Shown: piece by piece, positions 1 through 64,000 of the stretch
How the letters are laid out: each line of letters starts with the position of its first letter
How positions within the stretch are numbered: the first letter of the stretch is position 1
Assembly (NCBI GenBank): GCA_024225275.1
Contig: JAAEMS010000279.1
Coordinates: 31,662-95,661 of the forward strand
DNA: 64,000 nucleotides
Reading direction: 5' to 3'
Source: Actinomycetes bacterium
GTDB lineage: Bacteria > Actinomycetota > Acidimicrobiia > Acidimicrobiales > JAAEMS01
Notes under the pieces: generated by a model
Told to the model about the DNA's origin: nothing
Databases searched by the model: none
Seen by the model: only the letters and a program-made list of their open reading frames with translations
Made by a program: the position numbers and the translations under genes

Positions 1-323
1 GGAGCGTTGGCGAAGTTGTCGGCCCGGCCGTTGGCGTCGGAGTCGGGCATGCCACTGTCGCGGTAGCCCAGCAGGTGGAGGCGGTCGTAGCCGATGATGC
101 GCACGGCCTCATCGAGCTCCTGGCGTCGCACCTCGGCCAGGTTCTCGCGGATGTGGGGGTGGTCGAGCTCGTCGTTGAGGATGTCACCCTCTTCGCCTCC
201 GGTGCACGTGACCAGGACCGATGAGATGCCCTCAGCGGCGTAGCGGGCCACGGTGGGGGCGCCCTTGGACGCCTCGTCATCGGGATGGGCGTGGATCGAC
301 AGCAGGGTGAGCGGCTCATCCAT
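1..323 (-). CDS. mca: Mycothiol conjugate amidase / PIG-L family deacetylase (runs off the window edge)
   Basis: Manual translation from ATG 323: MDEPLTLLSIHAHPDDEASKGAPTVARY..; HAHPDDE metal motif, later TCTGGEEG and LGYRDSGM. Confidence 0.8.
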   Translation of the reverse strand, partial: MDEPLTLLSIHAHPDDEASKGAPTVARYAAEGISSVLVTCTGGEEGDILNDELDHPHIRENLAEVRRQELDEAVRIIGYDRLHLLGYRDSGMPDSDANGRADNFANA

Positions 324-499
324 GGCTCACCAACCTAGCGACCGATTGGGAGGGAGCGTCGAGTCGGGCTGCGCCCACAACCCTGAGCCCAGACACCAAC
401 AAGCTGCCACCCCCGCTCATGCTCTGCGACGGTCGGCCAGGACCCGGACGCGACAGGGCCCCGGTCCGGGGACCGGGGCCCTGCAACAAATCTGGTTGG

Positions 500-1465
500 C
501 TAGCGGCTCTGCAGAGCTTCGAGGAGGGCCGGCAGGACCTTGTGGACGTCGCCCACGATGCCGAGGTCGGCGATGCCGAAAATCGGGGCCTCGGAGTCCT
601 TGTTGATGGCGATGATGGTCTTCGAGCCCTTCATGCCCACCATGTGCTGGGTGGCGCCCGAGATACCCGCCGCGATGTACACGTCGGGCTTCACGACCTT
701 GCCGGTCTGGCCCACCTGGTAGCTGTAGGGCACCCAACCGGCATCGACGATGGCCCGCGAGGCGCCGGGAGCGGCCCCGAGCCGCTTGGCCAGGTCTTCG
801 ATGAGCTGGAAGCTGTCGGCCTCGCCCATGCCACGACCACCCGACACCACGATGGCGGCGGCGTCGAGCTGGGGTCCTTCGGACTCCTCGACATGGCGGT
901 TGGTGATGGTGGCGCCACCACTGCTGCCCGCGTCGGGGACGGCGAGGTCACTGACGGCAGCCGCGCCGCCACCGGTCTCGGAGGCCTCGAACGACTTGGG
1001 CCGCACCAGCACGATCTTCACGCCGTCGCCGGTGAACTTCGTCTTGACGTTGGTGGAACCACCGAAGACCGGCTCGAGGCCGACCACATCGGAGCCGTCG
1101 AGCTCGATGTCCACCACATTGGTGATGACCGTAGCGCCGACCTTGGCCGACAGGCGACCGGCCACATCGCGGCCGTCGTAGCTGGTGCCAACCATGAAAA
1201 GGTCGGGGCCGTTGCCGGCCTCTACCGCGCCAGCTACCGCACCGGCCACAGGGACACCGCTGAGGGCGCCGCCCAGGTCACCGGTGGCGTGGACGGTGGT
1301 GACACCGTGGGCGCCGAGGGCCCCGGCCATCGCGGCACCGTCGCCGCCCACCACAGCCTCGACAGGTCCGAGGTCGCGGGCTTTGGCGATCATTTCGAGG
1401 GTGAGGCCCGAAGGCTGGCCATCGGCCGTGGCCTCGGCGAATACCCAGATCTTTCCGAGAGTCAT
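500..1465 (-). CDS. etfA: Electron transfer flavoprotein alpha subunit
   Basis: [37 protein letters not shown] motifs. Confidence 0.95.
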
Positions 1466-1479
1466 GATGCAGTCCTTTC

Positions 1480-2262
1480 TCAGATGACCTTGAGATTGTC
1501 GAGTAATTCCACGATCTTCTGGAAGCCCTCGCCGTCGTCTTCGATGATCTCGCCGGCCTCGCGGGCTTCGGCTTCTTCGACCAGGACGATCTCCTGGCCG
1601 CCACCGGCCCAGCCGACCGAGCCGGCGTCGATGCCGAGGTCACCACAAGTGACCTCGTCGACTGGCTTCGACTTGGCCGCCATGATCCCTTTGAAGGAGG
1701 GGTAGCGGGGCTCGACCACACCAGCGGTAACCGACACCAGGGCAGGGATGGGACACTCGACCTCGTCGTAGCCGGCCTCGGTCTGGCGCTCGATCTTGAC
1801 CTGGTTGTCGGCCACCTCGATCGACTTGGCGAAGGTCACCGAAGGGAGACCCAACAGTTCGGCGAGCTGCACAGGCACGGTGCCGGTGTAGCCATCACTG
1901 GACTCAGTGGCGGCGAGAACCAGGTCAGGGGTGCCGTTCTTCTGGATGGCGGCCGCCAGCACGCGGGCGGTGCCGAGGGCGTCGGTGCCCTGGAGAGCGG
2001 GGTCGCTCACCAGCACGGCCGATGCGGCGCCCATGGCGAGAGCGGTACGGAGACCGCCAACCTCGCTGTTGGGAGCCATCGACACGAGAGTCACCTCTCC
2101 GCCACCGGCGTTGTCGACCAGCTGCAGCGCCATCTCGACCCCGTACGAGTCGGACTCGTCCAGAATGAGCTTCACATCGCGCTTGAGGGTCTTGGTCTCG
2201 GGATCCAACTCGCCCGGGTCTGCCGGGTCGGGGATCTGCTTCACACAGACTACGACGTTCAT
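1480..2262 (-). CDS. etfB: Electron transfer flavoprotein beta subunit
   Basis: MNVVVCVKQIPD, ALAMGA, EPRYPSFKGIMAAK; directly upstream of etfA. Confidence 0.95.
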   Translation of the reverse strand: MNVVVCVKQIPDPADPGELDPETKTLKRDVKLILDESDSYGVEMALQLVDNAGGGEVTLVSMAPNSEVGGLRTALAMGAASAVLVSDPALQGTDALGTARVLAAAIQKNGTPDLVLAATESSDGYTGTVPVQLAELLGLPSVTFAKSIEVADNQVKIERQTEAGYDEVECPIPALVSVTAGVVEPRYPSFKGIMAAKSKPVDEVTCGDLGIDAGSVGWAGGGQEIVLVEEAEAREAGEIIEDDGEGFQKIVELLDNLKVI

Positions 2263-2348
2263 ATCGAACAGTCTGGGCCGGGCGGGATCGCCTGTCCAAA
2301 TCCTCCCGTGTAACTTGTGGCACTCCCCGGTCCGGCCCGGAGGCCCTC

Positions 2349-3275
2349 CTGAAGCTCCTCCTCATCATCAATGCGTCGGCCTCGTCGGTGAACGCCCGTC
2401 TCGAAGTCGTGATCCAGCAGGCCCTAGGGGCCGAGCACGACGTCGAACTGGCCCACACCAGCCGACGAGGGCACGCCACCCGCCTGGCCCAGGCGGCCGC
2501 TTTCCGCGGGGTGGATGTGGTCGCGGTGTTGGGCGGCGACGGCACCCTCAACGAGGCCGCCAACGGGTTGGCCGGCACCGACACTGCCCTCGCCGCCCTC
2601 CCCGGAGGGTCCACCAATGTGTTCGCCCGCACCCTCGGGCTGCCCAACGACCCCCTCGAGGCCATCACCCCCCTTCTCGAAGCCATGGGTCGGGGCGACA
2701 TCCACCGGGTGGGGCTGGGCCAGGTCGACGGCCGCTACTTCCTGTTCCACCTGGGGCTGGGGTTCGATGCCGCGGTGGTCGACCAGGTCGAGCGGAGGGG
2801 TTCACTGAAACGGTGGATGGGACACCCACTGTTCATCTGGAGCGCCATCACCACCTGGATGCGCCACTACGACCGGTCAGAACCCCGGTTCCGAGTTCGG
2901 TTCACCGACAACACCTCGGTCGACGACGGCTACTTCAGCATCTGCCTCAACACCAACCCCTACACGTTCCTGGGTAACCGTCCCCTCGATCTCGTCCCCG
3001 AGGCCACCCTCGACCGGGGGCTGGCCATGGTCACCATGCGGGCCCTCAACTTGCGGACCTTGGTACCCATCGCCGCCACCGCTCTCATCAACCCCGCCCG
3101 GCTGAGCAAGAGGCGGGGCCTCGACATCCGCACCGACCTCGAAGCGGTGGTCGTCGAGGCCGAACGTCCCCTCCCCTGGCAGGTCGACGGCGACTTCCTG
3201 GGCGAGAGGAGCCGCTTCGTGATCAGCCACCATCCCGAGGCCATGCGTCTCGTATTGCCGTACTCCGCCGCCTGA
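2349..3275 (+). CDS. Diacylglycerol/lipid kinase family protein (probable CTG start at 2349; ORF track starts at 2388)
   Basis: GGDGTLNE, LPGGSTNVFAR, QVDGD motifs; the N-terminal strand KLLLIINASA lies in frame upstream of 2388; GGAGG at 2339-2343. Confidence 0.85.
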   Translation: MKLLLIINASASSVNARLEVVIQQALGAEHDVELAHTSRRGHATRLAQAAAFRGVDVVAVLGGDGTLNEAANGLAGTDTALAALPGGSTNVFARTLGLPNDPLEAITPLLEAMGRGDIHRVGLGQVDGRYFLFHLGLGFDAAVVDQVERRGSLKRWMGHPLFIWSAITTWMRHYDRSEPRFRVRFTDNTSVDDGYFSICLNTNPYTFLGNRPLDLVPEATLDRGLAMVTMRALNLRTLVPIAATALINPARLSKRRGLDIRTDLEAVVVEAERPLPWQVDGDFLGERSRFVISHHPEAMRLVLPYSAA

Positions 3276-3307
3276 CGGCGGACCGCCACACCCCGCGGGT
3301 GGGGCCC

Positions 3308-3994
3308 CTACTGGCTGTCGATGACCTGGCGGGCGATATCGGGGACGTTGGTGATGATGCCGTCGACCCCCAACTCGAGCAGCTCGGCCATACGGTCGGC
3401 GTCATCGACGGTCCACACATGAACCTCGAGGCCCGCCTCGCGAGCCCGCCTCACCAGGGCCCGATCGGTGAGCACGGTGTGGGGGTTCACGGCCCGATGG
3501 CCATGGGCGACCGTGCGCTCGATGATCGAGGCCGGGTCGGAGGGGGCGAACACCAGCCAACCGGTGGGGATGGCCGGGTCGAGGGCTCGAATCCGATCAA
3601 CGGCCCCGATATCGAAGCTGGACACCAATACCCGGTCGTGAAGCTCGTAGGCCGCGATGAGGCCGGCCACCGCTTCCGATACCTGGTGCTCGGCGTCGTA
3701 GTCGGGGTCGTCGGGGGCGTTCTTGATCTCGATATTGATCCCCATGCCTTCGCAGGCCTCGATGGCCTCGAGCAGGCTCGGCACCGCTTCGGGCAGCTCG
3801 GCGGCCGGGGTCTTGCGAATGATCCGCTCGTCGGCCAGCGCAGCATCGTGGTGGACAATCAGGACGTCGTCGGCCGTACGCCGGATATCGAGCTCGACCC
3901 AGTCGGCCCCCATCTCCTGGGCCAGGCGGTAGGCCTCGATCGTGTTCTCAGGAGCATGGGCCGACGCACCCCGGTGGGCAACAACGAGAGTCAT
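3308..3994 (-). CDS. Glycerophosphodiester phosphodiesterase
   Basis: [37 protein letters not shown]; start trimmed to ATG 3994. Confidence 0.9.
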
Positions 3995-4168
3995 GGCCCG
4001 GGATCCTATGAGATAAAGCGGAAGGTGAGGCCCGGTCAGCCGGCTCTTGGCTGACTGCGGCGCTTCACAATAGGAAGCCAATTGGAAACAACCTCTTGTC
4101 GAGCACATATCGCGCGGGTATCGTCAGTGTGTTCCTGGATCGCCCCCCTCAGGGTCGCCTTCCAGGCA

Positions 4169-4184
4169 TGTGAAGCAACTCACG
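4169..4184. promoter_or_regulatory. CRP-like box upstream of whiB1
   Basis: TGTGA-agcaac-TCACG, a 9/10 match to TGTGA-N6-TCACA. Confidence 0.5.
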
Positions 4185-4225
4185 AGCGGCATTCTGCTCG
4201 TTTGCCACTGATCTGTGGAGGTATC

Positions 4226-4537
4226 GTGGCGCTCACATCCGTAGCCGAGCTCGACGGAATTGTCGGGTCTGATGACGATGTACAGAACCTGAGGTGGCGT
4301 AGTAACGCCGCCTGCCGGGACACTGATCCCGACCTGTTCTTTCCCGTGGGCACCACGGGCCCGGCTATCGTCCAGATCGCGGCCGCCAAGGACATCTGCA
4401 CCTCGTGCGATGCCCAGGGTTCCTGCCTGGAGTTTGCCCTGATGACCAATCAGGACTCTGGGGTCTGGGGCGGAACCTCCGAAGAGGAGCGGCGTCAGAT
4501 CCGCCGGGCTCGCAATGCCCGGCGGCGCGTCAGCTGA
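4226..4537 (+). CDS. whiB1: WhiB family Fe-S transcription factor (WhiB1-like)
   Basis: AACRDTDPDLFFPVG..C..C.....C..GVWGGTSEEER; GGAGG before GTG 4226; convergent with pdtaS. Confidence 0.85.
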   Translation: MALTSVAELDGIVGSDDDVQNLRWRSNAACRDTDPDLFFPVGTTGPAIVQIAAAKDICTSCDAQGSCLEFALMTNQDSGVWGGTSEEERRQIRRARNARRRVS

Positions 4538-4593
4538 ACCAGAACGAGGTCCGTCTCCCACCGCTCACCCGATGTGAACCGGCCTGGCTCTGA

Positions 4594-6129
4594 TCAGGAG
4601 GGTGCCGGCTTGGGGCTGTTGGGCCCGTCAGCCAGCTGCTCGGCCGTGTCGGGCGCGAATCGGATTTCCACGGTGCTTCCCGGGCGCGGTTCGACGCCCC
4701 GGCCCCGGTTGAACTCGATCACTCCCCCCAGTTCGGTCTCGACCAGGGTGCGCACGATGGTGAGCCCCAAGCCGCCTCCTCCCTCTTGGTCCTGATCGGG
4801 GCCTCCTTCGGGTACCCCCACTCCGTCGTCGATGACGTGGAGCACGAGTTGGGAGCCCACCCGCGAGATCACCACATCGACCTCACCATCGCTTATCGCC
4901 AGACTGGGGGGAAAGGCATGGTCAACCGCGTTCTGGAGCAACTCGCTCAGGATCACGGCCAGCGATGTGGCCACGGTGGCCGGCAGCAGGCCGGCGTCGC
5001 CCGCCAGGCGGAACCGGACCGGACGGTCTGGCGACACGAGGCCCTCCTCGACCATCCTCACGATCGGGCGGGCGATCTCGAGAAACTCGACCGCCTCATG
5101 GGGGGCATGGGCCAGGGTTTCGTGGACCACCGCGATCGAGCCGATGCGTCGTACCGATTCCTCGATGGCCGCCTTGGCCTCGGGGACCGCCACCCGTCGG
5201 GCCTGAAGCCGCAAGAGCGAGGAGATGGTCTGGAGGTTGTTCTTCACCCGGTGGTGGATCTCGCGGATGGTGGCGTCCTTCGACAGCAGGAGGCGGTCGC
5301 GGCGGCGCACGTCGGAGACGTCGCGCACCAGCAGGAAGCCACCGGCTACCCGATGCCGCTCCACCAGGGGTAGGGCCCGGATACGAGCGGCGCGGTCGAC
5401 CCCTCGAGCGATCTCCTCGTTGACGGGGGTCCCTGACCGGAACGAGCGTCGAAGGAACGCCTCATCGAGACCGAGGTCGCGGAGCCGACGACCCACCAGC
5501 GTGCTGTGGACCCCGATGCGGTGGAGGGCCGACACCGCGTTGGGAGAGGCGTAGGAGATCTGGGAGTCGGCGTCGAGGACGACCACACCGTCACCGACCC
5601 GTGGTTCCTCTTCGACCTCGTCGGGTTCGTCGGGCTCGGGGTAGGGGAAGTCGCCGGCCGCGATCATGCGGGCCAGGCGTTCGGCGATCAGGGCGTAGGT
5701 GCGCTCGAGCTCACCCTCGGATCGGGCGAGGGCCGGGTCGCTCTCGCGGGTGATGACCCCGATGACCTCACCGTCGAACCGAACCGGGATCCCCAGAACT
5801 CGTACCCGCTGGCCGAACTCGTCGATGGTGATCTCGCCTTCGGTGATCTCACCCAGCCGGTAGGCCCGAGCCACGAACGGCCGGGCGGCATCGTCGGTGA
5901 TGTCACCCACCAAGTCCTGGGGGTACATGGTCTGGCCGGTGGCCGGCCGGACCTGGGCCAGGGCGACGAACCGCCGTCCCTCCTCACCGGCGACGGGCAC
6001 GAAGAGCAGGAGATCCGCGAAGGCGAAGTCAGCCAGCAGCCCCCAGCTGGAGATGATGCGCTGGAGGTAGGCGTGAAGGGGCCGCCCGTACCGGGTATGG
6101 GCCCGCAGCAGTTCCGAAGGTGACGCCAT
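4594..6129 (-). CDS. pdtaS: Soluble sensor histidine kinase, PdtaS type (N-terminal sensor, PAS, HisKA_2, HATPase)
   Basis: WGLLADFAFADLLL N-terminus, EIHHRVKNNLQ H-box, ELLQNAVDHAF, DDGVG, GLGL. Confidence 0.88.
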   Translation of the reverse strand: MASPSELLRAHTRYGRPLHAYLQRIISSWGLLADFAFADLLLFVPVAGEEGRRFVALAQVRPATGQTMYPQDLVGDITDDAARPFVARAYRLGEITEGEITIDEFGQRVRVLGIPVRFDGEVIGVITRESDPALARSEGELERTYALIAERLARMIAAGDFPYPEPDEPDEVEEEPRVGDGVVVLDADSQISYASPNAVSALHRIGVHSTLVGRRLRDLGLDEAFLRRSFRSGTPVNEEIARGVDRAARIRALPLVERHRVAGGFLLVRDVSDVRRRDRLLLSKDATIREIHHRVKNNLQTISSLLRLQARRVAVPEAKAAIEESVRRIGSIAVVHETLAHAPHEAVEFLEIARPIVRMVEEGLVSPDRPVRFRLAGDAGLLPATVATSLAVILSELLQNAVDHAFPPSLAISDGEVDVVISRVGSQLVLHVIDDGVGVPEGGPDQDQEGGGGLGLTIVRTLVETELGGVIEFNRGRGVEPRPGSTVEIRFAPDTAEQLADGPNSPKPAPS

Positions 6130-6190
6130 CGCCGCCGACCGTAGTCGGGAACCCCACCCACGAGGTTCAAGCGCGGGGCGGCGGGGTCAA

Positions 6191-6373
6191 TTACCGCTTC
6201 GTGATGAACCAGCTGTTGCAGCTAGGGCAATCGTGGCGAATGGTGCCGTCGACCAGGTCGACGAAATCCACCCGCGACATCGTGCCGCAACTCGGACAGT
6301 TGGTGGGCCGCTGCCAGCGCGGTCGCTCGTCCGTGAGGTCGATGACTCGACGCCTTTTCTTGACTAGGGACAT
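6191..6373 (-). CDS. Small putative zinc-ribbon protein (60 aa)
   Basis: Two CPSC motifs; AGGGAG SD-like site upstream; fills the intergenic gap co-directionally. Confidence 0.6.
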   Translation of the reverse strand: MSLVKKRRRVIDLTDERPRWQRPTNCPSCGTMSRVDFVDLVDGTIRHDCPSCNSWFITKR

Positions 6374-6413
6374 CAGACTCTCCCTTTTCCGTAGATCTAT
6401 GGAAGTAGGGACA

Positions 6414-6463
6414 CCATAGTACCACTCTCCGTGGTAATTACACCACGGAGAGTGGTACTATGG
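6414..6463. terminator. Perfect 22-bp inverted repeat (terminator or regulatory hairpin)
   Basis: ccatagtaccactctccgtggt-aattac-accacggagagtggtactatgg, starting 1 nt after the DUF3107 stop. Confidence 0.6.
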
Positions 6464-6464
6464 C

Positions 6465-6695
6465 TCACCCAAACCCAATGGGCCGATCGTCGGAGGGGCT
6501 ACCGACTTCGACCCAGGCAATGCGGGCCGACGGGATACACACCTCGCGGCCCCGGCGGTCGGTGAGCCAGAGGGTGCCGCCCTCAGAACCGAGAGCATCG
6601 GCGACCTGCTGCTTGATCGCCTCGCGATCGGTCTCGACCGGCAACTCGATCTCGATCTCCTTGGGGCTATGGATCACCCCGATACGAACGTCCAC
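6465..6695 (-). CDS. DUF3107 family protein
   Basis: VDVRIGVIHSPKEIEIE..LWLTDRRGR..IAWVEVG..PIGFG; GGAGG before GTG 6695. Confidence 0.85.
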   Translation of the reverse strand: MDVRIGVIHSPKEIEIELPVETDREAIKQQVADALGSEGGTLWLTDRRGREVCIPSARIAWVEVGSPSDDRPIGFG

Positions 6696-6731
6696 TGTTT
6701 CCTCCGTGTCGTACATGGCCCGGTGGCCACG

Positions 6732-7874
6732 TCAATCGACGACTCTCAGCTCCGAACGGTAGCGGCGCTTGGGCGCCAACTCGACGTCGATCTTTTCGGC
6801 CATGACCGCGAACACCCGTCCGACCTCGGTTTCGGTGTCCGCCCCAACCGGTGATCCGACGTCACCACCGGCCCTGAGCTCAACCACGAGGGGCACCTGG
6901 GCCACCAGGGGAACCTCGAGCCGCTGAGCCAGTTCGGCCCCACCTCCCGAGCCGAAGAGCTCATAGCACTTGCCGTCGTCGCCGGTGAACCACGACATGT
7001 TCTCGATGACACCGCGAACCTCGAGGTTGACCTTCTCAGCCATGAAGGCAGCTCGCTGGGCCACCTTCTGGGCGGCCGGCTGAGGGGTCGTGACGACATA
7101 GACCTCGGCCCGAGGCAGGAAGCCGGCCAGCGAGATCGAGATGTCGCCGGTTCCCGGCGGGAGGTCGACCAGGAGGTAGTCGGGTTCGTCCCAGTAGACG
7201 TCGGTCAGGAACTGCTCGAGGGCCTTGTGGAGCATGGGCCCCCGCCAGATGACAGGTTGATCCTCTTCGGCAAAGAAGCCCATCGAGATGCAGCGCACCC
7301 CATGAGCTTCGGGCGGCACCAGCATCTCGTCGATGACGGTGGGCGGGTGAGTCACCCCCAACATGCGAGGGATCGAGAAACCCCACACGTCGGCGTCGAC
7401 CACCGCGGTGCTCTTGCCCCGGGCGGCCAGGGCAACGCCGAGGTTGGTGGTGATCGACGACTTGCCGACACCGCCCTTGCCCGACGCGATCAGTAGCACA
7501 CGGGTCCTGCTGGCGGGGTCGGCGAAGGGGATGACCCGGCCCTCGGCGTGTCCGTGGGCCGGCTGGGAGCCGGCAGTGGCCCTGGGGTCGCCGTGGAGCA
7601 TCTGACGGACTGCGGCCCGCTCGTCGTCGGTCATGACGGTGAAGGCCAAATCGATGGTGTCGATGCCATCGAGCCCAACGACCGCCTCGGACACCCGGCG
7701 CTGGATCTCGCTGCGCAGGGGGCATCCCTCGATGGTGAGCGCCACCGTCACCGAGACCGATGGTGGGGACACCTCGACCTTCCTGACCATACCCAGATCG
7801 ACGATGCTGCGACGGAGCTCGGGGTCGTGAACGGGCCGGAGGGCCTCGATGACATCGGCTTCGGTGAGGGCCAT
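6732..7874 (-). CDS. mrp: Mrp/ApbC (NBP35) ATPase with N-terminal DUF59 domain
   Basis: DPELRRSIVDLGMV..GCP; SGKGGVGKS, DADVWG, WRGPMLHKAL, DLPPGTGD, ENMS. Confidence 0.9.
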   Translation of the reverse strand: MALTEADVIEALRPVHDPELRRSIVDLGMVRKVEVSPPSVSVTVALTIEGCPLRSEIQRRVSEAVVGLDGIDTIDLAFTVMTDDERAAVRQMLHGDPRATAGSQPAHGHAEGRVIPFADPASRTRVLLIASGKGGVGKSSITTNLGVALAARGKSTAVVDADVWGFSIPRMLGVTHPPTVIDEMLVPPEAHGVRCISMGFFAEEDQPVIWRGPMLHKALEQFLTDVYWDEPDYLLVDLPPGTGDISISLAGFLPRAEVYVVTTPQPAAQKVAQRAAFMAEKVNLEVRGVIENMSWFTGDDGKCYELFGSGGGAELAQRLEVPLVAQVPLVVELRAGGDVGSPVGADTETEVGRVFAVMAEKIDVELAPKRRYRSELRVVD

Positions 7875-7934
7875 GAGTCCGGTGCTCCTAGGGGTTCGCC
7901 TATTTTCTCCTATGCCGATAGGTATAATACCGGC

Positions 7935-8693
7935 GTGGACTCCATGTCCGACCACCCAGCCGGCAGCCCGGCGGGCCTCACCCCCACCGACTTCGCGTCG
8001 GCGGTCACCGCGATCACCACCGCCTTCGGCGATCCCACCCGTCGCGGCATCTTCCTGTTCGCGACAGAGCGGCCCGACGGAGTCACCGCATCCGACGTCG
8101 CCGACCAGTTCGAACTCCACCCCAACGTGGCCCGACACCACCTCGACAAGCTGGCCGGTGGGGGCTACCTCGACATCCGGCTCGAGAAGCGGTCAGGGGC
8201 TGGGCGCCCATCGAAGCATTATCGGGTGGCCTCCGAGGGCATCCATCTCGAGTTCGCCGTCCGCCACGACGACATCCTCGTCACCCTCCTCGGGCGGGCC
8301 CTGGCTCGTCTGGGCTCCGAGACGGCCCAGGAGATCGCCGTCGAGGTAGGCCGCGAGTACGGCAAGACGATGGCCGGCTCCCTGTCTGACGGTGAGGCCC
8401 AGCAGTCGTTCCGCTCGGCCCTTCACTCGGTGGCCGAAGCCCTCTCGGCCCATGGCTTCGCCGCCCACGCCGAACGCAACGGAGACGAGCTCCGCATCGT
8501 CTCCCGTCACTGCCCCTTCGGCGACGCCGCGGTGGAGCACCCAGTGATCTGCGCGGTCGACCGCGGCATGGTCGAGGGCATGCTCGGCACCCTCTACGGC
8601 GAGACCAAGGTCGAGTTGGCGGGCACCGTTTCGGGTGGCGACGACGTGTGTGTCACGTCAGTGTTCGACGAAGCCCTCGTCGCTGAGCTCTGA
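7935..8693 (+). CDS. HTH transcriptional regulator with Cys-containing sensor domain (SufR-like)
   Basis: GDPTRR..LHPNVARHHLDKL..GRPSKHY; HCPF-x-ICAVD..CV; TATAAT at 7923-7928, 6 nt before GTG. Confidence 0.8.
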   Translation: MDSMSDHPAGSPAGLTPTDFASAVTAITTAFGDPTRRGIFLFATERPDGVTASDVADQFELHPNVARHHLDKLAGGGYLDIRLEKRSGAGRPSKHYRVASEGIHLEFAVRHDDILVTLLGRALARLGSETAQEIAVEVGREYGKTMAGSLSDGEAQQSFRSALHSVAEALSAHGFAAHAERNGDELRIVSRHCPFGDAAVEHPVICAVDRGMVEGMLGTLYGETKVELAGTVSGGDDVCVTSVFDEALVAEL

Positions 8694-8700
8694 CGCGGCC

Positions 8701-9804
8701 ATGGTGCGCCACTATCTCGACCACGCCTCCACGAGTCCCCTCCGGGCGGCCGCCCGCGACGCCCTGGTCGAGTGGCTCGATACCGCGCTCGGCGACCCGG
8801 GGCGGGTGCACCACGAGGGCATGACGGCCCGCGCCGCCCTCGAACACGCCCGCGATCAGGTGGCCGCCTTTCTTGGCGCTCGACCGCGCGAGGTGGTCTT
8901 CACCTCAGGAGCCACCGAGTCGATCGTCACCGCGATTCGTGGGGCAGCCTCCCGGGGCCCCCACCAGGTCATCTCGGCCGTCGAACACTCTGGGGTGCGC
9001 GCCGCCGCTGAGGCCACGGGATCGGAAGTGACGGTGGTGCCGGTCGACAGCACCGGCCGGGTCGACCCCGACGAGGTACTGGCCGCAATCACCCCTGACA
9101 CCGCCCTCGTCTCGGTCCAGTACGGCAACCACGAAGTGGGCACCATCCAACCGGTCGAGGCCACAGTGGCCGGCTGTCGCGACCGGGGTGTCCTGATTCA
9201 TGTCGATGCTGCCCAGGCCGCGGGCCGGATCCCGTTGGACCTGGGCTCGCTGGGTGCGGACCTGGTGTCGGTCAGCGGCCACAAGCTCGGCGGGCCGACG
9301 GGCACCGGGGTACTCATGGTGAGACGTGGCCTGCGGATCGACCCCTTGCTGGTGGGCGGTGATCAGGAGCGGGCCCGACGAGCCGGGCTCGAGAACGTTC
9401 CCGCCCTGATGGGCCTGGGCGCGGCAGCCGCTGAGCTCAGCGAGTCCCTGGACCGAGAGAGGGGCGACTCCGTCCGCCTCACCAACCGGTTGCGGGCCGG
9501 CCTCGACGCCATCGACGGGTTGACCCAGTACGGCCACCCCGAGCATCGCCTCCCCCACCTCGTGTGCGTGGGCTTCGCCAAGGTCGAACCCCAGCCGGTG
9601 CTCATGGGCCTCGACCGGGCGGGTATCGCCGCCCACTCGGGCAGTGCCTGTTCATCCGAGGCCCTCGAACCGTCACCCGTGCTCGACGCCATGGGGGTCG
9701 ACGCCATGCGCTCTCTGCGCCTCTCGGTCGGCTGGTCTACCACCGACGCCGACATCGACGCCACCCTCGAGGCCCTGCCCCGGATCCTGCAAGAGCTGGT
9801 TTGA
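8701..9804 (+). CDS. iscS: Cysteine desulfurase (IscS/NifS-like, class V PLP enzyme)
   Basis: YLDHASTSP, FTSGATES, NHEVG, HVDAAQ, SGHKLGGP, SGSACSS. Confidence 0.9.
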   Translation: MVRHYLDHASTSPLRAAARDALVEWLDTALGDPGRVHHEGMTARAALEHARDQVAAFLGARPREVVFTSGATESIVTAIRGAASRGPHQVISAVEHSGVRAAAEATGSEVTVVPVDSTGRVDPDEVLAAITPDTALVSVQYGNHEVGTIQPVEATVAGCRDRGVLIHVDAAQAAGRIPLDLGSLGADLVSVSGHKLGGPTGTGVLMVRRGLRIDPLLVGGDQERARRAGLENVPALMGLGAAAAELSESLDRERGDSVRLTNRLRAGLDAIDGLTQYGHPEHRLPHLVCVGFAKVEPQPVLMGLDRAGIAAHSGSACSSEALEPSPVLDAMGVDAMRSLRLSVGWSTTDADIDATLEALPRILQELV

Positions 9805-9819
9805 TCCCGTCGAGGTCGG

Positions 9820-10785
9820 TCACGGCTGGGGAAACCAGGACTGATACCGGTCGACCAGCAGGCCGGGGAGGCCGCCGGTATGGACAAAGACGGTGGGCTG
9901 GTCGGCGGGCAGGCGGCCCGAGCGGCGGTCAGCGACGAGGGCGGCCATCGCCTTCCCCGAGTACACCGGATCGAGGATGATGCCCTCGGTGCGAACCGCC
10001 AGCTCGAGGGCGGCGTGGCACTCCTCGGTAGGGGTGCCGTAGCCCTCCCCCACCTGGGACCGGTCGAACCCGGCTCGGCCCCCTGGGTCCGGACGGTGGA
10101 TGAGGGCGGCGGCCTCAGACCCGAGTCGGGCGACGAAGCCTTCGAGGGAACGACCACCCACCACGTCAACCCCCATGAGCCGATCCCAGCTACCGAGCCC
10201 GACGCCGAGCCCCGCAGCCGTCCCTCCGCTGCCGACGGCGACATAGACCACCGAACCGGCCGGAGCGACCTGGTCGATCTCGTCGGCCGAGTCGACATAC
10301 CCCAGAGCCCCCACCGGCGACGAGCCGCCGATGGGGATGCGGTACGGGGCACGGCCCTCGGCCTCCAGTTCGTCACAGACCTGGGTGATGGCCGCGTCGA
10401 CCTCGTGGAACCCCAGCGGACCCATCCACCGCTCGTCGAGGCCGAGGAGACGGTCGATGATGATGTTGCCCTCAGGCACCGGGGGCGGATCGGATGAGAA
10501 GACACCCACACAGTCCATGCCGGTGAGCTGGGCTGCGGCCGCGGTCTGGCGCACATGGTTCGACTGGGCCGCCCCACCCGTAACCAGAACGTCGGCCCCC
10601 TCGGCCAGAGCGGCGGCCACCAGGTGCTCGAGCTTGCGGACCTTGTTGCCGCCCCCGGCCAGCCGGGTGAGGTCGTCGCGCTTGATCCACAACATGCCCG
10701 GGCCGAACCCAAGCGCCGCGCCCAGGCGGTCGGCAGGCAGACAGGGGGTGTCGTGGCCCCCCAGATCGACACGTTCAGCAGTCAT
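9820..10785 (-). CDS. D-cysteine desulfhydrase / ACC deaminase family
   Basis: IKRDDL, GGNKVRKLE, QSNH, LDPVYSGK, VHTGG. Confidence 0.9.
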   Translation of the reverse strand: MTAERVDLGGHDTPCLPADRLGAALGFGPGMLWIKRDDLTRLAGGGNKVRKLEHLVAAALAEGADVLVTGGAAQSNHVRQTAAAAQLTGMDCVGVFSSDPPPVPEGNIIIDRLLGLDERWMGPLGFHEVDAAITQVCDELEAEGRAPYRIPIGGSSPVGALGYVDSADEIDQVAPAGSVVYVAVGSGGTAAGLGVGLGSWDRLMGVDVVGGRSLEGFVARLGSEAAALIHRPDPGGRAGFDRSQVGEGYGTPTEECHAALELAVRTEGIILDPVYSGKAMAALVADRRSGRLPADQPTVFVHTGGLPGLLVDRYQSWFPQP

Positions 10786-10821
10786 CGACCACACCCTACG
10801 CCAGCCCCCAACCCCGAGGAT

Positions 10822-10857
10822 GAGGCGGATCGCGTCGCCAGTGACGCGATCCGCCTC
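10822..10857. repeat. REP-like palindrome, copy 1
   Basis: gaggcggatcgcgtc-gccagt-gacgcgatccgcctc; related copies at 26296 and 63158. Confidence 0.75.
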
Positions 10858-10903
10858 GAGATCGCAGAAGGAGCCGAACGGGTGGCTGCTACGCTCCCCG
10901 GCC

Positions 10904-11362
10904 GTGATCGTCTACCTCGTCCGCCACGCGGACGCCGGGGGCCGCCGACCCCGCGACTTCGACAGCAAACGACCCCTCAGCGACCGTGGGGCCGAACGGG
11001 CCCGCACCATCGCCGACGAGCTCCCCGCACCCACTCGCGTCGTGTCGAGCCCGGCTCTGCGCTGCCGCCAGACCGTCGAACCTCTGGCCGACCGTCACGG
11101 CCTGGTCGTCGAGGACGTCGACGAGCTGTTCGAGGGCAGCGACCCCCTCGACACCCTGGCCTGGCTACTCGGTCAGGAGACGGTTGGGCCTCTGGTGTGT
11201 TCCAGCCACGGCGACCTCATCCCCGAGCTGATCGACCATGTCATCCACCACGGGGCCCTCAACGACGGGGCCCGTACCAGCTTCGCCAAAGGGTCGGTGT
11301 GGGAGCTGACCTTCGAGGCCGACACCTGCACGCGGGCCCGCTGTGTGTCCTCAGGAACCTGA
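10904..11362 (+). CDS. Histidine phosphatase (SixA-like)
   Basis: YLVRHADA, RPLS..G, SSPALRCRQT, SHGDLIP. Confidence 0.85.
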   Translation: MIVYLVRHADAGGRRPRDFDSKRPLSDRGAERARTIADELPAPTRVVSSPALRCRQTVEPLADRHGLVVEDVDELFEGSDPLDTLAWLLGQETVGPLVCSSHGDLIPELIDHVIHHGALNDGARTSFAKGSVWELTFEADTCTRARCVSSGT

Positions 11363-12121
11363 GCCGTCGGCCAGGGCTTCGGCAATCCGGTCGCGAAGAC
11401 CGAAGCTGTCGATGAGCTGAGTCATGTCGAGAGGCGGGTTACTGGCTTCGAAGACCTCGAGCTCAGCTTCCGCCTTCTCGGCGTCGCCCCCGGCCAGGGC
11501 CACGATGGCCCGGAAGGCCCGAGCATCGGGGAACTCGGGCTCGATTTCGATGGCCCGATCGAACTGGATCCACGCCAGGCCGGTCAGCTCATCGACCAGG
11601 GCCTGGTCGTCAGAGCCCCGGGTGGCCAGGTACAGGTACCAACCCCGGTAGGTCACGGCCTCGACGTTCTCGGGGTCGGACTCGAGGATCCCGTCGAGAC
11701 AGGGGATGGCCTCGGCCAGCTCACCCTGGCCGGCCAGGTTCTGGCAGTCGAACAGGGCCTGGCGGGGTGATTGGCGGATCTCACCGGTGATGGTGTCGCC
11801 CTCGCCCCGCTCGCCGGTGAACTGCACCAGCACTACTCCAGCCACCACCAGGCCGGCGACCGTAGCCGCCACCCAGGCCAGGGTGCGGACCCAGCTGGTC
11901 TCGGACTGTGTCCCCTCGAGGTCGAGATGGCGGTCCTCGATGGAACGGATGACCGCCGCGGCACGCACCGTGTAGTCGTCGCGCAGAGTCTCGTAATCAT
12001 CGGGCTCGAGATCACCAGCCTCGAACTCGACCTCCAAGTCATCGAGGGACCGGAGCAAGAAGTCACGTTCCTCCTCGAGGTCGGCCAGAGCGTCGAGATC
12101 GACCCCACGGGATGCCGTCAC
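11351..12121 (-). CDS. TPR membrane protein, CcmI/CycH-like
   Basis: N-terminal 'DLEVEFEAGDL...LRDDY' segment, one TM helix, TPR-like C-terminus; last gene of the ccm operon. Confidence 0.65.
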   Translation of the reverse strand: MTASRGVDLDALADLEEERDFLLRSLDDLEVEFEAGDLEPDDYETLRDDYTVRAAAVIRSIEDRHLDLEGTQSETSWVRTLAWVAATVAGLVVAGVVLVQFTGERGEGDTITGEIRQSPRQALFDCQNLAGQGELAEAIPCLDGILESDPENVEAVTYRGWYLYLATRGSDDQALVDELTGLAWIQFDRAIEIEPEFPDARAFRAIVALAGGDAEKAEAELEVFEASNPPLDMTQLIDSFGLRDRIAEALADGSGS

Positions 12122-12606
12122 CGGGCATCCTCGCCATCATCGGGTTCGGCTTGGTGGCGACGGGCCTGCTCCACCAGGTCGCGGTCGGCGGCGGTAGGGG
12201 CTGCCGTCTCGGCCTCGCGCCAGGAACGGAAAGCCCACGCCAGACCGGCCAGACCGGCCAACAGCGCGACAATGGGCAGGATCCACACCAGGGCCACGAA
12301 GCCGGTCCTCTCCGGTTCGAGCAGTACCCGTCGGCCGTAGCTGAGAACCAATTGGTCGCGGATCTCGGCATCGGTGGCGCCCTCGTCGACCCGAACGGTG
12401 ATGAACCGGCGAATGGTGTCAGCCACCGGGGCGTTCGACTCGGCCACCGACTGGCCGTCGCATTCCGGGCAGGCGATCTGGCGCTGGAGACGTTCGGTGC
12501 GCTCGCCGGGGTCGGCCGGTCCATCGTCGCCGCCGGCGCCCCACAGCAGGGCCGCGACGAGTACGACCGCGAGGATCGCCCAGGGGGCCCAACGGCGCAG
12601 GTTCAC
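12118..12606 (-). CDS. ccmH: Cytochrome c biogenesis protein CcmH
   Basis: IACPECDGQSVAESNA, YG..VLLEP..WILP. Confidence 0.9.
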   Translation of the reverse strand: MNLRRWAPWAILAVVLVAALLWGAGGDDGPADPGERTERLQRQIACPECDGQSVAESNAPVADTIRRFITVRVDEGATDAEIRDQLVLSYGRRVLLEPERTGFVALVWILPIVALLAGLAGLAWAFRSWREAETAAPTAADRDLVEQARRHQAEPDDGEDAR

Positions 12607-13169
12607 GAGTCAGGCTCCACATAGCTGTCGATGATGGCGTCGAGCTGATCGGCGGTGACCGAGCTGAACAGCTTCTGCACCACCACCCCGTTGGGAGCAA
12701 CGATATAGGTCTCGGCGGCCTTGGTGACCTGGTAGCTCACCGCCACTGAGCCATCGGTGTCGATCACCACCGGCCACTCGCCGCCCCGCTCGGCGAAGAA
12801 CTCCCGAACGTCCTCGGGCTGGTCGATGTAGACGACACCAACCACCCGGCGGTCACCGGTGGCGACATGACGCTCGGAGAACTCGACCAGCTCCGGATGC
12901 TCTCGAATGCAGGGTGCACACCAGGTGGCGAAGAAGTTGACGGCCACCCAGCTGCCCTGGAGGTCGTCGAGGTCGAAGGCGTGACCGTCGATGTCGGTGC
13001 TGACGATGGGCGGGGCCAACTCGCCGATCAGGTCTGCCCCCCTGAGCTCGTTCGAGGCGGTGTCGCGGGTGGCGAGCAGCACAACCAGCCCCAGCAGGGC
13101 AACCCCCACCACCGAGGCAATCACTCGGGCCGACGGGCCCCGGGGCCGATCAGGAGAGGGATCGGTCAT
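12603..13169 (-). CDS. ccmG: Thiol:disulfide oxidoreductase CcmG/DsbE (TlpA family)
   Basis: NFFATWCAPCIREHP after a TM anchor; position in operon. Confidence 0.85.
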   Translation of the reverse strand: MTDPSPDRPRGPSARVIASVVGVALLGLVVLLATRDTASNELRGADLIGELAPPIVSTDIDGHAFDLDDLQGSWVAVNFFATWCAPCIREHPELVEFSERHVATGDRRVVGVVYIDQPEDVREFFAERGGEWPVVIDTDGSVAVSYQVTKAAETYIVAPNGVVVQKLFSSVTADQLDAIIDSYVEPDS

Positions 13170-15145
13170 GACTGGGGAATGAGAGGCTCGGCGTCGGGTA
13201 CCGGAGCCGAGACCGGATCGGTGCCCCGGCGGCGCCGGCCCGGGAAGGCCGACAACACGGTACCGAGCCCCATGATCAGGCCACCGGTCCAGATCCATGT
13301 GACGAGGGGCTGGACGATGACCCGCACCAACACTGAGCCCTGGGGACCCGACGGCTCTTCGATCAGGGACAGGTAGATGTCCTCGCGGAAGCCCGGTCGG
13401 ACCGACGGCGTACCAATGATCTGCCCACTGACGATGAAGCGGCTGAGGGTCGGCTCGTACACACCGCTGGAGCCCACCTGGATCTGGGCCGCCACCTCGA
13501 CCTTCTCTTCGTGCTGGGTCTCGGTGGAGCCGATGGCGGTCAGGGTGTGGCCGGCAACCTCGGTCGACTCACCGGGCTCGAGGCGCACGACCCGATCGGT
13601 GAGAAACGAGGACGAGGCGGCGAGGCCAACCGCCACGAGTACGACTCCGAGATGGACGATCATGCCCCCATTGGCCCGGCCCACGAAGCCCCGCCAGCCC
13701 TGGCGGCGGCTGGCCAGCACCAGCTGACGCAGAGCGGAACCGGCAGCGAAGCCGCCCAGGCCGAAAGCGATCAGCGGAGCGACACCGCGGGCTCCGATGA
13801 CCACTGAGAGCACGACGGCCGCCACCCCGATCCACGCCGGCCAGCGCAATCGGTCGGCCAGGATCTCGCCCGATGCCTTGCGCCACGGCAGCATCGGAGC
13901 CACGGCCATGAGGAACAGCAGGCTCATGCCGATGGGCATGGTCATCCGGTCGAAGTAGGGGGTGCCGACCGAGATCTCATCGCCCTTGACAGCTTCGACC
14001 AACAAGGGGAACACAGTGCCCAGGAGTACGACGAAGGCGAAGGCCGCGAACAGCACATTGTTGGCCAGGAACGCACCCTCGCGAGAGATCGGCGAGTCGA
14101 TACGACCCGGGGCCCGGAGCCGATCCCCCCGCCAGGCAATGAGGCCCACCGGTACCGCGATGGTGGCGGCGAAGAGGCCGAGGAGGGCAGGGCCGATACC
14201 GGACTCGGAGAAGGCATGGACCGAGGCGATCACACCCGACCGGGTGAGAAAGGTGCCCAGGATGGTCAGCGAGAACGTGGCACACAGCAGGGACAGGTTC
14301 CAGACCCGCAGCATGCCCCGCCGTTCCTGGACCATGACCGAGTGGATGTACGCGGTGCCGGTCAGCCAGGGCAGGAACGAGGCGTTCTCGACCGGGTCCC
14401 ACGCCCAGTAGCCACCCCAACCAAGCACCTCATAGCTCCACCAGGCCCCGAGCACGATGCCCACGGTGAGAAACCCCCACGCGATGAGAGTCCACCGCCG
14501 GGTGGCCACCAACCATCCTTCACCCAGCCGGCCGGTGACCAGGGCCCCGATGGCGAAGGCGAACGGCACGGTGAAACCCACGTAGCCCAGGTAGAGCATG
14601 GGTGGGTGGAAGGCCATGAGAGGGTGGTTCTGGAGCAGGGGGTGGGGCCCGGGCCCGTCGTAGCCGGGCGGTGGCGACACCACACCGAAGGGGTTGGCGG
14701 GTCCGATCATGAGGGCGAAGAAGAACGCCGCCACCAGGAACATGGTGACGAGAGCCCAGGCCATGAGGGGGTCGGTGAGCCGGTCGCGGAAGCGGAAGAT
14801 GACCGCCACCAGGTAGGCGACCAGGATCAGGGACCACAGGATGATCGAACCCTCTAGCGCCCCCCACAGGGTGGCGAAGTTGTAGAGGGCCGGTGTGCGG
14901 CTCGATCCGTGATCAGCCACGAAGTCCACCGTGAAGTCACGGGTGATCAGTGCCCGTTCCATGGCCACCGCAGCGATGAAAGCACCCACCAACGCCACCA
15001 CCGCATGGCTGCGGACAGCCCTCATGAGGTGGGGTTTGCGCTGGACCACCGACACCACCGCGGTAGCCGCGCCCACCAATGACGCGGAGAGCCCGAGTAC
15101 CACTCCCCCGGCCCCGAGCTGGCTGTTGAGGCCGGCCAGGATCAC
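13166..15145 (-). CDS. ccmF: Heme lyase CcmF
   Basis: HPPMLYLGY, WGGYWAWDPVENAS, LTRSG..SVHAF. Confidence 0.95.
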   Translation of the reverse strand: MILAGLNSQLGAGGVVLGLSASLVGAATAVVSVVQRKPHLMRAVRSHAVVALVGAFIAAVAMERALITRDFTVDFVADHGSSRTPALYNFATLWGALEGSIILWSLILVAYLVAVIFRFRDRLTDPLMAWALVTMFLVAAFFFALMIGPANPFGVVSPPPGYDGPGPHPLLQNHPLMAFHPPMLYLGYVGFTVPFAFAIGALVTGRLGEGWLVATRRWTLIAWGFLTVGIVLGAWWSYEVLGWGGYWAWDPVENASFLPWLTGTAYIHSVMVQERRGMLRVWNLSLLCATFSLTILGTFLTRSGVIASVHAFSESGIGPALLGLFAATIAVPVGLIAWRGDRLRAPGRIDSPISREGAFLANNVLFAAFAFVVLLGTVFPLLVEAVKGDEISVGTPYFDRMTMPIGMSLLFLMAVAPMLPWRKASGEILADRLRWPAWIGVAAVVLSVVIGARGVAPLIAFGLGGFAAGSALRQLVLASRRQGWRGFVGRANGGMIVHLGVVLVAVGLAASSSFLTDRVVRLEPGESTEVAGHTLTAIGSTETQHEEKVEVAAQIQVGSSGVYEPTLSRFIVSGQIIGTPSVRPGFREDIYLSLIEEPSGPQGSVLVRVIVQPLVTWIWTGGLIMGLGTVLSAFPGRRRRGTDPVSAPVPDAEPLIPQS

Positions 15146-15675
15146 CTAGAGCACCCCGGAGGGAAGTCACTCTCGCGGTGGATGCGGTCGTCGTTTTCGG
15201 CCACGTACTCCTCTGAGTGCTTCACCAGGATGCGGTCGCTGGCGTACCCTGGGCCGGCCCAGGCCCCTTCGAGCACCACCGGTTGTCCCGGTTCGAACAA
15301 TTCAGGCGGGTCACCGACATGGGAGACATCGGCATGAGCTCCGGCCCACGCGATCGTGAAGGTGACCGTGCCATCGGCGACCGTCTCAGGCTCCGAACAG
15401 ACAATGCCCTGGATCCGGAAGCGGGCGTCGCCGAGGTCGGCCTTCAACTCGACCGCCTCGTCGACATTGTGGAAGAACAAGCTGGCGCTGCCAAGACCCC
15501 GATAGACGACGAAACCAAGGGCGACCAGCAACACCCCGAGCACGAGCACGCTGCCCCCCTTGAAGCGTCTCCCCCCTCGGACCTTGGTGGTGCGGGGCGA
15601 GAGGTCGAGCTCGGTGGCGTCGGCGGACTCGGCGTCGTCGAGGCGGGAGTCGAGGGGGTCGCGGGGAGTGGTCAA
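15142..15675 (-). CDS. ccmE: Heme chaperone CcmE
   Basis: PELFEPGQPVVLEG..ILVKHSEEY (HxxxY); probable TTG start overlapping the ccmD stop. Confidence 0.9.
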   Translation of the reverse strand: MTTPRDPLDSRLDDAESADATELDLSPRTTKVRGGRRFKGGSVLVLGVLLVALGFVVYRGLGSASLFFHNVDEAVELKADLGDARFRIQGIVCSEPETVADGTVTFTIAWAGAHADVSHVGDPPELFEPGQPVVLEGAWAGPGYASDRILVKHSEEYVAENDDRIHRESDFPPGCSR

Positions 15676-15806
15676 CTCCACCTCCTCCGCTCGGGCGGTA
15701 CGTGGCCCGAGAGCCGGCGGCCCCTGACCAGGACCCACAGGGTGTAGGCACCAAGACCGCCGAGGCCGACGATCCAGCTGGACAGCACGAAACCGAGATG
15801 GGTCAT
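15672..15806 (-). CDS. ccmD: Heme exporter protein CcmD-like (44 aa, not in ORF track)
   Basis: MTHLGFVLSSWIVGLGGLGAYTLWVLVRGRRLSGHVPPERRRWS; one TM plus basic tail; overlaps ccmC stop and ccmE start. Confidence 0.75.
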   Translation of the reverse strand: MTHLGFVLSSWIVGLGGLGAYTLWVLVRGRRLSGHVPPERRRWS

Positions 15807-16558
15807 GAGCGGCTCTCCTGGAAGGCTTCGGCCCGTCGTTCGGCGATGGCGTCGTCGAGGCCCCTTTCGGCGAGCTGGCGCTCGAGCCAGATGACCCGGA
15901 ACCGGTGCATGAGCAGCCAGGCATAGACCATGGTGAACACGATCATGCCCAGGAAGAGGCTGAACAGCATCTGGTCGTCGAGGGTGGCGTCGACCCGCGA
16001 AACGGTGGCCGATTGGTGGAGGCTACGCCACCAATCGACGGAGAAATGGATGATGGGAACGTTGATGGCGGCCAGCAGCGCCACTATGGCGGCCCGCCGG
16101 GATCCAACCGTCGGATCGGGCGACGAGGTCCGCATGGCCAGGTAGCCCAGCAACATGATGAAGAGCAGCGAGGTGCTGGTGAGACGGGCGTCCCACACCC
16201 AGTAGGCACCCCAGGTGGGTTTGCCCCACATCATCCCGGTGAACAGGTTGATGGCTACGAACAGGGCCCCCAGTTCGGCCGAGGCGGCCGCGATGAGATC
16301 ACCGAATTCACTCTCCTTCCACAGATAGAACACCGAGCCGACCGCGGTGACCATCACGGCCAGGTAGGCCACGATGGCGGCCGGTACATGGATGTACATG
16401 ATCCGGACCGAGTCCTTCTGGGCGGCGTCAGCCGGGCTGAAGACGAAGGCGAACAGCACCAACAACACGAGGCCGGCGACGGTGACCACGCCGAGGCGGC
16501 GGCTACCCGACGAACCGGTGTGCAGAGGGGGGCTGGGCGCTGGGTTGGTGACGGTCAC
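15803..16558 (-). CDS. ccmC: Heme exporter CcmC
   Basis: MYIHVP, WGKPTWGAYWVWDARLT, WWRSLHQ. Confidence 0.93.
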   Translation of the reverse strand: MTVTNPAPSPPLHTGSSGSRRLGVVTVAGLVLLVLFAFVFSPADAAQKDSVRIMYIHVPAAIVAYLAVMVTAVGSVFYLWKESEFGDLIAAASAELGALFVAINLFTGMMWGKPTWGAYWVWDARLTSTSLLFIMLLGYLAMRTSSPDPTVGSRRAAIVALLAAINVPIIHFSVDWWRSLHQSATVSRVDATLDDQMLFSLFLGMIVFTMVYAWLLMHRFRVIWLERQLAERGLDDAIAERRAEAFQESRS

Positions 16559-17250
16559 GACTCCTCCAGGAGGGTGCCGAAGGACAGCACTCCTACAGCG
16601 GTGTAGACGATGGCGAACACACCAAGCAAGGCGGCCCACCCCCAACCATCGGACGAGGAGCCGGCGAGAGCGGCCTCGAAGGCCTGGGTGGCCCCGATGA
16701 GCACAGGAGCCAGGACAGGGAACAACAGGATGGGCATCAGCGTTTCACGCACCCGAAGGCCGGCCGCCAGGACGCCGTAGAGCGTACCGGCGGAAGCGAT
16801 CCCCGCCGTCGCGGCCAGGGCGGTTGCCCCGATGAGGAGTATTCCCCGCACCGTCACGTCGTAGAGCAGGACAGCACCGACCCCGAGGATGACCTCGAGG
16901 GCGAGCAGCTGGACGATCACGGCTCCGGCCTTGCCCAGGAATATGCCGGCTGGATCGAGGCCGCTCAGGCGGAGCCCGTCGCGATTGGCGTCGGCCGCCT
17001 CGACGGTGAACGCCCTCTGGAGAGCCAGCAGACCGGCGAAGAGAACGGTGATCCAGAACAGACCGGGAGCGGCGATGTCGAGGACGGTGCGATCCTCGCC
17101 GCTGATGCGCAAACCCGGATCGATGGCGAAGGCGAACAGGACCAGGACGAGAAGGGCGAACGGGGTGACCTGATTGGTGGTGACCCGGGACCTCATCTCG
17201 ATGCGCAGGTCCTTGCCCAGGACCAGCCGGGCGTCACGAAGCATCGTCAC
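16555..17250 (-). CDS. ccmB: Heme exporter permease CcmB
   Basis: KDLRIE, multiple TM helices, PILLFPVLAPVLI; operon order. Confidence 0.9.
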   Translation of the reverse strand: MTMLRDARLVLGKDLRIEMRSRVTTNQVTPFALLVLVLFAFAIDPGLRISGEDRTVLDIAAPGLFWITVLFAGLLALQRAFTVEAADANRDGLRLSGLDPAGIFLGKAGAVIVQLLALEVILGVGAVLLYDVTVRGILLIGATALAATAGIASAGTLYGVLAAGLRVRETLMPILLFPVLAPVLIGATQAFEAALAGSSSDGWGWAALLGVFAIVYTAVGVLSFGTLLEES

Positions 17251-17902
17251 CCTCTACCTGCTCGTCGGCCACCACGGTTCCACCGGCAATGGTGACGATC
17301 CGGTGGGCCAGACTCTCGGCCCGGTCGAGCTCGTGGGAGGCCACCAGGACGGTCGCTCCTGTTCGTGCTGCCTGGCCGACCAGCCCGTCGAGCAGGTCGC
17401 GACCGGCTCGATCGAGCCCCGCGTGAGGCTCGTCGAGTAGCCACAGCTCGGGCCGCCGGGCCAGAAGGATGGCGATGGCGGTGCGTCGACGCTGCCCGGC
17501 CGAGAGCCGCGACACCCCGACATCCGCGAGGCGCCCGTCGAGTCCCATGACCGCGAGCCCATTGGCGATGTCGTCGTCACCAGCGCCGGTGGCCCGACCC
17601 CAGAACCGCACATTGTCGGTGACCGTCAGTTCGTCGTAGAGGCTGGTGGCATGCCCCAGCAGCCCCACGTGGGCCCGGACCTTCCCACGATCGGCCAACA
17701 GATCGTGGCCCAACACCTCGGCCTGGCCCGACACCACCGGGACGAGGCCGGCGCAGGCCCGCAGCAATGTGGACTTGCCGGCCCCGTTGGGCCCTTTGAG
17801 CAAGACGATCTCGCCCCGGTCAACCTCGAGATCGACGCCGGCGAGGGCTGGGAAACGGCCCAGTACTGATACGGCATCTCGTAGCAGCACCGCGGGTCCC
17901 AT
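17234..17902 (-). CDS. ccmA: Heme ABC exporter ATPase CcmA
   Basis: GPNGAGKS, LSAGQRRR, WLLDEP. Confidence 0.9.
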   Translation of the reverse strand: MGPAVLLRDAVSVLGRFPALAGVDLEVDRGEIVLLKGPNGAGKSTLLRACAGLVPVVSGQAEVLGHDLLADRGKVRAHVGLLGHATSLYDELTVTDNVRFWGRATGAGDDDIANGLAVMGLDGRLADVGVSRLSAGQRRRTAIAILLARRPELWLLDEPHAGLDRAGRDLLDGLVGQAARTGATVLVASHELDRAESLAHRIVTIAGGTVVADEQVEGDDAS

Positions 17903-17984
17903 GAGGAGGTGAGCGTACCGGTGCCGACGGTTCAGGAGGTAGCCGCCGCCTCACGGTGAGCGGTCTCGTGCCGAAGTAGAGGGT

Positions 17985-19286
17985 GTGAGGGAGTCCCAAG
18001 ATATCGCCGCGCTCCGGGAGCAACTGCGCGAAGGCCGAAGGAAGACAACCCCGAGGCGGCCGACCGAGCCCTCACCCGACCGGTACGCTCCTCATCACTA
18101 CCCTGCCCCGGAGGTGGTCATTCCCGTGTGGGCCCGGAGGCTCGGCCGCGTCGGCCGCGTCATGATCGCGTCAGGCGTCTTGATTCTTCTCTTCGTCGCC
18201 TACCAGTTGTACGGCACCGGCTTGGCCGAGGCGCGGGCCCAAGACGACCTGTCGTCGAGCTTCGAGGATCGCCAGGCCCTTCTCGCCGACGCGCTCGACC
18301 TCGACCCCAGCACCGTCGAGGCCAGCCCTTCCACCACCAACACCCCAACGGCCCCCACCGGCGCCACCACCACGACAGCCCCCCTACCCACACCGGACAC
18401 CACCCCAACGACCGCATCCGTTCTTCCCCTGCTCACCCCCGAGGCCGTCGACGCCCTGTACCCGGCCGACGGTGAGGTCCTCGGGCGCCTGTTCATCCCC
18501 GCCATCGGAGTCGACAAATTCTTCGTCGAGGGCACGTCGGTGGGTGACCTCAAGAAGGGTCCTGGCCACTACCGGTCCAGCCCCTTGCCCGGCCAGCCCG
18601 GCAATGCGTCGATCGCCGGCCACCGCACCACCTGGGGCCAACCCTTCCACGACGTCGACAAACTCCAGCCCGGCGACGACATCGTGGTCGAGACCCTCCA
18701 GGGCATCTTCACCTACCGGGTCATGGCCCAGGACGACGGTGAGGGAGGCGAGCTCGGCCACCACATCGTGACGCCCCGCCAGATCGAGGTTCTCAACGAC
18801 TTCGACGACAACCGACTGACCCTCACCGCCTGCCACCCGAAGTTCAGCGCTCGCCAGCGCATCATCGTGGTGGCCGAACTGGTGGGAGAACCGGCCCTGT
18901 CGGTACCCCGATCCGTCGCCGACGACGCCGACGACAAGCTCGGCGCCGACGAGGCCAACCAGGGCGACACCACCGACACCACCGACCTGGGAGCAGTGAC
19001 CAGCGACGACGCACCCGACGGCGACGGCACCTCCGAGGTGGCATCCAGCGAGTCGATCACCGCGGCTCCCAACCTGGACGAAGGCCTGGGCTGGGACCGC
19101 TCGGCCCTGCCCATCGCCATCATCTGGGGCCTGATCGCGGGCGCCATCTGGTTCGCCACCTGGTGGATTTCGCGACCCAGGGAAGGTTGGCGTCGGGCCG
19201 CTCCCTACGGCTTGGGCGGGCCGGTCTTCTTCATCGCTCTCTGGTTCTGTTTTGTTGGCCTCGACCAGTTCCTGCCGGCCTATTGA
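17985..19286 (+). CDS. Class E-like sortase with two extra C-terminal TM helices
   Basis: GPGHY, IAGHRTT, LTLTACHP, R in ARQRII; start position uncertain. Confidence 0.88.
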   Translation: MRESQDIAALREQLREGRRKTTPRRPTEPSPDRYAPHHYPAPEVVIPVWARRLGRVGRVMIASGVLILLFVAYQLYGTGLAEARAQDDLSSSFEDRQALLADALDLDPSTVEASPSTTNTPTAPTGATTTTAPLPTPDTTPTTASVLPLLTPEAVDALYPADGEVLGRLFIPAIGVDKFFVEGTSVGDLKKGPGHYRSSPLPGQPGNASIAGHRTTWGQPFHDVDKLQPGDDIVVETLQGIFTYRVMAQDDGEGGELGHHIVTPRQIEVLNDFDDNRLTLTACHPKFSARQRIIVVAELVGEPALSVPRSVADDADDKLGADEANQGDTTDTTDLGAVTSDDAPDGDGTSEVASSESITAAPNLDEGLGWDRSALPIAIIWGLIAGAIWFATWWISRPREGWRRAAPYGLGGPVFFIALWFCFVGLDQFLPAY

Positions 19287-19330
19287 CCCACCGGGTCGCC
19301 CTCGGCCAACTCGCCGCCCATACTGGGCAC

Positions 19331-19906
19331 GTGCCTCCCCTGGTCTCCATCGTCGTGCTGACCGCCCTTGTGCTGATGTCGTGCTCATCGGGGTCTGATG
19401 CACCGGTGACGGACGACTCCGACGGTGACGACGAGACGACCGGCGAGACCCTGCCGCCAGTGGAGGACCTGGTCGACAAGGGTCAGGCCCTGTCAGTTCG
19501 GAACCTTCAGCTCGGCCACTGCTGGGTGGGTTCGTCCTTCGACGACGCCGATGCCCTCACCAAGTTGGTGACCGTGACCGATTGTGGGCAGCCCCACCAG
19601 GCCGAGGTGTACTCGGTCGTGTGTCTCGGTACCTTCGACGATGACCTGATCATCGTGCCCTGCGGGCACGAGACCGTTCCCCTGGACTACCCCGGAGAGG
19701 CGATGCTCGACCATATGGCCAACGAGGCCTGCCTCGAGGGCTTCGAGCCGTTCGTCGGCGTCGAGTACTCCGTGTCCACGGTCGACTACGTGAGCTTCGT
19801 CCCCGGGGAGTCGGCTTGGGCGAGCGGCGACCGGACCATCGTGTGCAGCCTGATCGAGGATGATGCCTCAGCAATCCGTGACTCCCTCCTCGGAGCCAAA
19901 CGATGA
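19331..19906 (+). CDS. Septum formation family lipoprotein
   Basis: Lipobox-like VLMSC; LQLGHC, DCGQPHQAEVY, W.SGDRTIVC. Confidence 0.75.
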   Translation: MPPLVSIVVLTALVLMSCSSGSDAPVTDDSDGDDETTGETLPPVEDLVDKGQALSVRNLQLGHCWVGSSFDDADALTKLVTVTDCGQPHQAEVYSVVCLGTFDDDLIIVPCGHETVPLDYPGEAMLDHMANEACLEGFEPFVGVEYSVSTVDYVSFVPGESAWASGDRTIVCSLIEDDASAIRDSLLGAKR

Positions 19907-20070
19907 GCCGCACGGCGCGAAGCCCGAAGGCGAGCAGGGAACAATGAGCCGCACGGCGCGAAGCCCGAAGGCGAGCAGGGAACAATGAGCCGCACGGCGC
20001 GAAGCCCGAAGGCGAGCAGGGAACAATGAGCCGCACGGCGCGAAGCCCGAAGGCGAGCAGACCGCAATGA
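19903..20070 (+). repeat. 4 x 41-bp tandem repeat (MIRU-like); each unit is a 14-codon ORF
   Basis: Unit atgagccgcacggcgcgaagcccgaaggcgagcagggaaca starts at 19903, 19944, 19985 and 20026; the last unit ends gcagaccgca. Confidence 0.95.
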
Positions 20071-20693
20071 GCGGGAGTCTCAAGCGGCTGATTGCTGTGG
20101 TCATGTTCTCGCTCGTGCTGGGGCTGCTCATCACCTGGTGCAGTGGCGAGGAACACGACGACTCGGCTCCCGCCACCACGACCAGCACCACCACGACTAT
20201 CGCGCCCACCACTACAGCCGCCCCCGCCACCACCACGACCACCATGGCGACGACCAGCACGACCATGGCTCCCACCACGACCACCAGCAGCACCACCACA
20301 ACTATGCCCGCGCCACGGCTCCTCTCGGTCCTCCAGCTGACGGTCGGTGACTGTGTGGTCGACGAACTGTCCGCAGCCGAGGACATCGCCCAAGTCGGGG
20401 TGGTGTCCTGCAGCCAACCCCACCAGTCCGAGGTCTACGCGGTCCTCACCGACCCCGCACCCGATGCGGTCCCGTGGCCGGGTCCCGAAGCCCTGATCGA
20501 GGCCTCGGCGTCCGGCTGCCTGGCCGAGTTCGAGCCCTACGTCGGGCAGACCTTCGAAGAGTCGGCCCTGGATGTCTTGACGGTGTTGCCAACGGCCGAG
20601 ACCTGGCCCGAGGGTGACCGCGACACTCTGTGCATCGCCACCCGCCTCGACGGTCGCGACCTCGACGCCACGGTCCGGGACTCGGGCCTGTAG
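20067..20693 (+). CDS. Septum formation family protein with Thr-rich linker
   Basis: Signal/TM segment, poly-Thr, LTVGDC, SCSQPHQSEVY, WPEGDRDTLC. Confidence 0.8.
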   Translation: MSGSLKRLIAVVMFSLVLGLLITWCSGEEHDDSAPATTTSTTTTIAPTTTAAPATTTTTMATTSTTMAPTTTTSSTTTTMPAPRLLSVLQLTVGDCVVDELSAAEDIAQVGVVSCSQPHQSEVYAVLTDPAPDAVPWPGPEALIEASASGCLAEFEPYVGQTFEESALDVLTVLPTAETWPEGDRDTLCIATRLDGRDLDATVRDSGL

Positions 20694-20708
20694 GCGCTGA
20701 CTCCTCGG

Positions 20709-20921
20709 CTACTCGACGGTGGCGATCAGGTCGCCTTCGGAGACCTTGTCGTCGGGGGCCACATGTAGGGCAGTGACGATGCCGGCGATGGGGGCGGTGA
20801 CGGGGATCTCCATCTTCATCGACTCGAGGATCACCAGCTCGTGGTCGGCTTCGACCTCCTGTCCGACCTCGACCCGTACCTGCCACACATTGGCGGTGAT
20901 TTCCGCCTTGACGTCAGCCAC
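20709..20921 (-). CDS. Stand-alone biotin/lipoyl carrier protein (TB7.3-like)
   Basis: VADVKAEITANVWQV..LESMKMEIPV. Confidence 0.9.
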   Translation of the reverse strand: MADVKAEITANVWQVRVEVGQEVEADHELVILESMKMEIPVTAPIAGIVTALHVAPDDKVSEGDLIATVE

Positions 20922-20974
20922 CCTGTCCCCCTCGTTCGTCGATGAATGGCGAACCCTAGCGGGTGATGGGCGAC

Positions 20975-21943
20975 TCAGAGGGTGTCGAAGAAGGCCCCGA
21001 GTGCTTCGTTGGTGGCCTCGGGGGCTTCCTGCTGGACCCAATGACCCGCCCCGGGCACCACCGTTGTGCCCCGGAAGTCGTCACAGTGCTGGCCCGCCGC
21101 TTCGTAGGGGTCGAAGCCTTCGACGAACTGGCGCACGACATCGAGCTCGCCCCCGATGAAGGCGGCCGGCTGCTTGATGGTGTTGTCGGGCAACGAACCC
21201 AGTTCGTCGGCATCCAGGGGCTGGGCCCGGTACCGGTTGAGACCACCGCGCCAACCCACCCGATCGAAGGCATCCGCGTAGAGGGCCAGGTCCTCAGGAG
21301 TCGCCCAGGCCGGGAACGGATCGGGATCGGGCAGGCCATCGAGCAGCTTGGCCCCGTGTGGCTTGTCGCGGACGAAGTCAGCGCCGTGGGCATCACCGCT
21401 GGCCGAGAAGTAGATCTGGCGCACGCTCTTGAGCGAGTCGGCCCCGAGCTCGGCTTCGGCCACCCCCTCGTCCTGGAAGTACACCTGGTAGAAGAACTTG
21501 CCCTGGTCGGTGAACATGGTCTTCCAGAGCTCCAGGGCACTGACCGGGCCCACCGGCCTGTAAGGGACACTCAGTCCGGCCGCGGCGCGGACCACATCGG
21601 GATGGAAGCGGGCCGTGTTCCAGGCGATCGGTGCGCCCCAGTCGTGGCCGAGAACGATGGCCGGCTCGTCGCTCAGCGCGCCAATGACCGCGGCCACGTC
21701 GCTGGTGATGGCCGACAAGGTGTAGTCGGCGACCGGGTGGGGGCACGACGACCCGCCGTACCCGCGCACGTCAATGGCCGCCACGGTGTAGCCCCGAGCC
21801 GCGAAGTACGACATCTGGTGGCGCCACGAATACCAGAGCTCGGGCCACCCGTGAACGCACACGATCAGGGGGCCTTCACCCTCGATGACGACATTGATCT
21901 CGACGTCACCGTTGGTGATGATCTGGATCCGACGTTCTCCCAC
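20975..21943 (-). CDS. Epoxide hydrolase-like alpha/beta hydrolase
   Basis: HGWPE, GHDWGA, GHWVQQE. Confidence 0.9.
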   Translation of the reverse strand: MGERRIQIITNGDVEINVVIEGEGPLIVCVHGWPELWYSWRHQMSYFAARGYTVAAIDVRGYGGSSCPHPVADYTLSAITSDVAAVIGALSDEPAIVLGHDWGAPIAWNTARFHPDVVRAAAGLSVPYRPVGPVSALELWKTMFTDQGKFFYQVYFQDEGVAEAELGADSLKSVRQIYFSASGDAHGADFVRDKPHGAKLLDGLPDPDPFPAWATPEDLALYADAFDRVGWRGGLNRYRAQPLDADELGSLPDNTIKQPAAFIGGELDVVRQFVEGFDPYEAAGQHCDDFRGTTVVPGAGHWVQQEAPEATNEALGAFFDTL

Positions 21944-22037
21944 GGGGAGGAGTCTGGCAGACCGGATGGGCCCGCCAACGAGCCGACCCCTACCCCCATA
22001 CCCCAGTCAGGAGGCGAAGCCCGGTATTTTCTGGGTC

Positions 22038-22736
22038 GTGCTGGTGCTGACGGGAGTGGCGATCGTGATCGGGTTGGCGGTGGGTCTGGCCCGCGGCGGA
22101 TCGTGGCGCTCCATCGCCAAACAACGCGTTCATTGGTGGCCGGTCCTGATCGTCGGTGCCGCCCTACCCGTACTCGTCGACACCATCCACCCGCCTGGTG
22201 GCGCCGCCCTACAGATCGCGGGCCTGGTCATCCTGGTAGGGGTAGCGGCTCGGAACCTCATGATTCGGGGTATGGGGGTGATCCTGGTCGGACTCACCCT
22301 GAACCTCCTCGTCGTCGCCGCCAACACCACGATGCCGGTCCGTCTCGATGCCCTGGTCGATGCCGGCATCATCGAAGCCGACAGGACCGGCGAGGTCAGT
22401 CTCCGAGGTCCCCGCCACCTCGAGGACGACACCACCCGCCTGGCCTTCCTGGGCGACATCATCCCGTTCCGCCCCACCCGCGAGGTCACGTCGTTCGGCG
22501 ATCTGATCCTGGTCGTCGGGCTGACCGCCGCCCTCGCCCACCTGCCCCTGCCCCGCCGCCGGTTCCGCGGCACCGACGACCCGTTCGCCGACCTCACCGA
22601 CGAGCGGGACGAACTCATCGACCAGCGGACCACCCAGGGCTTGGATGCCGGTTTTCTCGACCTCCGCGACCCGGCTGACCTTCCCGACCCCGCGGATCGG
22701 GCTGACCACCCGGACTCGATGCTGGTCGACCGGTGA
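22038..22736 (+). CDS. DUF5317-like membrane protein
   Basis: GLARGGS, NLLVVAAN..MPV, LAFLGDIIP, SFGDL. Confidence 0.75.
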   Translation: MLVLTGVAIVIGLAVGLARGGSWRSIAKQRVHWWPVLIVGAALPVLVDTIHPPGGAALQIAGLVILVGVAARNLMIRGMGVILVGLTLNLLVVAANTTMPVRLDALVDAGIIEADRTGEVSLRGPRHLEDDTTRLAFLGDIIPFRPTREVTSFGDLILVVGLTAALAHLPLPRRRFRGTDDPFADLTDERDELIDQRTTQGLDAGFLDLRDPADLPDPADRADHPDSMLVDR

Positions 22737-23020
22737 TCGACCCCGCTCCTGACAACCCACCCACCGACGATCCTGTCCTGGCCCGCCGGGCCCAGATCGC
22801 CCGATGGGTCCGAGTGGGCAAGAGGATCGGCTACAGCCTCTGGCTGATCGCCATCATCCTCTACGCCATCGGCCTGATCGACCGCTACCGACCGGGGTTG
22901 GTGACCGGCATCGTCACCTGCCTCGTCGTCGGGTCGGTCTTCCTGCTTCCCTCCATCATCCTCGGGTACGCGGTGCGGGCCGCTGACCGAGAAGACGGTG
23001 GAGAAGGGCGCATCCCCTGA
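22733..23020 (+). CDS. Small two-TM membrane protein
   Basis: GTGA overlap with previous gene; two hydrophobic segments; LGYAVRAADRED. Confidence 0.7.
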   Translation: MIDPAPDNPPTDDPVLARRAQIARWVRVGKRIGYSLWLIAIILYAIGLIDRYRPGLVTGIVTCLVVGSVFLLPSIILGYAVRAADREDGGEGRIP

Positions 23021-23094
23021 GCCGGGGGGCGGGGCGGTAGCCAGTTGGGACAGATGACCGGTTTCGACTGGGGTTCGGCCATCATGGGAGCGCC

Positions 23095-23685
23095 ATGACC
23101 ACTGCTCGCCTACCTGCACCGGAACGCCGCCGGCAGCTCCTCGACGTCGCAATCAAGGTGTTCGGTGAACGGGGATTCCACAACACGTCCATGAACGACG
23201 TGGCCACCGAGGCCGGGATCACCAAGCCCGTTCTGTACCAACATTTCGCCTCGAAGCGCGACCTCTACGCAGCCCTGCTCGAGGCGGTAGGGGTCGAACT
23301 GCTCGACCGGATCGGTGAGGCGGTGGCCAACGCCACCCGACCCAAGGAGATGGTCGACCTCGGTTTCGGGGCGTGGTTCCGATTCGTGGCCGAGGAGCCG
23401 GCCGCTTTCGCCCTGCTCTTCAGCGGCGACTCCCGCCAGGACCCGGAGTTCGCCCTCCACGTGGCCGGGGTCGAGCAGCAACTGGCCGACACCATCGTCG
23501 GTCTCCTCGACATCCCCGAGCTCGACCGAGAGCACCGCCGGCTGCTGGCCCACGGAATCATGGGGATCAGCGAAGCGGTCACCCGCAACTGGCTCAGCCT
23601 CGGGGCCACCACCGATCACGAGGAGCTGGCCCGCACCACCTCAGCTCTGGCCTGGTACGGGCTCCGGGGCGCGCCCCAGGACTGA
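23095..23685 (+). CDS. TetR family regulator
   Basis: RLPAPERRRQLL..AGITKPVLYQHFASK. Confidence 0.92.
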   Translation: MTTARLPAPERRRQLLDVAIKVFGERGFHNTSMNDVATEAGITKPVLYQHFASKRDLYAALLEAVGVELLDRIGEAVANATRPKEMVDLGFGAWFRFVAEEPAAFALLFSGDSRQDPEFALHVAGVEQQLADTIVGLLDIPELDREHRRLLAHGIMGISEAVTRNWLSLGATTDHEELARTTSALAWYGLRGAPQD

Positions 23686-23699
23686 AGCTCAGACCAGGG

Positions 23700-25325
23700 T
23701 CAACTGCTGGCGATGGCGTAGACCGGATCGGGGCCGGGGTTGGCGCCGGTCGAGCCGAAGAAGGGCAGGCTCGAGAAGTTGAAAGCACCACCGTCGCTGG
23801 CCACCATCAGATAGCCGTTGCCATGGGCCACCATGCCGACCACCGGCTGGTTCAGATTCACCGATCCCAGCGAACCGGCGAAACCGGCGTCGAAGGCGAA
23901 GACGCCTCCGTCGGCCGCCACCAACCAGTAGCCGTGATTGTCGGGATCGGGCACGAGGCCCTGCACCGGCTGGTTGAGCATGGCCCCACCCATCGAACCC
24001 ACGAAGACGGCATCTCCGAAGGTGAACACCCCACCGTCGGAACCAACCATGAAGTAGCCGTTGCCGGAGGGGGTGGGGCTCGAATCGATGACTGGGCCGT
24101 TGAGCACGAAGCCGCTCATGTCGTCGGGTTGGCCGGCCTGGCCGTTGGCCGGGAACCGCCCGGCATCGCCCAGATCGACCACCCGTCCCTGGCTGGTGAA
24201 CAGCCATATGCCGTTGCCGCTCGGGGTGACTGCCAGGGTGGTGAAGGTCTCTCCAGCGGCCAACGACCGCGGACCGGTGCTGGACGGCGACCAAGCCAGG
24301 ACGCCAGAACCCTCGAGCCGGCCGGTGGCGGTGAGCATCCAGTAGCCCTGGCCGTCGGGGGTAGAGGCAAGGTCGACGAGTCCCTCGGCCGCGGCGGTGC
24401 TCGACGCGTTGCCCCAATGGTTGGCGCCGCCGAAGGCCCGGACATGACCGGCGTCATCGGCCAGCCAGTAGCCGTCGCCGGACTGGTGGGGGCCGGACCC
24501 GATGGTGGAGTCGATCCACCCCCGATGGGCCGAGACCCGGGTGTAGTCGCCGGGCCCGTCACAGTCGATGCTGCCGGTGGACACCACGCCGACCACAACC
24601 GTGGTGCCGTTGATATCGGGCGCGACCACGGGGCCGCCACTGTCGCCGCTACAGGCCGAGATACCCGACACGGCCGTACAGATGTCCCCGCCGACGGTGT
24701 AGTTCGTACCCAGTACGGTCGAGCAGGCCACGTCGGTACCGATGAGCACCGTGCCCTGTTGGAGGTCGTTGGGGAGGATCTGGAAGTCCCCGGCTGCGGT
24801 ATTTCCCCAGCCCGCCACGGTGGCGGTGAGAGCACCGTTCCACCGCGGTTCGGTGAGGGCGTCGGCCATGCCGATGGTGGGGGCCGTGGATGGGTTGTCG
24901 AGTTGGGCCAGCGCGATGTCACCGGCCACTGAGAGCTCGCCCACCCGCAGGTATCCGGGAAAGACATACCAGTTGGCAATCGTAGAGCTCTGGCCGCCTC
25001 CCTCGTTGAGGTCGTTGATGCCGGTCACCGCCCTCACCTCGGTGATGGGCTGGACCACCCCTGGCACACAGTGGGCGGCAGTCAACACCCACTCGGGATG
25101 TATCAGAGTGCCTGTGCAGTAGTGGACACCCCACGACTGGAGTGAGACGGCGTACTCGTGTTGACCGTCGGGCACCGTGGTGCCCCCGACCACGTAGTCG
25201 ACAACGTCGGGCGGCGAGTCGGTGGCGGGAGCGGCCGATCCTGGAGTAGTGGTCAGGGTGGCGAGCAGCACCCCCACGAGAGCGATCGCCGAGGCCAGTC
25301 GCCTGTGCTGGGGGATGCCTGCCAT
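23700..25325 (-). CDS. Secreted trypsin-like (S1) protease with C-terminal GYW..DGGVF repeats
   Basis: Signal peptide, VVGG, LTAAHC, DIAL, GDSGGP; repeats of the GYWLVAADGGVFAF type. Confidence 0.88.
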   Translation of the reverse strand: MAGIPQHRRLASAIALVGVLLATLTTTPGSAAPATDSPPDVVDYVVGGTTVPDGQHEYAVSLQSWGVHYCTGTLIHPEWVLTAAHCVPGVVQPITEVRAVTGINDLNEGGGQSSTIANWYVFPGYLRVGELSVAGDIALAQLDNPSTAPTIGMADALTEPRWNGALTATVAGWGNTAAGDFQILPNDLQQGTVLIGTDVACSTVLGTNYTVGGDICTAVSGISACSGDSGGPVVAPDINGTTVVVGVVSTGSIDCDGPGDYTRVSAHRGWIDSTIGSGPHQSGDGYWLADDAGHVRAFGGANHWGNASSTAAAEGLVDLASTPDGQGYWMLTATGRLEGSGVLAWSPSSTGPRSLAAGETFTTLAVTPSGNGIWLFTSQGRVVDLGDAGRFPANGQAGQPDDMSGFVLNGPVIDSSPTPSGNGYFMVGSDGGVFTFGDAVFVGSMGGAMLNQPVQGLVPDPDNHGYWLVAADGGVFAFDAGFAGSLGSVNLNQPVVGMVAHGNGYLMVASDGGAFNFSSLPFFGSTGANPGPDPVYAIASS

Positions 25326-25440
25326 GTCGTCTCCTCGATGCCCGCCGCGGACGGAGGTACTCCACCAGACCGTACCTCCAGCCATCGGCCGGCTGGTGGT
25401 CACCCTGAAGGGCCGATCGCCCGGGACTACCGTCGACCCC

Positions 25441-26229
25441 ATGGATCTCGGACTGACCGACCGCACCGTCCTCATCACCGGCTCCCACCGGGGCACCGGC
25501 GCCGGCATCGCCCGGGTGTTCGCCGGCGAGGGGGCCCAGGTTCTGGTCCACGGCTTCGAGACCGACCAGGGCACCGATGTAGTTGACGACATCACCGACC
25601 GCGGAGGCCGGGCCCGCCTGGTCACCGGCAACCTCATGACCGACGAAGGCGCGGCGGCCGTCGTCGATGCGGCCGGACCCGTCGATGTCCTGGTCAACAA
25701 CTACGGCCTGGCCGGCCGCGGCACCTGGGAGACCGACTCCGACGAGTGGTTCGACGCCTGGAACCGCAACGTGGTCAGCGGGGTTCGGATGGTCCACGGC
25801 TGCGTGCCCTCCATGCGTGAGCAGGGGTGGGGTCGGGTGATCTTCGTGGGCACCGTCGGCTCGGCCCGGCCGGGCGATCGTATGCCCCACTACTACTCGA
25901 GCAAGGCGGCCCTGCCCGGCCTGGTGGTGAGCCTGGCCCGCGACCTGGGGGGCAGCGGCATCACCGCCAACCTGGTCAGCCCCGGCCTGATCGCCACCGC
26001 CGAGGTTCGACAGCGCTTCATGCGCATGGGCGCCCAGAAGGGCTGGGGCTCGACATGGGAAGAGGTCGCCCCCCGAGCCCTCGAAGGGTTCATGCCGTCC
26101 CCGGCCACCACCATCCCCGACCCTGAGGATGTCGGCCGAGTGGTGGCCTTCGTCGCCGGCCACACCGGATGGCCCATCAATGGCGCCAACATCCGAGTCG
26201 ACGGGGGCGCGGCGATGACTCCCAACTGA
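25441..26229 (+). CDS. SDR family oxidoreductase
   Basis: TGSHRGTG, DVLVNN, YYSSK, VDGG. Confidence 0.9.
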   Translation: MDLGLTDRTVLITGSHRGTGAGIARVFAGEGAQVLVHGFETDQGTDVVDDITDRGGRARLVTGNLMTDEGAAAVVDAAGPVDVLVNNYGLAGRGTWETDSDEWFDAWNRNVVSGVRMVHGCVPSMREQGWGRVIFVGTVGSARPGDRMPHYYSSKAALPGLVVSLARDLGGSGITANLVSPGLIATAEVRQRFMRMGAQKGWGSTWEEVAPRALEGFMPSPATTIPDPEDVGRVVAFVAGHTGWPINGANIRVDGGAAMTPN

Positions 26230-26295
26230 TCCTCTTCTCTTTCCTGCCGAAGTGGCCGCGCTCCTCCAGAGGGCAACCCTGATCCCGGCCAGGAT

Positions 26296-26331
26296 GAGGC
26301 GAATCGCGTCACTGGCGACGCGATCGGCCTC
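26296..26331. repeat. REP-like palindrome, copy 2
   Basis: gaggcgaatcgcgtc-actggc-gacgcgatcggcctc; loop is the reverse complement of copy 1. Confidence 0.75.
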
Positions 26332-26373
26332 GAGTGCCGGTTGGCGGTTGGGGACTGGGGGTAGGGGCGGGAT

Positions 26374-27282
26374 CTAGAAGTGCCAGGGGAACTCGGAGTA
26401 GTCCTGGTCGCGCTTCTCCAGGAAGGCGTCGCGGCCTTCGACGGCCTCGTCGGTCATATAGGCCAGGCGGGTGGCTTCGCCGGCGAACACCTGCTGGCCC
26501 ACCAGGCCGTCGTCGATGAGGTTCATGGCGAACTTGGCCATGCGCTGGCCGGTGGGGCTCTTCCGGTTGATCTCGGCCGCCCATTCGAGGGCGACGTTCT
26601 CGAGCTCGGCGTGGGGCACGGCCTCGTTGACCGCGCCCATGGCCTTGGCCTGCTCGGCGGTGTAGTCGCGGCCCAGGAAGAAGATCTCGCGGGCGAACTT
26701 CTGGCCGACCTGTCGGGCCAAGTAGGCCGAACCGAACCCCCCGTCGAAGCTGGCCACGTCGGTGTCGGTCTGCTTGAAGACCGCGTGTTCGCGACTGGCC
26801 AGGGTGAGGTCGCTGACCGCATGGAGGCTGTGGCCACCACCAACGGCCCAACCGGGCACGACACACATGACCACCTTGGGCATCATACGAATGAGGCGCT
26901 GAACCTCGAGGATGTGGAGGCGGCCGACCTTGCCGGGGTCGATGGTCTCGGCGGTGTCACCCTCGGCGTACTTGTAGCCATCGCGGCCCCGGATACGCTG
27001 ATCGCCGCCGGAACAGAAGGCCCATCCGCCGTCCTTCGGGGAGGGGCCGTTACCGGTGAGGATGATGCAACCGACGTCGGTGGTCATGCGGGCGTGGTCG
27101 AGGGATCGGTAGAGCTCGTCGACGGTTCCCGGCCGGAAGGCGTTTCTGACCTCGGGTCGGTCGAAGGCGATTCGCACCGTGCCTTGGTCGACCGCCCGGT
27201 GGTAGGTGATGTCTTCGAAGTCGAAGCCGGCGATCGGCTCCCACCGGCTGGCGTCGAACAGCTCTGAGACGAACGTGCCCAT
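26374..27282 (-). CDS. menB: 1,4-dihydroxy-2-naphthoyl-CoA synthase
   Basis: RPEVRNAFRP, AFCSGGDQ, GGGHSLH, SFDGGFG, EGRDAFLEKR. Confidence 0.95.
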   Translation of the reverse strand: MGTFVSELFDASRWEPIAGFDFEDITYHRAVDQGTVRIAFDRPEVRNAFRPGTVDELYRSLDHARMTTDVGCIILTGNGPSPKDGGWAFCSGGDQRIRGRDGYKYAEGDTAETIDPGKVGRLHILEVQRLIRMMPKVVMCVVPGWAVGGGHSLHAVSDLTLASREHAVFKQTDTDVASFDGGFGSAYLARQVGQKFAREIFFLGRDYTAEQAKAMGAVNEAVPHAELENVALEWAAEINRKSPTGQRMAKFAMNLIDDGLVGQQVFAGEATRLAYMTDEAVEGRDAFLEKRDQDYSEFPWHF

Positions 27283-27389
27283 TGGTCGTGCCCTCTCCGT
27301 GGATGGCGATGTCTGGCTTGGCGGACCGCCGAAGGGTACTCGCCTTCGTGCCCCCGGTTGCCCCATCGATGCTGCACTAGGCTCTCGCC

Positions 27390-28172
27390 ATGTTGTCGGA
27401 GTTCGAACGCCGGCGGGCCGTCGAACTCCTAGAGGCGGCACACCAGACAAACCAACCCATCGGGTCGCTGAAGCGCACCTACCCCGACATGGATATTGAC
27501 GACGCCTACGCCGTCCAGAAGGCACTGGTCGACCGCCAGGTCCGGATGGGTTCCACGATCATCGGGTACAAGGTGGGGCTCACCTCCGAGGTCATGCAGA
27601 GATCGGTCGGGGTGGACGAACCCGACCTCTCCGCCCTCCTCGATCGCCACTTCCTGCCAAACAACTCCACCGTCAGCCGCAGCACCTACCTCGACCCTCA
27701 TCTCGAGATCGAGCTCGCCTTCGTCATGGGAGCATCACTGCCGGCGGGCGCCGACCACGACGCCGCGATGACCGCGGTCGAGTCGGTGGTGGCGTGCATC
27801 GAGATCATCGACCACCGCATCGTCGACCGGATCGGCGTAGTCGACACGGTGGCCGACATGGCCTCGTGCGGATCAGTGGTACTGGGCACCAAGAAGGTGG
27901 ACATCGAGTCGATCGATCACCAGGAGGTGACCGGCACCCTTGAACGCAACGGCCACCAGGTGTGCGTCGGTGATGCGTCAGCCGTTCTGGGCGATCCCCT
28001 CAACGCGCTCATCTGGCTGGCCGACACTCTCGATCGCCACGGTGCGAGGTTCGAACCCGGTGACATCGTGCTGACCGGATCGTTCGTGCCCATCCAGCCC
28101 ACCAGTGAAGGCGACCGATTCGTGGCCCGCTTCAGCGATGGCCTCGGCGAGGTCGACCTCAGGTTCACCTGA
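27390..28172 (+). CDS. 2-keto-4-pentenoate hydratase family (MhpD/HpaH-like)
   Basis: DAYAVQ, GYKVGLTS, EIELAF, VLGDPL..WLA, GDIVLTGS. Confidence 0.88.
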   Translation: MLSEFERRRAVELLEAAHQTNQPIGSLKRTYPDMDIDDAYAVQKALVDRQVRMGSTIIGYKVGLTSEVMQRSVGVDEPDLSALLDRHFLPNNSTVSRSTYLDPHLEIELAFVMGASLPAGADHDAAMTAVESVVACIEIIDHRIVDRIGVVDTVADMASCGSVVLGTKKVDIESIDHQEVTGTLERNGHQVCVGDASAVLGDPLNALIWLADTLDRHGARFEPGDIVLTGSFVPIQPTSEGDRFVARFSDGLGEVDLRFT

Positions 28173-28175
28173 CTG

Positions 28176-29444
28176 TCAGCTCTCAGCGCCCACCGGGGCC
28201 GAATCGGAAGCAGCCGGTTCCGGCCGGCGGGCCCAGAGGGCGAAACCCAGGCTGAGGGCTCCGTATCCGGCGTAGGCCAGGGCCAATGGGGTGACCGACC
28301 CCGCGATGCTCCGGTCCACGAGGCTGGCCAGCAGGGCCCCACCGCCCAGCGAGAGGGTGCCGATGACGGCCGACGCGGTGCCGGCCAGATCACCCATGGG
28401 TTCCATGGCCTGGGCCTGGAGGAGGGGGTTGACCAGGGTACGCAGGGAGTTGATCACGGTGAGGAGGGCAACCCAGCCGTAGAAGCCCGGCTGGCCATCG
28501 GTCTGCCATGACCACACTGCGACGGCCACGGCCAACACCAGGGTCAAGGGTAGGGTCACGACGATCACCCGGTCGGCCCCGACCCTGCGGACTTGTCTGC
28601 TCCCAAGGAAAACGACCAGCCCCATGACCAGGCTCATGCCTGCGAAATAGAAGGCGAACTGGTCGCCCCGGCCGTAGATGTCGTCGAAGAGGAGCTGGCT
28701 ACTTCCGAGGAAGGCAGCGAAAGACCCGAAGTCGAACATGACCGCCAACGCCGAGCCGATCGTCAGCCGACTCGAGAACACGGCCACCACCGCGGTACGG
28801 GTGCGGTTGAGTGTCAGGGGACGGCGTCGCTCCGGCGGGAGGGATTCAGGAAGGCGGGTCAGCCACAGGATCAAGGCCACGGTGACCACCATCGGGGCGC
28901 CCATGACCCAGCGCCACGACCCGAGCGCGAGCACACCTTGACCGATCAGCGGAGCCAGGGCGGGGACGATCATGAACACCGACGCAACCACGGCCAGGAT
29001 GCGAGCCAGCTGATCTCCGCCGTACAGATCCCGGCCAATGGCGAGGCTGAGGGCCCGAGGGCCCGCGGCACCAACCCCCCAGATGAACCGGCTCACGACC
29101 AACACGCCGAAGGTCGGGGCGAGCGCCGAGCCGAGAGCGCCCAGGGTGTAGAGGCCGAGACCGGCGTACAGCACCGGCTTGCGTCCGAATCGGTCGGCGA
29201 ACGGGCCGTACACCAGCTGAGCGCTGGCCAGGCCGAGGAGATAGAGGGTCACGGTCAACGCGATCCGAGGCGATTCCGGATCGAGACCCAGACCGATCCG
29301 GAGATCGGTGAAGGCGGGGAGAGCCATGTCGATCCCCAGCGCGGTGGTGGCGCTGATCGCCGCCAGCATGCCGATCAGTTCCCGCTCGCCCACTCGACGG
29401 GCGCCGGAACCGGCAGCCGGGACTGTCGAAGCAGGTTCGGTCAT
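28176..29444 (-). CDS. MFS efflux transporter, Bcr/CflA family
   Basis: IDMALPA, GPFADRFGRKPV, about 12 TM segments. Confidence 0.88.
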   Translation of the reverse strand: MTEPASTVPAAGSGARRVGERELIGMLAAISATTALGIDMALPAFTDLRIGLGLDPESPRIALTVTLYLLGLASAQLVYGPFADRFGRKPVLYAGLGLYTLGALGSALAPTFGVLVVSRFIWGVGAAGPRALSLAIGRDLYGGDQLARILAVVASVFMIVPALAPLIGQGVLALGSWRWVMGAPMVVTVALILWLTRLPESLPPERRRPLTLNRTRTAVVAVFSSRLTIGSALAVMFDFGSFAAFLGSSQLLFDDIYGRGDQFAFYFAGMSLVMGLVVFLGSRQVRRVGADRVIVVTLPLTLVLAVAVAVWSWQTDGQPGFYGWVALLTVINSLRTLVNPLLQAQAMEPMGDLAGTASAVIGTLSLGGGALLASLVDRSIAGSVTPLALAYAGYGALSLGFALWARRPEPAASDSAPVGAES

Positions 29445-29584
29445 GGACCAAGACGCTATCGACGGGGCCCGACACTACCCAGGCGAGGTCTACCCTTCCG
29501 ATGTCCAACCCCGTTTCGCTCCCGGTCGAGGTGAGGGGGGAAGTCGGTCGGCCAAGCCCAGAATCGAGTACGTGGTGGAGTCGA

Positions 29585-30796
29585 TCAGCGAGGTGGGCTG
29601 ACGAGATCGGCATCGATGTCGGCGATGGTGGTGCACCCCGACAAGACCATGGTCTGGCGCAGGCCGGAGACGAGATGGTCCAGCACCCAGTCGACCCCCC
29701 TCTCACCGCCTGCTCCCAGCGCGTAGAGGTAGGCCCGGCCGATCATCACCGCGTCAGCCCCCAGGGCCAGAGCTTTGAAGATGTCGCTCCCCCGGCGCAC
29801 CCCGCCATCACAGATGATGGCCATCCGGTCACCCACCGCTTCGGCCACCGGACCAACCAGCTCTATGGGCGTGGGTGCGTTGTCGAGCTGACGACCCCCG
29901 TGGTTCGACAAGGCGATCCCGTCGACCCCGTTCTCGGCCGCGATCACCGCGTCGTCCACCCCTTGGACACCTTTGAGCACGACCTCACCCGGCCAGATGC
30001 TGCGGAACCACTCGATGTCGGCCCACGAGAGGCCGGGGTCGAACTGACTGTTGATGTACTGCGCCAGGTTGACGGCGGTACCGCTGCCGTCGGCGTCGGC
30101 ACTGGTGACGTTCGAGAAGGTGATGGGCTCGGACCGGAGAAAGTCGAGGGTCCAGCTCGGATGGAGGGCACCATCGATCAGGGTCTCCGGTCCGATCTTC
30201 GGGGGAAGGGTGAAGCCCCGGCGGACATCACGCTCACGACGGCCGAGCACCGCGGTGTCGACGGTGATCACGATTGTGGTGTTGCCGGCCTCGTGGGCCC
30301 GATCGATCAGCTCCTTGACCATGCCCCGGTCGCGCCAGACATAGACCTGCATCCACTTCTCACCACTGCTGACCTCGGCGACCTCCTCGATCGAGCGGGT
30401 CCCCATGGTGGACAGGGTGTACGGCACCCCGGCCCGCTGGGCGGCGCGGGCCACGGCCAACTCGCCCTGGGGATCGGCGATACGGCCGAATCCGGTTGGG
30501 GCCATGACGAGAGGGAACGAGTGGGAACGGCCGAACAGGTCGGTGGTCGTGTCGATCTCGCCGACATCGCGCAGGACGCGGGGCCGGAGCTCGATGTCGG
30601 CGAACGCTCCCAAGTTGCGACCGAGGGTGATCTCGTCCTCGGCCCCGCCGTCGATGTAGTCGAAGACCCCACCGGGCAGCCGCCGTTTGGCGATACGACG
30701 GAGGTCGGCGACGCTCGCCACCCGGGCCAGCCGACGCTCGACCGGGTCGAGCTCGAGCTCACGGAACTGGATGACCGAACGCAGGGAATCGAGCAT
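29585..30796 (-). CDS. lldD: FMN-dependent alpha-hydroxy acid dehydrogenase (LldD-like)
   Basis: FDYIDGGAEDE, SNHGGRQLD, DGGVRRGSD. Confidence 0.85.
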   Translation of the reverse strand: MLDSLRSVIQFRELELDPVERRLARVASVADLRRIAKRRLPGGVFDYIDGGAEDEITLGRNLGAFADIELRPRVLRDVGEIDTTTDLFGRSHSFPLVMAPTGFGRIADPQGELAVARAAQRAGVPYTLSTMGTRSIEEVAEVSSGEKWMQVYVWRDRGMVKELIDRAHEAGNTTIVITVDTAVLGRRERDVRRGFTLPPKIGPETLIDGALHPSWTLDFLRSEPITFSNVTSADADGSGTAVNLAQYINSQFDPGLSWADIEWFRSIWPGEVVLKGVQGVDDAVIAAENGVDGIALSNHGGRQLDNAPTPIELVGPVAEAVGDRMAIICDGGVRRGSDIFKALALGADAVMIGRAYLYALGAGGERGVDWVLDHLVSGLRQTMVLSGCTTIADIDADLVSPPR

Positions 30797-30805
30797 GACG
30801 AGACG

Positions 30806-32068
30806 TTACCTCTGGTCGATGACCCGCTTCGCCTTGGCCCCGAACCGCTCGAGCATTCCAGCACCAACGGCCTCCATGACCGGGCGGACCTGGGTCCGGT
30901 GGCGGATCTCGGAGCCGAGCTCCTTCAGCTGGTCACGATCGTCGAGCTCGACCTGGATGGTCATGATGTCGTTGCCGCCCACCTCGCGGGTGAGTACGAT
31001 CCTCCACTCGGCACCGGTCGGTAGGGCCTTGACCACCAGATCCTCGACCGCACTGGGATAGACCAGAGCACCCCTCACCTTGACGGCGTCATCGATGCGA
31101 CCCAGGAGAGGCTGTGCGAGTGGGAGCCCGCTGATCCCACGCTCGCCGACGATGGCCGAGGTGAGGTCGCGGGTTCGGTATCGGATCAGGGGCGAGCCGG
31201 TGCGGTAGGGGGTGGTGAGGGTCATCTCACCGAGCTCGCCCGGCTCGACCGGCTCATCGGCATCGGGCTTCAGCAGCTCGACCACGAAGTAGTCGGTATT
31301 CACGTTGAGGGCAGTGGTGATCCGGGTGGTGGGATCACCAAAGGCGAGGATGGGCCCGGCGGTCTCGGTTGACCCGTACATGTCCTGCCAGCGGAAGTGG
31401 TCGGGCAGACTGGCGACCACTTGACGCCTGAGCTCGGTGCTGGACCCCTCCCCACCCAGGAGACCCATTCGCAGAGGTAGAGAGGACAGGTCGATGCCCG
31501 CCCCCTCAGCGGTCTCGACGAGCACTCGCATGAACGACGGAGTAGCGGAGATCAGGGTGATAGGGAGGTCCTGAAGCCAGGTGATCACCTGCTCAGCGTT
31601 GGTCGGCCCAACCGGTACGATTCCGGCCCCGGCCGCGTGGGCGAGCTCGTTCAACGACGGATGGCCGATCCAGAGACCCGCACCGTGGGTGTTCATCAGC
31701 ACATCGTCGGGGGTCACTCCCAGGGCTTCGGCAATGTGGGTGTACTGCTGACCGATCGCCTCCCAGTCGGCGTAGCTGTAGCCGATGAAGAGCCGTGGCC
31801 CGGTGGTTCCCGAGGTGGCCGACACCCAGGCCATGTCGGACAGAGGCCGGCCACTGAGTGGAAGGGGTCCGAATCCGGTGAGGTCGCCCTTGGTGCAGGT
31901 GGGTTGGTCGGCCAGGGCAGTCGAGGTGATTCCGGAATGAAGGTCGGCGTAGAACGGCACCTCGCGGCGGGCACGGACAATGAGCTCCTCGACCGCCGCC
32001 TCGTGGCGGCCGAGCTCACCGATGGCTGGCGTGTTGTCGGGCATGGTCCCGGACGGTAGTCCCTTCAT
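30806..32068 (-). CDS. Phenylacetate-CoA ligase family protein
   Basis: TSGTTG, YGSTE, LIRYRTRD, GRIDD; start uncertain. Confidence 0.82.
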   Translation of the reverse strand: MKGLPSGTMPDNTPAIGELGRHEAAVEELIVRARREVPFYADLHSGITSTALADQPTCTKGDLTGFGPLPLSGRPLSDMAWVSATSGTTGPRLFIGYSYADWEAIGQQYTHIAEALGVTPDDVLMNTHGAGLWIGHPSLNELAHAAGAGIVPVGPTNAEQVITWLQDLPITLISATPSFMRVLVETAEGAGIDLSSLPLRMGLLGGEGSSTELRRQVVASLPDHFRWQDMYGSTETAGPILAFGDPTTRITTALNVNTDYFVVELLKPDADEPVEPGELGEMTLTTPYRTGSPLIRYRTRDLTSAIVGERGISGLPLAQPLLGRIDDAVKVRGALVYPSAVEDLVVKALPTGAEWRIVLTREVGGNDIMTIQVELDDRDQLKELGSEIRHRTQVRPVMEAVGAGMLERFGAKAKRVIDQR

Positions 32069-32151
32069 GCTGAGCACATTGACCCCTACGTCTCAGTGCC
32101 CTCTCGACCGCCGCCGACGCTTCCGGCAACGAACCGGGACCAGCGGACAAC

Positions 32152-35100
32152 ATGAAGCGACAGAAACTCATCGGGTGGATCTGCGGTGCGTCCTTGTCCA
32201 TGGCGTCGTGTGCAACCGTTGGGCTCGAGCAGGCCGCTCCCGCCGGGCCCCAGTTCCCCCTCTCCGAGGCCCCGACCTGGGCCGACGTGTCCGATGATGG
32301 TTTCAACCGACTGGTCATCGACTTCCGGCCCGAGGCCGCCACCAGCCGCGCCACCACCGTCGACCCAGGGGTGACGAGCCCGGCGGCTGGGCAGCCAGTC
32401 GGTGACCGCGCCCATCTGTACAACGACGAGAACGGCGACCACTGGGCCCTGCTCCAGTCCGGCGACCGGGTGCGGGTCGAGTTGGGGCCTGACGGCCTGG
32501 TCTTCACCGACCATGTGGCCCCGGCCCCCGAGCCGCTCACCGGGGCGACTCTCCCCGCGGGTTCGCCCGCCGCGGTTGCCGCCCTCGAGGCCGACCCCCG
32601 TATCGACCGACTGACCGACCTCGGCGACGGCACCTGGGCCGTGGTGACCACCATGACCGCCGACGAGCTCACCACCCTCACCGGTCAGGCCGTGAGCTCC
32701 GACGCCCTCATGGCTTTGAGCACCGACGACCCGTACTACGACCAGCAGTGGAGTCTCGAGAACGTCGGCAACGAGGGTGGCGTACCCGACGCCGATGTCG
32801 ACTTCGAGGGAAGCTATCGGGCCACCGACGCCAACGACGTGGTCGTGGCCGTCATCGACACCGGAGTCGACTTCAGCCACCCCGACCTGCTTCCCAGCCG
32901 TTGGCAGAACCCGGGTGAGACCAACTGCAGCGACGGCCTCGACGACGACAACAACGGCTACGCCGACGACTGCCATGGCTGGGACTTCGCCGATGGTGAT
33001 CCCACCGGCTACGACCCATCGACCCACTGGCACGGCACCCACATCGCCGGCACGATCGCCGCGGCGGCCGACAACGGGGTGGGTATCACCGGTCTCTCTC
33101 CCGGGGCCCAGATCATGGACCTCCGGGTCGTCGGGAACTCGGGTACCAGTGCTTCGATCGTGGCCGCCGCCATCCGCTACGCCGTCGACAACGGCGCTCA
33201 GGTGGTGAACCTCAGCCTGGGCACCCGGCCCGGCGCAGTTCCGGCCTCAGCGGTGGCTCCGCTGGCCGATGCGATCGAGTACGCCAACCTCAACGATGTC
33301 GTGGTCGTGGCGGCCGCCGGCAACGACTCGACCAATATCGACAACTCACCGGTGTGGCCAGCCTCACTGCCCCACGCCAACCTCGTGACCGTGGGCTCCA
33401 GCACCTGGTATGACTCCATCTCGAGCTTCTCGAACACGGGGGCCGTCGCCGTCGACCTGTTCGCACCCGGCTCCCGGATCCTGGCCACCGATGGTGGTGG
33501 GGGCTACCGGATCGCTGATGGCACCTCGATGGCCGCCCCCCACGTTGCCGCCGCGGCCGCCCTGATCCTGGCCGCCGAACCCGGCATCGATGCTCGTGGG
33601 GTTCGCGACCGGCTGATGGTCACCGCCGACGCGGGAAGCGGGTTCACCAGCGCAGCAGTCAGCGGCGCCCGCCTCAACGCCTCGAACGCGGCTTGGGGCG
33701 GCGCCGTTCCGGCCAGCTCTCTGAGCTTCGCAGGTTTCTCCGACCTGAGTCCCGATCAGGCCTTCACCGGCACCATCTCGGTCGACATCGTCCAGCCCGA
33801 GGCCTTCGGCGCCATCGATGTCGTGTGGGAAGCCACCCTGCTGACCCGGATCGACGGTGAAACGCTGGGTGTGATGGGACACCCCGTCACCACCAGCACC
33901 GGCCCCACCACATCCTCGCCCGCAACCGCATCGTTCGCCCTGTCGGGGATAGTCAGCCCTGGCTCCGGAGCGGCCGACTACACGTTGGGGACGACCCTGC
34001 CCGAGGGTGACTACGCCCTGGTGGTCCAAGCCGTCCCGACCGGCCATCCCGGCCTGATCATCGGCGAACCCCAGGTCTTGTTCTTCGCGGTAGGCGACCC
34101 CACCCCACCTCCTCCCTCGATACCCGAGACCACCACGACCACGACCACGACTCCGACCACGAGCGGCGACGGAACCGGTAGGGGTGGGGCGGGCGAGCCC
34201 GAGAGCGGAGCAACCTCGACCACGACCCTGGCTGGCGGCGGGGAACCGGACGACAGCGGAGACGGACCGGGCGCTACCGGCACGACCACCACGACGACCC
34301 CACCGGCCGGCGGAACGACCGAGCCCGGGGGCACCACCACGACGACCACCACGACCACCGCTTCCGGAGGAGGCTCGGAGGGCGGCACCGGGTCCACCGG
34401 CGACACGACGCCGACCACGGGGGCCAGTGGCTCCGTGGGCTCCGGCAGGGGGGGCTCTACTACGACCTCACCCAGCAGGGGAGGCGACACGACCACGACC
34501 ACGACCCAGTTCGGTCAGTGGCGAATCGATGCACTGAACCCGGGCACCGGGCCTCTCGAAGGCGGCAACTACACCACGATCGACGGCAGCTTCCCCCAGC
34601 CTCCCTTCGTCTGGATCGGCGAGCAGCTGGCCAACGTCCTGGTGGTGGGCAACGACGAGCTCCTGGTGTTGGTCCCGAGCCATAGTGAGCCAGGACCAGT
34701 CGACGTGACCCTCCGCACCACCGATGCCGGTGAGGTCCTACGGGCCATCGACGCGTACACCTACGTCGGGGTGACCAACACCACACAACCCCCTTCCAGC
34801 GATTCCTCCACCACGACCGTCCCCTCCGACCGAGGAGATGGCGGTGCCTCAACGTCTACGACGACTGGGCCAGCCGGCAGCGGCGCCGATGAGACTGACC
34901 GTGGCAGTGGTGGCCCCGATGACGTCGGTACCCCCCTGCCGGTCGAGGACCCAACCCCCGAACCGCCTCCCGGGAGCGGGGGCGCGACAGACGGAGACTC
35001 GATCCCGACCACCACGACCCCGGCTGGCGGTGGTGGCACAACCCTGATCGCCCCCGGAGCTCGCAACCGACTCCATATGGGCTTCGGTGAAACACAGACG

Positions 35101-35217
35101 GTGGGTTCACTCTCGCTGGCCCCGGTCAGTGGCGGCGACCCCTTCGCAGCATCGAACGGCCCCACCTGGTCCGACGCCCGATGCACCACCGATCCCTGCC
35201 GGCCTCGAGCGGTCTGA
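32152..35217 (+). CDS. S8 subtilase lipoprotein with Thr/Gly-rich linkers and IPT/TIG domain
   Basis: MASC lipobox-like; VIDTG, HGTHIAG, AAGN, GTSMAAPH. Confidence 0.88.
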   Translation: MKRQKLIGWICGASLSMASCATVGLEQAAPAGPQFPLSEAPTWADVSDDGFNRLVIDFRPEAATSRATTVDPGVTSPAAGQPVGDRAHLYNDENGDHWALLQSGDRVRVELGPDGLVFTDHVAPAPEPLTGATLPAGSPAAVAALEADPRIDRLTDLGDGTWAVVTTMTADELTTLTGQAVSSDALMALSTDDPYYDQQWSLENVGNEGGVPDADVDFEGSYRATDANDVVVAVIDTGVDFSHPDLLPSRWQNPGETNCSDGLDDDNNGYADDCHGWDFADGDPTGYDPSTHWHGTHIAGTIAAAADNGVGITGLSPGAQIMDLRVVGNSGTSASIVAAAIRYAVDNGAQVVNLSLGTRPGAVPASAVAPLADAIEYANLNDVVVVAAAGNDSTNIDNSPVWPASLPHANLVTVGSSTWYDSISSFSNTGAVAVDLFAPGSRILATDGGGGYRIADGTSMAAPHVAAAAALILAAEPGIDARGVRDRLMVTADAGSGFTSAAVSGARLNASNAAWGGAVPASSLSFAGFSDLSPDQAFTGTISVDIVQPEAFGAIDVVWEATLLTRIDGETLGVMGHPVTTSTGPTTSSPATASFALSGIVSPGSGAADYTLGTTLPEGDYALVVQAVPTGHPGLIIGEPQVLFFAVGDPTPPPPSIPETTTTTTTTPTTSGDGTGRGGAGEPESGATSTTTLAGGGEPDDSGDGPGATGTTTTTTPPAGGTTEPGGTTTTTTTTTASGGGSEGGTGSTGDTTPTTGASGSVGSGRGGSTTTSPSRGGDTTTTTTQFGQWRIDALNPGTGPLEGGNYTTIDGSFPQPPFVWIGEQLANVLVVGNDELLVLVPSHSEPGPVDVTLRTTDAGEVLRAIDAYTYVGVTNTTQPPSSDSSTTTVPSDRGDGGASTSTTTGPAGSGADETDRGSGGPDDVGTPLPVEDPTPEPPPGSGGATDGDSIPTTTTPAGGGGTTLIAPGARNRLHMGFGETQTVGSLSLAPVSGGDPFAASNGPTWSDARCTTDPCRPRAV

Positions 35218-35363
35218 GCTGACGCCGAAGGTCCCGGCTGCCGGTCCCGATCATGTGGGCCATCGGGCCCCGACACCGTTCTGTGGGCCCGATTGCGGCC
35301 GAGGCTGGGCCGAGGTAGAGCCCCGGGGAACCCCCCGCGGCTCCGGGAACACTCGGCGGCACC

Positions 35364-38093
35364 ATGTCTGGACGGACAACGATCGGCTTGCTCGTGGCAG
35401 CCTCATTCCTCATCGCGTCCTGTGGCGGAGGAGGGGTCGAGGAGACGGCATCCGGACCCATATTCCCCCGCTCTGATGCCCCCACGTGGGCCGACGTCGA
35501 GAGTGACGGTTTCCATCATCTGGTCATCGATCTCACCGCGGTAATGCCGTCTGACCCCGTCGAGGCCGAGACACCAACCACAACAGCCACGACCACAGCC
35601 ACGACCACAACCACCGCTCACGAATCCGACGGGACGACCAGGGACGAAGGCTCCGCCGCCGTAGGCGGTGAGTTGCCTCCCCCGACCGCCACCACCCTTC
35701 TGCCGGTGGGCTCCGACGAGTCGGTCCATGTGTACAGCAACCCCGACGGCTCACTCTGGGCCCTGCTCGAATCGGGAGATCGAGTACCGGTCGCGCTGGG
35801 GCGCGACGGGCTGGTCTTCGCCCTGATCCCCGAGGACGAGCCCGCCGAAGAAGCACCCCCAGAAGACGGGGATCAGCTGGAGGCCGACCCGAACCCGGTC
35901 GCGCCCATCACGACCACCACCACTACTGAACCGCCCCCTCCGGCGCCGCCACCCGAACCGGAGATCGTGCTCGAATTGCGCAATGACCCTGACGTGAGGT
36001 CGATCGTGGCCCTGGGCGACGGAACCTGGTCGGTCGTCACCAGCTTGACCGCCGACCAGCTCGAGGCCCGCACCGACCAGCCCGTCCGCACCGATGCACT
36101 GCTGGCCCTGGCTACCGAGGACCGTCACTACGACGAGCAGTGGTCGCTGGCCAATCCGGGAACCGATGGCATCGAGGGTGTCGACATCGGGTACGAGGGT
36201 GCTCGAGAGCTCGGCGACGGCACGGGCATCGTGGTCGCGGTCATCGACTCCGGGATCGACTTCAGCCACCCCGATCTCCTTCCCGCCCGGTGGACCAACG
36301 AGGACGAGACCAGTTGCACCAACGGGCTCGACGACGACAACAACGGGTTCGCCGACGACTGCCACGGTTGGGACTTCGTGCAGGGCGATCCCACCGGCTA
36401 TGACCTCAACGCCCACTGGCACGGCACCCACGTCGCCGGCATCATCGCTGCCGCGGCCGGCAATGACACAGGCATCGCCGGCGTCGCGCCCGGTGCCCAG
36501 ATCATGGATCTCCGGGTCGTGGACACCACGACAACCGGGGTCGCGACCGTGGCGGCCGCCATCCGCTACGCGGTCGACAACGGCGCCGACGTCATCAACA
36601 CCAGCCTCGCGAGCCCACCCGGGGGCGTCACCTCCGAGGATGTCGCCGAGCTGGCTGCGGCTCTCGATCATGCCCTCGATCACGATGTGCTGGTGGTGGC
36701 CGCCGCCGGCAATGACGCCACCAACATCGACCACAGCCCGGTCTGGCCCGCGTCGTTCCCCCACCCCAACCTGGTGACGGTGGCCGCCAGCACCTGGTTT
36801 GACTCCGGGGCCTCGTTCTCCAACCGCGGCCCCACCTCGGTAGACCTGTTCGCCCCCGGCTCCGAGGTGCTGTCGACCTCCCCCCGGGGCCGATACCGCC
36901 GGGCCGACGGGACCTCGGTTGCGGCCCCCCATGTGGCGGGAACCGCGGCCCTGGTTCGGGGAGCGGCGCCGACCCTCGACGCCATTGGGGTCAGAGACCG
37001 ACTCCTCGCCACGGTCGACCCGGGCAGCGGCTTCACCCGCGGCTCGCTCACCGGGGGACGACTCAACGCGGCCCAAGCAATGGCGGGAGGGCCCGGACCG
37101 CGGCTGACATTCACCTTCAGCGGGCTCGCGAGCCTGACCGCCGGAGACGAGGGGGCGGCGACCATCACCGCGACGGTCGATGAGAACACCGAGCTCGAGG
37201 GCTATGAGCTGGGATGGACGGCCACCCTGGTCACCCGCGTCGAGGGGACGACCTACGTGGTGGTCGACCACCCGGTTGGCACCGGGGCGGGGCCCAGCCG
37301 ATCGGGCGACGACGGCCGCATCGTGCTGTCAGCTCCCTCTCCGGTGCCGACGGCCCCCGTCGAGCTGAGCCTGTCCACCCAACTCCCGGCCGGCGACTAC
37401 GCGCTCATCATGGAGACCACCCTCGGGGGACACCCTGGCCTTCTCGTCGGTTCCCCCCGGGTGGAGTTGTTCACCATCGCCCCCGGCACCGGCACGACCC
37501 CATCCACCACGACGCCGATTCCCACCGGCACGACCCCAGAACCCGAGCCGGACCAGGCTTCACCCGACCCCGACCGGCCCATTGATCCCCCACCGGCGGA
37601 ACCGGTTCCCGACCCGAAGCCGGAGGCGGTCAGCTTCCCCATCGAGAATGGTGAATGGCGGATCGACTCCCTCAGCCCGGCCGTCGGTTCGGTGGGGGGC
37701 GGTGGCCACGTCACGATCGCCGGCCACTTCCCGGACACGACGTTCGTGTGGATCGGTGACACCCCGGTGAACGTGCTGGCCGTGAGCAATCAGCAACTCA
37801 TCGTCGACATCCCCCGCCGCCCCGAACCAGGCGTGGTCGACGTCTCCCTGCGCACATCAGCCGATGGGATCGTGCTCGAGGCGCCAGGGGTATTCACCTT
37901 CCTGGGCGAGAACGACACCGCCCTGGCTGATGACCAACCTGACCCACTTCCCACTCCGGCGACCGGCGACGGGCCCGAAGGCCAGGCCCGTCCCCTCTAC
38001 GAGCTGGGCCCGGTGGAGACCCACGGAGAGTTGACACTGGCTCCCCCCGCCCCGGGTGGCCTGGTGTGGCTCGAGCGAATCTGGGCCAACTGA
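35364..38093 (+). CDS. S8 subtilase lipoprotein, tandem paralog
   Basis: IASC lipobox-like; VIDSG, HGTHVAG, GTSVAAPH; same architecture as upstream gene. Confidence 0.88.
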   Translation: MSGRTTIGLLVAASFLIASCGGGGVEETASGPIFPRSDAPTWADVESDGFHHLVIDLTAVMPSDPVEAETPTTTATTTATTTTTAHESDGTTRDEGSAAVGGELPPPTATTLLPVGSDESVHVYSNPDGSLWALLESGDRVPVALGRDGLVFALIPEDEPAEEAPPEDGDQLEADPNPVAPITTTTTTEPPPPAPPPEPEIVLELRNDPDVRSIVALGDGTWSVVTSLTADQLEARTDQPVRTDALLALATEDRHYDEQWSLANPGTDGIEGVDIGYEGARELGDGTGIVVAVIDSGIDFSHPDLLPARWTNEDETSCTNGLDDDNNGFADDCHGWDFVQGDPTGYDLNAHWHGTHVAGIIAAAAGNDTGIAGVAPGAQIMDLRVVDTTTTGVATVAAAIRYAVDNGADVINTSLASPPGGVTSEDVAELAAALDHALDHDVLVVAAAGNDATNIDHSPVWPASFPHPNLVTVAASTWFDSGASFSNRGPTSVDLFAPGSEVLSTSPRGRYRRADGTSVAAPHVAGTAALVRGAAPTLDAIGVRDRLLATVDPGSGFTRGSLTGGRLNAAQAMAGGPGPRLTFTFSGLASLTAGDEGAATITATVDENTELEGYELGWTATLVTRVEGTTYVVVDHPVGTGAGPSRSGDDGRIVLSAPSPVPTAPVELSLSTQLPAGDYALIMETTLGGHPGLLVGSPRVELFTIAPGTGTTPSTTTPIPTGTTPEPEPDQASPDPDRPIDPPPAEPVPDPKPEAVSFPIENGEWRIDSLSPAVGSVGGGGHVTIAGHFPDTTFVWIGDTPVNVLAVSNQQLIVDIPRRPEPGVVDVSLRTSADGIVLEAPGVFTFLGENDTALADDQPDPLPTPATGDGPEGQARPLYELGPVETHGELTLAPPAPGGLVWLERIWAN

Positions 38094-38154
38094 GCTGGGA
38101 ACCACCCAGTCCACGCCGGGTGCCTTCTCGAAGCCGCTGGCCAACTGCCAGCCT

Positions 38155-39027
38155 TCAGAACCGGTCCATGATCGTGGAGCGGAAGCCCTCGATCTTGGCT
38201 TTGGCGGCCCCCACGTCGGTGAGTAGGTCCGGGAGCATGAGGGGGCACATGATCCGCTCGGCTCCCAGTTCGGCGAAGCGTTCCGCCTCAGCCATTCCGA
38301 AGGCGCTGCCGGCGGTGATCTCAACGGAGGACGGGTCGCGACCGACCTCCTCAGCCGCCCGGTTGAGCTCAGCCAGCAGGGGAGGGAGGGTGTCGGGGGT
38401 GGCCCGGGCCGGGAAGAACCCGTCCCCCAGGCGACCGGCCCGCCGGGCGGCCGCGGGTGAATGACCACCGATGTGGATGGGCACGCCGTTGGGCTGGGCC
38501 GGCTTCGGGAACATGAGGGCCCGATCGAGACTGGTGAATTGACCGTCGAACGAGGCCTCGTCGTCGCGCCAGAGAACGCGCAGGACCTCGATGGCTTCGT
38601 CGGTGCGGGCGGCCCTCTCACCGAAGGGCACACCGATGGCCTCGAACTCCTCCCTCAACCACCCGACCCCGACACCGAACAGGACCCGGCCGTCGGACAT
38701 GGCGTCGAGGGTGGCCAGCTCCTTGGCCAGGACCACCGGGTTGCGCTGGGGCAGTATCACGATGGCCGTGCCCAGCTTGATGCGCTCGGTGGCCCCCGCC
38801 ACCACCCCCATCCACATGAGGGGGTCGGGGTAGTCGAGGGTCTCCGGCCAACCGAAGCGACCATCGTCGGAGTACGGGTAGGCCGACTGGTAGCCGGCCG
38901 GGATCACTACGTGCTCGATGGTCCAGATCGACTCGAACCCGGCCTCCTCGGCGAACCGGGTGATCTCGAGCGAGGGAACCCGCCCGCTGAGGGGTCCGAT
39001 GTTGGCGTAGCGCAGCCCGAAGTGCAT
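38155..39027 (-). CDS. LLM class (probably F420-dependent) oxidoreductase
   Basis: ESIWTIEHVVIP, LAKELATLD, GVGWLREEF, IGGHS. Confidence 0.88.
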   Translation of the reverse strand: MHFGLRYANIGPLSGRVPSLEITRFAEEAGFESIWTIEHVVIPAGYQSAYPYSDDGRFGWPETLDYPDPLMWMGVVAGATERIKLGTAIVILPQRNPVVLAKELATLDAMSDGRVLFGVGVGWLREEFEAIGVPFGERAARTDEAIEVLRVLWRDDEASFDGQFTSLDRALMFPKPAQPNGVPIHIGGHSPAAARRAGRLGDGFFPARATPDTLPPLLAELNRAAEEVGRDPSSVEITAGSAFGMAEAERFAELGAERIMCPLMLPDLLTDVGAAKAKIEGFRSTIMDRF

Positions 39028-39083
39028 GGCAGGAACGTAGCCAATAGGTTCGGGCCGCACAGCTGAACTTGGGGGTACCAGCC

Positions 39084-40523
39084 ATGGCCGACGAGTGGGC
39101 CTATCGGACGACCATCGAGACGGCCTCGGCCATCGCACGCGGAGAGGTATCCAGCCGCGAACTGCTCGACGCCGCCCTCGACCGGGTGAGTCGACTCGAT
39201 GGGCCGGTCAACGCGGTCGTCGCCCTCGACGCCGACCGAGCCCGAGCCGCGGCCGAGGAAGCGGACGCCGCGGTGGCCCGAGGTGATGGGTTGGGTCCCC
39301 TCCACGGGGTACCCATCACCGTCAAGGACTCGTTCCAGACCGAAGGCCTGGTCACCACATCGGGCGCACCCGAGTTGGCCGACTTCGTTCCAAAGGTCGA
39401 TGCCGACCCCGTGGCTCGGTACAAGCAAGCCGGCGCCATCGTCTTCGCCAAGACCAATGCCCCCATCTGGGCCGGTGATGCCCAGTCGTACAACGACGTC
39501 TACGGCACCACCGGTAACCCCTACGACATCGAACGCACGCCCGGCGGCTCCTCCGGAGGGTCCGGGGCCTCCCTGGCGGCCGGGTACACCCCACTCGAGG
39601 TTGGCTCCGACATCGGCGGCTCGATCCGCATCCCGTCCCACTGGAGCGGGGTCTGCGGGCACAAGCCCAGCTACGGCATCGTGTCGGCCCGAGGCCAGAT
39701 CCCCGGCATGCCCGGCACCCTCTCGCAGGCCGACATAGCGGTGGCCGGACCCATGGCCCGCGATGTCGAAGATCTCGAGCTGGCCCTGGGGCTGCTGGCC
39801 GGACCTGATAGCTGGAACGACATCGCCTACTCGCTGGACCTTCCCCCGGCCCGCCACGCCGACATCGCCGAGTTCCGGGTCGCGGTCTGGCTCGACGAGG
39901 AGAGCTGTCCGATCTCGACCGACTACCGAGACCGTCTCCTCGGGGCGGCAGCCGCCCTCGAACAGGCGGGCGCCACCGTGGACTACGAGGCCCGGCCCGC
40001 GTTCACGTTCGACAAGGGCGTCGACACCTTCATGCACCTTCTGTCGGCGGCCGAAGCCGGCACCTGGACCTTGGCCCAGCTCGAGGAGATCGCGGCAAAC
40101 GACGAGCCGCCCCAGGGTGAGCTCGGCATCTGGCACGCCGCCATGCGGCACCGGGAGTGGCTGGGGTGGAACGAGCGCCGGCTCCAGCAGCGCAACAAGT
40201 GGCGCGACTTCTTCACCGGGTTCGATGTGGTGCTTCTCCCGGTGACGCCGGTACCGGCCATTCCCCACGACCATTCGGTGCCGTTCACGGCACGAACCAT
40301 CGAGGTCGACGGGGCCGAGCGCCCTTACGCCGACATCTTCAAGTGGATGGGGCTGACCGGTGTGTCGTGGCTACCGGCCACTGTCGTTCCGGTCGGCCAG
40401 GTGGACGGGCTCCCGGTAGGAATCCAGATTGCCGGACCGTTCCTCGAAGACCGAACCACGCTGGCTGTCGGCCGCTTCCTGGAGGACGCGCTGGGTGGGT
40501 TCCGGCGACCCGAAGGGTTCTGA
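39084..40523 (+). CDS. Amidase signature family protein
   Basis: PITVKD, GGSSGG, GSDIGGSIRIP. Confidence 0.92.
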   Translation: MADEWAYRTTIETASAIARGEVSSRELLDAALDRVSRLDGPVNAVVALDADRARAAAEEADAAVARGDGLGPLHGVPITVKDSFQTEGLVTTSGAPELADFVPKVDADPVARYKQAGAIVFAKTNAPIWAGDAQSYNDVYGTTGNPYDIERTPGGSSGGSGASLAAGYTPLEVGSDIGGSIRIPSHWSGVCGHKPSYGIVSARGQIPGMPGTLSQADIAVAGPMARDVEDLELALGLLAGPDSWNDIAYSLDLPPARHADIAEFRVAVWLDEESCPISTDYRDRLLGAAAALEQAGATVDYEARPAFTFDKGVDTFMHLLSAAEAGTWTLAQLEEIAANDEPPQGELGIWHAAMRHREWLGWNERRLQQRNKWRDFFTGFDVVLLPVTPVPAIPHDHSVPFTARTIEVDGAERPYADIFKWMGLTGVSWLPATVVPVGQVDGLPVGIQIAGPFLEDRTTLAVGRFLEDALGGFRRPEGF

Positions 40524-40535
40524 GACGGGCTCGGA

Positions 40536-40564
40536 TTGACAGTATGCCTCTTTGCATACAGACT
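40536..40564 (+). promoter_or_regulatory. Sigma70-like promoter with palindromic operator
   Basis: TTGACA-17 nt-CAGACT; GTATGC-N6-GCATAC at 40542-40559. Confidence 0.5.
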
Positions 40565-40764
40565 CGGGCCAGTAGTCGGCGCGCAGTGCGGGATATGTCG
40601 ACTCGGGCGGATCTCTTGATCAGTTTCGCGATGCGCTCGTATGTTCTGGGAGTCGGCGCGGGTCACCACCACCCAACCCGAAACCCGGAGAACCATGCTT
40701 GCATGGCTCGGTTGGGCCGGGATCCACCGCCTGGGATCCCGGCCTGATCCTTTTTCGGCCACGA

Positions 40765-41062
40765 TGATGGCCATCTCCGACAAGAACCTCGATCGTGCCT
40801 CGATGGTGGGTGGTGGCTCGGTCAACACCGCGGTGCAGAACGCCCTGCTTGCCTGTCGGGCCGACGGGCTGGGCTGCGCCCTCACCACTCTCCACTGCAT
40901 TCGCGAGCCCGAGGTCAAGGCGGTGCTCGACATCCCCACGAATGGGCCACATTGGCACTCATCCCCATCGCCTACCCGGCGGGCAAGGGCCACGGCCCCA
41001 TCACCCGCCAGCCCCCGTCCGCCTTGGCCTTCGACGACACCTTCGGAACACCCTGGGGGTAG
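40765..41062 (+). pseudogene. Nitroreductase remnant (5' part missing, frameshift near 40937)
   Basis: GGGSVNTAVQNALLACRADGLGCALTT..LDIP, continuing in another frame as WATLALIPIAYP..GHGPITR. Confidence 0.75.
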
Positions 41063-41080
41063 ATCGACGATTCTGGGGAT

Positions 41081-42439
41081 TCAGCCCCAGGAGTTGGCGA
41101 GGACGGCTTCGGTGGTGCGGGCCAGGCTGAACAGGTTGGGGTCGTCCATGGGGCGACCCATGAGCATGATCCCCACGGGAGGCTCCCCGGGAGGGGTGGC
41201 GGGCACGCTGATCGAGCACGAGTCGAGGAAGTTGCCCACCGAGGTGTTGCGCAGGCACAACAGGTTGGTGCGGCTGTAGTAGGCCGGGTCACCGTCGTCG
41301 AACGACGCCATCGTGGGCGGCACGATGGCCACCGTGGGCAGCACGAAGGCATCGAACCCGCGGAGTCGCGATGAGGCGGCCCCGATCAACCGTTGCCGGG
41401 CCAGGAGCACATCGATGTAGTCGGCAGCCGAGACATCGACGCCAGGCTCGATCCGGATACGCACCCTCTGGTCGTACTGGTTTGCCCTGCTGGCCAGGAG
41501 CTCGCGGTGCCAGTGGTAGGCCTCGGCGGTGGCCAGCCCGCCCTTGGCGTTGATGGTGGGGAGCTCGTCGAGCTCAGGGAAGTCGACCTCGACGACCTCG
41601 ACCCCGGCGGCCCGCAGAGCAGCCAGCCCCGCCTCGTAGGCCCCAGCCACGGTGTCGTCGAGGTCGCTCAGGACATAGTCCTGGATGGCGGCCAGCCTCA
41701 TGCGATCGGGCGGGCGGGCGGCCGGCACGTCGGTGCCCGGGCCCCCGGCGAAGATGTCGTCGACTATGGCGCAACACTCGACGGTTCGGGCCAGGGGGCC
41801 AGCCGAGTCGAGCGAGAACGAAAGGGGCACGATGCCGTCGAGAGGGATGCGCCGGGCCGTCGGCTTGTAGCCGACGATGCCGCAGAAGGCGGCGGGGACC
41901 CGACACGAGCCTCCGGTGTCGGTGCCCAGGCCGGCGGCGGCCATACCGTCGGCCACCGCCACAGCCGTGCCCGACGACGAGCCGCCGGGAATGTGGCCGA
42001 CCTCTCGTCCCCACGGGCTACGGGGCGTGTCGTAGTGGCTGTTGAGCCCCAGCCCCGAGAAGGCGAACTCGGTCATGTTGGTGCGGCCCAGCACCACCAT
42101 TCCCGCGGCGCGCAGCCGGGCGGCCACGGGGGCGTCGGCGGCCGCCGGCGGACGGTCGCCCAGGACGGTGGAGCCGGCGGTGGACACTTCGCCCTCGATG
42201 TCGCACAGGTCCTTCACCGCCACCGGAATACCCGCGTAGGGGCCCGGGGCGGTGCCGGCCGCCCTCATCGCATCGACGGCGTCGGCAGTGGCGCGTGCCC
42301 GGTCAGCGGCCACGGTCAGGAAGGCTCGTTCCCCCTCACCGGCGGGATCGGCGATGCGGTCGAGGCATTCGTCGACCAGGGTTCGGGACCTGACCGCCCC
42401 CGATGCAAGATCGATGGCGAGCCGGACGATGGGCTTCAT
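41081..42439 (-). CDS. Amidase signature family protein (GatA/AtzE-like)
   Basis: VAVKDL, TNMTEFA, GGSSSG, GTDTGGSCRVPAA. Confidence 0.92.
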   Translation of the reverse strand: MKPIVRLAIDLASGAVRSRTLVDECLDRIADPAGEGERAFLTVAADRARATADAVDAMRAAGTAPGPYAGIPVAVKDLCDIEGEVSTAGSTVLGDRPPAAADAPVAARLRAAGMVVLGRTNMTEFAFSGLGLNSHYDTPRSPWGREVGHIPGGSSSGTAVAVADGMAAAGLGTDTGGSCRVPAAFCGIVGYKPTARRIPLDGIVPLSFSLDSAGPLARTVECCAIVDDIFAGGPGTDVPAARPPDRMRLAAIQDYVLSDLDDTVAGAYEAGLAALRAAGVEVVEVDFPELDELPTINAKGGLATAEAYHWHRELLASRANQYDQRVRIRIEPGVDVSAADYIDVLLARQRLIGAASSRLRGFDAFVLPTVAIVPPTMASFDDGDPAYYSRTNLLCLRNTSVGNFLDSCSISVPATPPGEPPVGIMLMGRPMDDPNLFSLARTTEAVLANSWG

Positions 42440-42485
42440 GGATTGTTCCTTCGGGTTGGGTCAGGCCACCAGCCAGCCACCCCGC

Positions 42486-43361
42486 CTAGATCAGGGCCGA
42501 GGCCAGCTCGCCCCAGGCCGAGGTGGGGATGTCGGTACCCGACTGGAGCACCTGGACACACACGTGTGAGGCGCCGGCGTCCTGGTGGGCCTTGACCCGG
42601 CTGGCGATGGTGTCGATGTCACCCCAGACGACGATGGCATCGACCACCCGGTCAGAGGCATTGGTGACCTCGTCCTCGGTGTAGCCCATGCGGATGAGGT
42701 TGTTGGCGTAGTTGGGCAGCCCCAGGTAGACGGCCATGTTCTTGCGGGCGATCTCGCGAGCCTTGGTGGGATCAGTCTCGAGCACGACCATCTGCTCGGT
42801 GGCCACCATCTTGTCGGGGCCCACCAGCTCGCGGGCAATGGTGGTGTGCTCGACCGGCACGAAGTAGGGGTGGGCACCGTCGGCCATTTCGGCCGACAGG
42901 GCCAGCATCTTGGGACCCAGGGCGGCCAGCACCCGACTGGGCGGCTCGGGGGGTGGGGGGCCCTTGTACATCGACTTGTCCATGCGGTCGAGGTACTCAC
43001 GCATCTTGGTGAGCGGCTTCGAGTAGTCGTGCTTGCGGACCCATTCGGTGATGGTGTGATGGCTGACACCGAGGCCCAGGAGGAAGCGGCCGTCGTAGGC
43101 CTCGTTGAGGGTGAGAGAGGCATTGGCTGTGGTCATGGGGTCGCGGGCCCAGATGCTGGCGATACCGGTGGCGACCTTCAGGTTCGGGGTGGCCCCCAGA
43201 ATCATTCCGGCGGCCACGAACGGGTCACGCGACACCGTTTCGGGGATCCACAGGCAAGGCCAACCCTGAGCGTCGAGTTCGGCCACCGCTTCCCGAACCC
43301 GTCCCGCCGGATGCCCATCGAGAGCCCCGGACCAGATGCCTACCGTGCCGATGTCGATCAT
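42486..43361 (-). CDS. LLM class (probably F420-dependent) oxidoreductase
   Basis: ATGIASIWAR, GLGVSH, LAALGPKML, GAHPY. Confidence 0.88.
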   Translation of the reverse strand: MIDIGTVGIWSGALDGHPAGRVREAVAELDAQGWPCLWIPETVSRDPFVAAGMILGATPNLKVATGIASIWARDPMTTANASLTLNEAYDGRFLLGLGVSHHTITEWVRKHDYSKPLTKMREYLDRMDKSMYKGPPPPEPPSRVLAALGPKMLALSAEMADGAHPYFVPVEHTTIARELVGPDKMVATEQMVVLETDPTKAREIARKNMAVYLGLPNYANNLIRMGYTEDEVTNASDRVVDAIVVWGDIDTIASRVKAHQDAGASHVCVQVLQSGTDIPTSAWGELASALI

Positions 43362-43583
43362 GGTCGGGAAGCTAGTGGATGACGGAGACTGGCACCCGTA
43401 CCGCTCGAGTCGATCTTCCATGTGAACGTCAATTGCTCGGATTCCGAGCTCCACCCACCCCGGGGCAACTACCGGGGCACCACGGGCGGCGAGGGGATCA
43501 TTCGCCTCTGAAGTCGAGATCGGGCCGGGCGATGTCGGTGATCTCCCGGGAGGCCACCCGGAGCTCGTGGGGCGTGGGCCGGC

Positions 43584-44298
43584 CTACAGGACGGCGATCG
43601 GGTTGACCGGTGAGCCGGTACCACCGTGCACCCTCAAGGGGGCGACGGCCAGCTGGAAGCTCCACTTCTGGTGGCGGGCGCAGGCTTCGGCCAGTCGGTC
43701 GAGCCGGAGGTTGTCGAGGAGATGAACGCCCATGGCCACCAGCACACACTGGTGAATGGGCATGGCCCAGCCGGGCGGGTGTTGCCCAGGCAGCACGTCG
43801 CTGACCCCGTCGCAGCCGAGGGATGTCGAGCAGAACCCCCCGCCCCACGATGCCGTCGCCACCGGCCATGATGCTGCCCTTGCTCGCACCGGTGCTCTTG
43901 ACCTCGGATGCCGGGAATCCGTTGTACATCTGCTGGTCGACGAAGACGTGGCACAAGGCATCGATGTGGGAGGTGGCCATGCCGTGGAAGGCAACCCCGA
44001 CGAAGTCGCCGGTGGACTCCATGTCGAGACCAGGGATCACACAGTCGTCGCCGCCCCTGGTCATCATGTGGAGGGCGGGACGGGGATTGTCCGCCGCCGG
44101 ATCTACCGGCAGCTCGCGGGCACAGCTGACGGTCTCGCCCACCGTGACCTCGGCCGCCGCGGCCCGCCGGATCTCGTCGGTGATGAAGTTGAGGGCGCCC
44201 GCTTCGTCGTCGGGGCCCCAACGGCCCCAGTTCTTCACCGACTCGAAGATCTCGCGGACCCGCTCGGCACTGACCCAGGGCTCGACGGCGACACTCAT
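43584..44298 (-). pseudogene. Cyclase / kynurenine formamidase-like gene with internal deletion and frameshift
   Basis: NWGRWGPDDEAGALN, HGMATSHIDALCH, GRGVLLDIPRLR; then other frame LGCDGVSD..LLDNL..GTGSPVNPIA; junction at 43811-43820. Confidence 0.8.
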
Positions 44299-44332
44299 GG
44301 CACGGACCCTAGCCAGTCCCATCTGAACGCGG

Positions 44333-45745
44333 TCAGGCGTGGATCGGGGGTCGGCGGCCACCCCAGGGCTGGGCCTGTTCGAGCTGAGCGGCCAGCTGGA
44401 TGAGCAGGTCCTCGCGGCCGGGGGCAGCCACCAGCTGGACGCCGATGGGGAACCCGTCGGACGAGTGGTGAAGGGGCACCGAGATGGCGGGCTGACCCGT
44501 CACGTTGAACGGCCACGTATAGGGGATGAGCGACCGGATGCGGTCACCCGAGGTGGCCCGATCGTCGAACCATCCCAGGGGGGTCGCGGTGCGGGTGAGC
44601 GTTGGGGTGACCAGGATGTCGTGACCGGCGGCCCACCATTGGGCCATCCGCAGACCGAGGTTGTCCCACCATTCGCGGGCGTGGAGGTACTCGGTGGCCG
44701 AGAGCTTCCGGCCGTACTCGGCGAACCACCAGTTGGTGGATTCGACGTCGTTCTCGGTGAGGGGACGACCAATGATCTCGGCCAGATGATCGAAGTCGAG
44801 GGCGGTGGCAGCCGCCAACACCCGGCTGAAGTTGCGGTCGGGGTCGCCCTCGGCGAGAGCCGCAGGCTGGTCCACGTCGACCCGGTGCCCCAGCTGTTCG
44901 AGGAGCTGGCCGGTGGACGTGACCGCTTCGGCCACCTCGGCATCGATGGGGACACCGTCGAGCCCAGGTGTGAGTCCGACCCTCAGCGGCCCGGGGTCGG
45001 CACCGACCAGATCGAGGTAGGGCGACGCCGGTGCCGGCATGGCGTAGCGGTCCCCCAGCTCGGGACCGGCAGCGACGTCGAGGAGGGCGGCGGTGTCGCG
45101 GACCGAGCGGCTCACCACCAACTCGATGGCCGCTCCCGCCCACACCTCGCCCGCCGGCGCGGTGCTCACCCGCCCGCGCGACGGCTTCAGACCCACCAAC
45201 CCGCACGCAGCGGCCGGGATGCGGATCGAGCCTCCACCGTCGCCCGCCGACGCCACCGGCACCAGACCTGCGGCCACCGACGCGGCTGAACCCCCGCTCG
45301 AACCGCCGGGTGAGTGCTCGGGATTCCACGGATTATGGGTGGGGCCGTAAGCCACCGGCTCGGTCGTGGGGAGGCTGCCGAGCTCGGGCGTATTGGTCTT
45401 GCCCACGGTGACGAAGCCGGCGTCGACGATGCGCCGGGCGAATGACGTGGTGACGGTGGCGTGGTGGTCGAGCTCCTTCAGCCCCAGGTTGCCCATGTGG
45501 TACGGATCGCCGGCCCGCACGCCGGAGAGGTCCTTGAACAGGAACGGCACCCCCCGAAAAGGGCCGTCGGGGAGGTCACCGGCAGCCTCGGCCCGCGCCT
45601 GTTCGAACAGAGGAATGATCACCGCGTTGAGCTCGGGATTCACTCTCTCGATCCGGTCGATCGCGCCATCCACCATTTCGGTGGGCGAAACCTCGCCACT
45701 CCGTATGGCCTCGGCCGCCCCAGTTGCGTCAACGAACTCGGTCAA
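44333..45745 (-). CDS. Amidase signature family protein
   Basis: GVPFLFKD, GKTNTPE, GGSSGGS, DGGGSIRIPA; TTG start with SD. Confidence 0.92.
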   Translation of the reverse strand: MTEFVDATGAAEAIRSGEVSPTEMVDGAIDRIERVNPELNAVIIPLFEQARAEAAGDLPDGPFRGVPFLFKDLSGVRAGDPYHMGNLGLKELDHHATVTTSFARRIVDAGFVTVGKTNTPELGSLPTTEPVAYGPTHNPWNPEHSPGGSSGGSAASVAAGLVPVASAGDGGGSIRIPAAACGLVGLKPSRGRVSTAPAGEVWAGAAIELVVSRSVRDTAALLDVAAGPELGDRYAMPAPASPYLDLVGADPGPLRVGLTPGLDGVPIDAEVAEAVTSTGQLLEQLGHRVDVDQPAALAEGDPDRNFSRVLAAATALDFDHLAEIIGRPLTENDVESTNWWFAEYGRKLSATEYLHAREWWDNLGLRMAQWWAAGHDILVTPTLTRTATPLGWFDDRATSGDRIRSLIPYTWPFNVTGQPAISVPLHHSSDGFPIGVQLVAAPGREDLLIQLAAQLEQAQPWGGRRPPIHA

Positions 45746-45825
45746 GACGACTCCTCTCGATGAGTGTTGCCCCGGAAGCTATCCTGACGGGGAACTAGCG
45801 TGCTCCAAAACCCACGAGGAGAGCC

Positions 45826-46413
45826 ATGACCTACCCCACGACATACGACGTCGAGACCCCGGAGAAGATGGCCAACTGGAGACCATTGGTCCAATGGTTC
45901 CTGGCCATCCCCCACCTGATCATCGTCAATGTGCTCGAGAACGTGGCCGGAGTGGTGGCCTTCATCTCATGGTTCGTGATCCTCTTCACCGGGAAGCTGC
46001 CCGAAGGACTGGCCAACCTCCAGATGATGTTCCTCCGGTACCAGGCCCGCACCGGCGCCTATGCCGGCTTCCTTCACGACCAGTACCCGCCCTTCGAGTT
46101 CTCGACCACGGCGGCCGAACCCGGAGGCAACCCGGTGGCGGTAACTTTCGAGCCGACCCTCGAGAACCGCAACCGACTCACGGTCGGGCTCCGCATCATC
46201 TGGGCCATCCCCATCATGCTGTTCATGATGGTCGTGGGGTTTGTCGCCTTCTTCGCCTGGATTGCCGCCTTCTTCGCCGTGCTGTTCACCGGCCGCTGGC
46301 CTGCCGGGCTCCTCGACTTCGTCGTGAAAGTCAACCGCCTGTCAATCCGGGTCGGCGCCTACCTGTTCCTGCTCACCGACGAATACCCGCCGTTCGAGCT
46401 CCCCACCGACTGA
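45826..46413 (+). CDS. DUF4389 membrane protein
   Basis: Two repeats LAIPH..ILFTG..YPPF / WAIP..LFTGRWP..TDEYPPF. Confidence 0.85.
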   Translation: MTYPTTYDVETPEKMANWRPLVQWFLAIPHLIIVNVLENVAGVVAFISWFVILFTGKLPEGLANLQMMFLRYQARTGAYAGFLHDQYPPFEFSTTAAEPGGNPVAVTFEPTLENRNRLTVGLRIIWAIPIMLFMMVVGFVAFFAWIAAFFAVLFTGRWPAGLLDFVVKVNRLSIRVGAYLFLLTDEYPPFELPTD

Positions 46414-46458
46414 GCCGGCCGTGCTCGACCCTGTTCGTCCCCCGCTCCACATCGACGA

Positions 46459-46762
46459 CTCGGCCATAGCGTGGCGCCAGTTCCCCGGCTGGCGTTCGAG
46501 CGTCGCCCACCTCGACGTCGGCGCTGGTCGTGCCCATACCGACCCGGTGGTGTGGAAGTTCGTGTAGCGGAGACCCCTGGCGGGCCAGATTGTCGAGCAC
46601 CGGCGTGTGAATCTCCGATCCGAAGCACCGGAAATCACCGAAGCCGTCGTCGTCGAACACCACGAACACCACCTTCAGCGTGCCGGGCGACGCCACCACC
46701 GGATCGGGCCACCAGGGCTCGGACTCGTGAATGGTGGAGCCGATCCTCCCCTCGAATTCCTC
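46459..46762 (-). pseudogene. Arylsulfatase N-terminal remnant
   Basis: FEGRIGSTIHESEPWWP..DDDGF..GSEIHTPVLD..LRYTNFHTT / HHRVGMG spread over shifting frames; CxPxR absent; 3' boundary approximate. Confidence 0.7.
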
Positions 46763-47669
46763 ACATCGACTCGGCCACCGCGACCGTTCGTTCAACGAGC
46801 TCGTCCAGGGCCAGCTCGCCCATGCCGGCCAGGCTGACCTCGACCCGACCGTTCCACGGCTCGGTCCACGGCAAGGGCACGGCGCGACCCGACAGCCCCC
46901 AAAGGCCACCCACGGCGGCCGCGTTGCAGTCGGTGTCCCAGCCGGCCGCCACGGTGTCGCCCACCGCGGCTCCGAAGTCGTCGCCGGCGGCCACCAGACC
47001 CCACACGACCAGGGCCAGATTGTTGACGGTGTGTACCGGCGAGAGGTGGTCGTAGCGCCGATGGATCTCGCCCGGCCCGGCACCTGATGCCGCGACCTCG
47101 AGAGCCAGCCGCATGGCGTCGGCGCAGTCGGAGGTGGCGGGGAGCAGGTCGAGGGCGGCCGACACCGCGCCTACCGCGTCGTGGGCCTCGGGCAGTGCCG
47201 CTGCGATGGCGGCGACGGCCATGGCCCCGGTGAGAGAGCTCGGCGTCGCGGCGGGCCAGATCGGCGGCCTGGTCGGGGTGGCCAGGCAGAACCCAGCCGT
47301 AGAGGTCGGCCCGGATCTGAGCGCCGATCCAGTGGTTGAACTCATTGTCACTGCACTCGGCCAGATCGAACCCGGGCTCGGCACCGGTCGGGAATCCATA
47401 GCTCGACTTCTGGAGCAGGGTCACCAGGGCCGACCGTTCGGCGGTGAACACGATGCCGCCCGGCAGGTAGCGCAGCCACGCCCGGGCCACGTCGGCGGTG
47501 GCGAGATCGGCGCCCTTCTCCTCGAGCATCAGCAGGGACAGCACCGAGTAGTTGATGTCGTCGTCGGGCTCGGCCCGGTCGAACTGGCCGCGACAGCCTT
47601 GCCGAGCTGACACCCACTGATCCGCCCCTGCCAGGCCGATCGGATGCGGTCGCGCAGATCGATCTCCAT
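46761..47669 (-). pseudogene. ADP-ribosylglycohydrolase family pseudogene
   Basis: Three pieces: GRISGCQLGKAV / EPDDDINY..WIGAQIRAD..SHR / GWDTDCNAA. Confidence 0.78.
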
Positions 47670-47671
47670 GG

Positions 47672-48142
47672 TCACACTCGGGCTGGCAGCGGACAGGAGG
47701 TCAGCTCGTAGGTGGCCAGCCGTTGGCGTAGGGCGGCCAGCAACAACCCGATGGCCAGCAGACCCACCAGGGGTTGAACCGGCTCCCACCAGCTCAACGC
47801 CCCCGACACGCCGACCAGCGCCACCACCATCTGGTTGCACACCGGGCATCCGACGGCGAGGAACGACACGAAGCCACCCCACACCGTGCGGGTCTGCTGG
47901 GCCTCGTCGCGCTCGGCCTCACCGTCGAGCCGGATGGCGAACACCAGGCCGATGAGGGCGGTGGTGACGGCCAGGATCAGGTAGTCGATGCCCCGGACCG
48001 GCACCGGCCGGCCGAAGATCGGGGTATCGATCAGATCGGCCGGCACCCCTATGACCACCGCCGCCACGAGGGCGATGGGCACCGCCCTCAGGTAGGTACG
48101 CCCGGGTAGGGACCGCAGCTGGGAAAGGGTCGAACCGGGCAC
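47672..48142 (-). CDS. Hypothetical membrane protein with GCPVCN motif
   Basis: About four hydrophobic segments; AVGCPVCN; C-terminal SCP. Confidence 0.7.
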   Translation of the reverse strand: MPGSTLSQLRSLPGRTYLRAVPIALVAAVVIGVPADLIDTPIFGRPVPVRGIDYLILAVTTALIGLVFAIRLDGEAERDEAQQTRTVWGGFVSFLAVGCPVCNQMVVALVGVSGALSWWEPVQPLVGLLAIGLLLAALRQRLATYELTSCPLPARV

Positions 48143-48264
48143 CCGACGGACCGTAGCGCGCCACCGCGGTCCTTGGTTCTCGGCTCATCGGTCCGACGCC
48201 GACGACTGTCTCTTCTCGGTGAAGATCACCGCGGGGTGCCAGGACGCCCCCGCCCAGCTGCGCC

Positions 48265-49461
48265 TCAGCTCAGTACGGCTCGGGCCGCGTCGCCGGCGAA
48301 CCGTTCGAGGCTGGCCACCGGGTGATTGCGCATGGCCAGCAGGTCTCGCATGAACCGCTGGAGGGGGTTGTCGCGGAACATCACCCCGCCGCCGGCGGTG
48401 GCGAACATACCCAGGGCCGCCTCGAGCGAGTCGGGGATCGTGCGGGCACCGAGGTAGTGGAGCCTACGCTGGGCCACCGGATCGAGAGCCTCACCCCGGC
48501 ACGCCACCGCGTAGAGCTCGTCCCACGCCGACACCATCGACCGGGTGAGCATGTCGACCCGGTTGAGGCCCTCGGCCAACCGGAGCTGGAGCTCGGGCTT
48601 CTGGGCCACTCCGGGACCACCGAAGCCGGGCACCCGATGGCGGGACTGGCGGACCCACTCCTCGGCGAACCCGGTTACCGCGCCCAGAGCCGGGCCGGCG
48701 ATGCCCCAACTGAAGAGATCGAGGAATGAGTGGCGATAGAGGGGCGAGTCGTTGATGTCCCAACCGGGCCGTTCGAAGCTCGGGTCGTTGAACTCGGTCA
48801 TCAGGTGGGTTCGGTAGGCCGGCACCCGTACCCCCTCGATTCGCAGGGCCCGGCTCCCGGTGCCAGCCAGGCCGGTGACGTCCCAGCTGTCCTCGTCGAT
48901 GGCGAAGTCGTCGCGGCCCACGAGGAAGACGCGGGGCCCGAGCTGTTCCTGACCCTCGACCAGGGCCGCCAGCAGAGCCCAGCCGGCGTGATCCACTCCG
49001 CTCGAGAAGCCCCACCAGCCACTGACCCAGTAGTCGTCGCCCTCGGGGCGGGCCGATCCGGTGGGTGCGTACGACGACGAGACCAGCGCCGTGGGATCGG
49101 GACCCCACACATCGGCTTGAGCATCGGGGTGCATGCACGCCACCTCCCACGGGTGCATGCCCAGCACCGAGGCCACCCATCCGGTTGAGGCACAGGCCGA
49201 TCCGAGCAGCACCACCCCGCGGAAGAAGGTGGCAGGATCGAGCTGGAGGCCGTCCCATCGGCGGGGCTGGAGGCCGGCCAGAACGCCGGCCTCGATCAGC
49301 TCGCCAATGGTTTCGTCGGGGATCCGGCCTCGCTGCTCGGTGGCCGCGGCCCGGTCGCGGATGCCGGGGAGCAGGTCGCGGACCCGGCCGAGGAAGTCGT
49401 CGGGATCGACAACCGGCCCGGCGGACGTGGTCTGGGTGGGTACGTTCTCGGTGGTGGCCAT
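48265..49461 (-). CDS. Flavin-dependent monooxygenase oxygenase component (HsaA-like, acyl-CoA dehydrogenase fold)
   Basis: ACASTGWV, SSSYAP, FSSGVDHA.W, GLAGTGS, LQRFMRD. Confidence 0.85.
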   Translation of the reverse strand: MATTENVPTQTTSAGPVVDPDDFLGRVRDLLPGIRDRAAATEQRGRIPDETIGELIEAGVLAGLQPRRWDGLQLDPATFFRGVVLLGSACASTGWVASVLGMHPWEVACMHPDAQADVWGPDPTALVSSSYAPTGSARPEGDDYWVSGWWGFSSGVDHAGWALLAALVEGQEQLGPRVFLVGRDDFAIDEDSWDVTGLAGTGSRALRIEGVRVPAYRTHLMTEFNDPSFERPGWDINDSPLYRHSFLDLFSWGIAGPALGAVTGFAEEWVRQSRHRVPGFGGPGVAQKPELQLRLAEGLNRVDMLTRSMVSAWDELYAVACRGEALDPVAQRRLHYLGARTIPDSLEAALGMFATAGGGVMFRDNPLQRFMRDLLAMRNHPVASLERFAGDAARAVLS

Positions 49462-49476
49462 GGGGCGCCTCGGGGA

Positions 49477-50037
49477 TCAGTCGCCGGCCAGAGCGGGAAC
49501 GGTCACCGACTCCTGGTCGGAGCGGAACACCCGGGCCGTGAGGTCTTCTCCCGCCCGGTGAGCGGCCAGCAACTCATCGGGGTCGAAGTCTTCACCGATG
49601 GGGTTGGCGGCGAAGGCCGCTCCCTCCATGAATTCGTTCGCCGCGTCCACGTCGAGCACATCGATCTGGAACTCGGAACGGTTGCCGTCGGGGTCCTCGT
49701 AGTACATCGACAGCGTCATCCCGTGCCGGAGGCGCGTGACCGGCGTGATGCCCATGTCGCGGAGCCGCTCGTAGGTGTCCATCAGCCCGTTGATGGTGTC
49801 CCAGGTGTACGCCACATGGTGCACACCCACTGGATCGCGGCGTCGGCCATCGCCTTCGGATGCCGGTCCGAGGTTCAAGAAGGCAAGCCGATGATGCTCC
49901 TCGTCGTAGGTGAGGAAGGTGAGCTTGTCGTTGGCGTGCTGGGTCTTGGCCTCGAAGACCCTGGTGTACCAGTCGATCATCTGGTCGTAGTGGTGGGTGG
50001 CGTAGACGACGTGGGCGAGCTTGCTGGGTGCGACCAT
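49477..50037 (-). CDS. VOC / extradiol dioxygenase-like protein
   Basis: KLAHVV, YDEEHHR, GVHHVAY, HGMTLSMYYEDPDGN..E. Confidence 0.85.
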   Translation of the reverse strand: MVAPSKLAHVVYATHHYDQMIDWYTRVFEAKTQHANDKLTFLTYDEEHHRLAFLNLGPASEGDGRRRDPVGVHHVAYTWDTINGLMDTYERLRDMGITPVTRLRHGMTLSMYYEDPDGNRSEFQIDVLDVDAANEFMEGAAFAANPIGEDFDPDELLAAHRAGEDLTARVFRSDQESVTVPALAGD

Positions 50038-50076
50038 GACGGCCTCCTGGATGGATCGGGTCGGTGGTTGAACGGT

Positions 50077-50733
50077 TCAGTGTTGGGGTCGGTACGAGGG
50101 GAGGAGCATGGCGACCAGAGAGTCGGCGTGGTCGGCAACCGCGCCCGACGAGTCGGGCTCGATGCCGAGGAGGCGGGCTTCGGGGGCGTTGGCGTACAGC
50201 AGGGACGCCGCCCCGATGACCATGTGATAGAGCACGTCGACGGGCAGAGGGGCGGCCATAGCCTGGTCGGTGAGGGAAATCCAGCGACGCCCCAGGTCGC
50301 GATGACGCCACTCGAGATGGTTGGACACCAGCCAGGTCAGGCGGTCGCTGGGGGCGGTGCCTTCGTGCATCATGATGCGGTTGAGCTCGGGACGTCGTGA
50401 CGCGAACACGACGAGTCCCCGGATGATGGCGGCGAACACCGCGGGCTCGTCGGTGGGGTCGATGCCCGCCACGTGCTCGGCGATGACCACATCGAGCTCG
50501 CCCAGGAGCCGTTCCAGACAGAGCCGCCAGAGCTCGTCCTTGGACTCGAAGTGGTAGTTGATCTGGGGTTGGTGGGCCCCGGCCCGCGAGGCAATGGCTC
50601 GGGTGGAGGCACCGTCGAACCCGTTGGCCGCGAACTCGACCAGCGCCGCCTCTATCAGACGGTCGCGCGTCTCCTCGGTTCCCCGATTGACCCTCCCCCG
50701 ACCGGAGGCCGGGGCGTCGGCCGTCCGCACCAT
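50077..50733 (-). CDS. TetR family regulator
   Basis: GFDGASTRAIA..INYHFESK. Confidence 0.9.
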   Translation of the reverse strand: MVRTADAPASGRGRVNRGTEETRDRLIEAALVEFAANGFDGASTRAIASRAGAHQPQINYHFESKDELWRLCLERLLGELDVVIAEHVAGIDPTDEPAVFAAIIRGLVVFASRRPELNRIMMHEGTAPSDRLTWLVSNHLEWRHRDLGRRWISLTDQAMAAPLPVDVLYHMVIGAASLLYANAPEARLLGIEPDSSGAVADHADSLVAMLLPSYRPQH

Positions 50734-50739
50734 GTCTAA

Positions 50740-50768
50740 ATGTTATCGACCGATAAAACTCCTGTCGA
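50740..50768 (-). promoter_or_regulatory. Leaderless promoter with palindromic operator for tetR
   Basis: Minus strand TCGACA-17 nt-TAACAT, 6 nt before ATG; TTATCG-ac-CGATAA at 50743-50756. Confidence 0.6.
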
Positions 50769-50913
50769 GCAGCCATGTACTTCCAGCCGGTGTTCTCGGC
50801 ACCCGTCGACCCATGATCACGGGTTCCTGCGGGCCTGATCCGTTCGGCCCATCTATGTCTCAGAGGGTCATTCCGGCCCGCATTTTCGCCGACTTCAAGT
50901 ATTGGAAGGTGAG

Positions 50914-53900
50914 ATGTCACACCAATCGAACAAGTGGGACAGCCGGCCCGTATTCGCGGGCGCGGTGCGGGCCTTCGTCCTCGTCGCGCCCATTCTCTTC
51001 GCCATCATCGCGGTGCTTGTCCTGGGCCGGGCGATACCTCGCCCGCCAGGACTCGTGCCCACGGTCCTCTGGTGGATCGGCCTCACCATGGTATCCACCC
51101 TCGTGTTGTGGTCGATCGACAAGCTCCTCCGCCGCCTCCTGCCCGTCGTAGCCCTGTTCAAGCTCTCCCTGGCCTTCCCCGATCACGCCCCATCGCGGTT
51201 CAAGACCGCCATCCGCTCCGGCACCGTCCGACAACTGGAACGGCAGGTGGCCTCGGGGCAGCTGTCGCGCGCTACACCCCAGGAGGCGGCCGAACAGCTC
51301 ATTGCCCTGGCCGCCACTCTCAACGAGCACGACCGCCTGACCCGCGGGCACACCGAACGGGTGAGGGCCTACTCGGCGATGATCGGCGAGGAAATGGGGC
51401 TCGACGAGACGGAGCTCGAGTTCCTGAACTGGTCAGGGCTCGTGCACGACATCGGCAAGCTGAGCGTGCCATCCGAAATTCTCAACAAACCGGGCAAGCT
51501 CGACGAGGCGGAGTGGGCCATCCTGCGCGAGCATCCGGCCCACGCCGACGTCCTCATCGAACCCCTGCGGCCGTGGTTGGGCGAATGGGCCGAGTCGGCC
51601 ACCCAGCATCACGAGCGATTCGACGGCGCCGGGTACCCGAACGGCCTGTCCGGCTATGAGATCTCCCGGGCCGGGCGGATCGTGGCGGTGGCCGACGCCT
51701 ACGACGTGATGACGTCGGTCCGCTCCTACAAGAAGGCGACGACCGCCACCGAAGCCCGCCGCGAGCTGGCCCGCCACGCCGGCGACCAGTTCGACCCGGA
51801 GGTGGTCCGCGCCTTCCTGAACGTCGCCATTGGCCGGCTCCGGCTGGTGATGGGCCCGCTCTCGTCATTGGTCCAGTTCCCGGCTGGTAGTGCCTCGCTC
51901 GGTTCGGCGGCCGCGACGACCGCGGGAGCGGCGGCCAGTGTGGCCGTCGCAGCCCTGGTCGGGGTGCCCGCGGCCGAGCCGGCCGAGCCGGCCCCCCCGG
52001 CCCCCGACGCAGTGGCGTTCGTCGCCGCCGACGCCCCCGATCTTGTCATCGACGGGATGGAGGATCAGGTGCTCTCGGTTGATATCGGGACCGAATCCCC
52101 CCTCGCGATTCGGTCGCTCACCATCATCGAGGAGTCCAGATACGGCGTCGCAACCGTCGACGGCGACGTCATCCGGTTCACTCCGAATCCGGACACCAAC
52201 GGGGTCACGTCACTCACCTACAAGGCGTGCTTCAGCGACGACACCTGCGACGAAGGCACGCTCACCCTGGCCCTCACCCCGGTCAACGACGCCCCCCGAC
52301 CCGTCGATGACACGGCAACCGTGGCCGAAGACGAGTCGGTAACGGTCAACGTGTTGGCCAACGACCTGGATGTCGACGGGGGTGAACTCCGGGTCACCGA
52401 CTTCACCGTCAGCTGGCCCGATCACGAGCCCTCCGAGCTCGGGGTCGAGCTGGCACCCGGCGGACTCACCATCACCCCGGCTCCGGATCAGTGGGGTCAC
52501 GCCAGAATCGTCTACGAGGTGACCGAACCCGACGGCCTGACCGACGAAGCGACCGTTCGGGTCGAGGTGACCCCGGTCAACGACAGCCCCGAGGCCGCCA
52601 ACGACGTTGCCGTGGTGATCGAGAACCGGGCGACCACTATCGATGTGCTGGCCAACGACACCGATATCGACGACGACGCGCTGAGCATCGTGTCGATCAG
52701 CTCCCTTGCGGGCGGCACCGCCACCATCGTTGGAGACCAGGTCCGTTTCACCCCCTTCACCCGGTACGTGGGTGAGGGCAGTTTCCGCTATACCGCCAGC
52801 GACGGAAACGGGGGCATCTCGACCGCGGAGGCCGCGCTCGAGATCGTTCCCGTGGGGACCCTGCCCGCCCTGGTCGACGACGTGGCCGGCGCTTTCGAGG
52901 ACACCCCGACCACCATCGATGTCCTGGCCAACGACAGCTCGATCGACGCAACGGTGGATCCGGCAACCCTGCGCATCGACCAGCCGCCCACGGCCGGCGC
53001 CACCTCGGTCGTCGATGGTGTCGTTCGCTACACGCCGGGCGCCGACTGGTCGGGCTCCGACTCGTTCGACTACCTCGCCTGCGACACCAACGACTACTGC
53101 GGAACGGCCACCGTGACGGTGACCGTGACCGCGGTCAATGACGCTCCCAGCTTCGGGGCCGGAGCCGACCAGACCGTTCCCGAGGATCACGCCCCGGTGA
53201 CCGTGGCCGGCTGGGCCTCGGGGCTCACGGTCGACCCGACCGACGAATCCACCCAGACCGCAGTGTTCGTCGTGACGACCGTCGACCCCAGCCTGTTCAG
53301 CTCCCAGCCCGCCATCGACCCGGCCGGCACCCTCACCTACTCCCTGGCCGCCGACGCCAACGGCACGACAACCGCCTCAGTGACCATGGTCGACGACGGG
53401 GGTACCGCGAACGGCGGGTCCGACACGAGCCCGGCCCACACTCTCTCCTTCACCATCCTGCCCAGCAACGATGCCCCCAGCTTCGGGGCCGGAGCCGACC
53501 AGACGGTTGCCGAAGACAGCGGCCCGACGGTGGTGCCCGGCTGGGCCACCGGAATCAGCCCCGGCCCGGCCGACGAATCCGGACAGGCCACCGTCTTCGG
53601 ATCGGTCACTGCCGGTCCAGGCCTGTTCACGGTCACCCCGGCCGTCGCGCCAGACGGCACCCTGAGTTTCACCCCCGCGCCCGACGCCAACGGCACCACG
53701 ACGGTGACGGTGAGTGTCCAGGACGATGGGGGCACTGAGAACGCCGGCATCGATACCAGCCCCAACCACACCCTGACGGTGACGATCACCGCGTCGAATG
53801 ACGCACCGGTGGCCAACGACGACGCGGGAGCCGGGTACTCGACCAGCGAGGACACCGCCCTCATCACCCCCGACGTCACCACCAACGACACCGATGTCGA

Positions 53901-56361
53901 TGACCCGATCGATCCTGGGTCCGTGGTGCTGATGGCCAACGGCACCAACGGCACCGCGGTGAGCAATGGTGACGGCAGCTTCACCTACACCCCTGACCCC
54001 AACTGGTCGGGCACCGACACCTTCACCTACACCATCACCGACCCCGAACCCCTCACCTCCAACCAGGCCACCATCACCGTGGTGGTCAGCCCGGTCAACG
54101 ACGCTCCCGTCGTCACCAACCCGGAAGCCCAGACCGCCGATGCCGGACTTGGCTTCAACCTCCAGATCATGGCGACGGATATCGAGTTCGACGACTTGTC
54201 CTACGGCGCAGCCGGTCTCCCTGCCGGCTTGAGCATCAGCGGCACCGGGCTCATCTCCGGGACGACAGACCCCGGAGCGGTTGGGATCCACTCGGTCGAC
54301 GTCACCGTGACCGATGACGGCACCCCGAATGAGGCCACGATCATGAACTTCGTCATCGACGTGGCTCCCCACACAGCCTCGACCCACGCCGGGTCGATCG
54401 TGATCAACGAAGTCCTCCACAAACAGGCCGGCAATCCGCTCGAGGAGTTCGTGGAGCTGTACAACGCCGGAGGTAGCGCCGTCGATCTCACCGGGTGGAC
54501 ACTGGCCGACGCCAATCTCAAGGTCGACGGGATGAGCAGCCTGAACTACACCGTCCCGGCCACCGACCACTGGGGCACCACTTCGGTACTCCAGCCCGGC
54601 GAGTACGCCGTGATCTGGTTGGTGTACGACGGCGCCACCCTACCGCCCGTGACCAATCCGGCTTCCGGCCTCGAGTTCGTGGTCAATGATCCCGCCGAGA
54701 AACTCGGCGCCAGCGGTGACGTGCTCTGGCTACTCGACACACCGTCCACCATCGTCGACCACGTCGCCTACGGCGTGACCGCCGGCATGACCGGTCCGGC
54801 CTCAGCCCTCGGCCTGTGGAACGACAGCGCCCAGCTGTCGCTGAACACCGCACCAGGGCAGTCGATCTCCCTGAGCCCCAACGGAGTCGACGGCAACACC
54901 AGCGCCTGTTGGGAGAGAACCGGTAGCGGTGACGCCGCCGGACGCTGCCCGGGCGCCCTGGCAACCTACGACTCCGACTCCATCGGAGGTCTGAGAACCA
55001 GTGTTGCCCTCTACAACAACTCTGCCGGGGCCGACGCCGGCGGGCCCTACGCCATCGCCGAGGGGGATGGCCTCGTGCTCAACGGTTCCGGGGCCGCGGG
55101 CACCCCTATCGAGTGGCATTGGGACCTCGACAACGATGGGCAGTACGACGACGCATCGGGCATGAACCCATCACTGTCGTGGGCCACCCTCGCGAGCCTG
55201 GGCATCGACGACGACGGTGTGTACCCGATCGCCCTGGAGGTCGACGACGGCACCGGACGATCCACCACCACCGTCACGGTCACCAACGTGGCCCCCGCTC
55301 TCAGTACAAGTGGCACCTCGACCGCGAGTACCGCAGCTCCCTATTCACTGAATCTGGGAGCAGTGGATCCCGGAGCCGACACCATCGCCAGCTGGACCAT
55401 CAACTGGGGCGACGGCACGATCGACACGATCCCCGGCAACCCCGCCACCGCGACACACACATACAGTTCGCCGGGCTTCACCTTCGACATTCTTGCTTCC
55501 GCAACCGACGAAGACGGAACCTACTTCCGCAACGAACTGCTGGTCCCCAGCTACGACGGCGACACGGTCTTCCGTTTCGCAGCGGAGACCGGTGCCTTCT
55601 CCGAGGTATTCGCCACGGCGGACGACCCCACGGAGGGAATCATCGGACCCGACGGCCGACTGTATGTGAGCGGCGATCTCTCGAGCAACGTCTTGCGCTA
55701 CAACGCAACCACAGGCGCATACATCGACGAGTTCGTCACCGCCGGTGAAGGCGGACTCAACAGCGCAGAAGGGATGGCCTTTGGACCTGACGGCCACCTA
55801 TACGTCGGGGACTGGAGCTCGGACCGTGTCCTGCGTTTCGACGGAACCACCGGTGCGTTCATCGACATCTTCGCCGACAGCGGGATCAGGCAACCCTACG
55901 ATCTCATCTTCGGCCCGGATTCCAATCTCTACGTGGGCAACTACAACAACCATTCAATAGTTCGACTCGATGGAACTTCGGGGGCCTTGGTCGACACTTT
56001 TGTGGGCGCCGGCAGTGGCGGCCTCAACAAACCAGAACAGATGACCTTCGGACCTGATGGGAACCTGTACGTCGCCAGCTTCAATTCGGGAGAGGTGCTT
56101 CGCTACAACGGTACGACCGGTGCCTTCATCGATGTGTTCATAGCTGCCGGCGGCGTTGCCGACCTCGACAAGGCATCCGGCTTGGCCTTCGGGCCCGACG
56201 GCCATCTCTATGTCGGGGACCACGTCGACCATATGATCCTGCGGTTCCACGGCGACACAGGGGCATTCCTCGGCGAATACGTCACGATGGCGGCGGGCGG
56301 GCTGTCCCGGCCCCACCTCATGACATTCCTGCCCGACCAGCAGGTCACTGTCACGGGCTGA
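50914..56361 (+). CDS. Membrane HD-GYP phosphodiesterase fused to Ig/cadherin-like repeats, lamin-tail, PKD and beta-propeller domains
   Basis: Two TM; HTERV, HDIGK, HHERFDGAGYP, AVADAYD, RSYK; hydrophobic segment; six (V/S)ND(A/S)P repeats; INEV..EFVELYN..DLTGW; WGDG; GPD(G) repeats. Alternative TTG start at 50902. Confidence 0.85.
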   Translation: MSHQSNKWDSRPVFAGAVRAFVLVAPILFAIIAVLVLGRAIPRPPGLVPTVLWWIGLTMVSTLVLWSIDKLLRRLLPVVALFKLSLAFPDHAPSRFKTAIRSGTVRQLERQVASGQLSRATPQEAAEQLIALAATLNEHDRLTRGHTERVRAYSAMIGEEMGLDETELEFLNWSGLVHDIGKLSVPSEILNKPGKLDEAEWAILREHPAHADVLIEPLRPWLGEWAESATQHHERFDGAGYPNGLSGYEISRAGRIVAVADAYDVMTSVRSYKKATTATEARRELARHAGDQFDPEVVRAFLNVAIGRLRLVMGPLSSLVQFPAGSASLGSAAATTAGAAASVAVAALVGVPAAEPAEPAPPAPDAVAFVAADAPDLVIDGMEDQVLSVDIGTESPLAIRSLTIIEESRYGVATVDGDVIRFTPNPDTNGVTSLTYKACFSDDTCDEGTLTLALTPVNDAPRPVDDTATVAEDESVTVNVLANDLDVDGGELRVTDFTVSWPDHEPSELGVELAPGGLTITPAPDQWGHARIVYEVTEPDGLTDEATVRVEVTPVNDSPEAANDVAVVIENRATTIDVLANDTDIDDDALSIVSISSLAGGTATIVGDQVRFTPFTRYVGEGSFRYTASDGNGGISTAEAALEIVPVGTLPALVDDVAGAFEDTPTTIDVLANDSSIDATVDPATLRIDQPPTAGATSVVDGVVRYTPGADWSGSDSFDYLACDTNDYCGTATVTVTVTAVNDAPSFGAGADQTVPEDHAPVTVAGWASGLTVDPTDESTQTAVFVVTTVDPSLFSSQPAIDPAGTLTYSLAADANGTTTASVTMVDDGGTANGGSDTSPAHTLSFTILPSNDAPSFGAGADQTVAEDSGPTVVPGWATGISPGPADESGQATVFGSVTAGPGLFTVTPAVAPDGTLSFTPAPDANGTTTVTVSVQDDGGTENAGIDTSPNHTLTVTITASNDAPVANDDAGAGYSTSEDTALITPDVTTNDTDVDDPIDPGSVVLMANGTNGTAVSNGDGSFTYTPDPNWSGTDTFTYTITDPEPLTSNQATITVVVSPVNDAPVVTNPEAQTADAGLGFNLQIMATDIEFDDLSYGAAGLPAGLSISGTGLISGTTDPGAVGIHSVDVTVTDDGTPNEATIMNFVIDVAPHTASTHAGSIVINEVLHKQAGNPLEEFVELYNAGGSAVDLTGWTLADANLKVDGMSSLNYTVPATDHWGTTSVLQPGEYAVIWLVYDGATLPPVTNPASGLEFVVNDPAEKLGASGDVLWLLDTPSTIVDHVAYGVTAGMTGPASALGLWNDSAQLSLNTAPGQSISLSPNGVDGNTSACWERTGSGDAAGRCPGALATYDSDSIGGLRTSVALYNNSAGADAGGPYAIAEGDGLVLNGSGAAGTPIEWHWDLDNDGQYDDASGMNPSLSWATLASLGIDDDGVYPIALEVDDGTGRSTTTVTVTNVAPALSTSGTSTASTAAPYSLNLGAVDPGADTIASWTINWGDGTIDTIPGNPATATHTYSSPGFTFDILASATDEDGTYFRNELLVPSYDGDTVFRFAAETGAFSEVFATADDPTEGIIGPDGRLYVSGDLSSNVLRYNATTGAYIDEFVTAGEGGLNSAEGMAFGPDGHLYVGDWSSDRVLRFDGTTGAFIDIFADSGIRQPYDLIFGPDSNLYVGNYNNHSIVRLDGTSGALVDTFVGAGSGGLNKPEQMTFGPDGNLYVASFNSGEVLRYNGTTGAFIDVFIAAGGVADLDKASGLAFGPDGHLYVGDHVDHMILRFHGDTGAFLGEYVTMAAGGLSRPHLMTFLPDQQVTVTG

Positions 56362-56432
56362 GATTCGGCCGCCCACCCCTTCCGGCGGCAGCCCCAGAGC
56401 AGGGTCGGTGGAATTCGCGCATGGGGATGCAC

Positions 56433-57489
56433 GTGACCGAGCACACCATCAACGACGTTGACACCCACGTCACCGAAGATCCTGGGGTCTTCGTCGACCG
56501 AGTCCCGGCTTCGATGCGACCGGGTGCCGTATGTGAAGCCTGATCGCCGGGGCCGCGGCACCTGGTTCCTGGGCGACGAGCGCATGGGCGGCGCCGGCCT
56601 GACCGCCACGGCGGGGCGGGGCGACATGATGGAGTGGCCCGCCACCTACGACTACATGCACCCGGCGGCCCACAACGCCGACGCCCGGCTGAGCTACATG
56701 GACGAGATGGGCATCTGGTCCATGGTCATGTACCCCAACGTCGCCGGCTTCGGCAGCCAGGCCTTCCTCCAGCTCGACGAACCCGATCTCATGCTGGCCT
56801 GCGTCGAGGCCTACAACGACTGGCAGACCGAGTGGGCGTCGGCTGACCCGCGCCGACTGCTACCGGTGACTTCCACCCCGTTCTGGGACGTCGACGCCGC
56901 GGTGAAGGAGGTCCGCCGGTGCGCCGAAATGGGCCACAAGGGGATCCTGTTCACCGGCGAGCCCCACGCCTTTGACCTACCGATGCTGGGCGACCCTCAT
57001 TGGGACCCCCTGTGGGAAACCGCGGTCGAGGTCGGCTCGCCCATCAGCTTCCACATCGGCTCGGGGAACATGGAGGCTGGGCTGGGCCGTAGACAGGTCG
57101 GCGCCTACGGCCGGATGGCCACCTTCGCCGCTGGCTCGGTCAACCTGTTCCTGGGCAACCGGGTTCCCGAGGAGCGTCCCGATCTCGACCGCTTGACGTC
57201 GGAGTACTTCGCCTCGAACGTGTACGCCTGCTACTGGTTCGAGCAGGTCGCGCCCCGCCGGCTCATCGACAGGGTGGGGGCCGACAGCATCCTCTTCGAG
57301 ACCGACTTCCCTCACCCCACCAGCCTGTACGACGACGAGGTCCACGATCGGATCTCCCAAGGCCTGGGCGACACCGATCCCGAGATCCGACCCAAGATCC
57401 TATGGTCCAACGCCCAGCAGCTCTACCGCATCGATGAGCCCACCGCGGCTGACCGAACGAAGTTGGCGGCCGCCGCCAGCGGACTCTGA
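56433..57489 (+). pseudogene. Amidohydrolase_2 family gene with 5' frameshift and probable internal deletion
   Basis: VTEHTINDVDTHVTE (metal motif) is out of frame with the rest, shift near 56515; AYNDW, FHIG, FETDFPH present; central ESGxGW segment absent. Confidence 0.72.
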
Positions 57490-57493
57490 TCCT

Positions 57494-58563
57494 CTACTCG
57501 GCCCACTTCTCCCGCAGGATCGGCTTGGTGATCTTGCCCACCGGGTTCCGGGGCAGGGCCTCGATGATCTCGATGGGTTCGGGAAGTTTGTAGCTGCCCA
57601 CCTCGAGCTCTCGGAGGTCGGAGTCGGGATACCCGACCACCCCACACTCGGCCACCGCTTCGTGGCTCGAGACGAGACCCTCGACCTCGGCGGCCGGGAT
57701 GTTCATACCTCCCCGGATCACGATGTCCTTGGCCCGATCTACGAATCGCATGAGCGCCGGGGGAACACTCCCGTCGTCGATCCACTCGAACAGATCGCCG
57801 GTTCGGTAGTAGCCCTGCTCGTCGAATTCCTCGCCCGCCGACTCGAGGTAGCCATCGAACCCAGTGTCCCGGCGAACCGCAGCTCACCCAGTGTCCCGGC
57901 CTCGGTGATCTCGGCACCGGAGTCGAGGTCGACCAGTCGGGTCTTCACCCCGGAGCGGTCGGGCCGGGGGAAGTGCCGGGCCCGATCGGAGGGGTCGGGC
58001 ACCATCGCCATGGTCGAGAGCATGGCGGCCCCTTCGTTGGAGCCGAACCCGTTGACGATCTCGATCCCTCTGGCCTGCCAGCCCTCGACCATCCACGGAG
58101 CGAGAGGGGCCGAACCCGACGAGATCATGCGCACGGCGGAGAGATCGACGCTCTCGAGCATGGCCTCGTTGGCCTGGAGCATGTTGAGAAGAGGAGGTGG
58201 GGCGACGGTGTGGGTGATGCCTTCGGTGCTCATCTGTTGCAGGAAGACCGGCAGGTCCAGGGGCTGGTGCAGACGGTGGATGGTACCGGCCAGAACCCAT
58301 GGCACCAGCACCCCGCCGATGCCCGCACATTGACCACCGGAAACGGACAAAAGATGCGATCGGCACTGTCGAGGGAGAGCTGATCGACCTGGAATTCGGC
58401 CGAGTCCATGGCGAAGCTCGTGGCCCCGATACTGGATCGGGAAGGGTACGATCACGGCCCCCAGACGGGCGCAGGCCAGGATGGCGAGCACCGGCTCGAC
58501 CATGTTGGGCATCGGGGCGGCGACACCGATTCCGGGACCGGCTCCGAGCTCGGCCAGGGCCAA
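57494..58563 (-). pseudogene. Acyl-CoA synthetase (AMP-binding) remnant
   Basis: Fragments RLGAVIVP, SGSAPL, NGFGSNEG, TGDL, DRAKDIVIRGG, LPRNPVGKI in several frames; far shorter than the family; boundaries approximate. Confidence 0.75.
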
Positions 58564-58635
58564 ATGGTCGGCACGCTCGCCGCTCGCGGCGGCAACCGCC
58601 TGGCGATGGTCAGTGGTGCTGAGATGAGGTTGCCC

Positions 58636-59298
58636 CTACTCCTCGATGGCGGGGCGCTTCTCGCCGAACTGGTTCCAGCTGGTCATGCTCTCGGCCGGAC
58701 GCCGGCTGGCGACCCCCCACTTCCCGGTAGGAACCCCAAGGGGCATGAGAGCCACGACCTCGAACCGCTCGGGGATGCCGCAGACCTCGCGTACCTCGTC
58801 CTCGTAGATCCGGAAGACGGTGGTGAGCACGGTACCCAGGCCCTCGTTGCGGGCGGCCAGGATCAGGTTCTGTACCGCCGGATAGACCGAGGCGTAGACG
58901 GGGCCGACATCCATGGTGCCTTCGTCGTCGTCGATGGCCATCGAGATCTTGGGCACCAGCACCAGCACCATGGCCGGCACGGCCGCCAGGTTTCGGGCCA
59001 GATGATCGGTGGCGGCCCAGTTGCGCTGGTGCCGACGCTCGGCGGCCTCGTCCTTGAACGGCGGAATGTACTGCTGGATAGCTGGTTCGTACCGCTCGTG
59101 GGCCTTCAGGTAGATGGCCGCCAGCTGATCCTTGACCTCCTGGTCGGTGGCCACGAGAAACTGATAGGGCTGGATGTTTCCCCCACTGGGCGCCTGGACC
59201 GCGGCCCGCAGGATGCGCTGGATGGTGGCGTCGCTCACCGGTTGGTCGGACAGGCGGCGCATGGCCCGCGTCGTCATCAGGGCATCGTGCAGTTCCAT
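58636..59298 (-). CDS. Nitroreductase family protein
   Basis: TTRAMRR, APSGGNIQP, SVYPAVQNLILAAR.EGLG. Confidence 0.9.
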   Translation of the reverse strand: MELHDALMTTRAMRRLSDQPVSDATIQRILRAAVQAPSGGNIQPYQFLVATDQEVKDQLAAIYLKAHERYEPAIQQYIPPFKDEAAERRHQRNWAATDHLARNLAAVPAMVLVLVPKISMAIDDDEGTMDVGPVYASVYPAVQNLILAARNEGLGTVLTTVFRIYEDEVREVCGIPERFEVVALMPLGVPTGKWGVASRRPAESMTSWNQFGEKRPAIEE

Positions 59299-59340
59299 GG
59301 GGTTCCTCGTTCTCTTTGGCGGGGTGGTGACGGCGGGTGG

Positions 59341-60138
59341 CTAGCGGTTGTGGAAGGTCGGGTCGCGGCCCTCCTGGAGGGCGGCCAGCGCTTCGGCATG
59401 ATCCTCGCTCTGGAAGGTGACGATCTCGAGGGCGGTGGCCACGTCGAAGGCGGTGTTGGCCGCGTCCTTCAGCAGCTTGTTGGTGGCGACCTTGGTGTAC
59501 TGCACAGCCATGGGCGCGTTGGCGGCGATGCGACGGGCAAAGGCCAGCGCTTCGTCCAGGCATTCATCGTCGGGAGTCACGAAGTTGACCATGCCGAGAC
59601 GGTGGGCTTCGGTGGCCGAGATCGGGTCGCCGGTCAGGAGGTACTGCTTGGCGAGAGCCGGACCGATGGCGAGCGGCCAAGCCACCGTGCCCCCATCGCC
59701 GGCGACGATACCAACCTTCACGTGGGGGTCGCCGATACGGGCCGACTCGGCCACGAAGATGATGTCGCTCAGCAGGGCGATGGAAGCGGCCAGGCCCATG
59801 GCGTGACCGTTCACCGCGGCCACGATCGGCACCACGACATCGAGCATGTCCCAGATCAGGTTCTTGCCATCCTGGCGCAGGGGCTCGAGCCGGCCGGGTG
59901 CCTGGAGGGTCGGGAACCAGTCGAAGTCGCCGCCGGCCGAGAAGGTCGGACCCGACCCGGTGAGCACGATGCAGCGGGCTTCGCGTTCATGCTGGAGCGC
60001 GGGGAACAACGCCGTGAGCTCGTCGTGCATCTGCCCGTTCACCGCGTTGAGCGGATTCTCGGGTCGATCGATGGTGACCAGCAGGATGTGCCCGTCGAGC
60101 CGCTCGAAGTGTAGGTACTCGAAATCGTCGTAGCTCAT
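59341..60138 (-). CDS. Enoyl-CoA hydratase/isomerase
   Basis: FSAGGD, AAVNGHAMG, DPHVKVGIVAGDGG; start 60138 or 60147. Confidence 0.9.
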   Translation of the reverse strand: MSYDDFEYLHFERLDGHILLVTIDRPENPLNAVNGQMHDELTALFPALQHEREARCIVLTGSGPTFSAGGDFDWFPTLQAPGRLEPLRQDGKNLIWDMLDVVVPIVAAVNGHAMGLAASIALLSDIIFVAESARIGDPHVKVGIVAGDGGTVAWPLAIGPALAKQYLLTGDPISATEAHRLGMVNFVTPDDECLDEALAFARRIAANAPMAVQYTKVATNKLLKDAANTAFDVATALEIVTFQSEDHAEALAALQEGRDPTFHNR

Positions 60139-60191
60139 GGGGCTCATCTCTGTTGTGCGCCTTCGGGCTGGGCGCCGCTCGGCCGACGATC

Positions 60192-61313
60192 CTAGGTCGG
60201 TGGCTCGCGGGGCAAGCCCAGAAGCCGTTCGCCGATGATGTTGCGCTGGACCTCGCTGGTGCCACCACCGATGGTGAGAGCTCGGCTGAACAGGTAGCCC
60301 CAGTGCCAGGGGTCGAGCTCCTCGGCCTCCTCGTTCTGGAGGCCGATCATGCCGGCCGGACCGGACAGGTCCTTGACCAGTGACATCAGGTCCTGACCGT
60401 GAGCATCGGCGAGAGCCTTGCGAATCGATGCCTGGGGGCCCGGATCGTCGCCCTGCATCATCGCCTCGACGATCTTGTCGCCCAGCAGGCCGATGATCTG
60501 AGTGTCGGTGCGCAGCCGGGCGGCCCCCTGCCTGGTGATCGGATCGGCACCGGCGCCCCGGCCCTTGGCCTCGGCGAAACACTCGTCGGGGTCGGGGCCC
60601 ATGCCCCAGAGGACCCCGCCCTCGGAGAGTGAGACCCGCTCGTTTCCCAGGGTGACCTTGGCCAGCCCCCATCCCTCGTTCTCGGGACCGATGCGGTTGG
60701 CCACCGGGATCCGGACGTCGGTGAAGAAGGTCTCGTTGAAATGGTTGCCGCCGGTCATCTCGATGATCTTGCGAACCTCGATGCCGGGCGTCTTCATGTC
60801 GAGCACGAAATAGGAGATGCCCTTGTGCTTCGATTCCGACGGGTCGGTGCGAGCGAGGAGGATGCCCCAGTCAGAGCGGTTGGCCCAGGTCGACCAGATC
60901 TTCTGGCCGTTGACCACGTACTCGTCGCCGTCGAGCACGGCCCTCGTGCGCAGAGCAGCCAGGTCGCTTCCGGCCTCGGGCTCGGAGAAGAGCTGACACC
61001 ACTCTTCGGATCCGTCGAGGATGCCGGGCAGCCACTTCTGCTGCTGCTCGGGAGTGCCGCCGGCGGCGATGGTGGGGCCCGCCCAACCGATGGCGATGGC
61101 GTTGTCGGGTCGGGAGACCCCCGCCCGGGCCAGCTCGTCATCGATGATCAGCTGAAGCTCGGGGTCGGCGCCCAGCCCCCAGGGATCGGGCCAATGGGGA
61201 GCCACGTAGCCGGCCTCGGCCAGCTGCCGCGCGGTGGGTTCAGGACGAGAGTCGAACCAGGCCCTGACCTGGAGCCGACGCGGATCATCTTGAGGCGGGA
61301 GCGCTATTGGCAT
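60192..61313 (-). CDS. Acyl-CoA dehydrogenase
   Basis: WCQLFSEPEAGSDLA, NGQKIWS, TIGGGTSEVQRNII. Confidence 0.93.
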   Translation of the reverse strand: MPIALPPQDDPRRLQVRAWFDSRPEPTARQLAEAGYVAPHWPDPWGLGADPELQLIIDDELARAGVSRPDNAIAIGWAGPTIAAGGTPEQQQKWLPGILDGSEEWCQLFSEPEAGSDLAALRTRAVLDGDEYVVNGQKIWSTWANRSDWGILLARTDPSESKHKGISYFVLDMKTPGIEVRKIIEMTGGNHFNETFFTDVRIPVANRIGPENEGWGLAKVTLGNERVSLSEGGVLWGMGPDPDECFAEAKGRGAGADPITRQGAARLRTDTQIIGLLGDKIVEAMMQGDDPGPQASIRKALADAHGQDLMSLVKDLSGPAGMIGLQNEEAEELDPWHWGYLFSRALTIGGGTSEVQRNIIGERLLGLPREPPT

Positions 61314-61317
61314 GTAA

Positions 61318-62472
61318 TCAGAGCATTCCAGTGTCGGTTTCGAGGCCGAGCCGCATGCGACCGGCCACCTCGAAGGTCCGTGGTGCGACCATGGCGTGTT
61401 GGGTGGCGACGAATACATCGCGGAAGCATCGCTGGATGGGGCTGGTCTTGTAGACCGCGGCTCCGCCGGCCGCCTTGTACATCAGCTCGGTGACCTCGGC
61501 GGCCGTCTGGGTGGCATGGGTGGCGCTCAACCGCAGGAGCCGCTTCTGCTCGTCGGTGGGGGAATCGCCGACACTGGCAGCCTCCCAGCAGGCGCCGACG
61601 GTGTCCTCGACGAAACCCCACGCCGACCGGAGCTTGGCCTCGGCGATCGCGGTGTCGGATTGGATCGGTGGGCGGTCGCGGAGGGGACGGCTGCTGCCCT
61701 GAGGTCGTTTGGTGGCAGCCAACGCGACCAGCTCGTCGATGGCCCGCCGGCCAATACCCAGCGAGGTGGCGGCGATACCGAGGGCGAGTAGGCCGTAGAA
61801 GGAGAAGCGGCTGAACGCGTTCTCGCGGGTAGCAGCGTCGACCCCGATCTGGACCCAGCGGCCCTCGGGCACGAAGGCGTCGGTCACCTTGTAGTCCAGC
61901 GAGCCCGTACCGGCGAGGCCCGACACCTCCCAGGTCTCGATGAACTCGACGTCATCGAGCTCGAAGAACACGTACGGGAAGGCCAGGCCGTCCTGGCGGG
62001 GGCTGATCCTTCCTTCGTCGTCGACAAGCATGCAGCCGCCCCCGATCCAGGTGCAGTGCTTGGTACCCGAGCCCCACTGCCACGTACCCGACACCCGGAG
62101 GCCACCATCGACCGGGATGGCCTTGCCCGCCGGGGCCGCGTAGCCACCGGTGATCGAACGGGGATCGCCGAAGATCAGCTGGCCCCAGTCGTCGCGGAGG
62201 TACGACGCCATCAGCGAACTGGTGCACGAGATGGCGACACTCCAGCCGGTCGACCCGTCGTGGTAGGCGTACTCCTCGATGACCTCGAGCCCTTCCCAGG
62301 CGGTGGAGGAGGGGCCACCGAGATCGGCCGGCACGTACTGGCGGAAGGCCTGACTGGGGCGGATCTGGTTGACGATATCGATGGGCAGGGTGGCGAGCTG
62401 TTCTATCTCGTCGCCCCGGGCGGCAATCGACGGCCCGATCTCGCGAGCCGTTTCCAGGATCGTGTTCGTCAT
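61318..62472 (-). CDS. Flavin-dependent hydroxylase, acyl-CoA dehydrogenase fold
   Basis: DGSTGW, SGTWQWGSG, GLAGTGS, IQRCFRD. Confidence 0.85.
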   Translation of the reverse strand: MTNTILETAREIGPSIAARGDEIEQLATLPIDIVNQIRPSQAFRQYVPADLGGPSSTAWEGLEVIEEYAYHDGSTGWSVAISCTSSLMASYLRDDWGQLIFGDPRSITGGYAAPAGKAIPVDGGLRVSGTWQWGSGTKHCTWIGGGCMLVDDEGRISPRQDGLAFPYVFFELDDVEFIETWEVSGLAGTGSLDYKVTDAFVPEGRWVQIGVDAATRENAFSRFSFYGLLALGIAATSLGIGRRAIDELVALAATKRPQGSSRPLRDRPPIQSDTAIAEAKLRSAWGFVEDTVGACWEAASVGDSPTDEQKRLLRLSATHATQTAAEVTELMYKAAGGAAVYKTSPIQRCFRDVFVATQHAMVAPRTFEVAGRMRLGLETDTGML

Positions 62473-62547
62473 GGCGTGAATATAGAGTAGGGCTCTGGTT
62501 GCCTCAACCAGTTCCTGAGGCCAACTCCGGCCAGGTAGATTCGGCTC

Positions 62548-63144
62548 ATGGCTGCCGAGGCGCCGATCAGCAAACGATCCCGACGCACACGAACCGAGCT
62601 GGGCCGTGCCGCCCACGACGAGGTAGCTCGATCAGGGGCCATCGACGTCGCCGCCATCAGCTCCGCCGCCGGGGTGTCGCCCGCGACGTTCTATGCCCAT
62701 TTCGACACCCACGACGATGCCCTGGCCGCCGCTCTCGACCTGAGCCTCAGGGCGGTGATTCGGGTCAGCAACGAGCTGTTCCGGATCGAGAACCTGCTGG
62801 AACGAGGGGTCGAATCGGTGGTCGAACAGATGGTGCGGGAGGTGGTGGCCGCCTTCGGGGTCGAGGCGTTCGTCATGCGCGCCGCGCTGGCCCGTCTACC
62901 CCACCACCGCGGCATCCGCGCCGTCTACCGCCATCACGAAACCACCAGCCGCGACCATCTCGCCCGCCACATCGAGCTCGGCCAGAAGGCCGGCCTGCTC
63001 CGCGCTGGCGACCCCGCCCCGCGCGCGACATCGCTGCTGGTTCTCACCCAGGGCCTGAACAACCCCCTCCTGCTCGGCGGCCGCCCCTCCCCAGTGGTCA
63101 TCGACGACCTCTGCCGCTCCGCCCTCGCCCTCCTCCTCCCCTGA
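62548..63144 (+). CDS. TetR family regulator
   Basis: AAGVSPATFYAHF; TAGATT 6 nt before ATG. Confidence 0.85.
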   Translation: MAAEAPISKRSRRTRTELGRAAHDEVARSGAIDVAAISSAAGVSPATFYAHFDTHDDALAAALDLSLRAVIRVSNELFRIENLLERGVESVVEQMVREVVAAFGVEAFVMRAALARLPHHRGIRAVYRHHETTSRDHLARHIELGQKAGLLRAGDPAPRATSLLVLTQGLNNPLLLGGRPSPVVIDDLCRSALALLLP

Positions 63145-63157
63145 CCCCACCGAACAT

Positions 63158-63193
63158 GAGGCCGATCGCGTCACCTGTGAGGCAATCCGCCTC
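63158..63193. repeat. REP-like palindrome, copy 3 (degenerate)
   Basis: gaggccgatcgcgtc-acctgt-gaggcaatccgcctc. Confidence 0.65.
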
Positions 63194-63256
63194 ATGAAAG
63201 CGGGGGTTCGGGGTGGTTGTGCTGAACGGGTCGAATCCACCGACTACCTTGCAGTG

Positions 63257-64000
63257 ATGGACACCGTCATGTACGAGCACGCCGATGGCATCGCCACCAT
63301 CACCCTGAACCGGCCGGAGTCACTCAACTCCATGACCACCGAGTTCATGGACGACCTCCTGGCCGCCCTGACCGAGGTCGAGAACGACGATGGCATCCGG
63401 GTGGCCGTCATCACCGGAGCCGGCCGGGGTTTCTGCTCGGGCGCCGATCTCTCCACCATGGATCAGGACCCGGGGGCTGACAGCTCGGTCACCGACGGTA
63501 TGGACGACCATTTCAACCCGACCATGCGGGCCCTCGCCGATCTCCCGGTGCCCACGATCGCCCGAGTCAACGGGGTGGCGGCCGGAGGCGGGTTCGGCCT
63601 GGCCATGACCTGCGACATCACCATCGCGGCCCGGTCGGCCTTCTTCGTGGCCACCTTCGGCCCCCGCCTCGGCATCGTTCCCGACCTGGGAACGACCTGG
63701 CATCTCCCCCTCCGAGCCGGTCAGGCCCGAGCCCGCGGCATCGCCATGCTCGGTGGCCGGATCAGCGCCGATCAGGCCAAGGATTGGGGTCTCATCTGGG
63801 ACACGGTCGACGACGACCAGCTCGACACTGCGGTCGGTGAGGTGGCAGCCTCGCTGGCCCACAGCTCACCCGACGCCATGACGCGGATCCGTCGGTCCAT
63901 GCAGGACGCCGAGCACAACACCCTGTCGGCCCAACTCGACCTCGAGCGAGACCACCAACAGGTCCTGATCCCGAACAACATGGGCGAGGGCGCGGCCGCC
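63257..64000 (+). CDS. Enoyl-CoA hydratase/isomerase (PaaG-like), runs off the window edge
   Basis: Manual translation MDTVMYEHADGIATITLNRPESLN..GFCSGADL..VNGVAAGGG..GIVPDLG. Confidence 0.88.
   Translation, partial: MDTVMYEHADGIATITLNRPESLNSMTTEFMDDLLAALTEVENDDGIRVAVITGAGRGFCSGADLSTMDQDPGADSSVTDGMDDHFNPTMRALADLPVPTIARVNGVAAGGGFGLAMTCDITIAARSAFFVATFGPRLGIVPDLGTTWHLPLRAGQARARGIAMLGGRISADQAKDWGLIWDTVDDDQLDTAVGEVAASLAHSSPDAMTRIRRSMQDAEHNTLSAQLDLERDHQQVLIPNNMGEGAAA

Follow-up and report, generated by a model that had tools for sequence, protein, structure and literature searches.

Dispersed 41-nucleotide repeats at stop/start overlaps of Acidimicrobiales genes are probably kept harmless by a relay mini-ORF

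Two genes within the window, i.e., the 64,000-nucleotide stretch of DNA analyzed here, are joined by an array of four head-to-tail units with a period of 41 nt (Table 1). The Septum_form domain is found in the open reading frames on both sides of the array, which identifies them as real, paralogous, and co-oriented genes. The upstream gene's stop codon (TGA, 19904-19906) is at the same time the TGA of unit 1, and the ATG of the downstream gene at 20067 is overlapped by the TGA of the last unit. The upstream Septum_form protein is probably a lipoprotein. The open frame ending at its TGA comprises 387 codons; a sortase-domain gene (PF04203, window 17985-19286) is located directly upstream of both Septum_form genes, and because its 3' end overlaps this first Septum_form open frame, the true start of the latter is uncertain. 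The downstream lipoprotein features a Thr-rich low-complexity linker, encoded by an (ACC)n-like sequence of period 3 at window positions 20173-20299. Neither promoter-like sites nor plus-strand terminator-like sites were found inside or adjoining the array; the "terminator-like" matches on the minus strand at this position are stems of 5 bp located on the non-coding strand. Among public sequencing runs, none of RNA was listed as containing this stretch.

Table 1. Positions of the four-unit array, its mini-ORFs, and the flanking genes in the window
Feature	Position	Strand	Evidence
Upstream gene, Septum_form-domain protein	19163..19906	+	Pfam PF13845, E 1.2e-8
Four-unit 41-nt array	19903..20066	+	Sequence read, Tandem Repeats Finder, family alignment
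Unit starts, head-to-tail	19903, 19944, 19985, 20026	+	Sequence read
Relay mini-ORF 1 (putative), 14 codons + TGA	19903..19947	+	ATG over upstream stop, TGA over next ATG (chain walk)
Relay mini-ORF 2 (putative)	19944..19988	+	Chain walk
Relay mini-ORF 3 (putative)	19985..20029	+	Chain walk
Relay mini-ORF 4 (putative), tail variant GCAGACCGCA, without Shine-Dalgarno-like AGGGA	20026..20070	+	TGA over downstream ATG
AGGGA, Shine-Dalgarno-like, in tails of units 1-3	19936-19940, 19977-19981, 20018-20022	+	Sequence read
Downstream gene, Septum_form, lipoprotein-like, signal peptide, Thr-rich linker	20067..20693	+	PF13845, E 3.7e-12

Tandem Repeats Finder placed the repeat at 19899-20060 (period 41, 4.0 copies, 99% matches, score 317). 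Units 1 to 3 are identical in sequence, and unit 4, the mini-ORF of which encodes the peptide MSRTARSPKASRPQ*, deviates in the last 8 nt only. As 41 equals 42 minus 1, the TGA of each unit in the array overlaps the following ATG as ATGA; walking this chain of starts and stops yielded four -4 (ATGA) overlaps, after which the 208-amino-acid downstream ORF begins. A preliminary description of this DNA had reported four 41-bp units, ATGA overlaps from unit to unit and with both flanking genes, and an AGGGA motif in units 1 to 3. The sequence read and Tandem Repeats Finder bore out the units (four according to the original assembly), the chain walk the overlaps, and the motif was confirmed at 19936, 19977, and 20018 and is missing from the last unit. 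That the last unit before a real gene has no Shine-Dalgarno-like motif fits a dependence of this gene on translational coupling. The small hairpins which the same description had placed in the units did not hold up: predicted DNA and RNA folds of the units, of a unit pair, and of the whole array were no better than those of dinucleotide shuffles (z -0.07 to +1.07).

The genome to which the window belongs (G000; 4.8 Mb, 437 contigs, 66.5% GC, completeness 99.0%, contamination 5.6%) was searched for further copies using BLAST and iterated nhmmer. The nhmmer search recovered 48 units in 27 clusters on 21 contigs, which correspond to 25 loci after joining two loci that are split over contig ends. 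These are the end of C153 with the start of C257 (rpsI to glmM, 40-nt units) and the end of C270 with the start of C91 (pyrC to carA); the two contigs of each pair have flanks or variant cores in common and are probably parts of single loci. Because arrays of the repeat end contigs, the assembly of G000 is fragmented, and array lengths are underestimated; as assembled, the arrays at different loci comprise one to five units. Specifically, a unit consists of a conserved 31-nt core, (A)TGAGCCGCACGGCGCGAAGCCCGAAGGCGA, and a variable, purine-rich tail of approximately 10 nt, usually followed by ATG. A 29-nt core with up to three mismatches gave 40 matches in G000 versus none for the reversed control.

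The copies share a characteristic placement. In 17 of the 27 G000 clusters the TGA of the core closes a same-strand open frame of at least 100 codons. Twenty G000 loci were examined for their neighbors, and at all of them Pfam-supported flanking genes lie on the strand of the element, with 30 of the 34 same-strand flanking ORFs having a Pfam match; no copy oriented opposite to its flanking genes was seen among the G000 loci. The flanks are operon pairs, namely response regulator and histidine kinase, FabH and FabG, ribosomal proteins L24 and L5, EF-P and NusB (five units), dihydroorotase PyrC and CarA, RNase PH and RdgB, SbcD and SbcC, RimI and TsaD, xanthine-dehydrogenase subunits, and S9 and GlmM. 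At 17 G000 loci an ORF of at least 100 codons begins no more than 30 nt past the last core, and in 15 of them its start is overlapped by the stop of the last mini-ORF. At 12 of the 25 G000 loci the chain runs without interruption between a long frame upstream and a long ORF downstream: nine of these loci have relay ORFs, two an in-frame fusion of the core with the downstream gene, and one is complete if two contig ends are joined. Six further loci are coupled to the downstream gene only, and seven have no chain (units beginning with CTGA, operon ends, and degenerate copies).

Outside G000, a degenerate core pattern scanned against 185,579 species genomes detected 14 loci in eight MAG records, each of which carries the label Acidimicrobiales or Actinomycetota, and a metagenome scan with the core pattern added three loci. 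Several of the pattern-scan loci represent the same junction, that between nuoC and nuoD. The core was found, at up to three mismatches, in none of 40 and subsequently none of 400 sampled other genomes of the order to which G000 belongs, and the core pattern was not found in the viral contigs, plasmids, or phages searched. Copy numbers in the carriers differ: a MAG labelled "Ca. Microthrix" has nine copies, and in five of the nuoC-nuoD genomes the element is single-copy, a sequence-only model giving one match of 46 to 49 bits in each and the next at no more than 16.9 bits. One of these single-copy genomes (G072) is a closed genome of 4.48 Mb. The chain is complete at 12 of the 17 loci in other genomes; among the remaining loci, one is fused, one has a single long relay ORF spanning a contig break, one is truncated at a contig start, and one is unclear.

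Start-to-start spacings of 14, 35, 38, 41, 44, and 77 nt occur, all of which equal 2 modulo 3. A 42-nt variant is present in the JBCCYT01 MAG (L022/L023), in which the internal ATG and TGA are lost and the frame of the mini-ORF is kept through at least four units; the resulting relay ORF fills the gap between two ABC permease genes and terminates at the ATGA of the second, downstream one. These spacings and the in-frame 42-nt variant suggest that indels in the tail are tolerated only when translation stays continuous. At C257:15072 and C75:3390 in G000 and at locus L025, the core continues in frame into the 5' end of the downstream gene; these fusions concern TsaD and the Mo subunit of a xanthine-dehydrogenase-like enzyme and would yield an N-terminal extension beginning with MSRTERSPKA. 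Taken together, the 2-modulo-3 lengths, the 42-nt variant, and the fusions point, at the level of the nucleotide sequence, to selection for unbroken translation. Two further G000 copies, C257:16097 and C145:1767, have the same tail, which leads into a GTGTGGCC...GGCCACAC hairpin past the tsaD stop; they may represent an operon-end variant of the element.

Filled and empty versions of the same junction were compared at nuoC-nuoD. Regardless of whether the element was present, NuoD was taken from 60 of the 61 genomes of another family, and 59 nuoC-nuoD junctions were fetched, of which 6 are filled, 45 show an NTGA overlap, and 8 are of other types; note that four of the six filled genomes had first been found by means of the core pattern. 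In the nearest empty sites (G097, G054, and G088), which read ...ATCCGATGACC..., the proteins end as in the filled ones, and a filled junction is equal to the empty ATGA-overlap sequence lengthened by 41 nt, ATGA standing at the left edge and (A/G)TGA at the right. In the nuoD tree, the six filled genomes fall into one clade of eight (support 92/95), two members of which are empty, and monophyly of the filled set was rejected on this single-gene tree (AU p 0.006). Consequently, either precise loss or repeated gain is required, and the simplest history, as judged from the nuoD tree as a single gene, consists of a single gain and of precise loss once or twice. The nuoC-nuoD junction of G000 itself is empty and has a 12-nt spacer. 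At rplX-rplE, which is filled in G000, 21 of 24 relatives belonging to the same taxonomic order as G000 show a -4 or -1 overlap, and in a genome of the same order a plain GTGA overlap occurs between tandem Septum_form paralogues. The preliminary description had proposed that the unit represents an independent family, that it inserts at ATGA junctions, that it keeps coupling at any copy number, and that it may tune downstream expression. The 48 units at 25 loci in G000 and the copies in eight other MAGs established the first of these proposals; the second is in accordance with the filled and empty nuoC-nuoD junctions and the overlaps in the 21 of 24 rplX-rplE relatives; and the third agrees, at sequence level, with arrays of one to five units, length variants, the in-frame 42-nt variant, and fusions that all keep the chain.

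Several other readings of the array and of the family were weighed against this picture. We attach next to no probability to the view that the array is a plain local VNTR of one intergenic spacer, involving neither a family nor insertion. Slippage between ATGAGC microhomologies could indeed generate the identical units 1 to 3, but the same core is present at 24 other, unrelated G000 junctions and in eight other MAGs, which rules out local tandem duplication as the only process. A different matter is the number of units, four being the count in the original assembly alone: that this count is an assembly artefact, the true locus having more or fewer units or being heterogeneous in the population, is a real possibility, if clearly not the probable one. 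Three identical 41-nt units (123 nt) are difficult for short reads, further arrays of the family sit at contig ends in this assembly (C153/C257 and C270/C91), and k-mer contigs from three runs, which were the sole public data located for the array, all break inside it, one stopping at 19932 and the next beginning at 20031 with none bridging; on the other hand, the array was bridged by the assembler inside a 99-kb contig, and unit 4, being different, provides an anchor on one side. With respect to the mode of movement, the fixed orientation with respect to a 4-nt target and the direct repeats of 4 nt are reminiscent of target-specific transposition, and two Y1_Tnp (PF01797) genes exist in G000. 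It is nevertheless very unlikely that the repeat is a palindromic element of the REP/RAYT or MITE type or an IS200/IS605-like single-strand element inserting 3' of a TGA target, since the family alignment contains the NTGA direct repeat and no inverted termini, no hairpin exceeds chance, the element is kept in single-copy genomes, and no element was found by nhmmer near either Y1_Tnp gene of G000 (best E 0.32). One of these two genes is located on C342, a 616-bp contig of low GC content coding for a Y1 transposase-like protein, which, in a genome of 66% GC, has the look of foreign DNA and may be a contaminant. With no mobilizing enzyme found and neither inverted repeats nor hairpins, mobility of the element rests on the filled and empty sites only.

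The core itself might have a function beyond that of a relay. In the six filled nuoC-nuoD genomes, only 4 of the 27 non-NTGA core columns vary, compared with 145 of the 202 four-fold degenerate sites in nuoD (Fisher p 1.5e-8), and variation of the tail (8 of 10 columns) is neutral-like (p 0.73). Conservation of the core in the single-copy genomes is similar to that in the multi-copy genome, and because the nuoC-nuoD element is single-copy, gene conversion from other copies is unlikely. The variable core columns across all copies are second codon positions (14 and 23), third positions being fixed, which argues for a constraint on nucleotides rather than on a peptide. A core conserved far above the neutral level even where it is single-copy may therefore do more than fill space; a neutral "stealth spacer" does not predict such a constraint as judged from these alignments, in which four of the six genomes were ascertained via the core. 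One explanation is that the core serves the host as a cis-acting signal and is recognized by a sequence-specific factor, e.g., the ribosome, an RNA-binding protein, an RNase, or a DNA-binding regulator. The core would then set the relative output of the neighboring cistrons, with the relay accounting for only a portion of what it does, and the dispersed copies would owe their presence to co-option or selection and not be selfish. The contrast between core, tail, and four-fold sites, retention of the core in single-copy genomes, and the invariant third positions all speak for such a signal. We nonetheless regard it as doubtful, because neither a factor nor a structure emerged from the searches performed: the fold z scores are near zero, an Rfam scan of 19000-21000 at E values up to 1 returned two sub-threshold chance matches only, both outside the array, and the duplex of the core with the 16S fragment of G000 (C174; model positions ~9-1097 assembled, the 3' end with the anti-Shine-Dalgarno missing) scored -37.2 versus -37.8 +/- 3.1 for 300 mononucleotide shuffles, i.e., without special complementarity. 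The element is missing from two genomes of the same clade, plain overlaps make up 45 of the 59 junctions in the family, the tandem growth of arrays and their breaking of contigs resemble selfish or slippage dynamics, and four of the six filled genomes owe their discovery to the core. In the same tentative vein, the 27-nt core could be an exapted cis-element, a bacterial intercistronic "reinitiation enhancer" or stoichiometry setter that stayed near-invariant at nuoC-nuoD in single-copy genomes as nearby neutral sites changed, and that was copied to other operon junctions in some lineages; candidates for the trans factor reading it would be an RNA-binding protein, an RNase, or the ribosome after termination. 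That the mini-ORF codes for a functional basic micropeptide (MSRTARSPKA...), the dose of which is multiplied by the repeat, appears scarcely credible. Almost every copy does have an open ORF, and the peptide does not vary at positions 1-4, 6-7, and 9-10; yet variation at second positions causes radical changes (A/V/E/G and P/Q/L), synonymous third positions are equally conserved, some units have no start (CTGA, CCGA), and the peptide tails differ locus by locus. Selection on the peptide was rejected on this codon-position pattern of core variation.

In our opinion, the observations are best described by a dispersed Acidimicrobiales element that inserts at NTGA overlaps and is kept harmless by its relay mini-ORF, a reading we consider likely, with translation of the mini-ORF, selection for coupling, and the mode of movement being deduced from the comparisons above, which themselves established membership in a family, the rules of strand and placement, the relation of filled to empty sites, and the persistence of the chain through length variants. 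The element is 41 nt long and is composed of a 31-nt core beginning with TGA and a purine-rich tail of about 10 nt ending before an NTG start. According to this relay model, it would enter the stop/start overlaps (NTGA) of co-transcribed genes and leave NTGA on both sides. An untranslated gap of 41 nt would break termination-reinitiation coupling, which the element would avoid by being a short ORF: the ribosome finishing the upstream gene would restart on the mini-ORF, end 14 codons further on, and restart on the next unit or gene. Tandem growth driven by slippage would add links to the chain, which would stay intact. The spacing dependence assumed here has been characterized in reporter systems; as described in the accessible parts of PMC10666635, coupling depends on overlaps of -4 or -1, 15 nt from the end of the upstream ORF are enough, and additional spacing of +38 nt in E. 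coli or of ~20 nt in Haloferax abolished or almost abolished reinitiation. Given these published limits, a bare 41-nt insert would be expected to uncouple a gene pair, and a 14-codon ORF with -4 ends would not.

Among known systems, the closest relatives in design are the MIRUs of mycobacteria, to which the preliminary description had already compared the repeat. MIRUs reportedly go back to Supply et al. in 1997. Within the degenerate-pattern scan of the 185,579 genomes, the core matched only Acidimicrobiales MAGs, and MIRUs were compared by description only. These descriptions, as far as the accessible portions of the sources extend, are of repeats of 40 to 100 bp in 40 to 50 copies, with tetranucleotide direct repeats, filled and empty sites, and ORFs overlapping their neighbors (PMC3184786), which insert at start codons with -4 spacing and disturb expression little (PMC12548453). 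By agreeing with these features, the element sustains the analogy: within the limits of those portions, both have units in the range of 40-100 bp, some 40-50 copies per genome, intergenic sites within operons, tandem arrays, a small ORF overlapping the flanking genes (-4), tetranucleotide repeats, filled and empty sites, and no known transposase. Unlike MIRUs, the element occurs in Acidimicrobiia instead of Mycobacterium, its unit is at the short end of the size range (41 nt), it gives no inverted repeat or fold signal, and it has a single-copy, strongly conserved form at nuoC-nuoD. The proposed mechanism resembles termination-reinitiation at -4/-1 overlaps as presented in the available sections of PMC6728339 and PMC10666635 in that the element recreates a -4 overlap at both ends; those sections deal with native gene pairs, whereas here the repeat supplies the relay ORF. 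Similarly, in synthetic bicistronic designs and translational couplers (PMC12548453 ref. 78 and PMC11602170, in the parts available) a short leader ORF ends on the gene start, but these are engineered single cassettes with a strong Shine-Dalgarno sequence and not natural repeated elements between genes. With REP/BIME and MITE sequences the element has in common that it is small, dispersed, intergenic, and presumably co-transcribed; it shows none of their distinguishing properties, which are palindromic or inverted ends, occurrence in both orientations, and the lack of a relay ORF. A description of this repeat family was not found in the literature searched, where PMC12306157 merely lists Acidimicrobium in a table. 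We regard the repeat as a new sequence family of the MIRU kind, a kind which is already known, set apart from MIRUs by description.

The repeat explains contig breaks in Acidimicrobiales MAGs and provides candidate VNTR markers for uncultured Acidimicrobiales. With zero to five links, with or without a Shine-Dalgarno sequence, its loci represent natural test material for termination-reinitiation, and as the core of the single-copy nuoC-nuoD element is strongly constrained, a sequence-specific function is now open to test. The empty and filled sites, the 2-modulo-3 lengths, and the in-frame 42-nt variant constitute unusually clean comparative evidence for selection on unbroken translation. The MIRU design, in which a junction repeat would be rendered harmless by a ribosome relay, thus does not appear to be restricted to mycobacteria and seems to have arisen with an unrelated sequence in Acidimicrobiia.

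What the first reader, a model, noticed from the sequence alone, without database searches (positions are those of the whole stretch)
50914..56361. HD-GYP phosphodiesterase fused to a giant adhesin-like ectodomain: candidate one-protein surface sensor
Seen: one uninterrupted ~1815-aa ORF. It has two N-terminal TM helices, a complete HD-GYP motif set (HD ~51445, HHERFDGAGYP 51607-51639) and an Ala/Val-rich segment (~51890-51965). After that come six (V/S)ND(A/S)P-bounded Ig/cadherin-like repeats, a putative Ig (GLPAGLSI) domain, a lamin-tail-like domain (~54400), PKD-like domains and a GPD(G)-repeat beta-propeller tip. Established: HD-GYP domains degrade c-di-GMP or cGAMP, and in LapA/LapD/LapG-type systems the adhesin and the c-di-GMP components are separate proteins. 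Inference: the enzyme is cytoplasmic and the ~1450-aa stalk is external, so surface or ligand contact could directly set the second-messenger level. I know of no characterised protein with this architecture.
Basis: partly seen in the sequence, partly recalled or inferred. Interest (0 to 1): 0.8.

Follow-up and report, generated by a model that had tools for sequence, protein, structure and literature searches.

The report
Membrane HD-GYP enzyme fused to adhesin-like arm
One intact gene of an uncultured Acidimicrobiia-type actinobacterium joins an apparently active enzyme that breaks down the signal molecule c-di-GMP to a 1,450-residue adhesin-like arm that most likely sits outside the cell; it belongs to a large, unstudied protein family that could tie surface contact directly to messenger levels.

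Summary
ATG 50914 to stop 56361 is one 1,815-aa gene: two strong TM helices, an HD-GYP domain with all motifs intact, a weak Ala/Val-rich hydrophobic segment, then 7 Big_9/cadherin-like repeats, He_PIG, a lamin-tail domain, 2 PKD domains and an NHL propeller.

It is not an assembly artefact. All 120 listed database relatives carry the same fusion. Contigs from a second sample cover the junction in two overlapping pieces without indels.

The family-specific N-terminal module alone finds 914 cluster representatives at E<=1e-10. HD-GYP follows it in 49 of 50 tested, while the C-terminal part varies.

An outside location for the arm is supported indirectly:
- a conserved uncharged segment;
- an even cysteine count in the arm of 101 of 105 proteins, against 30 of 92 heads;
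- domain types usual outside cells.

The third segment is much less hydrophobic than the TM helices of receptor kinases in the same genome, so topology remains inferred.

The motifs predict a binuclear, c-di-GMP-specific enzyme. Coupling between arm and enzyme is untested.

I found no paper on this layout. This scan noted the same family before on other DNA (four earlier findings). Verdict: a new variant of a known kind, of moderate to high interest.

The parts
50904..50913 (+). Shine-Dalgarno-like GGAAGGTGAG directly before the ATG start
   Evidence: sequence read directly
50914..56361 (+). Whole gene, 1,815 aa plus stop
   Evidence: The database holds the identical 1,815-aa protein, P0002.
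50947..51033 (+). TM helix 1 (residues 12-40 counted from the ATG), preceded by the conserved W..RP motif
   Evidence: KD 2.96. AF2 helix at pLDDT 96-97. W8 and P26 are conserved.
51052..51132 (+). TM helix 2 (residues 47-73)
   Evidence: KD 1.87. AF2 helix at pLDDT about 97.
51133..51315 (+). Family-specific juxtamembrane linker (RRLLP...FPD.APSR...), probably cytoplasmic
   Evidence: R74, P77, F88, P89, P93 and R95 are invariant in 18 and 82 sequences. Together with the two TM helices it retrieves 914 representatives at E<=1e-10.
51316..51804 (+). HD-GYP domain (Pfam HD_5) with H, HD, H, HH, D, GYP, KPG and RxYK all present; no Glu at the PmGH E185 position
51829..51873 (+). Conserved helix after the HD-GYP domain (LN.S.GRLR...), positively charged
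51907..51966 (+). Third hydrophobic segment (candidate TM3 or signal anchor), Ala/Val/Gly/Thr-rich and weakly hydrophobic
   Evidence: KD 1.78. The position is conserved and uncharged in 120 of 120 proteins. AF2 gives a helix at low pLDDT. It is weaker than the kinase TM helices of the same genome.
51997..54108 (+). Seven Big_9/cadherin-like repeats, six of them bounded by [VS]ND[AS]P; repeats 5 and 6 are 59% identical
54109..54381 (+). He_PIG putative Ig domain (GLPAGLSI)
   Evidence: 5.2e-11
54382..54801 (+). Lamin-tail domain
   Evidence: 1.9e-18
54802..55026 (+). 75-aa stretch with no family match; holds the Cys pair 1336/1349
55027..55536 (+). Two PKD domains
55537..56358 (+). NHL-repeat beta-propeller at the tip
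   Evidence: Pfam NHL 3.1e-14. PDB matches: TRIM71 NHL 5.9e-14 and the PknD sensor 1RWI 1e-10.

Best explanation
The gene encodes a self-contained, receptor-type c-di-GMP phosphodiesterase of a monoderm actinobacterium.

Proposed layout. A cytoplasmic, catalytically competent HD-GYP domain of the binuclear class is held at the membrane at both ends. The N-terminal TM hairpin and a conserved linker hold one end; a third, weakly hydrophobic membrane segment holds the other. That segment carries the rest of the chain out of the cell. The external part is an acidic, disulfide-containing stalk of about 1,450 residues: 7 Big_9/cadherin-like repeats, He_PIG, a lamin-tail domain and 2 PKD domains. It ends in an NHL propeller of the kind that forms the extracellular sensor of the mycobacterial receptor kinase PknD.

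Proposed mechanism (inferred). Engagement of the tip or stalk with a ligand, a surface or a neighbouring cell changes the clustering or geometry of the membrane-clamped HD-GYP heads. This changes c-di-GMP hydrolysis, probably to pGpG. It is outside-in signalling in the enzyme-first, sensor-last order that actinobacterial Ser/Thr receptor kinases use.

My odds for each step:
- gene and fusion real: 0.97 (shown);
- arm outside the cell: about 0.8 (indirect evidence);
- active c-di-GMP hydrolase: about 0.75 (motifs only);
- arm state regulates the enzyme: about 0.45 (inference).
For: Gene and fusion
- One frame with continuous coding signal.
- 120 of 120 listed relatives (one is the window's own protein) carry HD_5 plus Big_9. 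They were among 370 hits from 8,000 scored candidates of 1,000-3,184 aa.
- A second sample's contigs cover 51472-51995 and 51976-52574 (two overlapping pieces) with substitutions only and no indels.

Enzyme
- H, HD, H, HHE, D and GYP are invariant in 18 and in 82 aligned heads.
- The HH[EQ]..GYP pattern is present in 121 of 121 proteins.
- Best PDB sequence matches: V-cGAP3 3.9e-36, PmGH 1.5e-33, PA4781 1.6e-27.
- The fold model matches PA4781 best (TM 0.74 on the target).
- RSYK and NKPG are present, and Leu stands at the PmGH E185 position. Read with the Galperin and Chou passages, this means binuclear and c-di-GMP-type.
- The genome has 25 GGDEF, 16 EAL and 2 PilZ matches and no SMODS match.

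Topology
- The segment after HD-GYP is an uncharged run of 26, 44 and 72 residues (minimum, median, maximum) in 120 proteins. In 116 of 120 it is the most hydrophobic 19-mer of everything C-terminal to the enzyme.
- Its flanks are basic before (1.91 K+R against 0.24 D+E) and acidic after.
- Cysteine counts in the arm are even in 101 of 105 proteins that have any. 253 of 262 consecutive Cys pairs lie within 20 residues. In the heads only 30 of 92 counts are even.
- The arm has 204 D+E against 34 K+R.
- A paralog in the same genome has a Thr/Ser/Pro-rich stalk after the segment.

Receptor logic
- The N-terminal module alone (residues 1-135) finds 1,464 representatives at E<=1e-3 and 914 at E<=1e-10.
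- In 49 of 50 sampled, HD/HD_5 follows the module directly. The C-terminal part is Big_9/cadherin in 24, another domain in 3 (pentapeptide, LTD, Laminin_G_3) and unassigned in 23.
- The tips of close relatives differ.
- The ortholog P0005 keeps the PKD-PKD-NHL tip at 66% identity but lacks the He_PIG-LTD block.
- All three HD-GYP genes of this genome have this head.
- There is no conserved neighbour or partner gene.
Against: - The third segment is only marginally hydrophobic. KD is 1.78. The summed Hessa-type score is about +3.7 for this protein (hand sum, no call) and +2.9 at the median of 120, using scale values recalled from memory. TM1 and TM2 score -0.36 and 0.02. Six TM helices of kinases in the same genome score -7.4 to -0.5.
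- AlphaFold2 predicts a helix there but at pLDDT 43-52, and does not pack it against TM1 and TM2.
- No dedicated topology predictor was available.
- 88 of 120 proteins, not all, show the positive-before, not-positive-after pattern.
- The relatives are kin, so the counts across them overstate independence.
- Nothing here bears on whether the arm regulates the enzyme. There is no HAMP or S-helix-type transmitter between the third segment and the HD-GYP domain.
- Short members of the family (404-411 aa, L018 and L019) have almost no arm. The head can therefore exist without a sensor.
- No expression data were found.
Confidence: 0.45

Rival explanations
1. Tethered adhesin with a constitutive enzyme. 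The arm is a true adhesin or cell-cell cohesin, and the head is a membrane anchor that also places a permanently active phosphodiesterase at contact sites. The effect would be local lowering of c-di-GMP by position, with no allosteric coupling.
For: - The arm is built from adhesin-type modules (Big_9, cadherin-like, a weak CshA_repeat match).
- It is strongly acidic.
- No recognisable transmitter module lies between the third segment and the enzyme.
- Head-only members exist.
Against: - The family swaps its C-terminal parts as sensor families do: Big_9, LTD, Laminin_G_3, pentapeptide and unassigned.
- The tip is of the kind used as a receptor-kinase sensor.
- This reading and the best explanation differ only in allostery, which no computation here addresses.
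Confidence: 0.25
2. Inside-out control. The c-di-GMP occupancy or turnover at the HD-GYP head changes the conformation, exposure or shedding of the arm, so the messenger sets adhesiveness. This would be functionally like LapD or DvhD, but in one chain.
For: - DvhD shows that an HD-GYP domain can act as a c-di-GMP-driven conformational switch for adhesin control (PMC13090378, abstract and section 10).
- DvhD chains are among the sequence and fold matches (4.2e-20).
Against: - DvhD has lost its metal ligands (HD to SQ, HH to MN) and does not hydrolyse c-di-GMP. Here every ligand is invariant across the family, which argues for catalysis.
- No LapG/DvhG-type protease gene is nearby.
Confidence: 0.12
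3. Export pro-module. The weak hydrophobic segment acts as an internal signal peptide that is cleaved, so head and arm are made together and then separate. The arm would be a released or wall-bound protein.
For: - The segment's low hydrophobicity and Ala-rich core resemble a signal-peptide core more than the TM anchors of this genome.
- A small-residue stretch (VPAAE) follows it.
Against: - No conserved Ala-x-Ala-type site is visible after the segment in the close orthologs printed. Their sequences there differ and are mostly G-[LIV]-x followed by Pro-rich stretches. This was judged by eye and not counted.
- Strict conservation of the fusion with an enzyme would be hard to explain.
Confidence: 0.08
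4. The third segment is not membrane-spanning, and the whole C-terminal part is cytoplasmic.
For: Weak hydrophobicity and low AF2 confidence.
Against: - Even cysteine counts and close Cys pairs occur in the arm only.
- The domain types are extracellular in bacteria by established knowledge of these Pfam families.
- A paralog has a Thr/Ser/Pro-rich stalk.
- The uncharged run is conserved in 120 of 120 proteins.
Confidence: 0.05

Closest known systems
Characterised HD-GYP phosphodiesterases: PA4781 (4R8Z, binuclear), V-cGAP3 (5Z7C), PmGH (4MCW, trinuclear)
   Same: Same catalytic domain with all metal and substrate motifs. Like PA4781 and V-cGAP3, it lacks the Glu that binds a third metal.
   Different: Those enzymes are soluble, with N-terminal REC, GAF or other domains. 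This one is membrane-clamped at both ends and continues into a 1,450-aa arm after the enzyme.
HD-GYP one-component receptors with N-terminal extracytoplasmic sensors (dCache-, PBPb- and CHASE2-HD-GYP) and the MASE9-12 membrane forms (Galperin and Chou survey, bioRxiv 10.1101/2021.11.05.467447; passages only)
   Same: A membrane HD-GYP protein whose activity could be set from outside the cell. The survey says no such protein has been characterised.
   Different: - The domain order is reversed: sensor after the enzyme. The survey says HD-GYP typically stands at the C-terminus.
- The arm is a giant adhesin-type array rather than a small-ligand pocket.
- There is no HAMP or S-helix.
- The survey text has no occurrence of 'Actinobacteria' or 'Acidimicrobi'.
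- I could not see its tables or supplements.
DvhD/DvhG/DvhA of Desulfovibrio vulgaris and LapD/LapG/LapA (PMC13090378)
   Same: A link between a c-di-GMP-binding membrane protein (HD-GYP in DvhD) and a giant repeat adhesin.
   Different: - Those systems use separate proteins, a degenerate non-catalytic domain, a periplasmic protease partner and type I secretion in diderms.
- Here there is one chain, an intact catalytic site and no partner genes.
- The organism is a monoderm. That is inferred from relatives named Acidimicrobiia.
PknD-type actinobacterial receptor Ser/Thr kinases (enzyme, one TM, extracellular NHL propeller; PDB 1RWI)
   Same: The same order of parts, and the same kind of tip: the NHL propeller matches the PknD chain at 1e-10.
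   Different: The output is a phosphodiesterase, not a kinase. There is an extra N-terminal TM hairpin and a stalk of more than 1,100 residues between membrane and propeller. The PknD layout itself is recalled, not read here.
Members of the same family noted earlier by this scan on other DNA (e1-5254426, e1-4673997, e1-3238264, e1-4649080)
   Same: Head, fusion and Acidimicrobiia-type origin as summarised in those notes.
   Different: - This copy is intact.
- It has the combination He_PIG-LTD-PKD-PKD-NHL.
- It lies in a genome where all three HD-GYP genes are of this family.

Membership tests
HD-GYP c-di-GMP phosphodiesterase (active form) | Metal ligands H, HD, H, HH and D | tested here: met
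   Invariant H146, H178-D179, H207, H232-H233 and D261 (numbered from the ATG) in 18 and 82 sequences. Aligned to PmGH, V-cGAP3 and PA4781.
HD-GYP c-di-GMP phosphodiesterase (active form) | GYP motif | tested here: met
   G240, Y241 and P242 invariant. The pattern is present in 121 of 121 proteins.
HD-GYP c-di-GMP phosphodiesterase (active form) | c-di-GMP-type substrate motifs KPG and RxY[K/R] | tested here: met
   NKPG and RSYK align with the PmGH motifs. R270 and Y272 are invariant and K273 is at least 90% conserved.
HD-GYP c-di-GMP phosphodiesterase (active form) | Hydrolysis of c-di-GMP in vitro | not testable with these tools
   Needs an enzyme assay.
Trinuclear HD-GYP subgroup (PmGH type) | Acidic residue at the PmGH E185 position | tested here: not met
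   Leu aligns with E185. The column is variable and non-acidic in the 18-sequence alignment. The protein is therefore filed with the binuclear subgroup.
LapD/DvhD-type inside-out c-di-GMP receptor | Degenerate, non-catalytic nucleotide domain | tested here: not met
   The catalytic residues are intact here, whereas DvhD has SQ and MN in place of HD and HH.
LapD/DvhD-type inside-out c-di-GMP receptor | Adjacent LapG/DvhG protease and a separately encoded adhesin with type I secretion genes | tested here: not met
   The neighbours are TetR, glyoxalase, acyl-CoA dehydrogenase and amidohydrolase. The neighbours in 9 related loci are unrelated and not conserved.
Big_9 / tandem-95 repeat surface proteins | Tandem repeats of about 95 aa matching PF17963 / NF012211 | tested here: met
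   Big_9 1.1e-80 in 7 stretches. NF012211 4e-82 in 6 stretches, above its cut-off.
NHL-propeller sensor (PknD-like) | NHL repeats forming a propeller at the extracellular end | tested here: inconclusive
   NHL repeats and a match to the PknD chain are present. The blade number, the fold and the outside location were not modelled or shown.
Membrane receptor with an extracytoplasmic sensor | A membrane-spanning segment between enzyme and arm | tested here: inconclusive
   A conserved uncharged hydrophobic segment with a matching charge pattern and cysteine statistics. It is weak compared with the TM helices of the same genome and has low AF2 confidence. No topology predictor was available.

The most novel reading that the evidence does not exclude
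This is the founding example of a large family of single-chain contact receptors restricted to Actinomycetota. The family-specific module finds about 900-1,500 clusters at 50% identity. In this reading, a cell-surface adhesin arm directly gates a c-di-GMP phosphodiesterase through clustering of, or pulling on, a marginal third membrane helix. That helix would need the N-terminal hairpin to stay in the membrane. Adhesion and second-messenger turnover would then be one molecular event, in an output-first, sensor-last layout otherwise known from receptor kinases.
Probability: 0.3. Interest if true: 0.8.

Novelty: new variant of a known kind. Interest (0 to 1): 0.6.

Why it matters
How bacteria turn surface or cell contact into a change of c-di-GMP is known only for multi-protein systems in a few Proteobacteria. 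According to the survey passages I read, no HD-GYP protein with an outside sensor has been characterised at all.

A single chain with an adhesin-like arm outside and the hydrolase inside would be the simplest possible wiring, and it could be tested directly. It lies in Acidimicrobiia and related Actinomycetota, which are abundant in water and soil, where c-di-GMP signalling is almost unstudied.

In this genome all three HD-GYP genes are of this type, beside 25 GGDEF and 16 EAL matches. The family is therefore the organism's entire HD-GYP complement.

Tried and rejected
- Head homodimer prediction (residues 1-360, two copies, 82-row alignment). The queue was full many times. The job was finally accepted and returned 'no answer', score 0.00. 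This is no evidence either way.
- Expression. No RNA holder was listed. The one guessed-RNA run from the source sample laid nothing.
- AlphaFold2 of the head. The enzyme and TM1/TM2 came out confident, but the third segment was not placed with confidence, so the model does not settle topology.
- Conserved gene neighbourhood, in the window and in 9 related loci. None was found, so there are no partner genes to lean on.
- The giant 1,834-aa kinase of the same genome (contig C77). I checked whether it shares this arm. It does not: by eye it shows a regulatory N-terminal part, kinase, NTPase-like part, one TM and a repeat-rich tail. No family scan was run on it.
- Middle part of the arm (He_PIG to PKD) against PDB sequences: no hit at E<=0.01.
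- Supplementary tables of the c-di-GMP sensor review PMC8846402, which list Pfam architectures with HD_5.
- Literature search was badly targeted (any two of six terms) and gave nothing relevant.
- Notes search by five words and for this genome: nothing.
- Signal-peptidase cleavage after the third segment. It was judged only by eye on the sequences printed, and no formal test was run.
Full report
**1. Is it there?**

Yes. One open frame runs from 50902 (TTG) to 56361 on the + strand. The likely start is ATG 50914, directly preceded by GGAAGGTGAG. This gives 1,815 aa, identical in length to the database copy P0002.

G+C at the third codon position is 0.70-0.93 in this frame along the whole gene. 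There is no break across 51850-52050, where enzyme and arm meet.

- HD at 51445 and HHERFDGAGYP at 51607-51639.
- The Ala/Val-rich segment at about 51890-51965.
- Six [VS]ND[AS]P motifs and five GPD[GS] repeats.

Pfam and NCBIfam give:
- HD_5 at 2.2e-36.
- Big_9 at 1.1e-80 in 7 stretches, and tandem-95 repeat at 4e-82.
- LTD, PKD and NHL.

Scanned segment by segment, the arm reads as follows:
- seven Big_9/cadherin-like repeats, two of them weak;
- He_PIG (5e-11);
- a lamin-tail domain (1.9e-18);
- 75 residues with no match;
- two PKD domains;
- an NHL propeller.

Repeats 5 and 6 are 59% identical; the others are 27-46% identical.

**2. Is the fusion real?**

The first 400 residues were searched against proteins of 1,000-3,184 aa. 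This gave 370 hits among 8,000 scored candidates. All 120 listed hits, one of them the window's own protein, carry both HD_5 and Big_9.

Named relatives are from Ilumatobacteraceae, Microthrixaceae, Acidimicrobiales, Gaiellales and Baekduia. The closest heads in species genomes, at 58-66% identity, are in Acidimicrobiia and Acidimicrobiales MAGs.

At the level of assemblies:
- The probable source sample holds one 19-kb contig identical over 51400-52600.
- A second sample of the same study holds two overlapping contigs, 51472-51995 and 51976-52574. They show substitutions only and no insertions or deletions. The runs are from one study, so this is modest support.

The homologs are the main argument.

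**3. The head is a family-specific module**

An alignment of 18 heads from species genomes, and one of 82 sequences, show four conserved parts:
- an invariant or nearly invariant W..RP motif before TM1;
- a conserved stretch after TM2 (RRLLP...FPD.APSR);
- the whole HD-GYP motif set;
- a conserved helix after the domain (LN.S.GRLR..GP).

Residues 1-135 lie almost wholly before the HD-GYP core. Searched alone against 1.84 billion cluster representatives, they found 1,464 proteins at E<=1e-3 and 914 at E<=1e-10. In nearly all of the best 150 the match sits at the N-terminus.

I sampled 50 of these (all at least 434 aa). HD or HD_5 follows the module directly in 49. The C-terminal part was:
- Big_9/cadherin in 24;
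- another domain in 3 (pentapeptide, LTD, Laminin_G_3);
- unassigned in 23.

In a sample of 401 genomes of the phylum, matches covering the head from its N-terminus occur at 38 places in 29 genomes (28 without G148, which is flagged unpublished). The open frames there run from 316 to 1,840 aa. The remaining matches cover only the HD-GYP core.

Some members are almost head-only, at 404-411 aa. Among close relatives the tips differ. Of the 120 listed, 4 have NHL, 5 have LTD and 6 have PF13517 (the family name for PF13517 is not from a call). The ortholog P0005 is collinear but lacks the He_PIG-LTD block, and it keeps the PKD-PKD-NHL tip at 66% identity.

In this genome the three HD_5 matches all have this head. 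The other two proteins are 656 and 788 aa (open frames). Both have Big_9-like sequence after the hydrophobic segment, and one has a long Thr/Ser/Pro-rich stalk.

**4. Enzyme**

All metal ligands and the GYP motif are invariant. The HH[EQ]..GYP pattern occurs in 121 of 121 proteins.

Sequence matches to solved structures are:
- V-cGAP3 at 3.9e-36;
- PmGH at 1.5e-33;
- PA4781 at 1.6e-27;
- DvhD chains at 4e-20.

The AlphaFold2 model of the head has mean pLDDT 81 and is above 90 over the enzyme. It matches PA4781 best.

The survey by Galperin and Chou (passages only) gives the meaning of the motifs:
- A Glu at PmGH position 185 binds a third metal. Its absence defines the binuclear class. The trinuclear class is the one reported as capable of the second step, pGpG to GMP.
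- The RxY[K/R] motif gives specificity for c-di-GMP, while RxxQ or RxxN shifts it to cGAMP.
- The KPG motif binds the second guanine.

Here Leu aligns with E185, and RSYK and NKPG are present. The prediction is a binuclear, c-di-GMP-specific enzyme.

The genome has 25 GGDEF, 16 EAL and 2 PilZ matches and no SMODS match, at 99% estimated completeness. The substrate is therefore made in this cell.

**5. Topology**

TM1 and TM2 are strong: KD 2.96 and 1.87, with AF2 helices at pLDDT 96-97.

The third segment (residues 333-351 counted from the ATG) has KD 1.78. Evidence that it crosses the membrane:
- Across 120 proteins it is an uncharged run of 26, 44 and 72 residues (minimum, median, maximum).
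- In 116 of 120 it is the most hydrophobic 19-mer anywhere after the enzyme.
- It has basic residues before it and acidic residues after it. 88 of 120 proteins fit the pattern.

It is nevertheless weak:
- With scale values recalled from memory, its summed insertion score has a median of +2.9. TM1 scores -0.36 and TM2 0.02.
- Six TM helices that follow kinase domains in the same genome score -7.4 to -0.5, with KD 2.3-3.7.
- AF2 makes it a helix but at pLDDT 43-52.

Independent support that the arm is outside the cell:
- The arm's cysteine count is even in 101 of the 105 proteins that have any.
- 253 of 262 consecutive Cys pairs lie within 20 residues. In the heads only 30 of 92 counts are even.
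- This protein has three such pairs and no Cys in the head.
- The arm is very acidic (204 D+E against 34 K+R).
- Its domain types are those of bacterial surface proteins.

The relatives are kin, so these counts are not independent trials. I put the outside location at about 0.8.

A marginal, small-residue-rich helix next to a strong hairpin suggests that TM1 and TM2 help to hold it in the membrane. That is inference.

**6. Surroundings**

- Upstream, on the other strand, lie genes for TetR, a glyoxalase-family protein and an acyl-CoA dehydrogenase.
- Downstream lies an amidohydrolase gene.
- In 9 related loci the neighbours are unrelated housekeeping genes and are not conserved. The exception is a pyruvate dehydrogenase E1 gene shared by two loci.
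- No protease, secretion or sortase gene was seen, and the protein ends without a recognisable anchor.

The gene therefore stands alone.

**7. How it most likely works**

Shown: one chain, a conserved enzyme head and a variable surface-type arm.

Inferred:
- The enzyme is cytoplasmic and clamped to the membrane at both ends.
- The arm passes through the wall.
- Its tip is an NHL propeller that matches the chain of the PknD kinase sensor at 1e-10 and TRIM71 NHL at 6e-14.

The order enzyme, TM, sensor is that of actinobacterial receptor kinases (recalled). I therefore favour outside-in control by clustering or by a change in geometry of the heads when the arm binds something. I give this a confidence of about 0.45 as a whole.

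The rivals differ mainly in whether there is any coupling, and in which direction:
- a tethered adhesin with a constitutive, locally acting enzyme (0.25);
- inside-out control as in DvhD or LapD (0.12);
- cleavage at the weak segment (0.08);
- an entirely cytoplasmic protein (0.05).

**8. Comparison with what is known**

DvhD is an HD-GYP protein that controls adhesin release. It is degenerate (SQ for HD, MN for HH), does not hydrolyse c-di-GMP, and works with a separate protease and separate adhesins (PMC13090378, abstract and section 10). This protein fails those membership features.

The HD-GYP survey makes three points. HD-GYP usually stands at the C-terminus, behind N-terminal sensors. 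The outside sensors it lists are dCache, PBPb and CHASE2. No such protein had been characterised. Its text holds no occurrence of 'Actinobacteria' or 'Acidimicrobi'. I saw passages only, not its tables.

Streptomyces HdgA and HdgB are 6TM-HD-GYP proteins without an arm (PMC6205966, passages).

Full-text searches gave nothing on this layout:
- HD-GYP with cadherin: 7 papers.
- HD-GYP with Ig-like: 2 papers.
- HD-GYP with mechanosens*: 31 papers, 12 listed.
- HD-GYP with domain architecture, Actinobacteria and transmembrane: 13 papers.

These were judged from titles, abstract starts and the passages read.

**9. Earlier notes of this scan**

Four earlier findings on other DNA describe the same family in the same terms. 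Notes on DvhD-type loci gave me the lead to the DvhD paper.

New in this report:
- the search with the N-terminal module alone, and the 49-of-50 result;
- the cysteine-parity test;
- the calibration against TM helices of the same genome, which shows how weak the third segment is;
- the substrate-motif reading;
- the fact that all three HD-GYP genes of this genome are of this type.

**10. Verdict**

This is a new variant of a known kind, an HD-GYP one-component receptor. It belongs to a large family restricted to Actinomycetota that I did not find described in print. Interest 0.6.

Noticed in passing
G000 contig C224:12332-14302 and contig C238:13013-15379 (the window's own genome): The only two other HD-GYP genes of the genome have the same 2TM, HD-GYP and hydrophobic-segment head, with shorter Big_9-like arms (open frames of 656 and 788 aa). 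The C238 copy has a long Thr/Ser/Pro-rich stalk.
   Followed up: partly
G109:C148:32984-37415 and G160:C1:40850-44285: Two members of the head family lie in tandem on one strand in each of two other genomes.
   Followed up: no
L018:1453-2670 and L019:291-1475: Family members of only 404-411 aa: the head plus about 60 residues after the hydrophobic segment, with practically no arm.
   Followed up: no
window 57494-58600: Only short ORFs lie here, one of them (57494-57751, - strand) with a fragment of an AMP-binding enzyme C-terminal domain. This may be a gene remnant.
   Followed up: no
L026:10851-11660: A heliorhodopsin gene (Pfam 5e-99) lies directly downstream of the 1,627-aa homolog in an Acidimicrobiales MAG.
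   Followed up: no
G000 contig C77:1442-6943 (- strand): An open frame of 1,834 aa. It has a Pkinase match, one strong TM helix and, read by eye from the translation, a regulatory N-terminal part, an NTPase-like part and a repeat-rich tail. It is a second giant membrane signalling protein, unrelated to the finding.
   Followed up: partly
window 53149-53808: Big_9 repeats 5 and 6 are 59% identical over 110 aa and both open with NDAPSFGAGADQTV. This looks like a recent internal duplication.
   Followed up: partly
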